From Patellaria atrata CBS 101060 (Eukaryota): DNA of 64,000 nt. Shown piece after piece: positions 1 through 64,000 of the stretch (the stretch's first letter is position 1; the number at the start of each line of letters is the position of its first letter). Under the pieces are notes generated by a model. The model did no database searches and was not told where the DNA came from. It was given only the letters and a program-made list of their open reading frames with translations. The stretch lies in contig MU006111.1 of NCBI GenBank assembly GCA_010093705.1, positions 186,001 through 250,000 of the forward strand. Reading direction: 5' to 3'. Both the position numbers and the translations under genes were made by a program.

Positions 1-140
1 GACGATGTCCCCACATGTAAGTTACTGTAAGGTATTATCGTTTTACCCGACGCGTTTCGATCAAATGTTTTGATAAACATCCAAAAACATGAATATCACC
101 TCACCCTAAGATCGAAACAGACACTGATAGCTAGGGTTTA

Positions 141-167
141 AAGCATCGAAGCATCGAAGCATCGAAG
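141..167. repeat. 8-nt tandem repeat (AAGCATCG)x3 upstream of VAC14
   Basis: Read directly: aagcatcg aagcatcg aagcatcg aag. Confidence 0.9.
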
Positions 168-313
168 TCTCGTGCCACTCTACGCAATCGGACTCCTCTC
201 GTCCACTTTAGTCTGCCTGCCCCTCCCGTCAATCCTCAAGCTCCTGTCTTGTCTGTGCTCCTACCTACTCAGGACACATCGGTTATCATACTCTCATATA
301 GTTTACAACCACT

Positions 314-3300
314 ATGGATCCTAATATTCACAAAGCCCTAACCGACAAGATATATGACCGCAGAAAAGCTGGCGCGCTTGAGTGCGTGTCTTGACCTGTG
401 ACCCGCCTTCATTCCTACTCCGCACTAACATATTCAAATAGTTTAGAGAACCTTATTCGAGATTGTCTAGCAGCGAACGACCATGATAGAATAGCAAAGA
501 TAGTTCACCAGCTCTGCCATGACTATGCCTATGCTGTACATCAACCACACGCCCGAAATGGGGGTCTTATTGGTCTTGCTGCGGCATCGATTGCTTTAGG
601 AGGACTGGTATCATATACACTCAATAGCTGAATATTGCATTTTGAAACTAATCATATCTGTAGGAAGTTGCCCGATACCTCAAAGAAATAGTACCTCCTG
701 TCCTCGCCTGCTTCACAGATCAAGATGCTCGAGTCCGATATTACGCATGTGAAAGTATGTATAACATTGCAAAAGTAGCTAAAGGGGAGATATTATTATA
801 CTTCAATGAGGTCTTCGACGCTCTTTGTAAAGTAAGAAACGATGTAGGGGAGGAGTTGATCGTACAATCATCACTGACGAGCTCCCAGCTTGCGGCCGAT
901 TCAGAACTCTCAGTGAAGAACGGCGCGGAGCTACTAGATCGCCTTGTGAAAGACATCGTATCGGAATCAGCAGCGTCATACGTCTCAATACTGGAAGAGA
1001 AAGAAGGGGAGGCTTCCGACGAGGCTATCAAACCAGAAGAGAGTCCTGAGGGCGAGGACGATAATCGTACAAAATCATTCTCGCTCGCACGATTTATACC
1101 ACTGCTACAGGAGCGGATCATGGTCATTAACCCCTATACCAGGACATTCTTGGTCTCTTGGATAAACCTACTTGATTCGATCCCCGAACTGGAGCTTGTT
1201 GCATACCTACCCGCTTTCTTAGGAGGCCTCTTTAGATTCCTAAGCGATCCCAACCAAGATGTGCATACCGCAACCGCCACCTGTCTCGACCGTTTTCTTT
1301 CCGAGATCAAAAAAATAGCTAGGATAAAGCGAGGGATCGCAGAAAGTCGGAAAAGTGCGGAGGGTGTGAAACGATCTAGTTCCGGCACTGGGAGCGGCAG
1401 TCCGAGCTTAGAGAGTGACAATGGTAGTACAGGGGTCGATCCAGGTGATAAAACTGAGGCGGAAGGGGAGGGAGGCACTAGCGATGATAGTGGATCCGAC
1501 ACTGGAAACGATGAGAAGACGGTCAGCGGTGAGGAAGAGTGGGTGCCGGGTCAAGACGTGCAAATTGACCATGCTGCAATCCTTGATATACTTGTCACAT
1601 TTTTATGTGATTCGTCCGGTTAGTTCTGATCTGGATTTGGATTCGATGGTATTAACATTGAATAGTAGAGGAAGTGCAGCTCACCACGCTTCGCTGGATC
1701 GACACTTTCTTTGAGATATGCCCAGAAGATATCCTGCAATTCGCCCCTCGTCTCCTGTCCCAAGTTCTCCCTGCAGTGTCAAGCGATGTGGATCTAGTGC
1801 GAGTGGCCGCAAATCGAGTGAACACCTCGCTCATGGAATATATCATGACCTTGTCCGATGAAGATGGAAAGACTCAGAGTGCTTCTCACTCCCAAGTACA
1901 AAACCTGGCAACTACAAGTGGTGACCGTAGGGAATCGGCCATTTCACTCAGTAGATCTTCGAAACCAGAAAATAAAACTCCAGAGGTCAAACCAAGGACG
2001 GATGTGCGGACTCCCACTCCGGCTGGTGATATCACTTCTGCTCCTTCTCCGCCATCCCAACCATCCCCCGTGGCTGATCTAGACTATGAGGGAACCATTA
2101 ATTCTCTGACCCTGCAATTCTTGAACGAGCATGAAGCTACTCGTGTAGCTGCTCTTCAATGGTTAATAATGCTTCACAAGAAAGCGCCGCGGAAGGTATG
2201 GATGTTACTACATATGCCTAACATTGCTAACTAACATGTTACAGCTGATGTCTATCAACGATGGCACATTTCCCGCCCTCCTTAAGACGCTCTCTGATCC
2301 GTCGGAAACTGTCGTCACCCGGGATCTTCTTCTACTCTCCCAGATATCACAAAATAGCGATGACTCTTACTTTACTTCATTTATGGTGAATCTACTCAAG
2401 CTATTCTGTACTGATAGGAGACTTCTAGAAACGCGTGGAAACCTTATCATCAGACAGTTATGCATGAGTCTGAGCGCAGAACGCATTTATCGTACTCTAG
2501 CTGACTGTTTAGAGAAAGATGAAGATATTGAATTCGCTAGTATAATGGTACAAAACCTCAACAATAATCTCATTACCGCACCTGAACTCGCCGAACTAAG
2601 AAAACGCCTTCGGAACCTGGATAATAAGGATGGACAAATTTTCTTTCAGGCACTTTTCAAATCTTGGTGCCATAACGCAGTGGCCACATTTTCTTTATGT
2701 TTACTTGCACAGGCATACGAACAAGCGTACAATCTACTCCAGATATTCGGGGAGCTTGAGATGACAGTCAACATGCTCATCCAGATCGACAAGCTCGTCC
2801 AGCTCCTAGAATCACCTGTCTTCACTTGTAAGAGTCTACCTTATACGAAGGACCGCACAAATAATAACAAATGTAGATCTCCGCCTCCAACTCATAGAAC
2901 CCGAGCGCTACCCCTACCTTTACAAATGCTTATACGGCCTTCTCATGCTTCTCCCTCAATCCGCCGCCTTCTTCGCCCTCAAAAATCGCCTCAACAGCGT
3001 CAGCGCAATCGGTTATCTTCCCACCAGTCAACGAGCGTAAGTTACCGCTCAACACCTCCCCCTATTCCATCCCGCTCCTTTACCCACCTTCCTATTCACA
3101 AACCTCAGCAACTAACTTGATATATCACAGCGCACCCAACACCCCCGGCGTCCCCAACTTCGAGCGTCCCGCCCGCCTCAAAGCCCGCGAGGACGGCAGC
3201 ATCCGCTGGGTCGAGCTCCTCGACAAATTCAAACAGGTCCAAGAGCGCGCGCGTCGGGACGCACGCTTAAAATCCGGTCTTAGCGTCCAAGACACGATTG

Positions 3301-3539
3301 AGGATGAGAACAGTCTCACCGCTCCGACGGTGCTCGAGAAGGATAAGAAGACACTCACGCTGTTGACGAGGGAGCCGGGTAGACCGTCGAGTGCGGCGAG
3401 TGGGCGCCTCGTCTCGGTGGCCGGGGCTCAAGCACAAGGGGCTGGGCAGGGAAGCGGGCAGGGGCATAGTAAGAGGAGCAGTTTCAGCCGGTTGGGAGGG
3501 CTGGCGGGGGGTGTGAGGGGAAGTAAGGCGAAGAAGTAG
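314..3539 (+). CDS. VAC14: Vacuole morphology protein Vac14 (HEAT-repeat scaffold of the Fab1/PIKfyve complex), multi-exon
   Basis: ATG at 314 ([23 protein letters not shown]). ORF pieces [54 protein letters not shown] and [14 protein letters not shown] match Vac14. GT-AG introns join the pieces; stop TAG 3537-3539. Confidence 0.95.
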
Positions 3540-4112
3540 AACTTAGAATAGAGGTCGCTTCGTTTCCCTGTGTATAAGATATTTCTCCGTCTGCATCTGG
3601 AGTCGGGGAATGTGGGATGCGTTCATAGCGTTGCGCTCTTGAATGTTAGGTATCTGTATGAGTATGGGTTTGCGCGGATAGTACATTCAATGCATTTTCA
3701 TTTGAAAGAGTTCAATTTTCCCCGTTTTGCGTTGATAGTGTCGGTTTGGAGGTTTACGCATCAGTAGGGACGGAGTAAAAGCTTATGTATTGATCGAAAA
3801 TCTCTTCACCGTCAGACGCGGTTGACCGATTAACTTTATTGTCTCTCGGGAATCCGCTGGTTTAGCTACCCATCTCCACTTCCTTTGCCTGCGTGTTTCA
3901 AAACATGGTTCCCGTCCACCCATCCCGCTCAGGCGGCTAGTCATATCTCCTCCACATGCTACTGATTCGGTCTATCCAGCAACCCAGGTCCTACGCTAAA
4001 GTTAAAGACTGAGGATAAGTTTATCCATCCTTGCGCCCCCTCGTCATCGATATACCCCCCATACACGGCCACATCTCCGATGGCGTGGCCTTCTAGCTCA
4101 GGCAAATCCAGT

Positions 4113-5045
4113 TCAACCCCCTTTACGCGGCGCAATGGGCGTTGCGACCCTGCTGTTCTGCTGTTGAGGAACCTTGCCGCCGTGCTGTGCGTTCATCGCT
4201 GGCCCCTTACGGCGGGAGTAGTAGTCTTCCAGCATCTTCTTGACCTGGACGAGGGAGTTCTGCTTGTCCTTGGGGGCGGCGCAGGCGTCGAGGGTGTAGG
4301 GCTGGGAGATGATGACGGCGTCGTTGACGATGATTTGGGTGTCGTGCCAGCGGGTTGGGAGACTGTTCGTATGCGGTGTTAGCTGTTTGAGAACGAAAAG
4401 GATCCGAGGAAGAGAAAAGTTAGGGAAAGGGGAAGAGACGGAGGGGAGGGATTACACACCGCTTCAACAGGAACTCGAACAGCTCCTGCGCTTCTTTACT
4501 CACGCCCCTCGCGCGCATTGCCTCTTTCTCTTTGAGCTTCTTTACCGCCGCGGCCTCTCGCGCGCGCACGAAGTCAAGGTCAACCTTCGTGATGGCGGGG
4601 ATCGCGTGCTCAAAGCCGGAGCCGCCGTCGGACTCCTGAGAGAGGGAGATGAGCTCGAAGGAGCGGATGTGCGTGACCGGAATGATGTGGTAGTCCCCTG
4701 GTTGTGCTGAAAGGGTCGAGGACGGGTTGGGAGGAGCGGGAGTGGTGTTGATGGCGATGAGGTTGGTGGTGGGACAGGCGGCGAAGAGGGTGCCTTCTAG
4801 GGTGGTGTTGGCGAGGGAGAAGGTGACTTTGATACTATTGATATTATATCAGCACCTAGCGTATAGATATGGGAGATATATGAACGTTCGCCGTCCCGCA
4901 AACCCTCGTTCGAAATAACTTTGGTTGAAGCTTACCGCGCACCCACAGCCCTGCTCAAATCCGCACCCAGCGCGTCCATACTCTGACCTCCAACCTTCGG
5001 CGTCGCGACCTTACCAGCCATAGGATTCCTCTTACCATCTGCCAT
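4113..5045 (-). CDS. LSM12: Lsm12-like protein (LSm domain plus anticodon-binding domain), 3 exons; missed by the ORF track
   Basis: Manual translation gives MADGKRNPMAGKVATPKVGG...AVGAR/IKVTFSLANTTLEGTLFAACPTTNLIAIN...GDYHIIPVTHIRSF...GVSKEAQELFEFLLKR/...LPTRWHDTQIIVNDAVIISQPYTLDAC...APRKGG*. Intron 1 has a GTAAGC donor and TAG acceptor. Confidence 0.85.
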
Positions 5046-5689
5046 TCTCACCAAGGAACAGAGGAAAGAAAAAAAAAAAAAGAAAACTTCCCCTTCGGGT
5101 GCTGATTTCACGCGGTTACGGGGACAGCATGCGAGGGTTAGTAAAAATTAATTATGCGGGCCAAAGAAAAGAGCGACAAGAAAAGGAATTTGAAGAAGGG
5201 GAAAGTGTTGAGATTGAGTTGAGACGCCCAACTTTCTCCACGTCCTGGGCGAAGGACGGAAAGTCACGATAGTTGAATGCAAAGTCCTTGGGTTTAATTC
5301 TAGGAAAGGTGACAGGCGAGGAGATGCGTACCAAGACCGGGCCGTACTTGCATCTGTCCGTCCCGCAACCACCTCAACAACTCATGCATCCAAAAGAAAC
5401 CTTGGAATATCCCTACTAGGACACACTGTCATAAGTTCACAACCACGAGCTCCTTTCTGTCTTCGCCTTAAACCAGCTTCACCATTTATCTATACGATCT
5501 AGCAGTTAAAAAGACCTGCTTCTCGTTCGTCTTATTTTGGATGTACTTTCGTTCATGCCCGTTTCCTGAGACTAAATCCCAACTTACAAGCCGACGAATT
5601 ACGAATATCATCAATCTAATCTACGCTCCTTTGCCGGTGCTACCATCCTATCGTCATCTACTTGATACCGAAAACAGATACCGTTCCCT

Positions 5690-7433
5690 TTATGCGTTAT
5701 AGGTCGATGCTGAGACGTTTCCACCCCTGCCAGTCCAGTTGACGTGAATGTTCTTACCCTCTGGATATTGCTCGCTGGCCGCCTCTGGCTTGATCTTGAA
5801 TGTGTGAGCACCGAAGTAGTCACGTTGAGCTTGTAGCAGATTTGCGGGGAGGTCCTTGGCGCGATAACCATCGTAGAAACTCAACGCAGTGCTGAACGCT
5901 GGTGTGGGAATACCCCATAGAGCACCTTTAGAAACGATGTTTCTCCAGCCAGGCTGAGCCTTATGGATGGCCTTGGTGAAGAAGTTATCGAACAACAGGT
6001 TCTCTAGATCTGGGTTGCTGCGGTAAGCGTTGGTGATATCCTTCAGGAAGACTGAGCGGATAATGCATCCACCGCGCCACATGAGTGCAATTTCAGGCTT
6101 GTTAAGCTTCCAGGAGTAGTCTTTCGCGGCCTTTATTTACAGATTAGCAGTCAGTCACCAGTTTAGAATCAACGATAACTTACGTTCTGGATTAACATGA
6201 AACCTTGAGCGTAGGAAATAATCTTAGATGCGTAGAGAGCCTGCTCTAAGTCGTCGATGACTTGTTGCTTATCACCTTCAAACTTGGGAGTAGGTCCCTC
6301 AAGTAACTTAGAAGCGCGTCCACGCTCAGCTTTAAGGGAACTCAAGCAACGAGCAAACACAGCTTCACCAATCAGGGTCACAGGCATGCCTAGGTCGAGA
6401 GCATTGATTGCAGTCCATTTGCCAGTGCCTTTCTGGCCGGCAGAGTCGAGGATGTGGTCGAGGAGATCCGGATCAGTTTTATCCTCGTACAAGAGGATGT
6501 CTCGGGTGATCTCGATCAAAAAAGAATCAAGCACGCCCTTGTTCCATTGGGAGAATACCTGACCCATTTCCTTGTTAGACATACCGAGTCCACGTTTCAT
6601 GATATCGTATGCCTATTCGTCACTGTAAGTAAATCTTCGTGGCCTCTTCACAGTTGATCATACCTCAGTAATGAGCTGCATATCACCGTACTCAATACCG
6701 TTGTGCACCATTTTGACGTAGTGGCCTGCACCTTCGTCACCTACCCACTGACAGCAAGGCTCACCGTCACTCTTGGCTGAAATGCTTTGGAGAACGTCTT
6801 TGATGTATGGCCAGGCCTCCTCGTTACCACCGGGCATAATGCTAGGACCATATCTGGCACCTTCCTCACCACCAGAGACGCCGGAACCGACATAGCGGAT
6901 GCCCTTTTCTTGGAGGTACTTCGTTCTGCGGTTGGTATCCGGGTAGTGAGAGTTACCGCCGTCAATGATGATATCACCTGCTTCGATACCACCCTTGGTG
7001 AGTAGAAGCTCGATGAAGTCGTCGACCGGCTTGCCGGCCATGACCAGCATCATCATGCGGCGGGGTTTCTTCAGCTTCTGCACAAATTCCTGGATCGAGT
7101 GGGCGCCCACGATAGACTTGCCCTTAGCCTCATTTGCCAAAAACAGGTCGACCTTTTCAATCGTACGGTTGAAAGCTACGACGGTGAAACCATGATCCGC
7201 AGCGTTAAGGATCAGATTTTGACCCATACTATGTTTGCCATTATTTCTCAGATCGAGCGGAGTTCGTACGGAGAGAGCTTACACGGCCTGGAAACTGTCA
7301 GAATAGCGCAGATGAGGGTGACTTCAACATTCGAGGAACTCACCAGGCCGATGAGACCAAAATCACCACTAGGAACAATTTGCGCAGGCCCGCCCACGTT
7401 GATGCGGGCAAGGCGCGCATTCGCGTTAGCCAT
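5690..7433 (-). CDS. GND1: 6-phosphogluconate dehydrogenase, decarboxylating
   Basis: DFGLIGL/AV/MGQNL Rossmann motif, IIIDGGNSHY, GVSGGEEGARYGPS, YVKMVHNGIEYGDMQLI, QKGTGKWT, WRGGCIIRS and QAQRDYFGAH. Four introns, including two flanking a 5-nt exon at 7283-7287. Confidence 0.97.
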
Positions 7434-7882
7434 TATTTCAGTTTTCGATTTCATAAACGCTGAAAAAGAGAAGGAAGGGAGTAGATGCAGGAGTGTTGGT
7501 GAGTCAGAAACGGAAAAAGGAAAATCGAGGCCGACGGTTATCTGAGCATAAATGGTGGGGTTATGGGGATGGAGTGAGGGCGAGCGCGAACTTACACTGC
7601 TGTTTCAGAGCTCATCTTGGAGAATTGGTCGGGACTGGTAGGAAGAGAAAAGAAGTTTAGGTTGATGGAATGAATTGAATATTTCTGCGGACAGATGAGC
7701 GTTGAGAGACGGAGAGTTGTCTTTAAAAAGGCCGAAGAATGATGAGGTGGGACGCAGGTGTTGGAATCGGAGGGGTAATTGGGGGGTCAAGGCTTCAAAA
7801 AGTCCACTACCTGGTATGGTAAGGTTAATAACCTTATTAATGGCGGGGCTGCGGGCTAACCTAAGGTAGGGTAAGGTAAGTA

Positions 7883-7914
7883 ATCTTCATGTTATACGAT
7901 CTTCACGTTATACG
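7883..7914. repeat. 16-nt tandem duplication ATCTTCAYGTTATACG x2 in the GND1/RRM divergent promoter
   Basis: Read directly at 7883-7898 and 7899-7914, with one mismatch. Confidence 0.8.
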
Positions 7915-8726
7915 GGGTATCAGTACCATACACCTCAGGCGTGACCTGAGTGATAGAAAGTACTTTTATCTCTTCCGGTGTGGAGGTAGATACCTTACCG
8001 AGCAAAGTAAGTCATGCCAGTGACTTTGCAACCCAGCGGAAAAAGGTTCCAGCTTATTTATACTACCGTATCATTCATTCTTCAGTTCTCCGGAGTCACT
8101 CGATTCTCTCCACTACTTGTCGATGATGGCTTATCACGGGATCTGCAAGAAATCCACCACGACCCTTGGCCGTTGTGAAGGAACGATTTGTGGCTTCGAG
8201 GGCTTATGTTCACTACTGTATCGGCGTCTCTGCATCATTCCATTGCTGTACATCTCCCTGCGCGAAACGCTCCGAGTCCATACGCTTGACTGCTTTGGGC
8301 GGCAACTGTACCCGTCACACCCGTTCCGAAAATTTAACCAAAGCGGTAAGGTAGCCGTGAGTAAGCTAGCCTAAAAGCCGCTTGGTTCTTTAGAGACCTT
8401 CGGGATGGAACAACTATTTGCCATTAGGGCTAATAAACCTCAGGTCCACTCTTTCTTCAACGGCTGCCCAACCGTGCTATACGCCCTGAACCTCAATCCA
8501 ATCACTTTCCCAATAAACTCGATCAGTCATCCTTCTGCAGATTGCTCAAGTATCTTCTAATCAAATACTCTTTATTAATCCCTCGCTGTTACTAACCTTT
8601 GACGGCGCCCCCATTCCCCAAACCCGCATCGCCTGGGGCATTCGTGGGACTACGCCACTAGCTTGTCACGGATAGGGTATTGTAAGTTCTGTCATACTCA
8701 AATATATCCGACTGTGCATATTCATC

Positions 8727-9896
8727 ATGGCATATCCACCTCCTCCAGGTTTCCAAAACTCCCAAGGCAACAAAACAACGCCATCAACTCTACATCCCTC
8801 CCTCCCCGCTCGACCTCCACCCACTGTGAATTCCCTTCCAGCCTCCAAACCGGGCATCAACTTGAGTAAGAATCAGACATCTACCGGCTATGCTGCCTTC
8901 ACATCTTTTACTCCGCGTTCCGTGGCCGCGCAAAATGCTAGCTGGAACCCTAATCCTCCCACGGTCGCGGTTGGTCCGACTCCCCCGACTGGAAATATGA
9001 ACCTTGGAGCTCAATACACAGGAGGTGGGTATCAAGCACATCTCTACCAGCAACAACCGTACTACCAGACACCTAGCCAAGAAGCGTATGCTCAACCTAC
9101 CCCCCCTCAAATTCGCAATCCCTTTGCGCCACCGGGACAAAATGGTGCGGGCCGCGGACAAGGCTACGATGGCTTCGGACTAGACGAGGAAGCTTCACAA
9201 ATAGCGCAATGGCAAAGTGCCTATATGCCTAGTGCAGATGGTGGGAAGAGTGCAGGTAAAGGCCGTGGTGAAGGGGCAGCGTCAGCTGGTGGCGCCAATG
9301 CGATCCCCCTTGGAAATCAGCGAAGCATTGCACCACCAACTCATGCGGAAGTGAACTCGTTGGCGAACTCCGAATCAGCTTCGGCTCTAACTACTTCTGG
9401 ACCTGACGGCAAGCGAAAGACTGTGGTCCGAAGCGGTGGTGGTGCCACATGGCAAGACGATACCCTTCTCGAGTGGGATCCCAACCATTTCCGCATCTTT
9501 GTCGGTAACCTTGCCGGTGAGGTTACCGACGATTCTCTGTATAAGGCATTTTCGAAATATCCCTCCATCCAGAAGGCTAGGGTTGTCCGAGATAAAAAGA
9601 CTACCAAAAGCAAAGCTTATGGCTTTGTCAGTTTTAGCGATGGTGACGATTACTTCCTAGCCGTGAAGGAAATGAACGGAAAGTATATCGGGAGTCATCC
9701 TGTGACTATTAAGCGGGCCGAAACGAAAATCAAAGCCGTTACCGTTAAGGACCAAAAACACAATAACAATAAAAGACATCATGGAAACGGATCGAGTGTT
9801 CAGAATAAGCATTCCAATGCGGCTGGATCAGTAACAGGCGCCGGTATTAGCAAGAAGCAACCGAAGGAGAGGAATGGTCTGAAGATTTTGGGTTGA
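8727..9896 (+). CDS. RRM RNA-binding protein, RBM42-like
   Basis: Single 389-aa ORF with a low-complexity P/Q/G N-terminus, then WQDDTLLEWDPNHFRIFVGNL (RNP2) and KSKAYGFVSF (RNP1). Confidence 0.85.
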   Translation: MAYPPPPGFQNSQGNKTTPSTLHPSLPARPPPTVNSLPASKPGINLSKNQTSTGYAAFTSFTPRSVAAQNASWNPNPPTVAVGPTPPTGNMNLGAQYTGGGYQAHLYQQQPYYQTPSQEAYAQPTPPQIRNPFAPPGQNGAGRGQGYDGFGLDEEASQIAQWQSAYMPSADGGKSAGKGRGEGAASAGGANAIPLGNQRSIAPPTHAEVNSLANSESASALTTSGPDGKRKTVVRSGGGATWQDDTLLEWDPNHFRIFVGNLAGEVTDDSLYKAFSKYPSIQKARVVRDKKTTKSKAYGFVSFSDGDDYFLAVKEMNGKYIGSHPVTIKRAETKIKAVTVKDQKHNNNKRHHGNGSSVQNKHSNAAGSVTGAGISKKQPKERNGLKILG

Positions 9897-10348
9897 GAGA
9901 TCAAGTTCGAATCAGGGAAGTCTTCCGCATTTGCTTTCGTACGGAACTTATGTCCGTCCTGAAGCGATGGTTAGATTCTCGGCTGAGTTTTTGTATTATA
10001 TTGACGTGTAGTGGACGAGAGAAGCGGACACATGCTTCGCATTAGTGTTATAGCTGGTTTACATTTTCTAATAGCAAACCGCTGCCGATGAACGGACAAG
10101 CGGGAAGATAATGTGAATTGAAAACAGTGGAGGCTTTGATTAAGGCTGGTGAGGTACTGTTGGAGGGTACGCACATGACATCGTGATGAATTGCGCCGGT
10201 TGATTCTCGGGCTGCGGAGCGATGGACGACCGCCTACACGTCAACGAGACGATAGCAGTACAACTTCCCACCATCTCGTCTTTGGTACCTCTTTCGTATT
10301 CCCTTTAGCAGAGGTTTTCACCCAAGTATTGATGAGAGAATCGTACAG

Positions 10349-11281
10349 ATGGTTCATCTTATCATGACCACTACCATCGCGGCAGCTGTCCAGGAATGTC
10401 GCTCCCTGTTCCCTGACCACGAGCTCTGGAGCTCCTCCGAGCCCTCTATCTCAGATCTCGCGCCTGGCAATCCCATATCACACACTCAACTCATCGAACT
10501 CTCCAACCTACTAAAGAAGCTCGACTGCGCCTCCTCCGAATCTAGCCCTCCTGAAACTTCTCTCCCGCGCACCCTAAACGACCTGCTCAGGGGTAGCGCA
10601 CTGTACACCCCCCCACCTGCCCCAAAGCCACAAAAGGTATCCCACCCCTTTTCACGAATCACCACAGAGCCGTGAGCTGATGCTAACCCTCTTTGCAACC
10701 AGACCCCCGAATACGAAGCCTTAATGTCCCGCTTGCGCGCGACGGCCGAGTCCCAGACTTACAGCACCCTCCTCTCCCCTTCCTCCTCCATCTCCCAGCC
10801 CTCCTTCTCCACAATTTCCCCCACCCAAGATGGAGAGGACGGTATCACGTACGCGGATCTCCATCGCCAGGCTACCCTCGTTCTCAATATGGTCGTCTCG
10901 GTCCTCGCGTGCGGCGTTGCAATCTTCATCGCGGCCCGCTGGTGGGATGCGCCTGCTAGAGTGGCGCTTGCGATGGGCGGGGCGCTTTTGGTAGCCGTCG
11001 CGGAGACTGTCGTGTATTGGGGTTATTTGAGGAGGGTGGAGGAGGCGAAGGAGAGGGAGGTGAAGAAGGCGAAGGGAGAAGTGAGGAAGGTGGTGGGACG
11101 GTGGGAAGTGGGGGGGAAGATGGATGGGGAGAAGGCCAAAGCCAAACGAGCACAGAAAGGGGTGGAAGGTATTGAGAGTTTAGAGATGCTTACGGGAGTG
11201 AGTGAAGATAGCATGAGTGTAGGTGAGAGCAAATCGGAGAAGGGAAACACGGTCAAGTTGAGGAAGGGGAAGAAAAAGTAA
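10349..11281 (+). CDS. VMA12: ER V-ATPase assembly factor Vma12/Vph2 (TMEM199 family)
   Basis: MVHLIMT start, LNDLLRGSALYTPPP, intron 10637-10702, TPEYEALMSRLR, two TM helices and a C-terminal dilysine ER-retrieval tail (KGKKK). Confidence 0.8.
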
Positions 11282-11328
11282 AGGTTCCTATCTACTGGAG
11301 ATCTGGGGATTTATCTATCCTCGGGGGA

Positions 11329-12690
11329 CTACTTTGCATAGTGACACTTCACACCCCTATATACCTTCTCCCCTTCCGTCGCCTCCACCTTCTTTGCCCT
11401 CCTCAATGCCTCCTTCTCTAACCGGCTACCAATCTCCTCTCTCCACCTCTCAATCTCCACAAAAGCCCCCCGAAACCTCTCCATACCATAAACCGCTCCT
11501 AACACTCTCCCAAAATGACCCCTCACCGCTTTCTTCGCCTCCAATACAATATCTTCCAACAAACCCAGCGTCCCCTCGTCGAACCCCACGCCCCCGTTGT
11601 CCATCTCTTTCAACAGGGAGATGATGCCGTCAAAATTCCCGTACCGCATCCAGTAGATCCCGATTAGCTCGTTGTAGAGTAAAGTGCTTGCACCGAGGGC
11701 GTAGGAGGAGCGGCCGAGGGATTTGACGGTGGGGAGGATGTTGAGGACAAGAGAGGATGCAGGGAAGGAGGAGCGGAGTTGCCGGGTTGATAGGAGGAGG
11801 AGGGTGGGGTAATTGGGAGCGAAAGACGCGAGGGTGTGCCAACTGCTTTGGGCAAATGCCTGGAGCTTCTCTCGGGCGTTGTCTTCGGTAGGGCTTTCTA
11901 TCTTGGCTTTAGGCAGTCTGCCTGGCTTTTTGGACGTCTCTTTTGCGGGTTCGGGATCCTCATCAAGTTTAAGTCGCTTGATGACGGAGAAGACTTCTCT
12001 CTCGAGGACGTCCCAAAGTTCGACGTCGGTTTTAGCGGTACGGAGGAGGGTTTCAATCCTATTTGCTTCTTCGCTCTGCTTCGTCTGGATGGGAAGGACT
12101 TCTTCTTCGGTTAGTTGTAGTCGAGCTTGTTCAATATCCCCAAGCTCTTCCTGGGCACCATGTCGTTTCATCATTGATTCAAGAACTGGCGGCATGCGCA
12201 CTTCTACTTCTCGTCTCCGTGGCTTCTGGGGTCGCTCATTATCTGCTTTAAGTTCTTGTTGTACTGATTTGATCCCTGCAGCTATCCCAAACAACCGTTC
12301 GAATGCTGCACGCTCCTGATCCGTTATCGTAGATGGTTGCGTGTATCCTCTACTATCCTCTCTGCTTAAAATATCTTGTTCTAGTTCTTCTAACTCTGTT
12401 GCGCTTTGCTTCTCTTTCGTTTCGCTATCAAACGGGAGATAGTCGGAGTCGTGATAAATCTTCGGTTCCCAAAGATTTTGGGGACGGTTCTTCCCAGCCC
12501 ACCCATAGCTTATGCGTCTCGAGTTGGGATGCGCATGAGTTCGTTCGGGCGCTGAACTATGAGAGTAGTGATCCTGCTGAATGGTACGTGTCTGATAGAG
12601 GAATGGTAGGAGAGTCGTAGAAGGAGCAATTGGTTGGACAATAGTATTCCATAGCGTAGATCGACATCGGAGAGTCCTATAATTACTCAT
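11329..12690 (-). CDS. Mitochondrial Mtf2-like protein
   Basis: 453-aa ORF with an Arg-rich presequence-like start, LLPFLYQTRTI, STITDQERAAFERLF, AKTDVELWDVLEREVF and SYALGASTLLYNELI, as recalled for fungal Mtf2-like proteins. Confidence 0.7.
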   Translation of the reverse strand: MSNYRTLRCRSTLWNTIVQPIAPSTTLLPFLYQTRTIQQDHYSHSSAPERTHAHPNSRRISYGWAGKNRPQNLWEPKIYHDSDYLPFDSETKEKQSATELEELEQDILSREDSRGYTQPSTITDQERAAFERLFGIAAGIKSVQQELKADNERPQKPRRREVEVRMPPVLESMMKRHGAQEELGDIEQARLQLTEEEVLPIQTKQSEEANRIETLLRTAKTDVELWDVLEREVFSVIKRLKLDEDPEPAKETSKKPGRLPKAKIESPTEDNAREKLQAFAQSSWHTLASFAPNYPTLLLLSTRQLRSSFPASSLVLNILPTVKSLGRSSYALGASTLLYNELIGIYWMRYGNFDGIISLLKEMDNGGVGFDEGTLGLLEDIVLEAKKAVRGHFGRVLGAVYGMERFRGAFVEIERWREEIGSRLEKEALRRAKKVEATEGEKVYRGVKCHYAK

Positions 12691-12773
12691 TTTAAAGGAA
12701 CGTCAGATGGAAAGATTTAAACGATGAGGTCGGGTAGCACCGAAAGGAGGCATTAAACTTGGGGCTTGGCATG

Positions 12774-12819
12774 ACGCGCGAACCTGTGAGTTCGTGCTTT
12801 GACTTCGCGATCTACGCGT
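12774..12819. promoter_or_regulatory. MCB-like elements (ACGCGCGAA, ACGCGT) in the ~180-bp divergent Mtf2-like/CMR1 promoter
   Basis: ACGCG at 12774 and ACGCGT at 12814-12819, consistent with MBF control of a replication-stress gene (inference). Confidence 0.5.
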
Positions 12820-12871
12820 AACCATCCATCTCCGCTGGAATCCGCATCGAACCTCAACTACACCCGTCCGT

Positions 12872-14593
12872 ATGAACATGGCGCGCAGCAAGGCTACCGA
12901 ATTATCGGAGTACGAACTCCAGCGACAGGAGAAAATCGCGAAGAATCAGGAACTCCTTCGCAGCCTTCAATTGGAAGCTGCTTCGTCAGGTCTCGCCCCC
13001 TCGAAGTCGCGCTCCGCAACACCCTCAAAGAGTACAAAAAAGAAAGCAACTCCCGTAAAGAGGGTGAAAGAAGAAATTTTACCACGGCGCACATCTTCTA
13101 GGCTCCGAGGTATTGTGGCCGATAGTGAGGTTGCGAAACGCAAAGCTGAGGAAGAATATACCGCGGTGCAAGAGGCAGAAAGGGCTAAACGACAACGGGT
13201 CAGCGATGACCTCAATTTGGGCGATATCGTTGTCGGTGGAAAGCATTGGAATCAGAGCGGTAATTTTCTCGTTGGCGTGGGCCCTGCAAGACCCAACGAG
13301 AGAACATTCTCCGTCGAAGATGTTAAGGAAACGACGGATAAAGAATTAAAAGCTCTTAGGGAGAAGATGAGTGGATTAGAATTATGGGAAGATTATGAAC
13401 CAAATAGTATATCCCGTATTATTACATCCTATGTTCGCTTCAGCTAATCATATCAGGAATCAAGATAACACCAGAGAGAATTGTACGTCTATCATGCCTA
13501 TCTGTAGTTAATCTTTCGGACTAACCATAGCAGTACTCACTGGGGTTCCACCCTACGCGAGACAAAGCATTGATCTTCGGGGGCGACAAATTAGGGAATA
13601 TGGGCATTTTCGACAATTCCCAATCAGTCCCGGAAGTGAAAGCAGAAGATGAAGACGAGGAAGAAGAAGTTGAGGGACCTCCCATCACGACTCTGAAACC
13701 CCATACCCGCACCATTTGCGACTTCAAGTTTAGTCCTTCTGATTATAATGTTTTATATACAGCTTCATACGATTCCTCAATTCGAAAGATGGATCTAGCG
13801 AAAAGCGTTGCTATCGAGGTCTATGCTCCAGCAGACAAGAGTGTAGACGCCCCTGTCTCCGCCATAGACATGAGTCACACTGACGCGCACACCATATACT
13901 TCACCACGTTAGAAGGAGCATTTGGAATGCATGATATACGTACCAAACCTACCGATACCGAGACCTATCAACTCTCGGAAAAGAAAATCGGTGGGTTCAC
14001 TTTACATCCACTACACCCTCATCTCGTAGCAACAGCATCCTTAGATCGAACTTTGAAGATATGGGATCTTCGGAAAATAAGTGGAAAGGATGAGTGGCGG
14101 ATCCCATCTTTGGTGGGCGAGCATGAGAGCAGGCTATCTGTCTCGCATGCAGCTTTCAACTCTGCGGGTCAGGTTGCAACGGCTTCGTACGATGATACAG
14201 TTAAGATTCATGATTTCAGCGGTTGCGGGGACTGGAAAGTAGGGATGTCCCTAACGGACGCACAATTAAAGCCGGCCACGATCATTCCACATAATAATCA
14301 GACCGGACGATGGGTTACTATGTAAGTTCCCAGTATAGACAAACTTACAGCATATGACTGATCATTCGTGCAGACTACGTGCTCAATGGCAACTGCAACC
14401 CGAAGACGGTATACCGCGATTTTGCATTGGCAATATGAACAGATTCGTGGATATCTACACGAGTAAGGGCCAACAGCTCGCCCAGCTTGGAGGAGAAGGG
14501 ATTACGGCTGTCCCTGCTGTAGCGAAGTTCCACCCGAGTATAAATTGGGTTGCAGGGGGCACAGCTAGTGGCAAACTATGTTTATGGATGTAA
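12872..14593 (+). CDS. CMR1: WD40 DNA damage-binding protein Cmr1 (WDR76 ortholog)
   Basis: [30 protein letters not shown], short exon [33 protein letters not shown] and [11 protein letters not shown]. Start is 12872 or 12878. Confidence 0.93.
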
Positions 14594-15687
14594 TTGGCGA
14601 TAGGGATCAATACGTATATTTCTTGTGGCGTTTTAAGTCTTGGCAGCAAGCTCGTATGTCGCTTGACTATGTCGGGTTATAAGTCGGATATTATCTGTCA
14701 AGGAAACGTCAGGTTATGCCTTAGGGGCTAGGAGTACCTTTGTTACTTGTATCTGTATTCCCAGCGGTTAGACGGAGCAGGAATCATCACAACCTCGCTA
14801 TGAGCATCATATATATGCGTCATTCTCCTTTTTGACTAGCTTTGTTTGACTAATAGCGCCCATGACTGCTTTCAAGTTGCTGACAATCGAGTGACGTTTG
14901 TAACAACATCGCGGACCAGTCTCAAGGTCAATACGGATTACTGTAATCCGTTCGACGTATACCTTACGATTTTCGAACTTGAATCGGCGTTTGGGTAGAA
15001 CAATCGAAATACGATCAGGAATTCTGATATTCGCTTTCCCGTAATAGAAGTTACGGCTTCAAGGAGTTTTCAGGTCAGGTTCAGACGCGATGTTCTCGCT
15101 TCTTGTAGGACTCCGCCAAACTTAATCCTGACCGCATCCTCCTAACGCAAGGCACGCATCTCTCTCCGGAGCCAGCTATGGAGGAGAGCAATACATTATG
15201 TCGAAGGAGTAGTTTCTAATATATTTAATCTTTCTCTTTATAAATCGTCACGGCCGATTGACAGCGGTCATACTTTCGTTCTTTTTCCTCTTGTTAAAAA
15301 CGCGTCTATTAGGTTATGGCATGTTACCTGAACGAGCGCTTAAGTTCTAATTACTCACGACCTATATGACTTCCACTCTTTGGAGACTTATGGTATCCGT
15401 TTGTCACTCTCTAGACTGTTGACTCATGTCCAATCATCTCACACCTTGTCGAACTTTTTGTATATCTGTTCGCTCCAGCTACTTTTCAAACCGTAGGACA
15501 TAGGCGCGTGATTACAATTGTTAGAATGCATCCTCTGAGGCGTTATCATCCTATTCAGATCGACATTCACATTTATTTGTTCGTGATTTTTTTTTTAACA
15601 AAACATCAAACCGCACAACATCAGATTTCGCAACGGCAAAAACTGAGACGTCTCCGATGATATGTCTTGCGGAGTAAATTCATCAAG

Positions 15688-18600
15688 ATGTCTCCTCATA
15701 TCAAAAACAGTCAATCAAGAGTCTACGGAGTTAAATCTGGAGACCTGGTGTACCCGAAATCTCAGTATCATGGCTGGGTGCCACCCGCCGAAGAAGTCAC
15801 GGAGAGGGTAGCAATCGAAAAGCTCATAGTTGGTCATGTCCAGTTGTTCATACGTTATGTAGATACTAAATCGAGCATATAGGGCTCATTTCATATTGGC
15901 CGCGAAGAGACTCATCGATCGGCCACCTACGTACGACAAGCTTCTCTACCGGATGACTTCGTTTCCTTTACATTGTCCCAGTTCTCAATCTATAGGCCCG
16001 AGAGTCCACATCACATCAAAACCGGTTGGGATAGAACAACGAGGGATTTTGAAATGGAGCCATTAAGTCTACTCAATTCGAATGTCGGAGCACCAACGTT
16101 TTGTTTCGATGGAGTCTTGAAACACAACGGGGTATCAATTTACGTGAAGAAAGTCGCATTTCAAATTCTAGCCATTGACGGCTATGGAGATAAAGACGTT
16201 TATTCCGTGAGAGAGGGAATCTATATTCAAACTCCCTTAGCTAAAATCCACAATATTTGGTATCGACTCGCAGAGCCTTCCCCTGAATATCGGCGTTTTC
16301 ATGACCCGTTCCTATGGGTTGCCGACCTGGCAAAACATTTTGTAGACTTTGGACTGGAGAATGACCAGATCAAGATCCACGACTTCCGAAAGAAATTCTA
16401 CAACTGGATCAATAGACGTGGCGGATCAAAAGTTCAAAAATGGCTACATCAGTTCGGGAAGACTGACTTCTGTACGACAGTCAACGCGAATATACTCTTT
16501 CTCTGGAAAGAATGTGTCGATATTAACCCTGGATCATGGAACTTTAGAATCTGGAAGGAAATCCACCCCAAACAACTTGAGGCTATCGAGCAACAGCCAT
16601 CTATCGAGAAAAGGACCGTCGTTACGCCTTTCGTTTTTGAGTGTTTCAAGCATATGTACTTTTCAATGTTTCTTGAACCGCGTTGTCCAACTAAAGGAGC
16701 AGTTATCGCAGCTCATAAAGAACGATTGATTTCTCACTCTTTCGTTCTAAATTCCAAGAAGCCTTGCAATACATTCCATAGTGAAGATTTACCTATACGA
16801 CCTTCGGACAAGGTCACAAAAGTTTCCAATGCGCAAGTGCGCGTCGGCGATGTCATTGGGATACCAAGAGATAGTGAGACCGTTTGGAAAGATAAATCCG
16901 ATATCTGGTTGGCCTACGTCCAAGGTGTTCAATGCACATCAAAAGGAGATCAGTATCTTCATGTTATCTGGTTATACCGACCTCAAGACACCACACTTTC
17001 TACGCGTTATCCTATCGCAAACGAATTGTTCTTTTCCGATCACTGCAACTGTGCAGATGCAAGGCTATACACTAAAGAAATTACTTGTAGTATTGATGTC
17101 GAATTCTTTCCAAAGACATTACAATCAAAGTCTAGGTATATTGTCAGACAGAAGTATATGACTACCGACCACGCCTTTGCGACACTTACCAAAAAGGACT
17201 TTCGATGTCCGTGTGGGTCGAATACCTCTGGTCCCTCCTTGTTGTCCGACATCGCAATTGGCGATGCAGTTCTGGTCCATCATTCAAGTGGTGTTCTAGA
17301 GCCCGTAATCATAGTCGATGTCGTTCGAAGCTCGGAAGAGATTATGGTGCGGGAGATGCTTAGACGTGCCCGGGATTTGAAGCAGGAATCCGAACCGAAT
17401 GAGCTGGTATGGACCAACAACGTCCTTATCATACCAGCTAAACACGTTGAGCGAAAGTGTCATATTCGATATATGAGTCGATCTAAGGCGGTTAAACTCT
17501 TTCCGTATAACCGTAAGGGGTCCTTGGATTGCTTTTTCTTCAGCACGCTGCTACAAGAAGATGGAATTCTGGTTACCATGCCACCACCTGAGCTAGGGTC
17601 CTTTCATAAAGCATTTGCGCCTATCCCTTCAGGTATGAAGCCCTTAGCTGGACTTGATCTCTTTTGCGGCGGAGGAAACTTTGCTCTAGGTCTTGAGGAA
17701 CTAGGTGCAGTAAAGTTCGTGCAAGCTGTCGACTGGGACAAGGCAGCTGTACACACACGCTATGCAAATATTCGCAATGAGAACGAAACGGCGATATTCT
17801 TTGGCTCCGTGAACGACTATCTTGCGCAAGCAATGATCGGTTCATTGTCAGTAGCAAGAATCGGTGAAATCGATTTTGGTTCTGCAGGCTCTCCGTGTCC
17901 CGGTTTTTCCACTTTACAACCGAATAAACAAAGCGACGATTCCTTGCGTAATGCGTCTATGGTGGCATCTGTAGCTTCTTTCTGCGATTTCTACCGACCC
18001 CGGCATTTGATACTGGAGAACGTGGTTCCCATGGCCCATAAGATAGCAAGAACCGACCAGAATGTGCTCTCTCAGATGTTATGCGCTTTAGTTGGGATGG
18101 GATATCAAGTTCGACAATTCATTGCTGATGCTTGGTCTTTTGGCGAGTGCCAGAGCCGATCAAGGTTGTTGATCATGGCGACGGCGCCGGGTTATACGCT
18201 ACCTGAGTTGCCCAATCTGACCCACGCACACCCAACAGGAAAAGGCAATGAGACATTAGGGAAAGGTGTGAACGGAACCTATTTCTGTGAGCGTCGGTTT
18301 GTGCCGACTCCATTCCCTTTCACTACAGCGGAAGAAGCCTTCAGAGACCTCCCAACCATCGGCGACTCGCGCGTCCAAATATGTGTTCCGGCCCCCGATC
18401 ACAGAACTACACGCATAGAGAGACCAATCACTCGAGCGCTTATAAACATGGTACCTGTTTTACCACCTCAGCAAAACTTCGTGAAAGCAGTGCGATCGGG
18501 CCATATGGGCAAACCACAGCTTGAGCGGTGGTGGAACACCTCCAATTCTGGACACAAGAGAGCACCTAATAGCAAAGGGTGGCAACGGATTGTCGCAGAC

Positions 18601-19479
18601 AAATTGGTTCCTACCATCACGACGAGACAGAACCCGTCTGATGCATTTGTTGGCGCCACTATACACTGGAAAGATCCACGCTGTCTTACAGTTATGGAAG
18701 GTCGCCGCGCCCAGGGGGTACCCGATGATGAGGTTATTGTTGGTCACCCAGCTGAACAATGGAAGATTGTGGGAAACAGCGTCTCACGCAGGACTGCGAA
18801 TGCTTCAGGGCTGTCTTTTCTGCGAGCATGCATCGCAGATTATGGGAAGGGTAGAGATATTAGGAAGAAGCAGCTTAACAGGCATCAGGGGAAAGGAGAG
18901 GGCGTGTTGTTGCAAGCCGTAGTCGTGGATAACGAAGACTTGGAGCGGGAATCTTACAGAACTGTTAGTGAAACTGAAGATGTTGACTCCTGGAACGGAT
19001 GTTCCATTCCAACGGATGTGGAAGAATATCATCGTATCGTGCTAGACGGTAAAGCCATTGTCTTTAATAGAAAAGTCACCGCAGCGGCACCTCCTCCAGG
19101 TAAATCATTCAAAGGCGTTTTCGAAACCGAAGAGTCACCAGATCCCATCAGCCTCGACCAGGAGCCCAGATACTACTCTTCAACTAAAGGTGCTCTGCAG
19201 CGTTCTACGCAAGATCCACACCTCCCGAGCAGCTCAGGCTCGAGCGCCGATAAGCCCAGACCCGCTCCAACTGGAAGGATGAAAGAATTAAAGAGGAATG
19301 AAGACGGTGCTGATGAGTTTAGTCCCGTCACACCTGGAAGGGTGAACGGTATCAAGAGGAAGGCAGATGAGTTCGAACTTCCAACTCCCGAGTTTCATGC
19401 ACGAAGGCCATCGCTACCATCAAGAGCGCGAGAAAGCGAGGGTGAAGGTGAAACCTGGTTCGGAAAGAAAGCATGGTAG
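15688..19479 (+). CDS. dim-2: DIM-2-type C5 cytosine DNA methyltransferase with BAH domains
   Basis: Motif I LDLFCGGG, motif IV AGSPCPGFS, motif VI LENV, motif VIII QSRSR and motif X GNSV, plus BAH-region WLYRP..ELFFSDHCNC. Probable first exon from ATG 15688 and a 54-nt intron at 15829-15882. Confidence 0.92.
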
Positions 19480-19641
19480 CGTTTTGGGTATTAGGGTAAC
19501 ATATAAGCAAATTTCGACGTGGAATAGGGAGGTCAACGGAAGTAGGGGCCGAGGGTGCGGGTAAGGCTCAGTCCGGGCTATCCCGTTTATACGATATGTG
19601 GGATATTAATGGTATCGGGTGATGAGGTTACTTTCTCAGTA

Positions 19642-19666
19642 GTGGTGGTGGTGGTGGTGGTGGTGG
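19642..19666. repeat. (GTG)n microsatellite
   Basis: About 8 units read directly downstream of dim-2. Confidence 0.85.
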
Positions 19667-21534
19667 ATACATAGTATAGTTAGGATTCTATCTCACCGAG
19701 GCATAAATGTGAATTCAGCTTGTTAACGACTTCTAAGAAGAAAGAATCGGAAAGATCTTACATCTCAGTCGCTTTATCAGAGCATTTATCATTCAGCGCA
19801 TAGTTGGTAAATGTCCCGTTTGGAGTTATCCCTCTAAGATTCCCTTGTGATACTCGTATATCTCACGTTACCATAAGATCTCTATAACTGATAATCCAAG
19901 GCGTCCAGAATCAGCGACCCTGGTCCGTTGTTGTCCAATTACCTGATACGTGGAGGATCTGACAAGAAAATAGCTTTCGGCTTCGGGGTCTGTTCCTTAT
20001 CGGTTGTCATCCCTGGACTGTTCTACATGAATGAGTCGGGAGTGCTCCATCACTCAACCCGATGAAATAGAAGGAGTGCTTTCAGCGGATAAGAGATAGC
20101 GAGGGGAACAAGAACTGAAAGTGAACTGATAAAAGCAGCTCATGATAACTATGCACAACTTCAAACAAAGTCGCCTGATAGGCGTGTAGAAAGTCGAAGG
20201 ACTCTGCTTTTGTGTGCGAAACAACATATGTAGGGCTGAAGATAAAAAAAATCCGGCGTAACAATATGGAACTCCTCGATCGGAGCTTGCGGCTTTGGGA
20301 CCTTGGGGAGCCGTTTTAGCTTGACAGCAAATCAATATGTGAACCACGAACAGGTCAAAGGCCGAAGGTAGACTCTTAAAAGAAACAATTTCAGCTGTTC
20401 ATATATCCAGGTGGATGGGGACCACGTTCTCTGTTTGGAGCTCAGTTACGGTAGTGAGCATCAATCAGTCTGAAAGTGCCGGCCAAATTGGACTTGCAGA
20501 TCGCTGTGGGTTCCCTCCACCCAGGCAGGCTCTGGTCCAGTAGTAGTGGTCTCAAAAGGTGGTCCCTTACTTGTGCTTCTTTTCTTTCGGTGGGAATAAC
20601 CGCCGTCTTATGGATGAAATCCTAGAGTGCTGTGGTAAGTGACTTTTTCATGGGGCTGAAACGGTGATTTGAGGGCCTTGCAAAGTCAGCAATTTAACCA
20701 TATTGGGTCAACCAATCAACGCCCGTTACCGATAATAAAAATGTCACGGGATTTGGCATTAATGGGTGATTGTTTACTTCTTGGCAAGTCGCGTCTTGCC
20801 GTGTTCAAACTTGACCGGTCGCTGAGTCGAGATCCTCCTCGAGGCCTTGCAAGTCAGCCAGTGCCTAAATTCGAGTAGCAAACCAGCGATGGCGTAAGAT
20901 AACCGAACCTTGCAAGTCCGAGACGAAGGCGAGACGCCAGATGCTCGTCGTAGCCACTCAGCGTTTGACCCTTTGCTCTTTGCTTTACCGCTGTGCGTCT
21001 CGATCGAAGACCAGCTCTCCACATCGAAAGAGGGCGTGCAGACTGGTGTACTGTACAAGTAATCAAGCGTCGGGAAGTCCGGGCTGTTAACCTCTCCATG
21101 TTTGTCGTGCTGACTGCTGACAGGTATGAATATTTGGGGGGAGTAGTGGGGTTGACATTATTGACAACACCGACCAAGACCTTTCCGGATATCGAAATCA
21201 ACTTTTCTTGATCTCCCATTATTCTTCCCGCTCAAACACGCGAGAAATGTCGTCACCGATGTGCAATTGAATAGATTAAAACGAACTCGTAAAAGTTTCC
21301 GATTTGCGTGCGGAGACACGATTAACAATTTGGTCTAGCATCACAAGGCGAAAGCCATTTCCAAATACGCCACTTTAACCGGTTTGAGAGGATCGAAAAG
21401 GGGACACGGGCCGTCTGTCGGTACAAGGCATCAAACGCTTGGTTGCTATGGGTATGTTAAAGCTGTTGCTTGACTTGCTTCAGCTTTTTAACTTGCTTTG
21501 AGCCTTCCATTATTGCAGGTGAGCGCTTGACGAG

Positions 21535-21563
21535 TTTTTTTTTTTAAAAAAAAAAAAAAAAAA
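21535..21563. repeat. Abutting T11-A18 homopolymers (self-complementary)
   Basis: Read directly. Confidence 0.9.
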
Positions 21564-22730
21564 CACGGCAAAGAAAAGACGTACGAATTAGACTAAACTG
21601 AGCTGAAAATGGTCTTTTGATCCTTCGGCTTATCGGACGAGAAGCCAATCACGATGATATCCTCATCCTTCGGTAACAAAGCCGCTTCCCTGATTTTTCA
21701 CAAATTCAAGATTCGAGCAAGCACGATACAATAAGAATGCTAAGGAACATTATGCGTTATGACGGTATACCATTCCATTTCTACGTATGCAGTTTCATAG
21801 AGCTCTGAGTCGTGCGCGTTTCGAAGATTCACGGCTCTGACGTAGGTAAGGTAGGAGGTCCGTACACAGTACTGTCAACAACTCAAACAATAAAGCAGAG
21901 CACCGATCATAACCGTCCTAGGAGATTTTGATAATCGCCACGCGGTAAACCAGACGAATAAGCACAGTTAAATCTATCTTCTGTTTGCGGACGGGCGGAC
22001 TGCAGCTGGCTCCACGTTTTTCTGCCCTGGCAACGGAGAATTGAGGGCACGGCTTTTATATTTGCAGTGGTATTTTTGTGTGAGGTCATTCGGTGTGTCT
22101 GAAATTGATGCATCTGACATTCAGCGTTTACAGCTCACCTCTCGTAACCTTAAAACCTGATTTGCGGATGGGTTAATGCATCTTGAATACGTATGCATTC
22201 GAGACGAAAGATCTTCGATGAGATTGGAAAGAATTGCAACATCCGTGATGAGATGAATCGTCTTGGACATCTATCTTTATGCAGTGAATTTTTCAATTTT
22301 CAGTAACCGTAAGGTATAGAATTTTTATTATTAGGCGTGCATAAGGTACTCAGGCTGCATAAGGGCCTGGAAGAGCGGTGGAGCAAAGGACGGGAGTTTT
22401 TTTGCAAGGGAGTCGTGGGAATCTGTCGACCTTTAGGGTCAAGCTTAACTGGGAAAGTGCACCTCAGAAACCCCCGCCTTGCAAAACCATCCCTAGCCCT
22501 TTCCTCGCTGGGAACCCGGCTAGGCTGTTACTTCCTCACTTTGCCAGGGTTCCTGCTGCATGCAGCCGCCAGACGCACGGCATAACCAGTTGCTGAGGAG
22601 ACCAAAACCTCACCTTTCTTCAACTCTTCCAAATCCTCATCAAGGAACCTTTTTCTCCTTCACCTTCTTCGTTAACCTTCGTTCCTACCCTTCTCCGTCC
22701 CAAAGAAGGCCCTTAACCCATCCTCCTCGG

Positions 22731-22826
22731 GTGTCTGTGTGTCTGTGTGTGTGTGGGTGTGTATATGCGTGCGTGTGTATGCGCGTGTGTGTGTGCGTGC
22801 GTGCGTGTGTGTGTGTGTGTGTGTGT
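22731..22826. repeat. Compound (GT)n/(GC) alternating purine-pyrimidine microsatellite upstream of cdc25
   Basis: About 95 nt of gtgt/gcgt/gtat repeats, ending about 365 nt before the ATG. Confidence 0.95.
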
Positions 22827-23190
22827 CCGTCGGTTGGCATTGGTCTGGGATTCCTCAGTTGCATGTAACTCACCTTAGGAACGTCCTCAAGGTATCTTAT
22901 CCCGTCCCATTGATCCAAGCAAGAGAGCAATATTTCGACCCTTCGATGCCGCGAACCTCCCGATAATACCTCTATTCGACGGACACAACACCTCATATAG
23001 CCTTATGTGCTTGAGGATATCACAGACAGCATCTTAGATCGGAATTGACTTTCTCGTCTATCGTATGCTATTACCACCCTCGTCATCCTTCAACAGCCAA
23101 TAGCCTCATTTCGATACGCCTTACTTTCGAGAAAGACTGCTTAAAGACACCAATTGATTTGGATATCCACACAAGACTTTAATCTTAATC

Positions 23191-25090
23191 ATGGAGTTTT
23201 CCTCACCTTGTGCTGCTATGCACCCTCCTCCGGTACCTGGGCCTGGTGGTTGCAGACGCGACTTTGGCTCCTATCTTGCAGCACCTTCAGCTCGAACCTT
23301 TGCTCCCAACAGCTTCAACTTTAGAGATCTAAGCATGAAGGCCAAGCCCGATTACTTCACCATCAGACCCGTGAGGGGGTCTTCACCAACAGCGAGTTTG
23401 GCAGCTGATCTGTCACAAAACTTTCACATCGATCAGAGGTACTTGGTGACATTCCTCGGTTACCATGCAGATAGACTAACGTGCTTCCAGCCCTCAACTT
23501 CCAACTCCTCGTCGATCGCTTTTTACGTCGAACTTGTTCCCTCTCGACACCAGGGGTAAGAAGACAATGGAAGCCGCCGTAGAAGACTACTTTAACTTAC
23601 CCAAACGCACTATAGAAGGAACGATAACTCCTCCAATTCGGTGGGAAGGTGTCACCACACCTCCAATCCCCTCGTCTTCCCCGGGATTCGGAAACGATTC
23701 AATGGACATCTCACCTCTACCACACAAAGCACCCTTCTCCTTCGTGTCACCCATCACCGTTCATTCCCCGACCCCCGAATCGACAGCCCTCGACGACGAT
23801 ATGCTTTCACCCTGTACAAGTACCCCAAATGCCCTTTCCGACATATCAAATCTTCCTAAGCCATCCTTGGGCGTCGAGTGAGTGGTCAGGAAGCTTTACG
23901 CTGGTTCTTCTTTTGCTGATATCACACTAGTCGCAAACGTCTCTTCCCTCGTCCTAACCTTACGCGTACAAAGGGTTTCTCGACTAACACGGTGTCATTC
24001 AAGTCACGATTGGCAGAAAATCAGTTACCGCCTTTCAAGTTTGGTGCTGGAACTAGCGGCTTATGCAATTCGTCCACACCACTTGATGATTTCATGATGG
24101 AGTCTCCACCTCAGGATAACAAGACATTTGTTGCTCCCGCTCCTGTTGTCCCCCGTCCTCGTTCAAGACAGTCCTCATTCGGTACTAATCGTATCACCGG
24201 TTCTCCGATCACCAATATTCTCACGAAGAAGCCTGCACCTCGCCCACGTAAACAATTTCGAAGGTCTCAAAGCATGTTTGAAAATCCAGGTGACATCATG
24301 AAGCAGGAACCTGCTGGCTACAATCCTAACGGACTGCAATCTATCATGGATGTTGATGTCGTCCATAAGCCGGACTTACCCCACTTCATTCCAGAAAACG
24401 AACCGGAAGGCTTGCCACGTATCACTCAGGACACCTTGGTAGATGTACTTGATGGTAAATATGGCCATGTTTATGATCACGTCAAAGTCATTGATTGTCG
24501 ATTTGCATACGAGTATAAGGGTGGACACATTGACGGCGCGGTGAACTACGATAACAGGGAGATGCTGGTTGAAGATCTGTTCAATTGCGATCAAGCGCTT
24601 CCTTCAAAGACGTTGCTCGTTTTTCATTGCGAGTACTCCGCCCACCGTGCCCCAATGATGTAAGTCACCGTTGCTGTTCCCCTTGTCGTATACGATTAAC
24701 AAGAATGATCGCAGGGCTCGTTTCATCCGCCATAAAGATAGATCTGTCAACCAACTTGAATATCCCAAGCTCAGCTTCCCAGAAGTGTATATCCTTGATG
24801 GTGGATACCGTCGCTTCTTTGAGGAAAATAGTGTCCGCTGCTTCCCTCAGAATTACGTTGAGATGGATGCTAAGGAGTACGAGCATGAGTGCGAACGTGG
24901 AATGGGGAAACTTCGCCAACGAACAAAACTCAGCAGAGCTCAGACTTTCGCCTTCGGCCAAGGATCCGAAATGGAGGACAGTCCTACTGCTGTTGGTCGA
25001 TCAGCACCATCCAGCTTACTTCCGATGGACCTCTTGTTGAATGACAACCTCGGAACTCGTCGCCATGCTCAACGCACGTCTTCATATTAA
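23191..25090 (+). CDS. MIH1: M-phase inducer phosphatase (Cdc25/NimT/Mih1)
   Basis: GSSPTASLAADLSQNFHID, IDCRFAYEYKGGHIDGA, catalytic HCEYSAHRAP and VYILDGGY. At least three GT-AG introns. Confidence 0.95.
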
Positions 25091-26312
25091 CTCATAAGTG
25101 ATCTCTTTGTTTCACGGTGAATCGGAATTACGGCGTCATTGATCGGAGTATCGGGTTCAGGCCTTTGCGTAGCGGATGACACATATTTTCCATCTCTCTG
25201 CAGGCGTTCGAGCGAACTACCCTTTGGCATGGTTAGCCCCTTTTGTTTTCCGTATCTCCTCATATACCTGGCCATTGAAATTGGATTCTGGCCTTCTGAC
25301 TTATTATCCGTTTGGCTTATGCTTATTTCGGAAAGACTTATAGAGTCCTTAAATGAGTTCTCTACGAGACAACATACTTCTTCCGCTCTGAAGCGAGTCC
25401 ATTGATCTATGTTGAAGTGACAGTCACCGATATCGGAAGTGGCTTGTTACACCCCATCTCTTTTGTTTACTGCACCTTATCTGATTATAGCTCAGACTAG
25501 TCAGCTAGCAATTCTTGGAAACCATCCATGAATCCATATACTATCACACCCACTCACGAAATATTTTATACGACACACTTACCCTCCTCAACACATGCAC
25601 CGTCGTCACATCACCTCCATCACACATTTCCCAGTTGATCCTCACACAGCAACTTTAGGACCCTTCGATTCACGACACTTGTATTACCGCATCCTGTTTT
25701 TTGGTTTTTTGGTTTTTTTTTTTTTGGTATTTTTTTTTCCTTCCTCTCATCAGTGGTATCCTCCTTTTCCCCTTCGGACATACAAAAGTTTGTCAACTGT
25801 ACATATATGAAGATGGTTTTATCACAAGCGAGAAGGCGAGAGAAAAATGGATCTGAGTAATGGTGCTGTTCCCGTCGATAGGGGTTGGATCTGATCTGTG
25901 GTTGCTGTTATTAAGATGGCTCTAACTGATTTTCCGGTTATAGCTCTTCCTCTTCTTAGGATAGGAATACAGAGTTAAATCTTGGTTTTGAATCCAGTGT
26001 TGTGCGTGCCTGTTGTACTTTGCCTTGTCTTCCATATGTCCTGAGGATTATTGCTCTGCCCCTCTGACGCGGATCTACTCACACCTTATTCCCTTCATAT
26101 TCCCTAGTAGCTCCCCTCGCCAAAGCCCTACGATATTTTCGTCATCATTGATATACTTCCTTTCTCATACCCTCTAAAATTCATAATTGCTCCAACCTCT
26201 CACTCCAAACAGAACTTCAGACGAAAAAAAAAAAAAAAATTGAAAAAAAAGTGCAGAAGAAAACCTCCATAGAGGGAAAGTTAACCCGGCGAACGCATTT
26301 AACTTTATATTC

Positions 26313-26417
26313 TGGCGGAGCCGAGAACTCGAACTGATGACTATGAGATGACTGATAGGAAATTGACTGAAGGAAATCATGACTAAGGAAAAATGCCACC
26401 ACTCAGCTATTGCCGCC
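26313..26417 (-). pseudogene. Degenerate tRNA-like element (tRNA pseudogene or tRNA-derived SINE head)
   Basis: The minus strand reads GGCGGCAA-TAGCTGAGTGG (A box) ... GTTCGAGTTC (B-box-like) ... CTCCGCC-A. The ends pair as an imperfect acceptor stem. The T stem and anticodon arm are broken, and there is an internal T5. Confidence 0.55.
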
Positions 26418-27175
26418 AGGATTAGAAGTAAGCCAACGTTTGAGCATTTATAGGGGACTTGTTTGGTGAAGGGATTTTGTTTGAATAGTTACTGACGTAA
26501 TTTGCTCCTGGCAGTCTCACCTGGTGTAGATGGGAGATGTTTTTTTTTCATATGAATTCATAACCACTGAGCTCCCCTTTCTTTATGTCCTCCCCTTAAG
26601 AATGCAACGGCCGAATCGATCTTCTCTATCCTTCCATCACGTTCTACAAATTTGCTCTTCAGAGTACAGTATCTCTGTATGAAGTTATTCATGCTTCGAA
26701 GACTTTATCAGCATTTACACCACCAGCTCGCCCTCCCTTGACGAATTTCTCCGTCCGTCTACCAATAAAGGGATTATCGACGCTACTTTTCCCCTTCTGT
26801 TCTGGTGTCTATTACGTAACTGTGCTTCCGAACCTTGGGATTTCGTTTCATCGCCATGGTCCGGTTGTAAGGTCTGGGGGGTTGTGTAAGGTTTGGGGAT
26901 TATGTACTCCCCCGTTAATCGTTACAGTGAACCCGACCCTTCCTTCACTCGATCAGATATAATCAGACTAGGAGACCTAAAGACACGGTTCGCAATATAG
27001 ACTCGACTTCACACTCGACACAGAACGAGCAGAGTCTTTGTAATAAGATTGTAAAGAAAAAGGAAAGAAAAAAAAAAAAAAAAAAGTCACCACCAATCCC
27101 CATCCCTATCCTATCACATCATCATCATCATCGTCGCCAGCCCGTCCATATACATAAGATTCCCCCCACCCTGGT

Positions 27176-27751
27176 TCATACAACACAACCGCCCGCCATC
27201 CTGTCCCCGAAATACAAATCCCGCATCGCAACGTAGACCTCACGATCCGTGGGTCTTCGTGACCGGCCACCCCTTTGCCGGAAAAAAGCTGCGATCTCGA
27301 CGTATGTCCGGCCTTCGGCTTTGAGGTACGCCAGTGCTTGCAGCTGAGAGGGCGTGAAGGGGTAGTGGTCTGGGTGCGGGGTGCGGCCGTGGTTACTTGA
27401 CCCGGTGTTGGGGGCGCGAGGGTAAGAGGGGGGAGTATGGGGGTAAGAGGGGGCAAAGGGGTGAGAGGTCCGGCCCCATACCCCTATGTTGCGGTCGTAG
27501 AGGGCGGTTGGGTCTGACCGGTGGGGGAGGTAGGGGTCGCTTGGGGACCAGGTGGAGTGCGGATGCGGCGACGGGGGGCTCTGGGATGCGTGACCGTAGG
27601 GTCCCGGGCGTGCGGTTTGATGCTGCCTCTGCCCCGGCGCCGTCGAAGGAGGATAGCTGTACGGGTGCGTGTTTGTCATGTCCGTGGCGGGCACGTTGGT
27701 AGGAGAGAGCAGGGCGTCGTAGTACGACCAATCTAGCTCGTCGGTTTGCAT
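27176..27751 (-). CDS. Orphan Pro/His-rich protein with a short C-terminal helix-turn-helix/Myb-like segment
   Basis: 191-aa ATG-initiated ORF with a TATAAA box about 85 nt upstream and a C-terminal PFTPSQLQALAYLKAEGRTYVEIAAFF. Confidence 0.5.
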   Translation of the reverse strand: MQTDELDWSYYDALLSPTNVPATDMTNTHPYSYPPSTAPGQRQHQTARPGPYGHASQSPPSPHPHSTWSPSDPYLPHRSDPTALYDRNIGVWGRTSHPFAPSYPHTPPSYPRAPNTGSSNHGRTPHPDHYPFTPSQLQALAYLKAEGRTYVEIAAFFRQRGGRSRRPTDREVYVAMRDLYFGDRMAGGCVV

Positions 27752-28807
27752 GTTGAATGCGGATGCTGGTGGAACGAAGGGTGGGTTGTTAAGGTAAGAG
27801 GGTGGAGTGAGGCGAAGGCGAGGTGCGAGGGGTTTATATCGCGTACGACGTGGGATGCTGACGTGGCGAGGAGCGGGAGTGTCTTACTGGTTCCTGTGAG
27901 TTGGAAGGTATGTGGTGGTTTGTTCACGTCGGCGTTGTTTGCTGTGGGCTTAGAGGTCATGTGGGTAGGATATTGTTCTCAGTTTCGTGGTGACACCGGG
28001 GCAGGGAAGGTGGAGAATGAGTTAGTCGGTATGTTTACGCAGGATAGATAAGTGAACTGGAACTTCCGGTCGATAAGGTCATTTTTCAAGAGCACTGAAT
28101 GCGGTATACTTGGAATATTCTCATCTACGTACCATACCTTCGTCCCATGCTTGGACCTCTGGAAACACATTTATATCAACAAATCGTTGAGACAACTCGG
28201 TGATATACCTTAGTAGCAAAAGTTAGAAGAATCGAGCACTGAATCCCCCAAAGTGGTAGTTTTCCTTTTAATGGAGCTCTTTCGGTCACATACCTCCTTT
28301 TCGGCTGTTGGATGCTGGTTAGGCGTCTAACATTCTTAGGCATAAGAGATAGATTTCTTATTATACAAAGCCAACATCTATAACACAACTTTGTACAACC
28401 GAAATCGAGTGTCTCCACTAAGAAGCATAACCGAAAGACTTACCCAATGCCATTGGAAAGGAAATACCCTCATATGCATGATTTACTCAAATATGTTCCG
28501 AATTATGCATTAGAGAATCTGATGGACTACCTCTTAAGAAAGTATGTAACCTTAGTATAGTAAAAAGAACCTACTGAAGTTGGAGAGGTTAGATCTGTGG
28601 TGTTGTACTCGAGGTCTCGTATTCTTTCATTAGCTAAAACGCTTTCCGGCCGACACGAGAGTGAAGGGAACAAGTAGGTTTGTGGGCTCCCCATACAGCA
28701 AAGCCGAACACGTTTTTATATATACCACCAGATATGCTATTAGGATACGGTACTTTAGAATTGCCCAGGGTGATGCTAAGGTTGAACTCAGTAAGTGATC
28801 ATCGAAC

Positions 28808-29882
28808 TATTTTTCGCAGTATACGTACAAATATTTTTCACCGTCTTTCTTCTCACCTAGCACCATAGACATCATTATAATCATTCTGGGGCGAAGAGGA
28901 GTATCATCTGCTTGTAATTTCCACGGAAGACAACTGGGAGAAGTGTGAAGACGATAACGATCATCAGCAACAAGATGGGAATCTGGACTGCCCCTGAACC
29001 TTTGCTTAATGATTGCATATAAATCTCCCGTCGTTCATTCCGATGGGAAAGAGAACTGGATTCCGCAAACATCGGTCACGGTAACGGGTGGTCCGAAGTA
29101 TGTGAATCTCGTTTCGATAGTCTGTAGGGTAGACTGGACCTGACATACGGTAATATATATCTGTTGCACGTTTGTGCTAAGACTCTAAATAGCAAGTTCA
29201 TAGTGGAAGGTGTAACAGTAAGCGGACCAGCGCTCAACGATATGTAGGAATGTATTAAAAGGTGAACAGTGACGAAGGGAAATTTAGCTAGCGTACCTAA
29301 GGCCCTTAAACATTTCCAAAAATGTCTTCATAGGCCCAGTGGATATATTATCAATGATATCAATCACCCTTGCAACCGTCGATTTGGTCTCCTGAATAGT
29401 GAGACCCTGAGCCTCTAGTTGAGTTTCGAGTTGATGGTAGGAACTTTCCGCCCGCTTTGAGATGACTGTTAACGTCGAAATCTGGTTTTTGTTTAAGGCC
29501 AAGTTTAGGATTGATGAGGAAGGTAAGATGGCCTCGCAGTTTGACAATATCTTCCGTCTTTTGAAACCCCAGGAAAACATTCGCTGAGTATCCTTGAACT
29601 TGCCCTCCGACTGTTCAGTTCCCAAACTCCGCCCATACTTTTGAATATCGAGGAGACATTGTTCCAGAGAATTTTTACAAAAGCCAGCTGCCGATCTAAT
29701 ATTTCACCATCTTCCGCGTTTAGGGTCTGGACCTCGTTTAATATGGGTTTAAGACATTTGAGGTCTCGTACAAGTTCCTGATACTCCGATTTTGCTCCTT
29801 TGGTATTGTGGAAGATGCGGGTGGTCTCATTAACCAGCTTCAATAGTGCTAAAAGGTCACTAGCGGAAAATTCAAAGGACAT
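28808..29882 (-). pseudogene. Pseudogene: fungal STAND/NLR-type N-terminal helical domain plus ubiquitin-like domain
   Basis: MSFEFSASDLLALLKLV..GAKSEYQELVRDL continues only after frameshifts (CKNSLEQCLLDIQKYGRSLG..WGF; then EDIVKLRGHL in a third frame). A second exon, ETRFTYFGPPVTVTDVCGIQFSFPSE*..IIKQRF..LRPRMIIMMSMV, has an in-frame TGA at 29035-29037. Confidence 0.7.
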
Positions 29883-31375
29883 TATTGCTGAGAATCGCAG
29901 AAAATGTGTCAACAATGGGATGAGAAAAGATGAATACGAACAGACGGAATGAGTATCGACAGCATTCTCATTTGTGTGACTCGGAGAACATAATAGTTGA
30001 ACTAGCGTGAGCAGAGTAGCTATGCAGAGAAAGGTAACAGGAAGAAAATTCTCCTTTAAATCCACTAGCAAGATTGTTGCTCGATAATAAGGTATGAAAG
30101 TTGCACTATGTGGAACGAAGACATTGTTTGCTCTCAAGGGTCGAGCTCAACCTCTTGATATACGGACCACCATTGGTCATTATGGGTGTTTTGTGATACT
30201 TATATTCCCCCATCCTGAACATAAGACCATATAATTGGGATTGAAAAAGCAATTAGGCAGAGGTACCCTGAGCACGTGCAACAGATTGCAAACTCATACT
30301 GCGCTAGTCACCTGACCCGTTTGAGACACTTTGACTTTGGTATATAATATATCGGTTCAAAGAAAAATCTCGGTGGCTCATTAGGGGCCACGCACGGTTT
30401 GCATGCGTGCGGCGATGGGGTTGATTCTGGCCATCGTTAAGTTCATTCCCTTTACTGTTACCGATAATTTTCTTAAAGCAGCTTATCCTCCTATTAGATA
30501 TCCTAGGATCCGGGGGTTACCACCACCGGGACCGTAAGGATAACCCAATACGGTGTACTGGGTTAGACTTGAGGAATCAAATTAAACAAACTTTTTTTTC
30601 ATCCTGACTTTCCTTATTTTTAATTCAACGCTTGACAAGTAGCGAATAAGACGTATATGCCACGATAGAAGGAGGGACTTAGAGGAAGAGAAATATAAGT
30701 AGGTTCTACTTTAGTTCCTTGAAGCATATAACCTTCTTTCAGCTCCATGAGACCGAGAGTTATCTTTTTCAACAAACTACTCGAGGGTTCACGTACATGA
30801 TTCGTTATTACTCATATCTCGTTAAGGTGGAGAAGGTGGTTTTGCAGATTCTCCCTTACGTCTTCCTGTGGGCGTCATAAGGTTTAAATCAATCTGCTCG
30901 TAACGTGCGGACAAATGCAGATCTCGAAATCATAGACTATGCGGACAAGTATAACCCGGCACCATCGAAAACGAAGAAGATGAGCAATCTGTCCTTCATT
31001 CGCCTAGTTGATGGCTTCGTCTGTAATGTTCAGATATGAAGACGAAATCTTGTCGAAATCTTGTTTCAGCACGGTCCATTTAGAACCAAAGTGTCATCCC
31101 AGGTCGCATCACGTGGACGGCTTCGCATTGACTCCCTCGAATACGAACATAGCGTCTCTTCATTTGAACGCCTATCAAGGTATAATAAATAAGTAAAAGA
31201 CTATCGGAGCTTCGATGGATCGTTTCAAGTTCTTCCCCTCAACAGTTCCATTGCGTTTTCGCAATCTGTATTTCACATCCACAAAGTATAATACATAGTC
31301 ATACCTTAACCGGAAAAAACCATTCAAAAGCAACAAGTCATACGTGCTACACACCATTTCTCTATCGTCCGAAAG

Positions 31376-32537
31376 ATGCACTTGCACACCATCCTTACCT
31401 GGTTCAGTCCAACCTACTCCGCCCTCTTCTCCCCCCTCCTATGGTCATACCGCTGGCGTCTCCTAGCCTTCCAACCCCTCGCCCTCCTCATCAACAGCCT
31501 CAAATACCTCCCACTACTCTTTTCACCCCGATACACAGTCCTGCGCATCCCCGTCCGCAACAAACGTACCGTACGAGCTCTGGTCTTCCGCCCCCCCCCA
31601 GCAACCCAACTCAGACGCAAACACATCGCGCAGATTCCTGGCACCCTTACACCTCGACATCCACGGCGGCGGCTTCCTAGGCGGCATCGCAGAGATGGAC
31701 TTCCCCTTCTGCAGCCGCCTGAGCGATCTTACGGGCACCGTCGTGGTTTCCACCGAGTACCGCCACGCGCCCGCTTACCCGTTCCCCGCCGCTCATGAGG
31801 ACGTGGACGATGTCGTGGATTGGCTGTTCCACAACGCGGGATCGGAGCTGGGTGCGGACCGAGGGATGTTTACCGTGAGCGGGTTCTCCGCGGGCGGGAA
31901 CCTGGCGTTGGCGGTGAGTCAGGGGAGGCGATGCCGGAGGGGGGAGAGGATGAAGGTTAAGGGGAGTGTGACTTTTTATGCGCCTGTAAGGATGCCGTAT
32001 TTCCTTTTTTGCTTTCTGGTCGGTTCCGAGTTGTAGGGAGTCTGCTGAGTGCTGTTTTTTGAGCAAGGTCGATTTGAGGGTTCCGCCGGAGAAGAAGCCT
32101 GTTCCGCCCGGTTATCCTAAGATTGATCCACTGAGGTTCTTGCTGCCTTTGTATGACTCTTATGCTGGACAGGGGAATCCACGGGAGGTCACGGATTCAA
32201 GGTTGCATCCGATATTGGCGGATGTGGAGACTTTGCCTAGGAATATGCTGTTCATCATTCCAACCATTGATATACCGCTGCACGAGCAGCTAACTTTCGT
32301 CGAGCGGATGAAAGCAGACCTGCATAAAAAGGGAGTCAAAGAGACTGAGAGGAAAGTGGAAAGTATTATCTTCGAAAAGGGGTTTCATGGATGGCTAGAA
32401 GGTATGTTAGGGGTATAGTTTGACTCCAAGTGCTAAGCATAGTAGTGCCTTCGTTTGCGATCGACGAACAAACGAGAACTGAAGCCTTCAATGCTGCATT
32501 CCAGTTCATAGGAGAGATCCATACGAGATATAGCTGA
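31376..32537 (+). CDS. Alpha/beta hydrolase (HSL/carboxylesterase family) with an apparent frameshift in a C9 run
   Basis: LHLDIHGGGFLGG, EYRHAP..FPAAHED, GFSAGGNLA and FHGWLE, with two introns. The N-terminal frame differs from the HGGG frame by one extra C at 31591-31599. Confidence 0.8.
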
Positions 32538-32782
32538 ATGTAGGGAACAGCTGGGATGCCTTGCCTCAACTGTGGTATTACCAGTCAGCTCTCAGGCCAG
32601 AGATGAAAATGGCGAATCAGCACTCAATCATCGAAATAAAATCACATCTCTCCTCAGCACAAGTTACTTTGTTAGCAGCAGGAAGTTTCTGTATTTGTCC
32701 GTCATGCATATCATCTAGTTACATTGACCCCTTAATAGCAACGACCCAGCGTGATATCGTGACTGAAAATCAGATCATTCGT

Positions 32783-33374
<592 letters not shown>

Positions 33375-34065
33375 CTATCAGCCTCAAAAAGAAGAGGATT
33401 GAAGGTAAGAAGTAATATTACCTAGACAAACGGATTGTCCTCCTCAGTACACTGCAGGTGTTAGGTAGAAAAGATTTCGAATATTGGACGTTGAAGTATA
33501 ATATCGCAGTGTGGTGGCGCTAATGCGGCTGGGATTTCTAAGCGACACCGGCTGACGGTTAGTCCGCCTTGGCATCGGCTGTTGGCCCCGCAACCATCGT
33601 GCAGGTACTGTTTACACCAGATTATCTGCACCTAGGCTCAGTCTCATGCATATACCCATCTGATATTTTCATCCTACACTCAATTTTGCATTTCTGCAAT
33701 CTGAACTCGAAAAGTCTTAACCTCACTTAAGAACTACTTAGAAGAACATCTTTAATTTACAAAACACACTCGACACTCTTCCGAGGGAGCAAGCTTACTT
33801 TCCGTCTACTCCCTGCACGAAGCAACTCCGGCTCTAAAGCCGAAGAATATATATCGAGAAATACAAATCAATATTTTCCTGTACTGAGAAGGAGGAATTG
33901 AGTTTCTCTCCGCCCGGCGGACGCAGTGCTAGCTGCGTGAGGTATGAAAAGTCTCTCGTATAGCTCATGGAGAACTGTGCTAACAACGGAATGTTCAGTT
34001 ACGGACCCAGAAGATATCCCATATATCTTAGACAATTTTCCAACCGGACTCGACTTGCATTCAAT

Positions 34066-35983
34066 ATGCTGTCCAATCCGTCCTCGAGCATCCAAAAGCG
34101 GCGTCAAATGCATAGACGACAAAACTCAACACCGTCTCTCGAGGTAGTGAACATGCCATCACTTCCTGCCATACCGCAGAAGAAGATCCAACACCGAAGG
34201 GGAATGAGCCTAGACCAAAGAGTCTCCGTCATTGCACCATTCCCGGACCGGACGATAACAGCTAACAACCGACCCAGATCGCAGGATTCACACATGGTAA
34301 GTATTACTAACATAGGACAACAACAACCACAGCATTCCGTGCAGGTAACGCAGCAGCACGTACAAGCCCAGCCGGGCACTCAATACCAGAAAGAGGTACA
34401 AAAACAGGAACCACAAACAAGACCACAACCATCCGAGGAGCAGATAAGGAATCTACAAGAACAGATAAGATCAGTATATGGAGTTGAGGGAGCATTTATC
34501 GTACTTCCCGGAGCGGTACCAGCACCGACAAAGACATCACCCCAGGTGAAAACGGAGCATCTTGACATAGCTCCGATGCCCAGTAGTTTGAATGACCTCC
34601 CAGAAATAAATTTAGAACCCATGAGCGTAGGAAACAGCTTTGACTTTAAGATGGGTAGCCAAGGGGGCGATGTGGGATATGAATCTTCCTACTATTCGGC
34701 ATCGCCAGGAAGATCACCAATGGCATCTCCACATCAGCGATCAGTTGCAACCTTTCAAGGTCATAACTCGCGGTTGGGTATCAGTGGTGTACCACTGCTC
34801 CCGGTAGCAGAAAATATGAACGACTTTGATGCATTTCTTGCATCTCCTACCAGATCACCACTCTCACCAGGAGCGATGTCAATGACAGATTTGAATCTAG
34901 GGTTCGACGCTTCCATCGAAGCCACTGGTATCTCCCCAGAGGAGGTGCAGTCATACATCAGTGAGCAAGACCAGTCAACACACCGATGGACTTGCCTTTA
35001 TCCGGGGTGCGATAAGACATTTGGAAGACGAGAAAACATTCGATCCCACGTCCAGACCCACTTAGGGGATCGTCAATTCCGCTGTAACCATTGCGGAAAG
35101 TGTTTCGTAAGGCAACATGACCTCAAGAGGCATTCTAAGATCCACACTGGCGACAAGCCGTACAAATGTCCTTGTGGTGGAGGATTTGCACGACAAGACG
35201 CCTTGACGAGACATCGACAGCGAGGCGTTTGTGAAGGAGGCTTCCCGAGTGCAGCCAAGAGCACAGCGAGAAGGGGAAGGCCAAAGAAACAGAGACCGGA
35301 TCTTGAAGAACGAGCAGACAAGGCAAATAGAACTCGAAGAGCGTTGGCGTATGCATCATCATCCTCAGGGGCATCTCAATGCTCCGACGTGTTTTCGCCA
35401 ACTGGCAGCTTTGACGACTATGACCCTACCAGGATTGAGTTCACGGATCTGCGGTCATTAGAGGCGCAGCCATCAGAGCCGGCATCTGATCCATTTAGGT
35501 AAGTCATAATCCATCAGAACCGATACACACCGTACTAATATTGCCAGTTTTGATACAACATCAAGTCCCTACAACAGCGACGCCATCGATACCGCCGCCA
35601 CTTCATTCGACCTGAAAGCAGCCACAGACAATCTCTTCCAGCTCTCCACAGAAGCATTCACACAGACCCCCCCCATGTCACCGACAAACCAAAGCCCCGA
35701 GGCCAACGAAAACGCAGTTCTGGAGCTACTCAAGTCCTCAGAACCGAACAGTAAAGCCGGACCACCATCGAACCATCTCACAACGCCGCCAACATCGCCA
35801 GCACAGTTCTTCGACGAGTTGGATCAAGCCGTCGCTTCGTATGGAAACTCTAATCAAGCGATGGACTTCAGCATGTTTTGTGATGCGGGAGATGGGACGG
35901 TGTCAAGCCCGGAAGAGATTTTCAGTTCCATGACCCCCGAAGAGGCGTTGGCTACGTCTATGGCTTGGATTGATGCGTTGTAA
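34066..35983 (+). CDS. ACE2: C2H2 zinc-finger transcription factor, Swi5/Ace2 family
   Basis: HRRQNSTP, HRRGMSLDQR, CLYPGCDKTFGRRENIRSHVQTHLGDRQF and KPYKCPCGGGFARQDALTRHRQRG. Intron about 35499-35548. In-frame ATGs at 33967 and 33991 are alternative starts. Confidence 0.88.
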
Positions 35984-36556
35984 GCAGAAAGCATCGGTGC
36001 TTGATATCGGATTTCTTCAAAGCGGTGCTGTAAGATATTACGACTGGCTCATGAAACGGGACTGGGACTCAATGGAGTTCTGGCTTAACCATAAGTATCG
36101 GAAACGGCGTTCTTGGAAATCAAGAACGGGATTGGGTCATGAGGTAACGGATGTACGGTAGATTGATGCTTGTAATTTGTTTCCACTTTGGGCGATTGAC
36201 AGTAAGTTAGGCGAAAGCTCGATATTTGCTCTTACCATTCTGTCCCTACAAGTAACGGCGAGTAGATAATAGTCAAGGAATACTTATCTTCTGTCCTCTA
36301 TTGAGGACGTTGTTATCCAGCTTTTATTTCAGTCCTGTTGTTCCTCTACTTTGATGATTTGACTTACCTTTATTGTAACTCCTTGCTTCGAGTATTCTTT
36401 GACTTCCGTATACAGGAGCTAAAAGATTTACAACCCTGCAAATAAAAATCATGTATTGGAAACTTATATACACTCGCGACTCAGGGAAAATTTAAATTTG
36501 GTGGATAAGAAAGGGGTGAGGGTGTGTATGGGAGTCTTTTTGATTGCATGATTCAC

Positions 36557-36719
36557 TTACTGTGTACTCACTCTTGATAAATGTTATAATCAATTATATA
36601 CTGGAAAGACAAGCAAATGATAAGGACTGATAACTGTAGAGATCATCCAATGATGAATGTCAAATTTACTGTGTACTTGCTCTTGATGCTGGCGGTGGTT
36701 TTAACTTAACAGGAAAGAC
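36557..36719. repeat. Degenerate direct duplication with 109-nt spacing
   Basis: TTACTGTGTACT..CTCTTGAT at 36557 and 36666, and GGAAAGAC at 36603 and 36712 (both offsets are 109). Confidence 0.7.
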
Positions 36720-38518
36720 GAGAGTGTACTGTACCGGAGGATTGTAGCTGTATACTTGTCATACCTCTACAGGTTGTGGATCTCTTTGAGAATCTCGAGA
36801 TCAACGGATGGCCAGTCGATGTTGAGCAAGCGTACAGGGGCCGAGGAATGCTGGTCATGAGAAGGGAGAAGAGGATTTGGACTTTTGACTTTTGAGGGAC
36901 ACGACAGGTTCTGTTCTACGATATGTTGAAGACTTTAAGTGAACCTTGAACCTTGTCTGATGATTTCTTCCCAAATTTGATACCGGTGATCCCAAAATCC
37001 AGACCCGCGTACCCGTTCCAGCCGCATTCTCATGTTTCAGAGGCATGAACGTTGATCGACGGCGTGGACGGCTGCTTTGACCCCTTCGCAGCGGGGCGCA
37101 CGTACCACCTGTCCCTTAAGAGCCTCTCGAGACGAACGTTTGCAACACAGGAATGAGGGAGCAAAAACCTGGAGTCTTGCCATTGTTTCCTGCGATTGTA
37201 TGTCTCGTAAAGTATCAATGGTTTCATATTACTGTGTGCTCTCCTGAGAATAAGATCGCGATCGCGTAGAGAGACGCGACGGAAAATAGTAATCTTTTAC
37301 TCATAATTCATCCGAGAAAGGAATAGTGTCGGGATACTGCAGTAAAATTATGAAATTGCAACAAGTACCCGCCTTTTAGATCGGAAGTTGTGGGACTCCG
37401 GATGCCGTCCGGTTTTTGCTCTGATGGTTGGGCGGGACAAATCTCCCAAGCTTTCTGTTTCTAGGAGACCAGAAATCTAACGACGATGATCTTCGTGGAG
37501 CTATGATGAGCCTAAAACGGAGGCCTTTTTTTTTTATATTTTTTTTTATTAAACTTTCGCGTCCGCAACCGTCGGTATTGTAACCGTTGAGAGCCGTTGA
37601 CAGCCTTTGATGGAGGATATCGTAAAGAAACGTGATATTGACATCATGACTGGAAAATGCAGAGCCTCGAGTGTAGCGCGCTTTTAGGTTATGAGCCAAT
37701 CTACGGAGTATGTACGAGCGCATCATCGAACAGGACGAGCGTGCGTGATTGATGTTGAACGTTCAACGTTCTGTGTACCATGGGAAAGGCCATCTGAACT
37801 AAAGTATATTGTCGTCCTCTGTACTGAGAGTGGAGCTGTGAGACGTTAATATCTATTAAATCTTATCAAACAAAGAAAATTCTTCAGATCCTGTACTGTA
37901 CAACTCATCAGAAGCGCAAGACAAGACTCCGCTGCGTCCGTTCAAATTGCTGACTACCCCAAGGGTCCGAGGCGGACTCAGCCAGCAGACTAACGTTCAA
38001 AGATTACGGTTTTATAACCACGGTCGCCTAAAATTGTAGGCGAAAAGGCCTGTATTGGCGTGAATAACTTTGATGATGCTTGAAAAATGGTGAGATACAA
38101 CGAGCATAAAGACGATGTCGTGGTCTTGATTGGCTGAAAGGGAACCTAATAGGCGCGGTGCAGCTTTTTTAAATTGCGAAAGATCAGAGAGGTCAGACTC
38201 AAGAGAAAGGTGACTACTGCGGCCATTGCCAACCCTTTCCCGTCACCATCCGGCCCTTCCACCACCCAAGAGCTTCTACACTCATCTCTTCCTTCTCTCT
38301 TACTCCGCTCTCTCTTCCTCCTCACCTCTAACTCTGCTGTTCTGATCCTTCTTACATCGAACATCTTATCCTCTGCATCTCCCCACTCCATCAGGTCTCA
38401 CGAGGCGCAAAGTCTCTCCGACGGTGCGCATTTCGAAGGGTCCTCGGAGCTTCACAAGCCATTTCCCGCCAGTCAGGTTCGCCGCAGATCGCACGACCTT
38501 CTTCAAATCGCCTCCAAA

Positions 38519-39963
38519 ATGAATAAAACTTCATATCTACCTTTCGGCGACGATAGTACCCAGCGTATGTTCTCCAAGGCGAATTTTCCCATCTCCTGGA
38601 GCTCAATACCACCGCTCGTACCGCATAGATTACGCCGGAAATGGAGGGCCACAAAGTCCAAGTTACATAGCAGACAATCTCCCGCGGCGAACATCACCTC
38701 GTTGAACACCTCTTTCTCAGTTCAGGATACCTTGCGGTCACTGCGAACACATCAATGGTCATTCTACGATGGTCAATACTTTTTCCTCGCCGTTGTCGGT
38801 ATCTTCGCACTCTCCGTCATGGCAGCTCCAGGACCAATGGCAAAGACTTTCGTTGCAACACTATTGATGGCATCGCTTTGCTTACCAGTCACACGACAAT
38901 TCTTTCTACCATTCCTCCCAATTGCTGGATGGTTAATATTGTTCTATGCTTGCCAGTAAGTTTTCTCCTAGACTTAAGGTGGTCTAGGCGTCTGCCTAAC
39001 ACCATCCTGTCCGCTCCGCCACTGTACATGAATTTTGCTGATGTCTCCTCCACCAGGTTCATTTCTGGAGAATATCGACCTCCAATCTGGGTGCGGGTAT
39101 TGCCCGCCTTAGAAAATATTCTATACGGTGCAAACCTGAGCAATATTCTCTCCGCCCATAAAAGTACGACCCTAGATCTACTAGCTTGGCTACCATATGG
39201 AATATTTCACTATGGCGCACCTTTCGTGGTCGCTGGAATAGTCTTCATTTTCGGGCCTCCTGGATCTCTCCCAGTCTTTGCCCGTGCTTTCGGATACCAG
39301 AACATGGCCGGAGTTCTAATTCAGCTCTTCTTTCCATGCTCTCCACCCTGGTACGAAAACCTCTATGGACTTGCTCCTGCAAACTATTCCATCCACGGTG
39401 ATGCTGCTGGGCTTAAGGCCATTGACCAATTCTTTGGCATCGATCTATATACCTCTGCGTTTAGGGCATCTCCCATGGTCTTCGGCGCATTCCCTTCCCT
39501 ACATTCCGCATTCACAACGCTAGAAGCACTCTTCCTTAGCCACTTATTCCCAAGATTGAGACCGCTCTTCTTTTTCTACGTCTTCTGGCTCTGGTGGACG
39601 ACAATGTACCTCTCGCATCATTACGCAGTGGATCTTGTGGGTGGCAGTCTCCTCGCAGCTGTGATATTTTTTTTCTCCAAAGCGCACTTTCTACCTCAAG
39701 TTCAGATGGACAAGACCTTCCGCTGGGATTATGATTACACTGAAATTGGAGAACCTAAAGATCCATTGGCGTACACTATCAATGACTTCTACGAGGAGTT
39801 TCACCCCACATCGGATAGCGATGAATGGACCATTGGCTCCTCATCCTCATACTCCGCTGGCGCAAGAAGTCCATCTTCTGGACCAAGGAGTCCCATTGAT
39901 GACACCGGATCATCTTGGGAAGGAGACACCTTAGCCTCTCACTCAGACCACGAATACCGCTAA
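38519..39963 (+). CDS. AUR1: Inositol phosphorylceramide synthase (aureobasidin A resistance protein)
   Basis: RPPIWVRVLPALENILYGANLS, FPCSPPWYEN, FGAFPSLHS and MYLSHHYAVDLVGG. Intron 38956-39056. Confidence 0.96.
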
Positions 39964-41135
39964 ATTACCAATATCACATATCCGGATACCAACCTCGCCC
40001 TCTTACAATACGCAAACCTAATAGATCTCCTCCTTGATCCGTCATATTGAGAGACGGTCATCCAGATAAACTACAACTTCACGCGTTATGATCTATGCAT
40101 AGATGGGAGTTTGCTGCATTTCCAGCGACTATTTATAATCTTTCAACGTTCAATTCTTGCATTGTAAGCGAGTGGTTTCATTCACCATTCTTAGCATCTA
40201 TTCAGGATGCATCCGCTTCATTATTGCGTTCGCGGCCGTCTTATCAATTGTCCTGGCGTCTACACCGTCCCCTAAAACCGCGCTGTACGCTTCTTTTGGA
40301 CAAAGACTACTCGCACTTGGACGAACCCGCTATCCGCTCGCGCGGGCTATTCGGGCTTTCACTTTTCTGGTACCCAATTGTAATAAGGGACGTTTGAGAG
40401 CGTTTATCCTTTCTTCTTCAGCTGCTTCTCATGATACCCAGACCTGTCGCTTCTATAAACTTTTTGCTTTTGGATTGTATATACCACATTCGCTTTGCAT
40501 CGGCCATGGCTATGGCTACCCTAGGGGTAAGGGAAGAAAGGGAAAGAACAAGGGAGGTGTTAAGGGATGCAATTGCTGCACCGCGGTTTGTGGGTGCGGT
40601 TTGCAGTATGATATGTTTTGTGTGAATATTGTTGGTGGGATGGAGAGACGGATACGGGACCTGAGATGTATGCTGAAAAGCAAAAGATGGGCTATAGCCT
40701 GCGTAACTTTGTTCTGCGCATCGGCTTCGATGGGTGGTGTAGTTAATTATTAATAATACTAATATTGATGCCTGCGAAGGTTTTGAAAGACTCTTCCGGT
40801 GTCCTTGCTCTGCTCCATTGTCCAAAATGCGTAAATCTTTTTAAATTTTTTTTAAAATTTTTTTGGGTGAAGCGGACCGATAAGATCATAGAACCGTAGA
40901 ATATTCTACGTTGATTTATTTAGTCGACGATGTAAACAGAATCTGCATTATCACTGCAAACTCTTCCAATAACTGCACTAGCCAGTTCAGACAGGAGAGC
41001 AGCATTCGTGCACAGAGCACTTGAAGGGCTCGGCTCGGTCCGACATATTTTCCATCTTAAATATCTGCCATGTTCAAAACTTTTTAAACGGTCTCAAGCT
41101 AACAACAAACGAATTGTCTAAACCTTACTCTCAAG

Positions 41136-44100
41136 ATGTCTAGAAAAAGAAGAAGAGAGGTCGAAGAAGAAGTAGATGATGATACTGCTCGCGCAAAACG
41201 CCAATTTACCGGCGAGGATGCTCAACTCGCAAAGATTTATCAAAACCTCGCAAATGAGATCCGGGAGACTCGGAATCAAGCCGCAAAAGACCTTTTGGGC
41301 ATTCTCTCACCCCAAGGTCAAACAGATCTAGATACCAGGAAGAAAGCCATCATTAGGTTAATCAAGGGACTCTGTAGTAGTCGTAAAGCGGCTAGACCAG
41401 GTTTCTTCGTTGCACTGACTGAGTTTTTACGCCAGCAGTTTGGGGAAAGGTCACGGCGGTCTGAGAGCCTTGAGATGACTGTTGATGATGTGATTGAGCT
41501 TGTTAAACAGTGTACGCAACCTGGGGGTGATGGTAAAGTTACGAATCAGGTCAGTAACCTATACATTGCTATGGGCAGCAAAACTAATATATAATAGGAA
41601 AAACGAGATCATTTATTAGGCCGTCTCTTCGGATTCAAAGCTATCATGCTCTCTTCGATAGTTGTTGATGTCTCGTCTTTCATTAAGATCCTTGATCAGA
41701 TGTATGAGAACGCGCTCAAGCATCCATGGATTCGCCAGGAGAGTGGGAAGGTGCTCTGCGAAACTCTCGAAACCCTAGGTTTTGATCAAGTTGAATTTGC
41801 TACTGAAATTGTCAGGAGATTAGACAAGTTAGCGAAGACACCTGAAGGTGTCGCTATCTGGCTTACCGCTCGTTCTAAATTTCCTCGGATACAATTTCCC
41901 GAAAAAGTCTGGAGAAGGAACGATCCTTTGTATTATAAAGAGAGAAGTAATCTTGGTAATATCCTGAAAGAGAACTTCAAAGATACATCCAATGTTACAG
42001 AAGTCAATGCTAGAAAACTACAATCCGGTGCTGCAAAACCGACGATGAACTTTTCTTGGGAAGTGGTGATTAGAAATGTGATCCAGAATGATGAAGCAGA
42101 CGGTGTTCCCGAAGACGGTCATCCCCCGGAAGACAGCAAGTTCCATGGGTTCTGGACCGAAGTTGTGGATCAAGGTTTATTTTCTACTACATCAACGGAT
42201 GAGAGAAAGTCGTGGGGCTTCCAGTTATTCCAAGATGTCATCTCTACAGGACCCGCGTGGATATTTCATGTGATCTTCTCTCCAAACTTAATGCGAAGTC
42301 TCATCAACCATAGCAAAGATTCTAACCGGTACCATCACCAGGCGGCGCGTAATTCACTTCAGACTCTCCAGTATCGGGTTAAGAGAGAAGGTTGTCTGGC
42401 GTACGCAGTTGTTAAAGCATTGATATCCGAGAATGGATCCATGGAGTTAGATCAGATCACCAAAACCAAGACACTTGAGACCTTGCTAAGTGTCGCTGAC
42501 GCTGAAGCCGCGGGTAAGATAATCTTCGACTTCCATAAGCGGTTTCTCTTTCCTGAAGCCGAAAACGAACAATCAACTGCGAATGTTAGGCGAATAATAG
42601 CAGATTTGATGGTTTCTGCCGCTCGTTCCAGCCCTTCGTCTGCGATACAGAAGGAGTGGGCGCAACGAATTTCAGGAATATTCGCCAGTCTTGCATTCTT
42701 CAATTTCGATAATGTACTCTCGAAAGGCTCCCCCATGTCGTCCATTCCCGAAAAAACACGGACTATGTTAGAAACTAGGTTGAACTCGCTCTTGTCGTAC
42801 GTTATGTCTGCAAAATTCGATCCTCAATATGACATTCCTTGCTCCGTTGTTTATAGTATTAAGAAAATCAAAAAGACGGATGGCCCACCTCTAGTGTTAA
42901 ATGCTGATAAGGATGTTCTAAAATCCCTAAAACGAGCACACAAAAAATTAGAGGAAATCAATAAACTAGTAAGTATATATTTCGATCATACTTGGATAAA
43001 AGCTAATTTTCTCAGACGCTCCCCAAATCTAAAGTGGCGGAGGAAAAGAAAGCTCAACTACTTGCTTTTAAGTTAGCCTACTCACTAGTTATCCTCGAAA
43101 TATATGGTGGGAATGCAGAAGCAGTTTCTATATCTCAAGACTTAGACACGGCGTGCTCTTCCATCAGCGGCGAGGAAGAATCAGCAAGTGAAGCTTGGGC
43201 AATTCTACTCGAACTCATCCTTAGTTTTGGCTCCAGGCGGTCCCAGTTGGCTCGCAAGCTTGCCGAGGAATTATTCACCACATTTGTATCCCACTGGAGT
43301 CCGGAAAACATCAAATCCCTCCTCGAAGTGCTCGAAGAGGAAGCAGAAGACGCCTTCGAGAAACAAGATGAAGGCTCAGGTCTCGATGAAGAAAGTGAAG
43401 AAGGCTCCAGATCTAGCAGCGGTTCCAGCTCCGAAGCAGATTCCGACAGCAACATCTCAGAGGACGAAGACATGGAAAATGAAGATGAACTAGCCACCCT
43501 CAATGCATCCCTCGCTAAATCATCGGGCATTGCTGCCCTCGCGGTCCCTTCTGACTCCGATTCCGAACGCTCACTCTCCGACCAAGACGACGAGCAAATG
43601 CTCGCCCAGGAGCCGGCGATGGCGAACTTCATGCGCGCCATCATCAATGCGCAAGATGAGCGCAAGGCCAAACAGGCGGAGAAAAAGGAGGCCAAGCAGA
43701 TGATGTCGAATCTGAAGAACAGGGTCCTGGATCTGCTATTCATTTACGTCAAGAAGCAACCGAGCAGCACGACAGCGTTGGAGCTTGTCATGCCGCTTTT
43801 GAGATTCGTGAGGGACGCGAGGAACCCGCAGCACGCAGAGAAAGCCGCTGGCGTGCTGAGGAAGTACTTCGATGATGCCAAGGGCAAGAATTTACCGTTT
43901 GTTGAGCAGGAAGCGGGTATGCGATTGTTGAGGAATGTGCACGAGGCTGCGCTCAAGGGGGGCAGCAAGAGGTTTGAGAGCGTGTGTGGTAGGGCCAGTT
44001 TGTTCGCCGCGAGGATACTGATGGCGAGGGATGAGGCTAGTTACGAGAGAGTCGAGGAGGTGTATGCGGAGACTAGGATGGAGTGTAGGAAGGCTCTTAA

Positions 44101-44164
44101 GCCGAAGGTGCCGTTGCACTTCTTTGTCGATTGGATTAATTCGAGTGTTTATCGGGGAAATTGA
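41136..44164 (+). CDS. POL5: DNA polymerase phi / Pol5 (MYBBP1A-like ribosome biogenesis factor)
   Basis: RLIKGLCSSRKAARPGFFVALTE, LAKTPEGVAIWL, ERKSWGFQLF, IFSPNLMRSLINH, DQITKTKT and KNRVLDLL. Two introns. Confidence 0.9.
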
Positions 44165-45149
44165 GGTGGGGGGAGTTCCTCTTCGTTGATGGTCTCGTGT
44201 CTAGGTAGAAGCTATATGTACGTACTTTGTACAGCACTGTTATACCCTCAAGATATCCGTCATCCCATCAAAGCCACTTCGGTCTCGTTTCAACGCAGAT
44301 ATGAGGGGGCTTCCTCTCTGGTGTCCTGTCCCCGTGATTTTAACACGGACCTGACCATGCGGTTTCCATCCTGACTATCGACGCGCGCGATTCAATCAAC
44401 AAACGAATAGATCGCCGACTCCATCCCTAACATCCAAACTTCACCACCCTCCCCAAATAAATCCCGTCGCGTGAATAGCACACAGCCACCCCAAACTTCC
44501 CACACAAAACACAAACCAGAAGCGGACCTGCTCTATATATGATCCACACCGTCCGCACACCCTACAAATCAGCCTATTTGCAGAAACCTGCACCTGGAAA
44601 CCTTACTGTCTTTATACCTCTGTGTCTATCCCGTACCGGGGCGTACCGGGCCGTGAAATTCTTTTTTTTTTTTTTTAGTAATTTGTTAGCAGTGTGCTGG
44701 GTGCGAAGACATTCTTACTGCTTGGGAAATCCCCTTATATACATCAGAGTACACTGGAACTCCCACGCTCAAGGTATGAGGTGCTGCAGTCACCAACCTG
44801 CTTTAGCTTCCCTGGTATATGTATATCTGGCACGGAGATACGAGATAAGCGGTGGCGAGGCTTGCTTCTCCTTAGGGTGATTCACCAAGGGGGTATTGAA
44901 CCTCGCGTGGAGTCCTCACTGCAGCTGCATGAACTCTGCTCCTCAGACGTAAACGACGATCCATGATCTCACACTTATCCCGCACAATTTCGAAGAACGG
45001 ATCTATTACTCTGTAGGGGATATATTACCTTACACTCCCCCAATAGCAATCAACGACAAAATATCTCGCCCAAATTCTAGCCATTTCATTAGTATCCCCT
45101 ATCCCCAAGATGAGCATGATACGCCGAGTGTCCCAAGCAGCCGAAACCC

Positions 45150-48100
45150 CTACGCGCCCGACACCTCAGTCCCAGCTCCAGTACTCCTGCTCCTCTGCCC
45201 ACTGAGCTGCGCCTCCTCCCACCCGTGCTCCGCCCTCCCCATCCTAACAACATCCTCGCCCTCATCCCCCCTAACAAACGTCCAGCTCTCCTCGCCCTCC
45301 TCCAGCTCCTCGGCCGCGGCATGCTCGCCCGCCTTCGCCTTCTTCCTCACCAGCGTGCGCGCATACTCCAAATCGCGCCAGATCGTCTGAACCGCGACGC
45401 CGACCCCATCCTCGGACCTGATCTTCTCGCCCAAAATGCGCGCCTTAGCGATCATGCGTCCGGAGTGTGTGGCCTCCCAGATGGCGCGCGCGAAGACCGA
45501 GGTATTGAGTTTCTTCATGCAGATACCGACGCCAAGGTTCTCGACTCTCGAGCCGAAGAAGAACTGGTCGCCGAAGAAGGGTTTGATGATGGTGGGGATG
45601 CCGGCGCGGAGGCTGGCGCCCGTGGTTCCGGCGCCGCCATGGTGGACCGCTGCGTCGATCTGTTTGAAGAGCCAGTCGTGCGGTGCAGATTTGATTTGGA
45701 GGATGTCGGGTGGAAGGGGGATTTCGGGCGCGTTGGCGTCTTTTTTGCCGAGACGGTCGGACCAGCCTTTTGAGAGGATGCAGCAGACGTCGGCTTTGAG
45801 GACGGAGTCGACAACGGTTTGGGTGAGGGCGGCTGGGTCCTCAACCACGATGGAGCCGAAGCCGATGTACACCAATTTCTTGCCGTCGGCGCGGGCCCGT
45901 GTGATGAAGGAAGTCAGTACTTCGTCCGGGGCCCAGTCGGTGCCCTCGTCGAGGAACCAGTATCCCGTGATGCGGATCCAGTCGCTGTAGTCTAGGGGTG
46001 GTGCCACGACACTGGGACTGAAATTGTATAAGAAGGGTACTTTGTTAGGTTGCATTTTATCGAGAGTCGTGTCGGGCAGTGCTAGCTCTTTGTTGCGCCA
46101 GCGGTTCACTTGACCTGAGATCGCTTGCCAAAAGAAGTTGTCGAAGAGTATGTAGGTGCTGTAGTTCCAGAACCCACCCATCCTCCGCTCCGAGCCTAGG
46201 AAAGCGTGAGGATATGCACGAGTCCTGGTCCATGGCATGGTGAAGGCGCGGAAATAAGGAATTTGGAGCGCTTCAGCAATATGAATGCCTCCCATAGCAC
46301 TAGGACTCTCGATCAGGAGGTCACTACCTTGGCATGCTCTCCACGAGGAGCTCAGTAACTCATCAATCCAACCACGAAACTAAAACATAGTTAGTGATGT
46401 CTATTCCTCGAAGATATGCGTTCACGATTACATACCTTCGAAGTTGCCTCTTTCATGAAATTGACAGTAAACATGCCGTTCTCGACGCAGATTCGCATCA
46501 ACTCGGCAGGGTCACCATCAACAAGGGCAAATTCGATACCATGCTTTTCTATCCACGGTTGGAACTCTGCGTGCGTCGCTATTCGTGGTTTGTGGCCGTC
46601 TGCTAAGAGCCGCTTACATAATGCGATGTACGGTTGTACATCTCCTCTTGAGCCAATCGTGAGACATGTGATTCTCATCGATTCTTGCGGATGGAAGTCG
46701 ACGATAGAAGCGTGCGGATCGTCGAAGAAGATCGTATCTTCAGGATTGTCAGCAATAAAGCAATAATCGGAATCAATATCCGTACCACTCTTAGCGACTG
46801 GCTGCATTACTCCTGTCTCTTCATCGGGGTATTGCTCTCCTAGCCGGGCCTCTTCTAACATTCTATTCTCTGCGCGTGCGATATCAGCTTGCAACTTTTC
46901 TTCTTTGCTTAGCAAGCCTGATTCTTCCATCTTTTCAATGATGTCGAGACCTCTCAGCACAGTAATTGTACAGTCGTCTCGAACAGAGGTTCTACTAAAC
47001 TCGAAGAATAGTTCTTCATGACCGCGTATTGTAACTACCATACCGCAATATCCGGGTCTAAAACCCTTCTCCTTCGTGACGTTCTCTATATCTATTAGTG
47101 GTAGTACAAGCTTCGTCCGAGTACCAATAAGTAGACTTCTGAAGCAGAAATACTTGGTGCTGATATATATTTTTCCATAGAGAGGTAGGACCCGCTGCAA
47201 ACTTCCAAAGAAGGTCGCGTGGAGAGTCTCAGTCTCCGGAAGTGCGAAGTGTGACCTGAATCGGTCTCCGTGTGTCGCTTCATTTGCCTCATCGTCTGGG
47301 TCCATTATTTGATCGTCTGGGGCTAGACCGTCGGCGGTTCCATAATGTTTCCTACCTCCAGCCCACATTCCAGAGACTTTCTCAAAGTACCCCATAGACT
47401 CTGTAGCCAACATCGTGCTCATTCTCCTCGTATTATCCTTGAGATAGCCCGCTAAATCAGCAGCTTTGGTTAGCGGATAAGCACCAGCAGCAACCAGATC
47501 CTGCACAGTGGAAGAATCTTTCCGCCCGATCTGATGTAGCCGGGGAGGCACACCGTCCTTTTGTTCGGGTGTATCATGTGTTGCCTCATTCGTCTTTTCT
47601 TCAACGGTACTGGCTTGTCTAAAGGACTGCTCTCCGAATGATCGAAGTTCCTCCTCCCATTTACTAACGGGATCTGCGGCTGGAGGTTTCCTACCTCTCT
47701 CAAGGTCTTTAATAGTTGGTGCATAGAACAGATCACTTCGATGTAATATTTGGCTTGCTGAGCCGCCCGATTCATCCAGAGACTGTACCACAGCTGAGAA
47801 TTCAGTCTCACGATCCACAGATGTCGTTGGGGAATCGGGCGAACCGTGAGCTTTAAGAGTCAAAGGGAACTTATCACCCCTTTGTCGTGCAGCTCTACTT
47901 CTACTCCTGCTGATGCTCTTACCACTCCTGTCGCGTGAACCAAATCTCTGAATTTCTCGGCTCAATTCCATACTCCTACGACTTACTTCAAAGCTCGAGC
48001 GTCGGGATTCATAACTCACTCGTCGGGGTATCCCACCTGGTGATATAGGAGACAATGTTGAGCGCACATGCTCGAGCGGGGGTATAGATTGGGTATTGAT

Positions 48101-49681
48101 ATCCAAATGCGCTGCTGAGATAGGTTTTGCTGACTGACTCCTACGTTTGGTGTGACGGGGAGATAGCGGTGGGCTCTTCTCTATCCTAGGCGAATTAGGT
48201 TGGCTGCCAGGTTTCTGCATTCCATTTCCCTCGACTAGAATGGTAAGAATATTCCTAGCTTCTTCTCCAAACGTAAAAAACGAAAATGAGTACTAAGAAA
48301 GTTATTATCGTTAGGTTTAGACCGATAGTATGGAACTTACCTCGTCAACCGAGAAATCACCGTCGCTCTCCAAGACCCTCAGTTTCACGGTATCAGCGTA
48401 TCCAAGGGATGCATTCTCCTCTATATCAATAACATTATTAATTGGAAGGCATATCTTTACGCTATCACCTTCATTGCGCGATCTGAATATGACCTTTTGA
48501 AGAGCGTAAACCCAAGCTTTTGCACTCGATGCGCTATCAGCTTTGAAGTGATGAGTTCTGTCATGAAGCTCGATGGAGAAGCTTGTTAGCTCTTTCGACC
48601 TGTCCTTCTCAACTAGGGTAGCAGAGATTCCATTCTTTAAATCTATACTGCCTGATCGGAAGTAGGGTTCGTTCGGATCGGTATAATATGACAGTACATC
48701 CCCTTTCAGTACAAACCAGTATCGATTGTATGAAAGGGTTTGACGCCCTCGTTTCGCTAGGTAGCCCGATTTACTAACCTCATTCTATTTGTAATCAGTA
48801 TGAGATATTGTACATAGCAAAAGATCCGATACGTACAATCTTTTTAGGGAGATACGCATAGAAACAAATATGCTTCTGGGTAATGTACATTGTCCCTGAT
48901 AATAGTACAGTCTGGAGAAGGTAGCATGGAAATTCTAGCTGCGTCAGTTACATCCACGAGTTTGAGGATAACTACTCAACTTACCAGATATAACGTCCTC
49001 GACTGTCTCAAACTCGAAAACTTGTTTCAGTCGTTGAGCGAGTTTTGCCGGCTGAGATAGCTTAGACCCGAAAGTTATACTTTCCCTCCTATTCCGGTCT
49101 GTATCTTGGTCACTACCTGAGTCTGTCTCTACTGGACTTCTCACAGCGTGCGTCTTGTGCGTAGCTGCTGTGGGCGGAACTTTCTTGATAGTATCTGTGG
49201 ATGGTCGAGGAGGAAGAATTTGCGATGAGGACATGACATCCTCCTCTTCAAGATGTTTCTTGGTTTTCGAAGAGCCCACGCGTAATCTAGGTATAGATCT
49301 GAAAAGCTTGTGCTCTGATAACCTCTTCTTGTGTTTCTTTGCTTTCTCTGATGGACTACTATCGAGTTGTACGTCCTCCTTACCCCGTAGACGCGGGAGG
49401 TGGAGACTTTGAGTAACTTGTTCATCTTCGCTTGATGCATTGTCGAGTATAGACTCCGTCTTTTCTCTCTCTTTAGAAGCGACACCAGCTTGTGATATGA
49501 CCTGGAATATGGGTTGATTCATATATCGCGTCTCGGAACGCTTGGGAGCAGTAACATCGTCGTCGACATCATCCCCATATTTCAGTCTCTCAGGTATATC
49601 CATAGATCTTCTTGGTAGATTGGTTTTCCTCTTTGTCAATTTGCGCCCAAGGTTTTCTCTGAGATTATGCTCGGAGGACAT
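45150..49681 (-). CDS. ATG26: Sterol 3-beta-glucosyltransferase (GRAM, PH and UGT domains)
   Basis: [40 protein letters not shown] and KPFFGDQ; GRAM segment [21 protein letters not shown] exon [26 protein letters not shown]. Confidence 0.95.
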
Positions 49682-50575
49682 TGTTCGTGTACCGAGAGAA
49701 GGTGTCCGGGCGTCAGATGCAGGTATGTCGATGATTGTGTTGGCAAGTGAGACAAAAGTTATAAGACAAGGTGGACATCACATGCGAGGATGAGTTGAAG
49801 AGGACGCGGGTGAGAAAGCTTGGAGCATTTGGATCGAGAATGTATAGAACCAGTACGGGGCCACACACTCGTGAAGCAATAAGATATTTGGTTACATATT
49901 GAAAAGTTATCACTATCTTTGGTTAATATTCGAAATCTCCAGGTAACCAGCAAGCTACGGCGGGCCAGTGCTGTCACCAAGTCCAAGTCCGTACCCTGGA
50001 GGAGCTTTGTCGCTTACTTCAGCCATAATTCAGACCCTCAGCCCCATCCCGTCTCCCTTCACACTTTCACCACCAGCATTTCTTCATCAAAGAATAAGTC
50101 CATGACAATGCATTGCTGCACCTACTTTATTAATGGAATCAACGGCGCCCATTTCGAGTCGAAGATGGAGCAGACAAGCACAAAAAGACCGTTGACTTTT
50201 GGCCGTGAACTAGACCGCTTTTTGATCCGCTGCTACTGTACTGTACTTGGGTTCCCTGACTCTCCCCATACTGTAGGGCTGATCCCGCACTTCGGTGCTA
50301 TGATGGTGAATCATGGCAGCCTAACACTCTCAATCGGCTCCTGAACAACTTTCAATCATCGTCATTTCGTCCTTTTCATTCAAGCAATAGTCTCATACGC
50401 GTCTGATCACTCTATCACGGGCAAATCGCACCTATTCATCTGTTTTCTTTTCTCAAGTGACGTGCTGAATATTGTCATCCTTGGCATGGTTTTGTTCAGT
50501 TTCCATTGATGATTCATCAGTATTCATCTATGCCGACACCGCCATCTTATCGATTGTGATGCTCTCACCGGCAAG

Positions 50576-52858
50576 ATGCTGCGGATGAATAATCTCACTC
50601 CTTCCACCTTTACCAGCGGAGGTAATGGTAAAACTCCTAAAGATGTTCGCAAAATTCGCAAAAGACAACGCAAATGGCTCTCTTGTGAACCTTGCCATCG
50701 ACAGAAGGTTCGGTGTGACCGGGGAAAGCCATGTCAAAGATGTAAAGCTGCAGGTAGAGAAGATCAATGTATTTACGAGTCCGAAGGTACAAGTTCCAGT
50801 CTACTGAGCAGGGCAACGAGAGAGCTCGCAGAAGCGGTACCAGAGCAAGATGCTACACCTCCTTTCCCCAAACCCCTTATAATGTACCATAAGGGGAGGG
50901 CGAGGTACTATTCTCATTCACATTGGGCATGGCTATTCTTTGAGGTGATTTGTGCCCATTGATATACTCCACATATTTACTGACTCTCGTAGTTTGATGA
51001 ATTCAAGCAACAATTGCTCTGCAATGAGCCGGATTGCGAATGGAAGCCATTTGTAATGGAAATGAAATCATTGAAGAGAAACTTTCCAACTCGTCGAAGC
51101 AGAAACTACCCGTTTGGTGATCGAGTCGCGGAGCACTCCACTAGAGCCGAATTGATCGAAAATCTTCCGGATCCTTCTCTGGTGGAAAAGCTGGTCGACA
51201 ATTACATGGACACATTTGAGCGTACTCATCGATTGTTCCACAGACCCACATTTGAAAAGCAGCTCAAAGATTTCTGGCTTAATCCGACCGCTGTATCAGA
51301 TTCGTGGCTGTCAGCTTTGTTTATGATGCTAGCTTTAAGCTGCCATTCTTGCCCAGTTTCTATGCTCGCCGGTATAGGCAAAACGAGGGACTGTCTCGTA
51401 GAAGTACTCGTTGACGCGGCGGAACTCGCTCTTGTGCGAACTCCTTTCATGTTTAAGCCTACTTTGGATATTCTGAGATCGCTGTGCATGATGGTACTCG
51501 CCAAAGAGATCAACATCATCAGCTTCAAGGATGAAGACAACGTATGGACACTCATGGGTTTTATTGAACGACTTGCCATGTCCATGTTTGTTCATATGAA
51601 TCCATATAAATTCCTAGGAATGCCGACATTCGAGGCGGAGATGAGGAGACGGGTCTGGACGACAATTATGTTTCTGATGATGCAAATTGCTATTGATTCT
51701 GGAATGCCGTTAGTGATTAAACACTCAGATTTCGATGCCGGACCACCTTCAAATATTGACGAGGATGAGCTTCAGTTTGTTGACAATTTCAGACCTGGCA
51801 CATCGTTTCCTTCGGTCTTTGAAATCGGTCCAATGGAGCCTGTTATTCAAGCCAGAGACCTAAGCGAATTCACGGAATCATCTTTCCAGATCAGGCTGGT
51901 TCAGACATTTCCCAGGGTCGCCGCCATCGTACGGCGAGTCAATGACATATCTCCAAACATGGAATACACCAAGGTGCTAGGACACGATATAGAAATCCGC
52001 AAACTCTTAAGAGACCTCCCTCGCTTATTTGACAACTCTGGGGAATTGGGGATTGGGAATGGCAAACCGCAGTGGGCCAAACTGCAGCAAATAGCGCTTG
52101 AAATGCTCCTACGACGCGCGCTTCTAACTCTCCACCAGCCATTCGACGTCGACCCTCAAAAGTGGCCAAGGTACCAGACTTCTCGCTGGGCAATCCTTGA
52201 ATGCTCCTTAGCACTTCTGAATCTTCAACGGGAACTCTATGGCGACGGCGCCACACCATCACCTTTCGAATGGGTTGGCGAACTATTCGGAGGTCACTTC
52301 CGCATAGCAGTGATCTACGTGATGCTAGGGCTGCGACGGGGCGACTTTTCCGACACACCAGACCAGTTTTCCCAACAGCCTACCCACCAGACAGCATGGG
52401 AAGCCGTCCGCGCCTGCGCCGACATATTTTCTCGCACTATAACCAAATCCGTCAGCCATTACAAGATGTACACGGGATTAACGGCCATGATGGCGGTTTG
52501 CCAGTGCGTAGATGCTGGAGAACCCTCTCATATCAACAGTGCGCTGAGATCCGCTTCCTCGCACGTGAAAATGGTCGTGGAACAGGCTTTCGGCGTCTCC
52601 ACTTCGACATCTTCGAACACATCCGAAGCACAATTACACACTCCTGCCTCAAACGTGGTCGAGGAGAGCTCTAGAGATATGTATCCCAACACGCTTCTAA
52701 ACGAGAACGCATTCTTGATCGAGCCGACAGTTGGCAATGCGCAAGAATTCGACGGCCGACTGGGAAATTTTGTAAGTTGTTCCTGTCTGCATACGTATTG
52801 CCAGCTAACATCAGAATAGCCATTCGATATAGATGAGCTGCTGATGGATCTCTTCTGA
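50576..52858 (+). CDS. Zn(II)2Cys6 transcription factor with fungal-specific TF (middle homology) domain
   Basis: SCEPCHRQKVRCDRGKPCQRC..C cluster and EAEMRRRVWTTI. Introns about 50945-50991 and about 52771-52819; the last exon is less certain. Confidence 0.9.
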
Positions 52859-53389
52859 GATCGATAATGAACGAAACGACTGTCACATCTCCATCCAGAC
52901 GAACCCTCTTTCACTCAACTCATGCTAGACGGTAATGTGTAAAGTACCCCTGAACCGAAAGATCTCTACTCAATTTACGCCGCTTATAATGGCATTGTAT
53001 AAACTTGTATATACTTAGAACACTGTACGATATATCTACTCCAAGAAAATGTGAAACAAGCTATTTATATCTTTCAGTAAATCTACTTAGTGTACTCATT
53101 CTATCCAGTTCAACACCCAGCGCGCTTCAGTCTTCCAGGTTTATCGCCAACCAACTTATTCAACCCAGGCATGTTCATAGAATAAGCAACTCTTTGAACT
53201 ATTACCACGACAGCGCTGGACATGGCAGCGACAGCTTCCCTCTAGAGCTGCTGGGAGAGGGAGGGCGACGTAATGGGTTCGTAAAAGCTTTCGTGGGCGG
53301 GAGATGGGGGAATAACTTTAGTCAATATTATACTGTTAAGACGCGACTACCGGTGACGATCACTAAAGTAGTGATGTCGGTTTTTTCTT

Positions 53390-53572
53390 TCAATAAGGTG
53401 TTAATCTAGGGTATATGATAGTGGATTTTAAGGTATTAACCTAGGGTACGTAATAGTAGGTTTACGATATAGACCTAGGTTAAATGACAATAGGTATAAT
53501 ATCTTAGCCCAGGTTACACGATAGTGGGTCTAGGGTATCACCCTAAGGTACATAATCATAGGTTTAAGATAG
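53390..53572. repeat. Degenerate 34-nt minisatellite, about 5 copies
   Basis: CYAGG/CTAAGG unit starts at 53406, 53441, 53475, 53509 and 53543. Confidence 0.8.
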
Positions 53573-53787
53573 AAATATTAGTAAGCTAGTCTCACACATG
53601 ATATTTTATCTCTCAAGTGGTTTGGTAGAGAACCAGATCAAATTCCCATGATAGTACTAGAAGCCAAACTTTTCCCATCCATCTCACCACCACTCCGTGC
53701 ATTTCTCGCCAGTCAAGAGCACCTCTACATAACAACTTTTCTACCATAGACCACTTCCAGCACTTCCACCCTATTATCTCTCGTCCC

Positions 53788-54956
53788 TTACTTCCCCAAC
53801 ACCTTCTCAGCCGCAGACACTAAACGCACGTCATATCAGCACACTATCCCACACGCACCCAAGATCAGAAAAAAGATAACATACCGTCCACGCCCGTGTT
53901 ATCGGGCTCGACGTGCGTCGCCTTGACTTTGCCGTCTTCGATCACGAGACAGTAGCGCTTGCTGCGGGGACCGCCGAAGAGGGCGCTGCCGTCGAAGGTG
54001 AGATCTAGTGCGGAGGTGAGGGTCGCGGCTGGGTCGGCGAGGAAGCGGATCTAGGGGGGTGAGAGTTAGATGGGTTGGGAGAATGATGGGGGGGGTTTAG
54101 GAAGCTGGTGCCAGGTAAGAGGGTGTGGTAGGAAGGGAAGGGGGTATTAGGGGTGTTGTATGTTAGGACGACGCGAATAGGGTTATGAGGTTGAACGGAC
54201 GGTGGGAGTGTAGAGGATGTTTACCTATGGTAAGAAGACTGGAAAAGGTTGAAGTGAAAGGAGGTTATCTAGATGTGATTATGGAGTTTTTATGAAATAT
54301 GGTGCAAGGTTAAACATGTTAGAAGATTGATAGGACAGTGGTGACGACTGATGGTTTAGGGTAGGGGGTGCGCTACCCGACAGGAGCATAGCATCTGAAT
54401 GGGTAGGATGTAAATAATTCGAATTAAGGAACAGAAAAATGCATACTCCACTCTTGTTCGACGGATCGAGATCATTCTTCCATGCTTTCATACTACCTTA
54501 GCAGTTAGCATGTTTGTAACCGTAACATAATCTGCAAAGGGACGGCAGGGGCTGCTAGGAAGCATACACAAATGCATCATTTACCGATACGACAAACACA
54601 TTTCCGGCATCCTTCAACTTCGGGTTATTGATATAACCCGGAATATGTGAAGCACTACACGATGGACCTGCATTACATCTCACATCAGTCTCCACAGATG
54701 CCTTTGGAGCACTCCTATTGGTTGAGTGCAGGGCGGGGCGGAAGGCCTTACTGAAAGCCGCGGGAACACCAATGATCAACCCCTTCCCTTTGAGCTCCTT
54801 GGCGATGTCCACTTTGTTGCCCGGGCTGTCTTCCATCAGTTCTACATTGCTGGGAATGCTGTCGCCTACTTTGACGAAGGCGCGGGATGTTGAGTGGAAT
54901 TGACGGGTGGGGAGAGAGCGGGGAAAGTGGAGTGCGAGACGTCGGGTGGGTAACAT
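53788..54956 (-). CDS. Prx5-type (Ahp1/Pmp20-like) peroxiredoxin with a mitochondrial presequence, 5 exons
   Basis: MLPTRRLALHFPRSLPTRQFHSTSRAF, PAAFS/PSCSASHIPGY, SVNDAFV/MKAW, IRFLADP, RSKRYCLVIEDGKV and VSAAEKVLGK*. Confidence 0.9.
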
Positions 54957-56106
54957 TGTGTAGATGCTTGGAGGGTGAGACTGAAAATAGAATCAATGAT
55001 GAGATGACAATTTGGAGATAGAGATCTAGTTCTAATGAGAGCAATTGGAAATGGAAATGGTGTTGTTGGATGTTGTTATTAGGTTATCTGGTCCATGGTT
55101 CCACTCAAGGCGATATCGCACTAGAACTACGACTCCGTATAACTTATTGAACAAGTACGGTTAAGGCGGGGTAACAGTAAGGTGTAAGTTATTGTACAGT
55201 ACCGTACAGTACAAACATTTCTCGTCGTCATCTTGCAAAGCTAGTTACCCATCAGATACGGAGCCAATATATTGTGAATTGATCATTTCAAAGTTTTCAT
55301 AATGCCTCGCAATTGGTTAGGTAACGTAAGTGTCCAATGGTTGTCAATTCTTGAATCTTGATGGATCTGAAAGTTTCGCTTACCCTCGAAAGATCGCCGT
55401 GCATATGGATGAGGGCGGGATTGGGGGGCACGGGGGGAGCTTTGGTTCTTCTTTGATGGCGTCTTCCGGAGGATCAGAAGCACTGCATAAGGTACGGATA
55501 GAGAAAGATACCTGGGTTATCAAACTCTTCTGCGAACCGCATAGATATCGGTACGCCCGCCGAACGCAAATCACCACAACGCCGAATTGATGCTTTCCGA
55601 GATGCACGCTGTCCGGACGAGTTACGAGATGGAACCACCTTTTGAAATCCAGGGAGAAGTGTAAAAAAGGGCAGACGGCGATCCGGGTCCCAGCCGTTCC
55701 CAGTATTCTTATTAACCATTATTTCAACCATATTATCGAACGTTTCTTGCAGTTCCGCGGTGTTGTATGAGCAAAGTTTGAGCTTAAGCTTCTCGTCTTA
55801 CTCTATTTGCACGCAGGCATTTCGGTTCCCGTCATCTATTCCGGTATTTTCCAAAGGGTTTATATATTAGCGCTGTTACTGCTGTTGTCAGAAATAGCAC
55901 ACTCTCATTTAATATTACCAGATATATCGGATACGGTTATCGGCAGCCAACCATCTCATACTTCATTCCAAGTTTCGACCAAGACAACGCCGATCAGAGC
56001 AGAGTCAATGGCGTCAAAGGTAAAGAAGCTCCACCAGCTCGCACAAGGAACCTGACTACGCCCAGCTTTCGTCGGCCTCTTCATCTGCAACACTCGCTTC
56101 TACGTG

Positions 56107-56109
56107 GAG

Positions 56110-56143
<34 letters not shown>

Positions 56144-56164
56144 AGGAGGAGGAGGAGGAGGAGA
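56107..56164. repeat. (GAG/GAA)n purine trinucleotide tract in the peroxiredoxin/SKN7 intergenic region
   Basis: About 19 units read directly. Confidence 0.9.
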
Positions 56165-57249
56165 GAAGCAAGTAAAAGGGTGAAAATTTGCTAATGAAGC
56201 AGCACTTGAGCCTGAGTAGCTCTCGGTATTCCACCACCCTCTTTAGGGTTAACCAGGCCGCTGGGACGTGCTGTCTCTGAAATGTGAAATCCAACAACCC
56301 CGTCAACGTCGTCGTTTTCCCCTGCTATGCTGGATGTTTTTTGTTATTAGTAAACAGTAAACTGTATACCTCAGTTCCAGATTATTTTATTTTTTTGCGC
56401 CCAGTGAAAATCACCCACTCCTTTTGTGCCGTGCCCTTTACAGAAGCCGGATACAGCGCCAGCAGTAGGCGTGCATGTGTGCTTGACTACTGCTTGTTCT
56501 GTCCCCTACTCCCCTTGTCTCTTCCACCAATCCGGACTTCGCGCCACCTACTTTGCTCCCGCGATTATGAGCAGGCCGATCCTGACGACTGTGCGCGGCT
56601 TGTTCAACTTGGTCGACTTTTGAGGGTCCCAAAAGATGGTCAAGGGCTCCCAAGCAGGTGTCCTATGCTTCATCCCTCCGCTACTAGGCCCCATCTTTCA
56701 CCTAAACTAGAACTAAACGTTAACTTGATTCCCCAAACCCAATCCAAGCCAACCCTAGAGCTAATACTACCTACCTTACCACTTGTCGCCATTATTGGTT
56801 GTCCGCCAATTATTACACCAGACGACACACCTCCTCTCTTGCTTCTTCTTTTGTTCTCTACTCAACCCATCCTCGACCACGTCTGTCTCCGCATTCCATC
56901 CCCAGCTGTGCACTCCTAACGCCTGATATTCGCTCGTGCTCCCATCTTCCCCTCCGTGCTACCGTCTGGGCGCGCTTGGGCCGTTTTCCACTGGGACGGG
57001 TCCTTGACAGCATATCCGCGCGGATTTCTTCTTTCAGCATACGGGGTACCCACAGCCACCGAAACGAGATCCGACGACGACATTCCATCAGCGCGCGACA
57101 TCTACATGGCCCACGTCGATGTGTTACATGTGATCGTCTTCCTTGCTCTTACTATTGGCGCTCTGGACTTGAAACGGACTTCGTCCAACGACTAGGAACT
57201 TTTGCGACGAGAATAACATCATAATAGAGTGATAGACTCGATAAGAAAT

Positions 57250-59492
57250 ATGGATGCGAATCAAGGGCAGGCGGGAGCCAGCAACTCCAGCGACTTCGTA
57301 AGTGAAACTGTACCTGATAATACTCAGATATCGAACTTATACCTTACTAATGTAATGTGGTCGGCTAGGTTCGCAAATTATATAAGTTAGTCCTTAGAAA
57401 AAATCGCAACCCATTTCGCGGATCGGACTCATCGCTAACAATGTTAACAGAATGCTTGAGAACCCCACAGATGAGAATGTAGTAAGATGGGGCAATGAAG
57501 GTGATAGTTTCGTTGTATTAGAGGTCAGTCTATGCTACTCATTGCTACACGTCGCAGATGATAACTAATCGAATGTAGAATGAGAAATTCACAAAGCATA
57601 TCCTACCGAAACATTTCAAACATAGTAATTTCGCAAGCTTCGTCAGACAATTGAACAAATACGATTTTCATAAGGTCCGACATAATAATGAAGAGTCTGG
57701 TCAATCACCTTACGGCGCAGGTGTAAGTGAAGACATATGTGAATGACTGTGACCTTTATTGATTGCTCGTACAGGCTTGGGAGTTTAAGCACCCCGATTT
57801 TAAGATGAACAATAAAGATGCGCTGGACAATATTCGGCGGAAAGCACCTGCCCCAAGGAAACCCAATGCAACCGTAGATGAGATGATGATCCCAACTCAG
57901 CAGATGGATCTCGTCAACACGCAACTAGTTGCAACACAACAACAACTTCAAGCACTCCAGGAAAGATACAACGAACTCAGCATACATCATTCCATGCTCT
58001 TACAGGAGTTGATAGGGATCCAGAAGACCGTTGTAAACCACGAGCATGTCATGCAAAATGTGATGAGCTTCCTTCATTCCGTCGATGCACAACGTAGGCG
58101 GGATAGTAGGATGATGAACCCTAATCCATTTGGACAAGCAAACGCACAAAACGGACAGGTGGATCCTGCAAACCAGCAAGTGACACCACTAGAGGACGAT
58201 GTTCCGGCGTCACCATTACAACATGCCTCGAAGCTGCTTAGTGAGACCAATGCGGATATGATGTTGAATCCGAGGAACCTGGAACATATGAATGAGGTAT
58301 CAATGCGTATGAATGGAACGTTGACAACCCCGCCACCCGATTATGTCCGAAATGGACAGCGTCCATCCAGTCGGGGTGCACCCACATCGGCAGGTTCGTC
58401 CACGTCGATGCGTCATGCCGAACTTGATACAATGGTCTATCCTGTTGGAACCTCACAGGGTATTGATCCAATGTATAGTGAACACATTCATAACATCCCA
58501 TATCCTCTACCCACTAAGGTTGAAACCAGTGATCCAAGGTTCCATCCCACAGATGGTCGAAAGAAGAGTGCGCAGGTTGACCCGGGGTGGCTCCGACAGC
58601 CTCAAATCCTGCTTGTGGAAGATGATCCTACTTGTCGCAGAATTGGTGGCAAGTTCCTCTTCGCATTCCATTGTTCGATTGATTTTGCGGTAGGTAGCAC
58701 GGAAACTTATAGTGAGCTTTGCTAATGATCCCATAGTTGGATGGGCTGGAAGCCGTGAACAAGATGAACGCCGGGTCCAAATATGACTTGGTCCTCATGG
58801 ATATTATTATGCCTAACCTAGATGGTGTATCAGCCTGCCATCTCATACGTCAGTTTGATTCTACACCAATTATAGCAATGACATCAAACATCAGAAGTGA
58901 TGATATATCGATGTACTTCCAACACGGTAAGTTCCCAGTGCTGTATGATATCCTTAGCTCTTTCTGACAAATGAAAGGTATGAATGATGTGTTACCAAAA
59001 CCGTTTACTAAGGAAGGACTGTTGCACATGTTGGAAAAACACCTTGCACATTTGAAGAAACCAGCACATTTGGACGGTATGGGTGCCCCTGTGCAACAAC
59101 AAGGCAATTTGCAACCTCACCCCCAACAAGCAATAAGACAGGGATTGAAGGAAGCTGAATCTCCGGCAAAGTCACCGGCGACGACCAGTAATTGGAACTC
59201 TCCAAACCAGATGCCGGGAGTATCCCCAGTGGGCAGTACAATGACCGATGAGTATATGAACGCAGTCCAGACTGGGGCTTATGGCACACCCATGACAGGA
59301 GGCATGGGATACAATACCTCTCCCCAACAGATAACGATGACAGCTCCTAGGGCTCAGCAAGGTGGTCATCGACGGCAGATCTCGGATATTACAGGCGGCG
59401 ATGAGGCGATGAACAATGCGAAGCGGCAGCAAATGTACGTCCAACCCATGCAACAACAACATCAGATGAATCCCAACCAGAGACAACGGTGA
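57250..59492 (+). CDS. SKN7: Stress response regulator Skn7/SrrA/Prr1 (HSF DNA-binding domain, coiled coil, receiver)
   Basis: [61 protein letters not shown]; receiver [23 protein letters not shown]. Includes a 17-nt exon at about 57369-57385. Confidence 0.95.
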
Positions 59493-60344
59493 TATCTAGG
59501 ACCAGGTGAATAGGTGTAAGTTGATGACGATGACATTCTGAATCATTCAAGAGTTGGAAGGATATTGTTTTTGATTCGACGTGCTTCCTCTTGGCAAGGA
59601 TATGCTTTTGATGATGTTCTTTGGTTCGTACCATCATGTACGCGACTGTATCTTATTCGAACTGTAATTTTTTCCCCATGTAAGTGGAAGGGTCAGTCTG
59701 GGGTTTCAGAGAGTGGACAAGCATGATTCCCATGGCAAACAACTGCATAGAAGAACTAGAAAGAGATATAAGGAGAGAGAATACGGAGTGATCTCCGATG
59801 GCGCAAGTGGATAGGAGGAAAGTCGGATAGTACGGAGCGCAGCAAGTGAATGAAACGGCTTCTTTTTTTTTCTTATGATTCTAATTGAAACGGAATTCTT
59901 TACTTTCGTATGTGATTCCTGGTTGGCGAAAAGAAGAAAAAGGTTTTGAAGGGAATTGGGCGGGACGTAGTCTCCTTATAAACAAGTTGATGGAGCACAG
60001 AAATAAGGTCCAGCCCCATCTATACATATGTTTTGCTGTGTTCCTTAGTGTTCTAGATTCAAGGGTTCCAGATATCAGGCCAGTCAACAAAGGCTAACAA
60101 GCATCTGAGAGTCTCGCCTGTCTCTATCTGTAAAACTAACCGTTGCCAAGCCTGATATCCCGGGTTGTCAAGCCACATGGATCTATTACCAGTCATACCT
60201 TATTATTACTCCCGCACTTCGTACTTTACACTTTATATCACTTTCGATAACTTCCACTAGAAGGAAATCTCACGCTTCAGTACAATACCTGCTTGATACT
60301 TTGATTACGCGTACCTTCATCTATACCTACACATCACAATAATC

Positions 60345-62686
60345 ATGCCACCAAAAGGCAAAAAGAGCGCTGCAAGCGACAAGCAGAAGTCAGCGGAGGA
60401 TGAGAGAGAAGAACCCCTCCAGGCAGTGGTGAGTAGAGCGGTCTAGGTCCTTTCGCCAATTCCCACACTGAGACAGCGCAGATACTGGCAGATCCCTTCG
60501 AGACCCGCTTCAGTCCATTCACTCTCGAGCGACCACGAGTACGTTCCCTGCAGGGACCCAGTCAGACCATGGTGCGACCCGTTTGCTGACATCCTGGCAT
60601 AGTGTTTGCTCCCGCTCGCGAATATGCCGCTGATCGAATACACGTTCGAGTTCCTGGCTAATGCGGGCGTCGATGAGATTTTCGTGTATTGTGGTGCTCA
60701 TACGGAGCAGGTAGAGGATTATATACAGTAAGACCGCATAGCAGTTAGTTGAGGAGATAACTTGCGCTAACATGGTTTAGGGAATCAAAATGGTCATCTC
60801 GATCCTCCCCCTTCTCCAAGTTGGAGATAATACGATCGACGTCGCGATCAATAGGCGACGCAATGCGCGATCTAGACAAGAGGAATATCATGGGCGGAGA
60901 TTTCCTCGTAGTATATGGAGACGTCGTCAGCAATCTTCCACTGGAATCCGCACTAGCAGCCCATCGTGCACGACGCATGAAAGACAAGAATGCTATCATG
61001 ACTATGGTCCTGAGAGAGGCTGGAACGTCACATAGAACAAAAGCACATGGTACATGTCCCGTCTTTGTGGTAGACCCTACCAAGGAGAGGTGCATTCATT
61101 TCGAACAGATGCATCCAGGGCAACATAATAAGTTCGCTAATATTGATCCACAACTACTGTTGGACCACCAAGAGATCGAGATTCGACAGGACCTGATCGA
61201 TTGCGGGATAGATATTTGCACACCGGATGTACTTGCACTGTGGAGTGATAATTTCGATTATGAAGCTCCGCGGAGAGGTTTTTTACACAGTGTGCTCAAG
61301 GATTATGAACTTAACGGCAAGACAATACATACGCATGTAGTAAAGAATCACTACGCAGCTCGAGTGAGGAACCTACACGCGTACGACTCTGTCAGTAAAG
61401 ATATCGTCTCTCGCTGGGCTTATCCTCTATGTCCAGACAGCAATCTTCTTCGCGGTCAGTCATATCGATTACAGAAAGGCAACATCTATAAAGAAGACAA
61501 TGTCATACTCGCCAGATCCTGCGTTATCAATCGTAGATCAGTTATCGGTCAAGGGACGAGCATTGGTGAGGGTAGCGTTGTCTCTAATAGCGTCATCGGT
61601 CGTTCATGTATTATCGGTAGACATGTTACCCTCGATGGAGCTTACATCTGGGATCACGCTGTCGTAGGCGATGGTTCCGATATCCGCCAAGCTGTCATCG
61701 GCACCGAAGCCGCTATTGGACGGAACTGCAAGATCGAACCGGGCGCCCTGATCTCCCAAGGCGTCAGAATTGCAGATAACATGACCATCGCAGGTACGAG
61801 CAGGATCACGCGCACCAAACGCAAGCGAATGGACAAAGAGGAATTGTTCAGAGGAGAACCGGACCCCAAAGTGGTCGGTGAAGACGGCGACGGTTTCGAA
61901 TTCGTCGACTCGGACGCCGACTCCGACTCCGAAGACCTCGCCGAAGGTCTCGCTTCCACGGGACTGATATACAACCTTTCCGCGCTCGCCCTCTCCTCCG
62001 ACTCCATCTCCACGCTCAACTCCGACTCGGAGCTCTCAGACGACAGAACATCCCGCCACCATGCCGCCGACTCCTTCGCCTCCATAGCCTCCGACGACAG
62101 TCACGCGAGCCAACACGCAGAACACTTCCACAACGACGCCGCCGCCAGCATCTTCGACTCCCTCCAGAAGGGCGACGATACGTCTAACATCCAGCTCGAG
62201 CTCACGGCACTCAAGCTCAGCACAAACGCAAGCGAGCACCAGGTCCGTCGCGCCGTCGTCGCGGCCCTCATGCGGCGTCTCTCTCAACTCGTCGACGCCG
62301 GTGCCTCCCCCAAAGACGCCGTCAAGGGCCTCGTTGCGGGATATCAGGACCTCGTTAGACGGACCATGTTCGATAAGGAGACGGTGGGGAAGCCGGATCA
62401 GGTCGATTTCCTGCTGCTGGCGCAGATGGATTGTTTGGCGAGGAGACAGGGCGAGGTTATGCTTTTGGTGCTTTGTACCGAGCTTTATAGTGTTGATGTC
62501 ATCGAGGCGGAGGGCTTGGAGGCTTGGTGGATGGATGAGAGGGGTACGGCGACGGAGGAGTTGAGGAGGGTTAGGGAGCGCACGAGGCAGTTGATTGAGT
62601 TTTTGGGGGAGAGTGAAGAGGATGAGGAGGATGAGGAGGATGAGGAGGATGAGGAGGGTGAGGAGGATGGGGATGAGGAGGAATAG
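60345..62686 (+). CDS. GCD6: Translation initiation factor eIF2B epsilon subunit
   Basis: EEPLQAVI/LADPFETRFSPFTLERPR/CLLPLANMPLIEYT, DCGIDIC..WSDNFDY, hexapeptide LbH repeats, a W2 domain and an acidic tail. Three 5' introns. Confidence 0.95.
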
Positions 62687-63094
62687 GGGGGAGGGGATAT
62701 ACCCGGGTCTTTAAGTAGATAGGACACGAAGTCATTGTGGAGATAAATGCAGAGGTTAGGGATTTGAGCCAGATATGGAAGTTATATTCATTTCGAACCT
62801 ATCCTCCGTTGCTAGAAGCTTCTTTGTGAATATACATGCTTTTTTGAGAGAGAGAATATCAATGTTCGCCATTTTGGTTACGAGCCCTTGAACCTTCTGA
62901 AGCAAGCTGGATAGCTCAAGAACTTTGTCTTTGAGGACTTGCACTCGCACCAAGCACTCAATCAACTTGGTGAACCATACTAAATGACGGTGCACGAGTG
63001 GCTTCGCCTATAATCTACTCCCTAATTCATCATTCATCATTCATCAACTCGTCAACTCGTTAACCTCTCGTCTCGTCCACCAGCTCTACACTTT

Positions 63095-63949
63095 TCAGAT
63101 CGTCAACCTCCCCGTCCCAGCCCACCCATGCCACACACCGCCGACCTCAACCGCGAGATCCTCGGCACTCCTCCCCCTCGCATCCCTCAACCTCCTGATA
63201 TCGACCAAGCCCTCCTGACTCTCCCTCTGCACCCCTAACGCATCCGCTTCGAGCAACACCTCCTGCGGAAACCTACTCAGCTCCAACTCGGACGCCAACA
63301 ACAAAAGCAACCAGACGACCTCGCGGGCGCCGCCTTGCACCGCGGCATGGAGCCCGCTGCGGTGGTCCCCGAGGGGGTCCTGCGAGCGCAGCAGCGCGGT
63401 GCGGGCGGGTGAGCCGAGGGGGATCGCGTCTTCGGTGCTGGAGGACTCGTCTTCAAGCATGTGCAGGATCGAGGTCACGTCGTTGGAGGCGCAGAAGGTG
63501 AGGAAGGCGCGCGGTTTGAGGGCCTCCGGGTGCGTGCGGAGGTAGGATTCTTCGGTCAGTAGGGGCAGGATGTCGAGGTTGCGTTGGAGGCCGCCTTCGT
63601 TGTGCAGGGTGCAGGGGATCTTTGGGGAGGAGGGGGAGGTTAGGGGGGTGGAGCAGGAGGGGCAGGTGGGCGTTTGGTAGGCGTCTAGGAGACATTGCCT
63701 GAGTTAAGGTTAGCGGAGGTATTCTGGCATACGGTCTTTGGACTGTTTGTTGAGAGAGGTGTTGTGATGCTGAGAGGGGTCTTACCAGTGAAAGTGACAT
63801 CCACAGCCCAATTCTATATCGTCAGGTACGGTGTTTGGTTGCGCGGCGGAGGAACTGCTCCCCACCACTCCCTCCATCTGCATGTCCTCATCCTCGGATT
63901 CTTGCTCAATCTCCAGTGTCAATGGCTTTTGGCACGCGACACACGCCAT
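63095..63949 (-). CDS. Conserved fungal protein with an N-terminal RING-variant zinc finger and an ankyrin-like C-terminus
   Basis: MACVACQKPL..VPDDIELGCGCHFHW/QCLLDAY..CPSC..NEGGLQRNLDILPLLTEESYL..SGLHAAVQGGAREVVWLLL. Intron 63699-63785. Confidence 0.8.
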
Positions 63950-64000
63950 TGCGTCTGTCGGAGCGTTTCATCTGCGGTGGAGCGAAACTGAGGTGGAAGA

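Follow-up and report, generated by a model that had tools for sequence, protein, structure and literature searches.

Why should a coding exon of a transcription-factor gene carry a splice donor, a branch site and a possible acceptor within 19 nt? The question arises at 34297-34315 on the + strand of the window (the whole 64,000-nt stretch analysed), where GTAAGT-AT-TACTAAC-A-TAG lies in exon 1 and is read as GTA AGT ATT ACT AAC ATA, encoding VSITNI, just as a sequence-only reading of this DNA had described it. Our literature search found no paper on this element, in keeping with the proposal that it is undescribed. The enclosing gene is an Ace2/Swi5-like C2H2 gene, whose ORF (33964..35502, +) holds the fused motif in frame and whose parts are arranged as follows.

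33942..33998, + strand: candidate 5′UTR intron of 57 nt, GTATGA ... GCTAAC ... CAG, with putative branch A at 33983, predicted from its sequence
34066..35498, + strand: coding exon 1 of the Ace2/Swi5-like C2H2 gene, assigned by ORF and translation, with its ATG at 34066
34987..35235, + strand: three C2H2 zinc fingers (Pfam zf-C2H2, zf-H2C2_2)
35499..35547, + strand: intron 2, 49 nt, GTAAGT ... TACTAAT ... CAG, read from the sequence, at a position common to orthologs
35548..35983, + strand: coding exon 2, with stop codon TAA at 35981-35983

The Swi5/Ace2 identity first proposed for the gene was borne out by Pfam matches to the zinc fingers (P0001: zf-C2H2, E 3.9e-10; zf-H2C2_2, E 2.2e-11; finger cluster C-terminal) and by full-length protein homologs (best matches E 1e-139 to 1e-103, 45-64% identity), some of which are called 'Cell wall transcription factor ACE2' or 'regulatory protein SWI5' in their sources, these names being annotations. 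The zinc-finger region was invariant across 35 aligned homologous proteins, orthologs aligned to the exon 1 N-terminus MLSxxxSSIQ..HRRQNSTP, and the C-terminal ..WIDAL of exon 2 was similar to P0005. HRRQNS and HRRGMS, conserved among homologs in the N-terminal region, resemble the NDR/LATS (Cbk1) consensus HxRxxS and are candidate phosphorylation sites. Branch A of intron 2 (35538) is its 40th base, 39 nt from the donor and 9 nt ahead of the acceptor; the position of this intron in orthologs emerged from read-through ORFs compared with spliced forms, and the homologous intron of L024 is absent from the transcript contig L023. The candidate 5′UTR intron ends 67 nt ahead of the ATG, and among 38 listed upstream regions 31 held a comparable GT..CTRAY..YAG candidate, ending 43-135 nt ahead of the ATG (63-87 nt in most).

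The elements in and around the fused motif are given below.

34261..34284, + strand: upstream GCTAAC (34261-34266) with CAGs at 34275-77 and 34282-84, read from the sequence
34282..34377, + strand: island of nucleotide and synonymous-site conservation, ~96 nt, surrounded by a poorly conserved N-terminal region
34297..34302, + strand: donor-like site GTAAGT, codons GTA AGT (Val-Ser), with ATG directly before it
34297..34332, + strand: cassette VSITNIGQQQPQ, 36 nt, 12 codons, stop-free and in frame, read from the sequence
34305..34311, + strand: branch-site consensus TACTAAC, with branch A at 34310 (cassette base 14)
34313..34315, + strand: TAG, part of a conserved nAGGA block, 5 nt from branch A
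34316..34329, + strand: AG-free stretch GACAACAACAACCA, whose three Gln codons are all CAA
34330..34332, + strand: acceptor-like CAG, in frame, 22 nt from branch A

We defined the cassette as extending from GTAAGT through the first AG at least 9 nt past branch A. U2-type signals are all present at 34297-34332 (GT donor, CTRAY branch, YAG acceptor), with 13 nt between donor G and branch A and 22 nt between branch A and acceptor G. The TAG at 34313-34315 is separated from the branch element by 1 nt and is probably too near branch A for use as an acceptor; a study of Pezizomycotina introns required at least 4 nt from branch element to acceptor (PMC9024468). The upstream GCTAAC..CAG and the in-frame CAG codons that end at 34332, 34344, 34353 and 34356, which had also been pointed out, are present in the sequence. 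The expectation that excision would shift the reading frame held for the 19-nt unit but not for the unit that emerges from comparison, which reaches CAG 34330-34332, measures 36 nt and keeps the frame.

With perfect donor, branch site and acceptor, the cassette might be a constitutive small intron misread as exon, and many NCBI gene models do remove the segment: it is missing from 7 models among the best 120 homolog matches and from 31 of 99 anchored Sordariomycete models. The models that remove it pick different ends, however: in related species the piece cut away starts at one and the same donor but measures 33, 36, 57 or about 200 nt. We rejected segment-dropping models as evidence of splicing for these conflicting lengths, and their differing ends make them look like ab initio guessing instead. 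The length of the unit also argues against a constitutive intron. Among 34 distinct donor-bearing sequences, the stretch from donor to AG was in frame at 30-42 nt in 29, being stop-free and a multiple of three wherever the nearest suitable AG was the conserved CAG; four units were out of frame (28, 49, 52 and 52 nt) and one sequence had no branch-like site. A U2-type intron should be absent from mRNA, yet the cassette is present in L023, a transcript-type contig without intron 2, and in all 13 of the contig-derived ORFs that cover the region with intron 2 removed. Sordariomycete contig ORFs likewise contained the segment in 10 of 10 placeable cases, some of which start inside it, with an 11th unanchored. 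No spliced form was seen among the assembled contigs of relatives, although assemblies drop minor isoforms. Because transcript-like contigs retain the cassette, we do not regard it as a constitutive intron, a reading that is contradicted for the relatives and very improbable overall.

Two further kinds of candidate were examined and set aside. ORFs that begin just after or inside the cassette (P0215, P0017 from 13 contigs, and P0452) might have represented an isoform made from an upstream donor or an internal start, but ORF callers take the first Met past a contig end, and near-identical contigs differ in this respect, so such late starts are unusable. A frameshift-compensating intron was considered in L001, where hand inspection found no sensible acceptor; that frameshift is likely to be an indel or an assembly error.

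Are the signals nonetheless under selection? We compared orthologous DNA from 80 metagenome loci. The strict pattern occurred exactly once in 40 of the 80 loci, always on the + strand and within the matched gene; for the distinct sequences that were read, its position was the orthologous one. Elsewhere in the 80 loci, neither strand gave a further match. Some pattern-bearing loci are similar to named Helotiales proteins. In the window, GTAAGT-N0-9-ACTAAC matched once on both strands together, compared with a mean of 0.02 in shuffled sequence (n=100). A chance match in a Gln-rich coding region might draw on the 2 of 100 window shuffles that did hold one match, but it is refuted by the recurrence of the motif in half of the related loci, at the orthologous place and with invariant synonymous sites, and we regard its probability as negligible.

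Protein alignments and orthologous DNA both bore out the earlier claim that orthologs keep a VS.TN peptide: V-[SGR]-x-TN was found in Sordariomycetes, Leotiomycetes and one Pyrenula record, with V-S, V-G or V-R at the donor-like site of Sordariomycete proteins. The nucleotides are held more tightly still. Val-Ser was encoded by GTA AGT in all 34 distinct donor-bearing sequences, and Thr-Asn by ACT AAC in nearly all. In a codon alignment of 30 orthologous ORFs, 13 columns of the island (columns 195-230) qualified as conserved and degenerate, and 10 of these used a single codon, compared with 1 of 152 outside it, a set that includes the zinc fingers (Fisher p about 1e-12). The single-codon units of the island were GTA AGT, ACT AAC, GGA CAA, CAG, GCG and CAG CCG GGC. 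At the nucleotide level, GTAAGT, ACT.A., AGG, ACA.CA, TGC, CGCA and CCGGG were invariant in 28 sequences, with unalignable flanks. Codon preference does not account for the fixed GTA, AGT and ACT, because outside the island the same ORFs use GTA for 21% of Val, AGT for 7% of Ser and ACT for 24% of Thr. Thus, the synonymous-site test that had been proposed for GTAAGT and CTAAC found no variation there and free variation in the zinc fingers of the same sequences, where the amino acids are invariant yet each column uses 2-6 codons. The earlier suggestion of selection on the RNA signal, beyond constraint on the peptide, is strongly supported by these invariant synonymous sites of GTAAGT and ACTAAC. 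The two mechanisms put forward with it, a mutually exclusive splice switch and a U1/U2/branch-point-protein docking site, stay plausible as proposals.

Conservation extends to the region between the branch site and the acceptor. We counted 41 distinct orthologous sequences with an ACTAAC-type element; 11 of them have no adjoining GTAAGT, and 38 of the 41 carry an AG at position +5 or +8 past the branch site. Between the branch site and the position of the conserved CAG, Gln was encoded 63 times by CAA and 2 times by CAG in these 41 sequences, against a background of 755 CAA and 645 CAG in the same ORFs; this AG-exclusion zone was anchored on the downstream GCG/ACG codon and not on the first AG. 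With the same anchoring, the acceptor-position CAG was present in 35 of 41 distinct sequences and was a single-codon column in 27 of 27 (column 215), and three of the six sequences that have no anchored CAG (L028, L030 and L033) carry a CAG 1-3 codons further downstream. The CAG codon at 34282-84 was likewise single-codon in 26 of 26 sequences (column 195), and an upstream TACTAAC..CGCAG comparable to the element at 34261-34284 occurred only in L001 and L014. The spacer between donor and branch site is 0, 3 or 6 nt among orthologs, with both hexamers kept, and in some lineages the donor half or the acceptor half has been lost independently of the other.

Could a constraint unrelated to splicing produce this pattern? 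Here, the conserved peptide VS.TN.GQ...QVAQ.H..QPG would be combined with another nucleic-acid function, such as recognition by an RNA-binding protein, a run of rare codons that slows translation or a DNA element within the gene, and the likeness to splice signals would be coincidental. The peptide is indeed conserved, and constraint reaches past the splice-like motifs into TGC.AG.A.CGCAGCAGCA and CCGGGC. Some of the fixed codons are uncommon outside the island (AGT 7%, CTA 12%, CCG 18%, GCG 20%), and L063 keeps part of the peptide (LSTANPG) by means of other codons. Selection for rare codons, however, would not fix one among several rare codons, and the two best-kept hexamers are exactly the consensus donor and branch site. 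The residues allowed after Val (S, G and R) can all preserve the +5 G of a donor, and avoidance of AG followed by CAG fits an acceptor. A structured RNA was ruled out by RNAalifold, which returned no consensus structure for 22 sequences (-3.16 kcal/mol, 0 covarying pairs), and positions 33800-34800 matched no Rfam family at any E value up to 1. The lack of both a fold and a family indicates that the conserved units are linear signals. We therefore consider a constraint foreign to splicing quite improbable.

If the signals are read by splicing factors, binding might suffice. In such a docking model, U1 on GTAAGT and BBP/SF1 with U2AF or U2 on TACTAAC..CAG would sit too close together for catalysis, and the complex would keep the mRNA nuclear, delay its export or divert a fraction to decay, setting the level or timing of the factor with no spliced product, much as in spliceosome-mediated decay or with decay-promoting introns. 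Several observations suit such docking: the donor is the least variable element, extended to GTAAGTA in 33 of 34 distinct sequences; branch A lies just 11-17 nt from donor G over these 34; the segment is retained in all transcript-like contigs; and either half persists alone, as expected if factors bind independently. The precedents of BDF2 and decay-promoting introns reportedly have normal donor-to-branch spacing and were demonstrated by their cleavage products, whereas the cassette is known from sequence only and shows conserved exclusion of acceptor-type AG. In budding yeast, the spliceosome cleaves transcripts of the non-intronic gene BDF2 (PMC3792478), and decay-promoting introns are described from fission yeast (PMC4695336); in both, as in the cassette, splice signals lie in mRNA that is not productively spliced, and there they set expression level. 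For pure docking, however, an AG-free stretch and a near-invariant in-frame CAG, which are hallmarks of a second-step acceptor, would be needless, and we think this account unlikely.

On balance, we lean slightly toward reading the cassette as a selected, mostly unused alternative-splicing node, serving as an in-frame exitron and/or as an alternative acceptor. In this reading, purifying selection on the RNA holds GTAAGT, TACTAAC and the AG-free stretch with its CAG in Ace2/Swi5-type genes throughout Pezizomycotina; the cassette is by default retained in mRNA and translated, and the node would be used rarely or conditionally. Its core would be the acceptor half, comprising the branch site, the AG-free zone and the CAG. 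The signals, the invariance of their synonymous sites, the exclusion of AG and default retention in relatives are shown by the data, and from them we infer splicing at cassette sites, the choice of partner and the effect on the protein as follows. Joined to the abutting donor, the acceptor half would remove 12 codons in frame in the manner of an exitron, an outcome that is possible but that we hold only tentatively. Joined to an upstream donor, for which the candidate 5′UTR intron is a possible source, it would take out the start codon together with the N-terminal regulatory region, an outcome we find slightly more doubtful again. The 11 sequences that carry the acceptor half with no GTAAGT favor a partner other than the abutting donor, and a pure exitron model does not suffice for the lineages in which one half has been lost without the other. 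A Met codon lies just past the acceptor in many Dothideomycetes; in the window this codon is GTG (Val), so the product of an upstream donor would here be without that start codon.

The 13-nt gap between donor and branch A implies that U1 and BBP/U2 can hardly occupy the site together, so that use of the node would be low or switch-like. In a bolder version, which we judge unlikely, the fused donor and branch site would form a steric splice switch across the subphylum, with U1 and BBP/U2 mutually exclusive and the first to bind setting the outcome. The mRNA would then remain whole, lose 12 codons or have its 5′UTR donor joined to the internal acceptor, the last of which would delete the start codon along with the kinase-regulated N-terminus. 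In this way the spliceosome would be a sensor and determine which isoform, or how much, of a RAM-pathway cell-separation regulator is made, by a layout conserved since the Pezizomycotina radiation.

How does the alternative-splicing node that we favor compare with known systems? The short canonical U2-type introns and the stwintrons of Pezizomycotina share its donor and branch consensus, and closely packed splice signals are familiar from this subphylum (PMC9024468). The same account sets a 42-nt minimum for introns and describes the donor-to-branch distance as always longer than the branch-to-acceptor distance; at 36 nt, with reversed geometry, unnested and retained, the cassette lies outside these limits of length and spacing (PMC9024468). 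In a stwintron, an internal intron interrupts a splice element of the external one (PMC9024468), whereas the donor and branch site here are intact and adjacent. No second complete intron is nested within the 36-nt cassette.

The definition of exitrons reportedly came from plant and human transcript data. As exonic introns (Marquez et al., 2015; PMC4484396), they resemble the cassette, which likewise lies within a coding exon, has canonical sites, has a length divisible by three without a stop codon, and is translated if retained. The cassette differs from them in that only unspliced forms were found among assembled contigs, its length is 36 nt (30-42 nt in orthologs) and its branch site abuts the donor. 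At the level of titles and abstracts, the literature yielded no case of an exitron in fungi.

Isoforms of Ace2 in Candida albicans reportedly differ in their N-terminal region. They arise by alternative translation initiation (PMC4398349), so that this member of the same transcription-factor family uses a translational mechanism and not splicing. Trichoderma Xlr2, with a transcript-supported microexon switch (PMC11121469), is comparable in that a very small unit lies in a filamentous-fungal transcription factor and, in Xlr2, is alternatively spliced; it is another gene, however, and its unit is a microexon, not a candidate micro-intron. The intron-less thmea1 (PMC6076916), at 1,446 bp, was taken to be a different, shorter gene because of that length.

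Annotation pipelines disagree at the segment, and published protein sequences of the regulator are therefore inconsistent. Ace2/Swi5-type factors control cell separation and morphology, as well as virulence-related traits in several pathogens, and their own regulation is attributed mainly to phosphorylation and localisation. Conserved intron signals in a normally retained stretch suggest that splicing exerts a hidden control over this factor; an exon-internal element kept in several classes of filamentous fungi would add a layer of RNA processing to it. The cassette would also be a compact natural test of how near a donor and a branch site can sit and yet engage the spliceosome.

On the opposite strand, the reverse complement of the motif is also donor- and branch-like (GTTAGT, CTTAC), although a poorer match, and a minus-strand ORF occupies 34104-34379 at this place.

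The donor-like GTAAGT, a branch site and a TAG share the reading frame of a long ORF (33964..35502; ORF scan and translation), in which GTA AGT ATT ACT AAC ATA encodes VSITNI. The gene model, which totals 622 codons, and the sites read around it are arranged as follows.

33942-33998, + strand: candidate 5'UTR intron, 57 nt (sequence reading)
34066-35498, + strand: exon 1, from the ATG at 34066 (gene model)
34297-34302, + strand: donor-like GTAAGT (sequence reading)
34305-34311, + strand: branch site TACTAAC, after an AT spacer (sequence reading)
34313-34315, + strand: TAG, after an A (sequence reading)
35499-35547, + strand: intron 2, GTAAGT..TACTAAT..CAG, 49 nt (gene model)
35548-35983, + strand: exon 2 (gene model)

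A domain search found C2H2 fingers in the protein, whose best relatives are Dothideomycete proteins (45-64% identity) with the source names ACE2, SWI5 and 'metallothionein expression activator'; the sequence collections searched contained nothing closely related to the organism of the window. The pattern GTAAGT-N0-9-ACTAAC has one match on both strands of the window, compared to 0.02 expected from shuffles. This single match is weak evidence alone; comparison with relatives is decisive, and on that comparison we reject chance occurrence.

The comparative DNA set consisted of 80 metagenome loci encoding relatives. The strict pattern occurred once in 40 of the 80 loci, with zero further matches on either strand of those loci, and it lay at the orthologous place in the distinct sequences read. 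Across orthologues read codon by codon, Val-Ser was GTA AGT and Thr-Asn was ACT AAC, with a variable codon between them (ATT, AAT, ATG, ATC, GCT, ACT, absent, or two codons). We also aligned by codon 30 ORFs, all distinct and several nearly alike (e.g. from loci L003/L004 and L005/L006), in which 165 columns shared one degenerate amino acid across 80% or more of the rows. Codon choice was uniform in just 11 of these columns, of which 10 fell within alignment columns 195-230 (Gln CAG, Val GTA, Ser AGT, Gly GGA, Gln CAA, Gln CAG, Ala GCG, Gln CAG, Pro CCG, Gly GGC), giving 10 of 13 qualifying columns in this interval versus 1 of 152 outside it (Fisher p ~1e-12). Zinc-finger columns of the same alignment were invariant in amino acid yet used 2-6 codons each. 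The codon test proposed in the sequence-only reading, for synonymous-site conservation of GTAAGT and CTAAC, is positive. Codon preference is no explanation and was rejected, because the fixed codons differ from those preferred outside the island, where the share among synonymous codons is 21% for GTA (Val), 7% for AGT (Ser), 24% for ACT (Thr), 20% for GCG (Ala) and 18% for CCG (Pro). When 28 diverse sequences were aligned as DNA, the blocks GTAAGT, ACT.A., AGG, ACA.CA, TGC, CGCA and CCGGG were invariant and the flanks on either side unalignable; the island spans ~34282-34377 in the window. These results show selection on the splice-like signals. That the constraint is instead unrelated to splicing is improbable; a consensus RNA fold was sought and none was found, and no Rfam family matched. 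Directly after the branch site, nAGGACAA (34313-34321 in the window, present in all loci) is fixed at synonymous sites (GGA 26/26, CAA 26/26); no known signal accounts for the block, and its AG is probably too near the branch A for acceptor use.

The fused motif is half of a larger donor-to-CAG unit. After the branch site comes, in every lineage, an AG at +5 or +8 that is probably too near for use, then an AG-free stretch and then CAG. When this zone was anchored on a downstream GCG/ACG codon, and hence defined independently of AG positions, its Gln codons from the branch site to the conserved position were CAA 63 times and CAG twice in 41 distinct sequences, compared to 755 CAA and 645 CAG elsewhere in the same ORFs; the rows are related, and these counts describe a pattern over many lineages rather than a probability. 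The conserved position itself was CAG in 35 of the 41, and in 3 of the other 6 a CAG followed 1-3 codons further on. In 29 of 34 distinct sequences the donor-to-CAG length was 30, 33, 36, 39 or 42 nt and kept the frame throughout, the remainder being out of frame (4) or lacking a branch-like site (1). The window's unit, 34297-34332, is 36 nt long and encodes VSITNIGQQQPQ.

This cassette is not a normal intron. Its 36 nt fall below the 42-nt minimum length that Pezizomycotina intron specialists apply, and the same source reports the donor-to-branch distance as always longer than the branch-to-acceptor distance in Pezizomycotina introns (PMC9024468). The cassette's branch A is its 14th base, 22 nt ahead of the acceptor G. 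The gene also has two introns of ordinary appearance, whose branch A stands at base 40 or 42, with 9 or 15 nt from there to the acceptor.

A constitutive intron was likewise rejected in relatives, because the cassette is kept in L023 and in all placeable contig ORFs. The transcript-type contig L023 matches genomic L024 as two aligned blocks, lacks a 51-nt GTTAGT..TAG intron and is continuous through the cassette. ORFs of Logan, JGI and ENA contigs were called without splicing, as the read-through forms P0003, P0039 and P0066 show, and all 13 that cover the region with intron 2 removed keep VS.TN (P0014, P0128-P0132, P0216, P0053, P0054, P0057, P0094, P0104, P0110). Among Sordariomycete contig ORFs, the region was placeable in 10 of 11 and the segment kept in 10 of 10, some starting inside it, in assemblies that conceal minor isoforms. 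Relatives' transcripts thus retain the cassette by default. Models without the segment comprise 7 named NCBI models among the first 120 matches, the further models P0192, P0213, P0300, P0322, P0305, P0314 and P0327, and 31 Sordariomycete NCBI models (68 keep it; 10 were unplaceable). Because close relatives' models cut different lengths from the same donor, we regard such models as predictor output rather than splicing evidence. The main rival reading, in which U1 and BBP/U2AF would dock without a spliced product and lead to retention or decay, seems to us quite unlikely.

In many contig ORFs the start is the first Met that closely follows the cassette or lies within it (P0215, P0017, P0004, P0041, P0382, P0386, P0415, P0452; MQAAQ in 13 Botryosphaeria-type contigs). 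Contig breaks seem frequent here and might reflect an isoform branch, island k-mers common to several species, or chance. In L001, which is the closest relative among the DNA sequences, an additional base behind MQVAQQQRP (2700-2800) shifts the frame (an indel or a misassembly), and the Coniosporium NCBI models P0005 and P0018 begin at MQVAQ or take the wrong frame there.

Donor and acceptor halves have independent fates. Of the distinct sequences, 41 carry an ACTAAC-type element together with its AG-free zone, and 11 of those lack GTAAGT (L030, L031, L033, L035, L047, L048, L050, L065, L072, L077, L079). GTAAGT is kept despite a weakened branch site in L037-44 (ATTGAC), L055 (ATTAAC) and L066, and where CAG is CAA in L059, L061 and L073; L063 has lost both halves and encodes a similar peptide from other codons. 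Each half persists without the other, and therefore the acceptor half has its own value. Of 38 upstream regions, which represent several fungal classes, 31 carry a GT..CTRAY..YAG candidate 5'UTR intron. It stops 43-135 nt short of the ATG (63-87 nt in the majority), and from its sequence it offers a donor for the internal acceptor. The position of this unit is unusually stable for such an intron.

On balance we lean towards a selected alternative-splicing node, retained by default, although any use of its sites is what we infer from sequence. The abutting donor and branch site would compete for space. Excision of 12 codons in frame is possible though doubtful, and joining of the internal acceptor to an upstream donor is unlikely. 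Two conserved HxRxxS motifs lie in the N-terminal region ahead of the cassette, HRRQNS (34108-34125) and HRRGMS (34198-34215), which we take to match the NDR/LATS (Cbk1) consensus; the upstream-donor splice, if used, would delete both. No paper on the element was found in the non-subscription literature on exitrons in fungi or on Ace2/Swi5 alternative splicing in filamentous fungi.

The VS.TN peptide, named in the earlier reading as kept by orthologues, was recovered as V-[S/G/R]-x(0-3)-T-N-x-G in named Sordariomycetes, unnamed Helotiales-type relatives and one Pyrenula record. Some loci have flanks matching named Helotiales proteins (the L060 group with P0305), and the three named Helotiales gene models themselves lack the segment. 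By the genetic code, each residue that these proteins show behind Val (S, G or R) is compatible with G at donor position +5. Compared to F. venenatum, the P0345 (Fusarium graminearum) and P0363 (F. culmorum) models lack HNVLREAQ or TNTNNTG beside the cassette and have V-G in place of V-S; the island may be decaying in this group, or the models may be faulty.

An ORF scan of the neighbouring sequence revealed two ORFs at 32921-33374 (- strand), presumably a ubiquitin-ribosomal protein fusion gene split by a short intron. On the + strand, at 31467-32418, lie fragments of an ORF that bear the motifs GGGFLGG and GFSAGGNLA and that we take to resemble an alpha/beta-hydrolase gene, apparently interrupted by introns.
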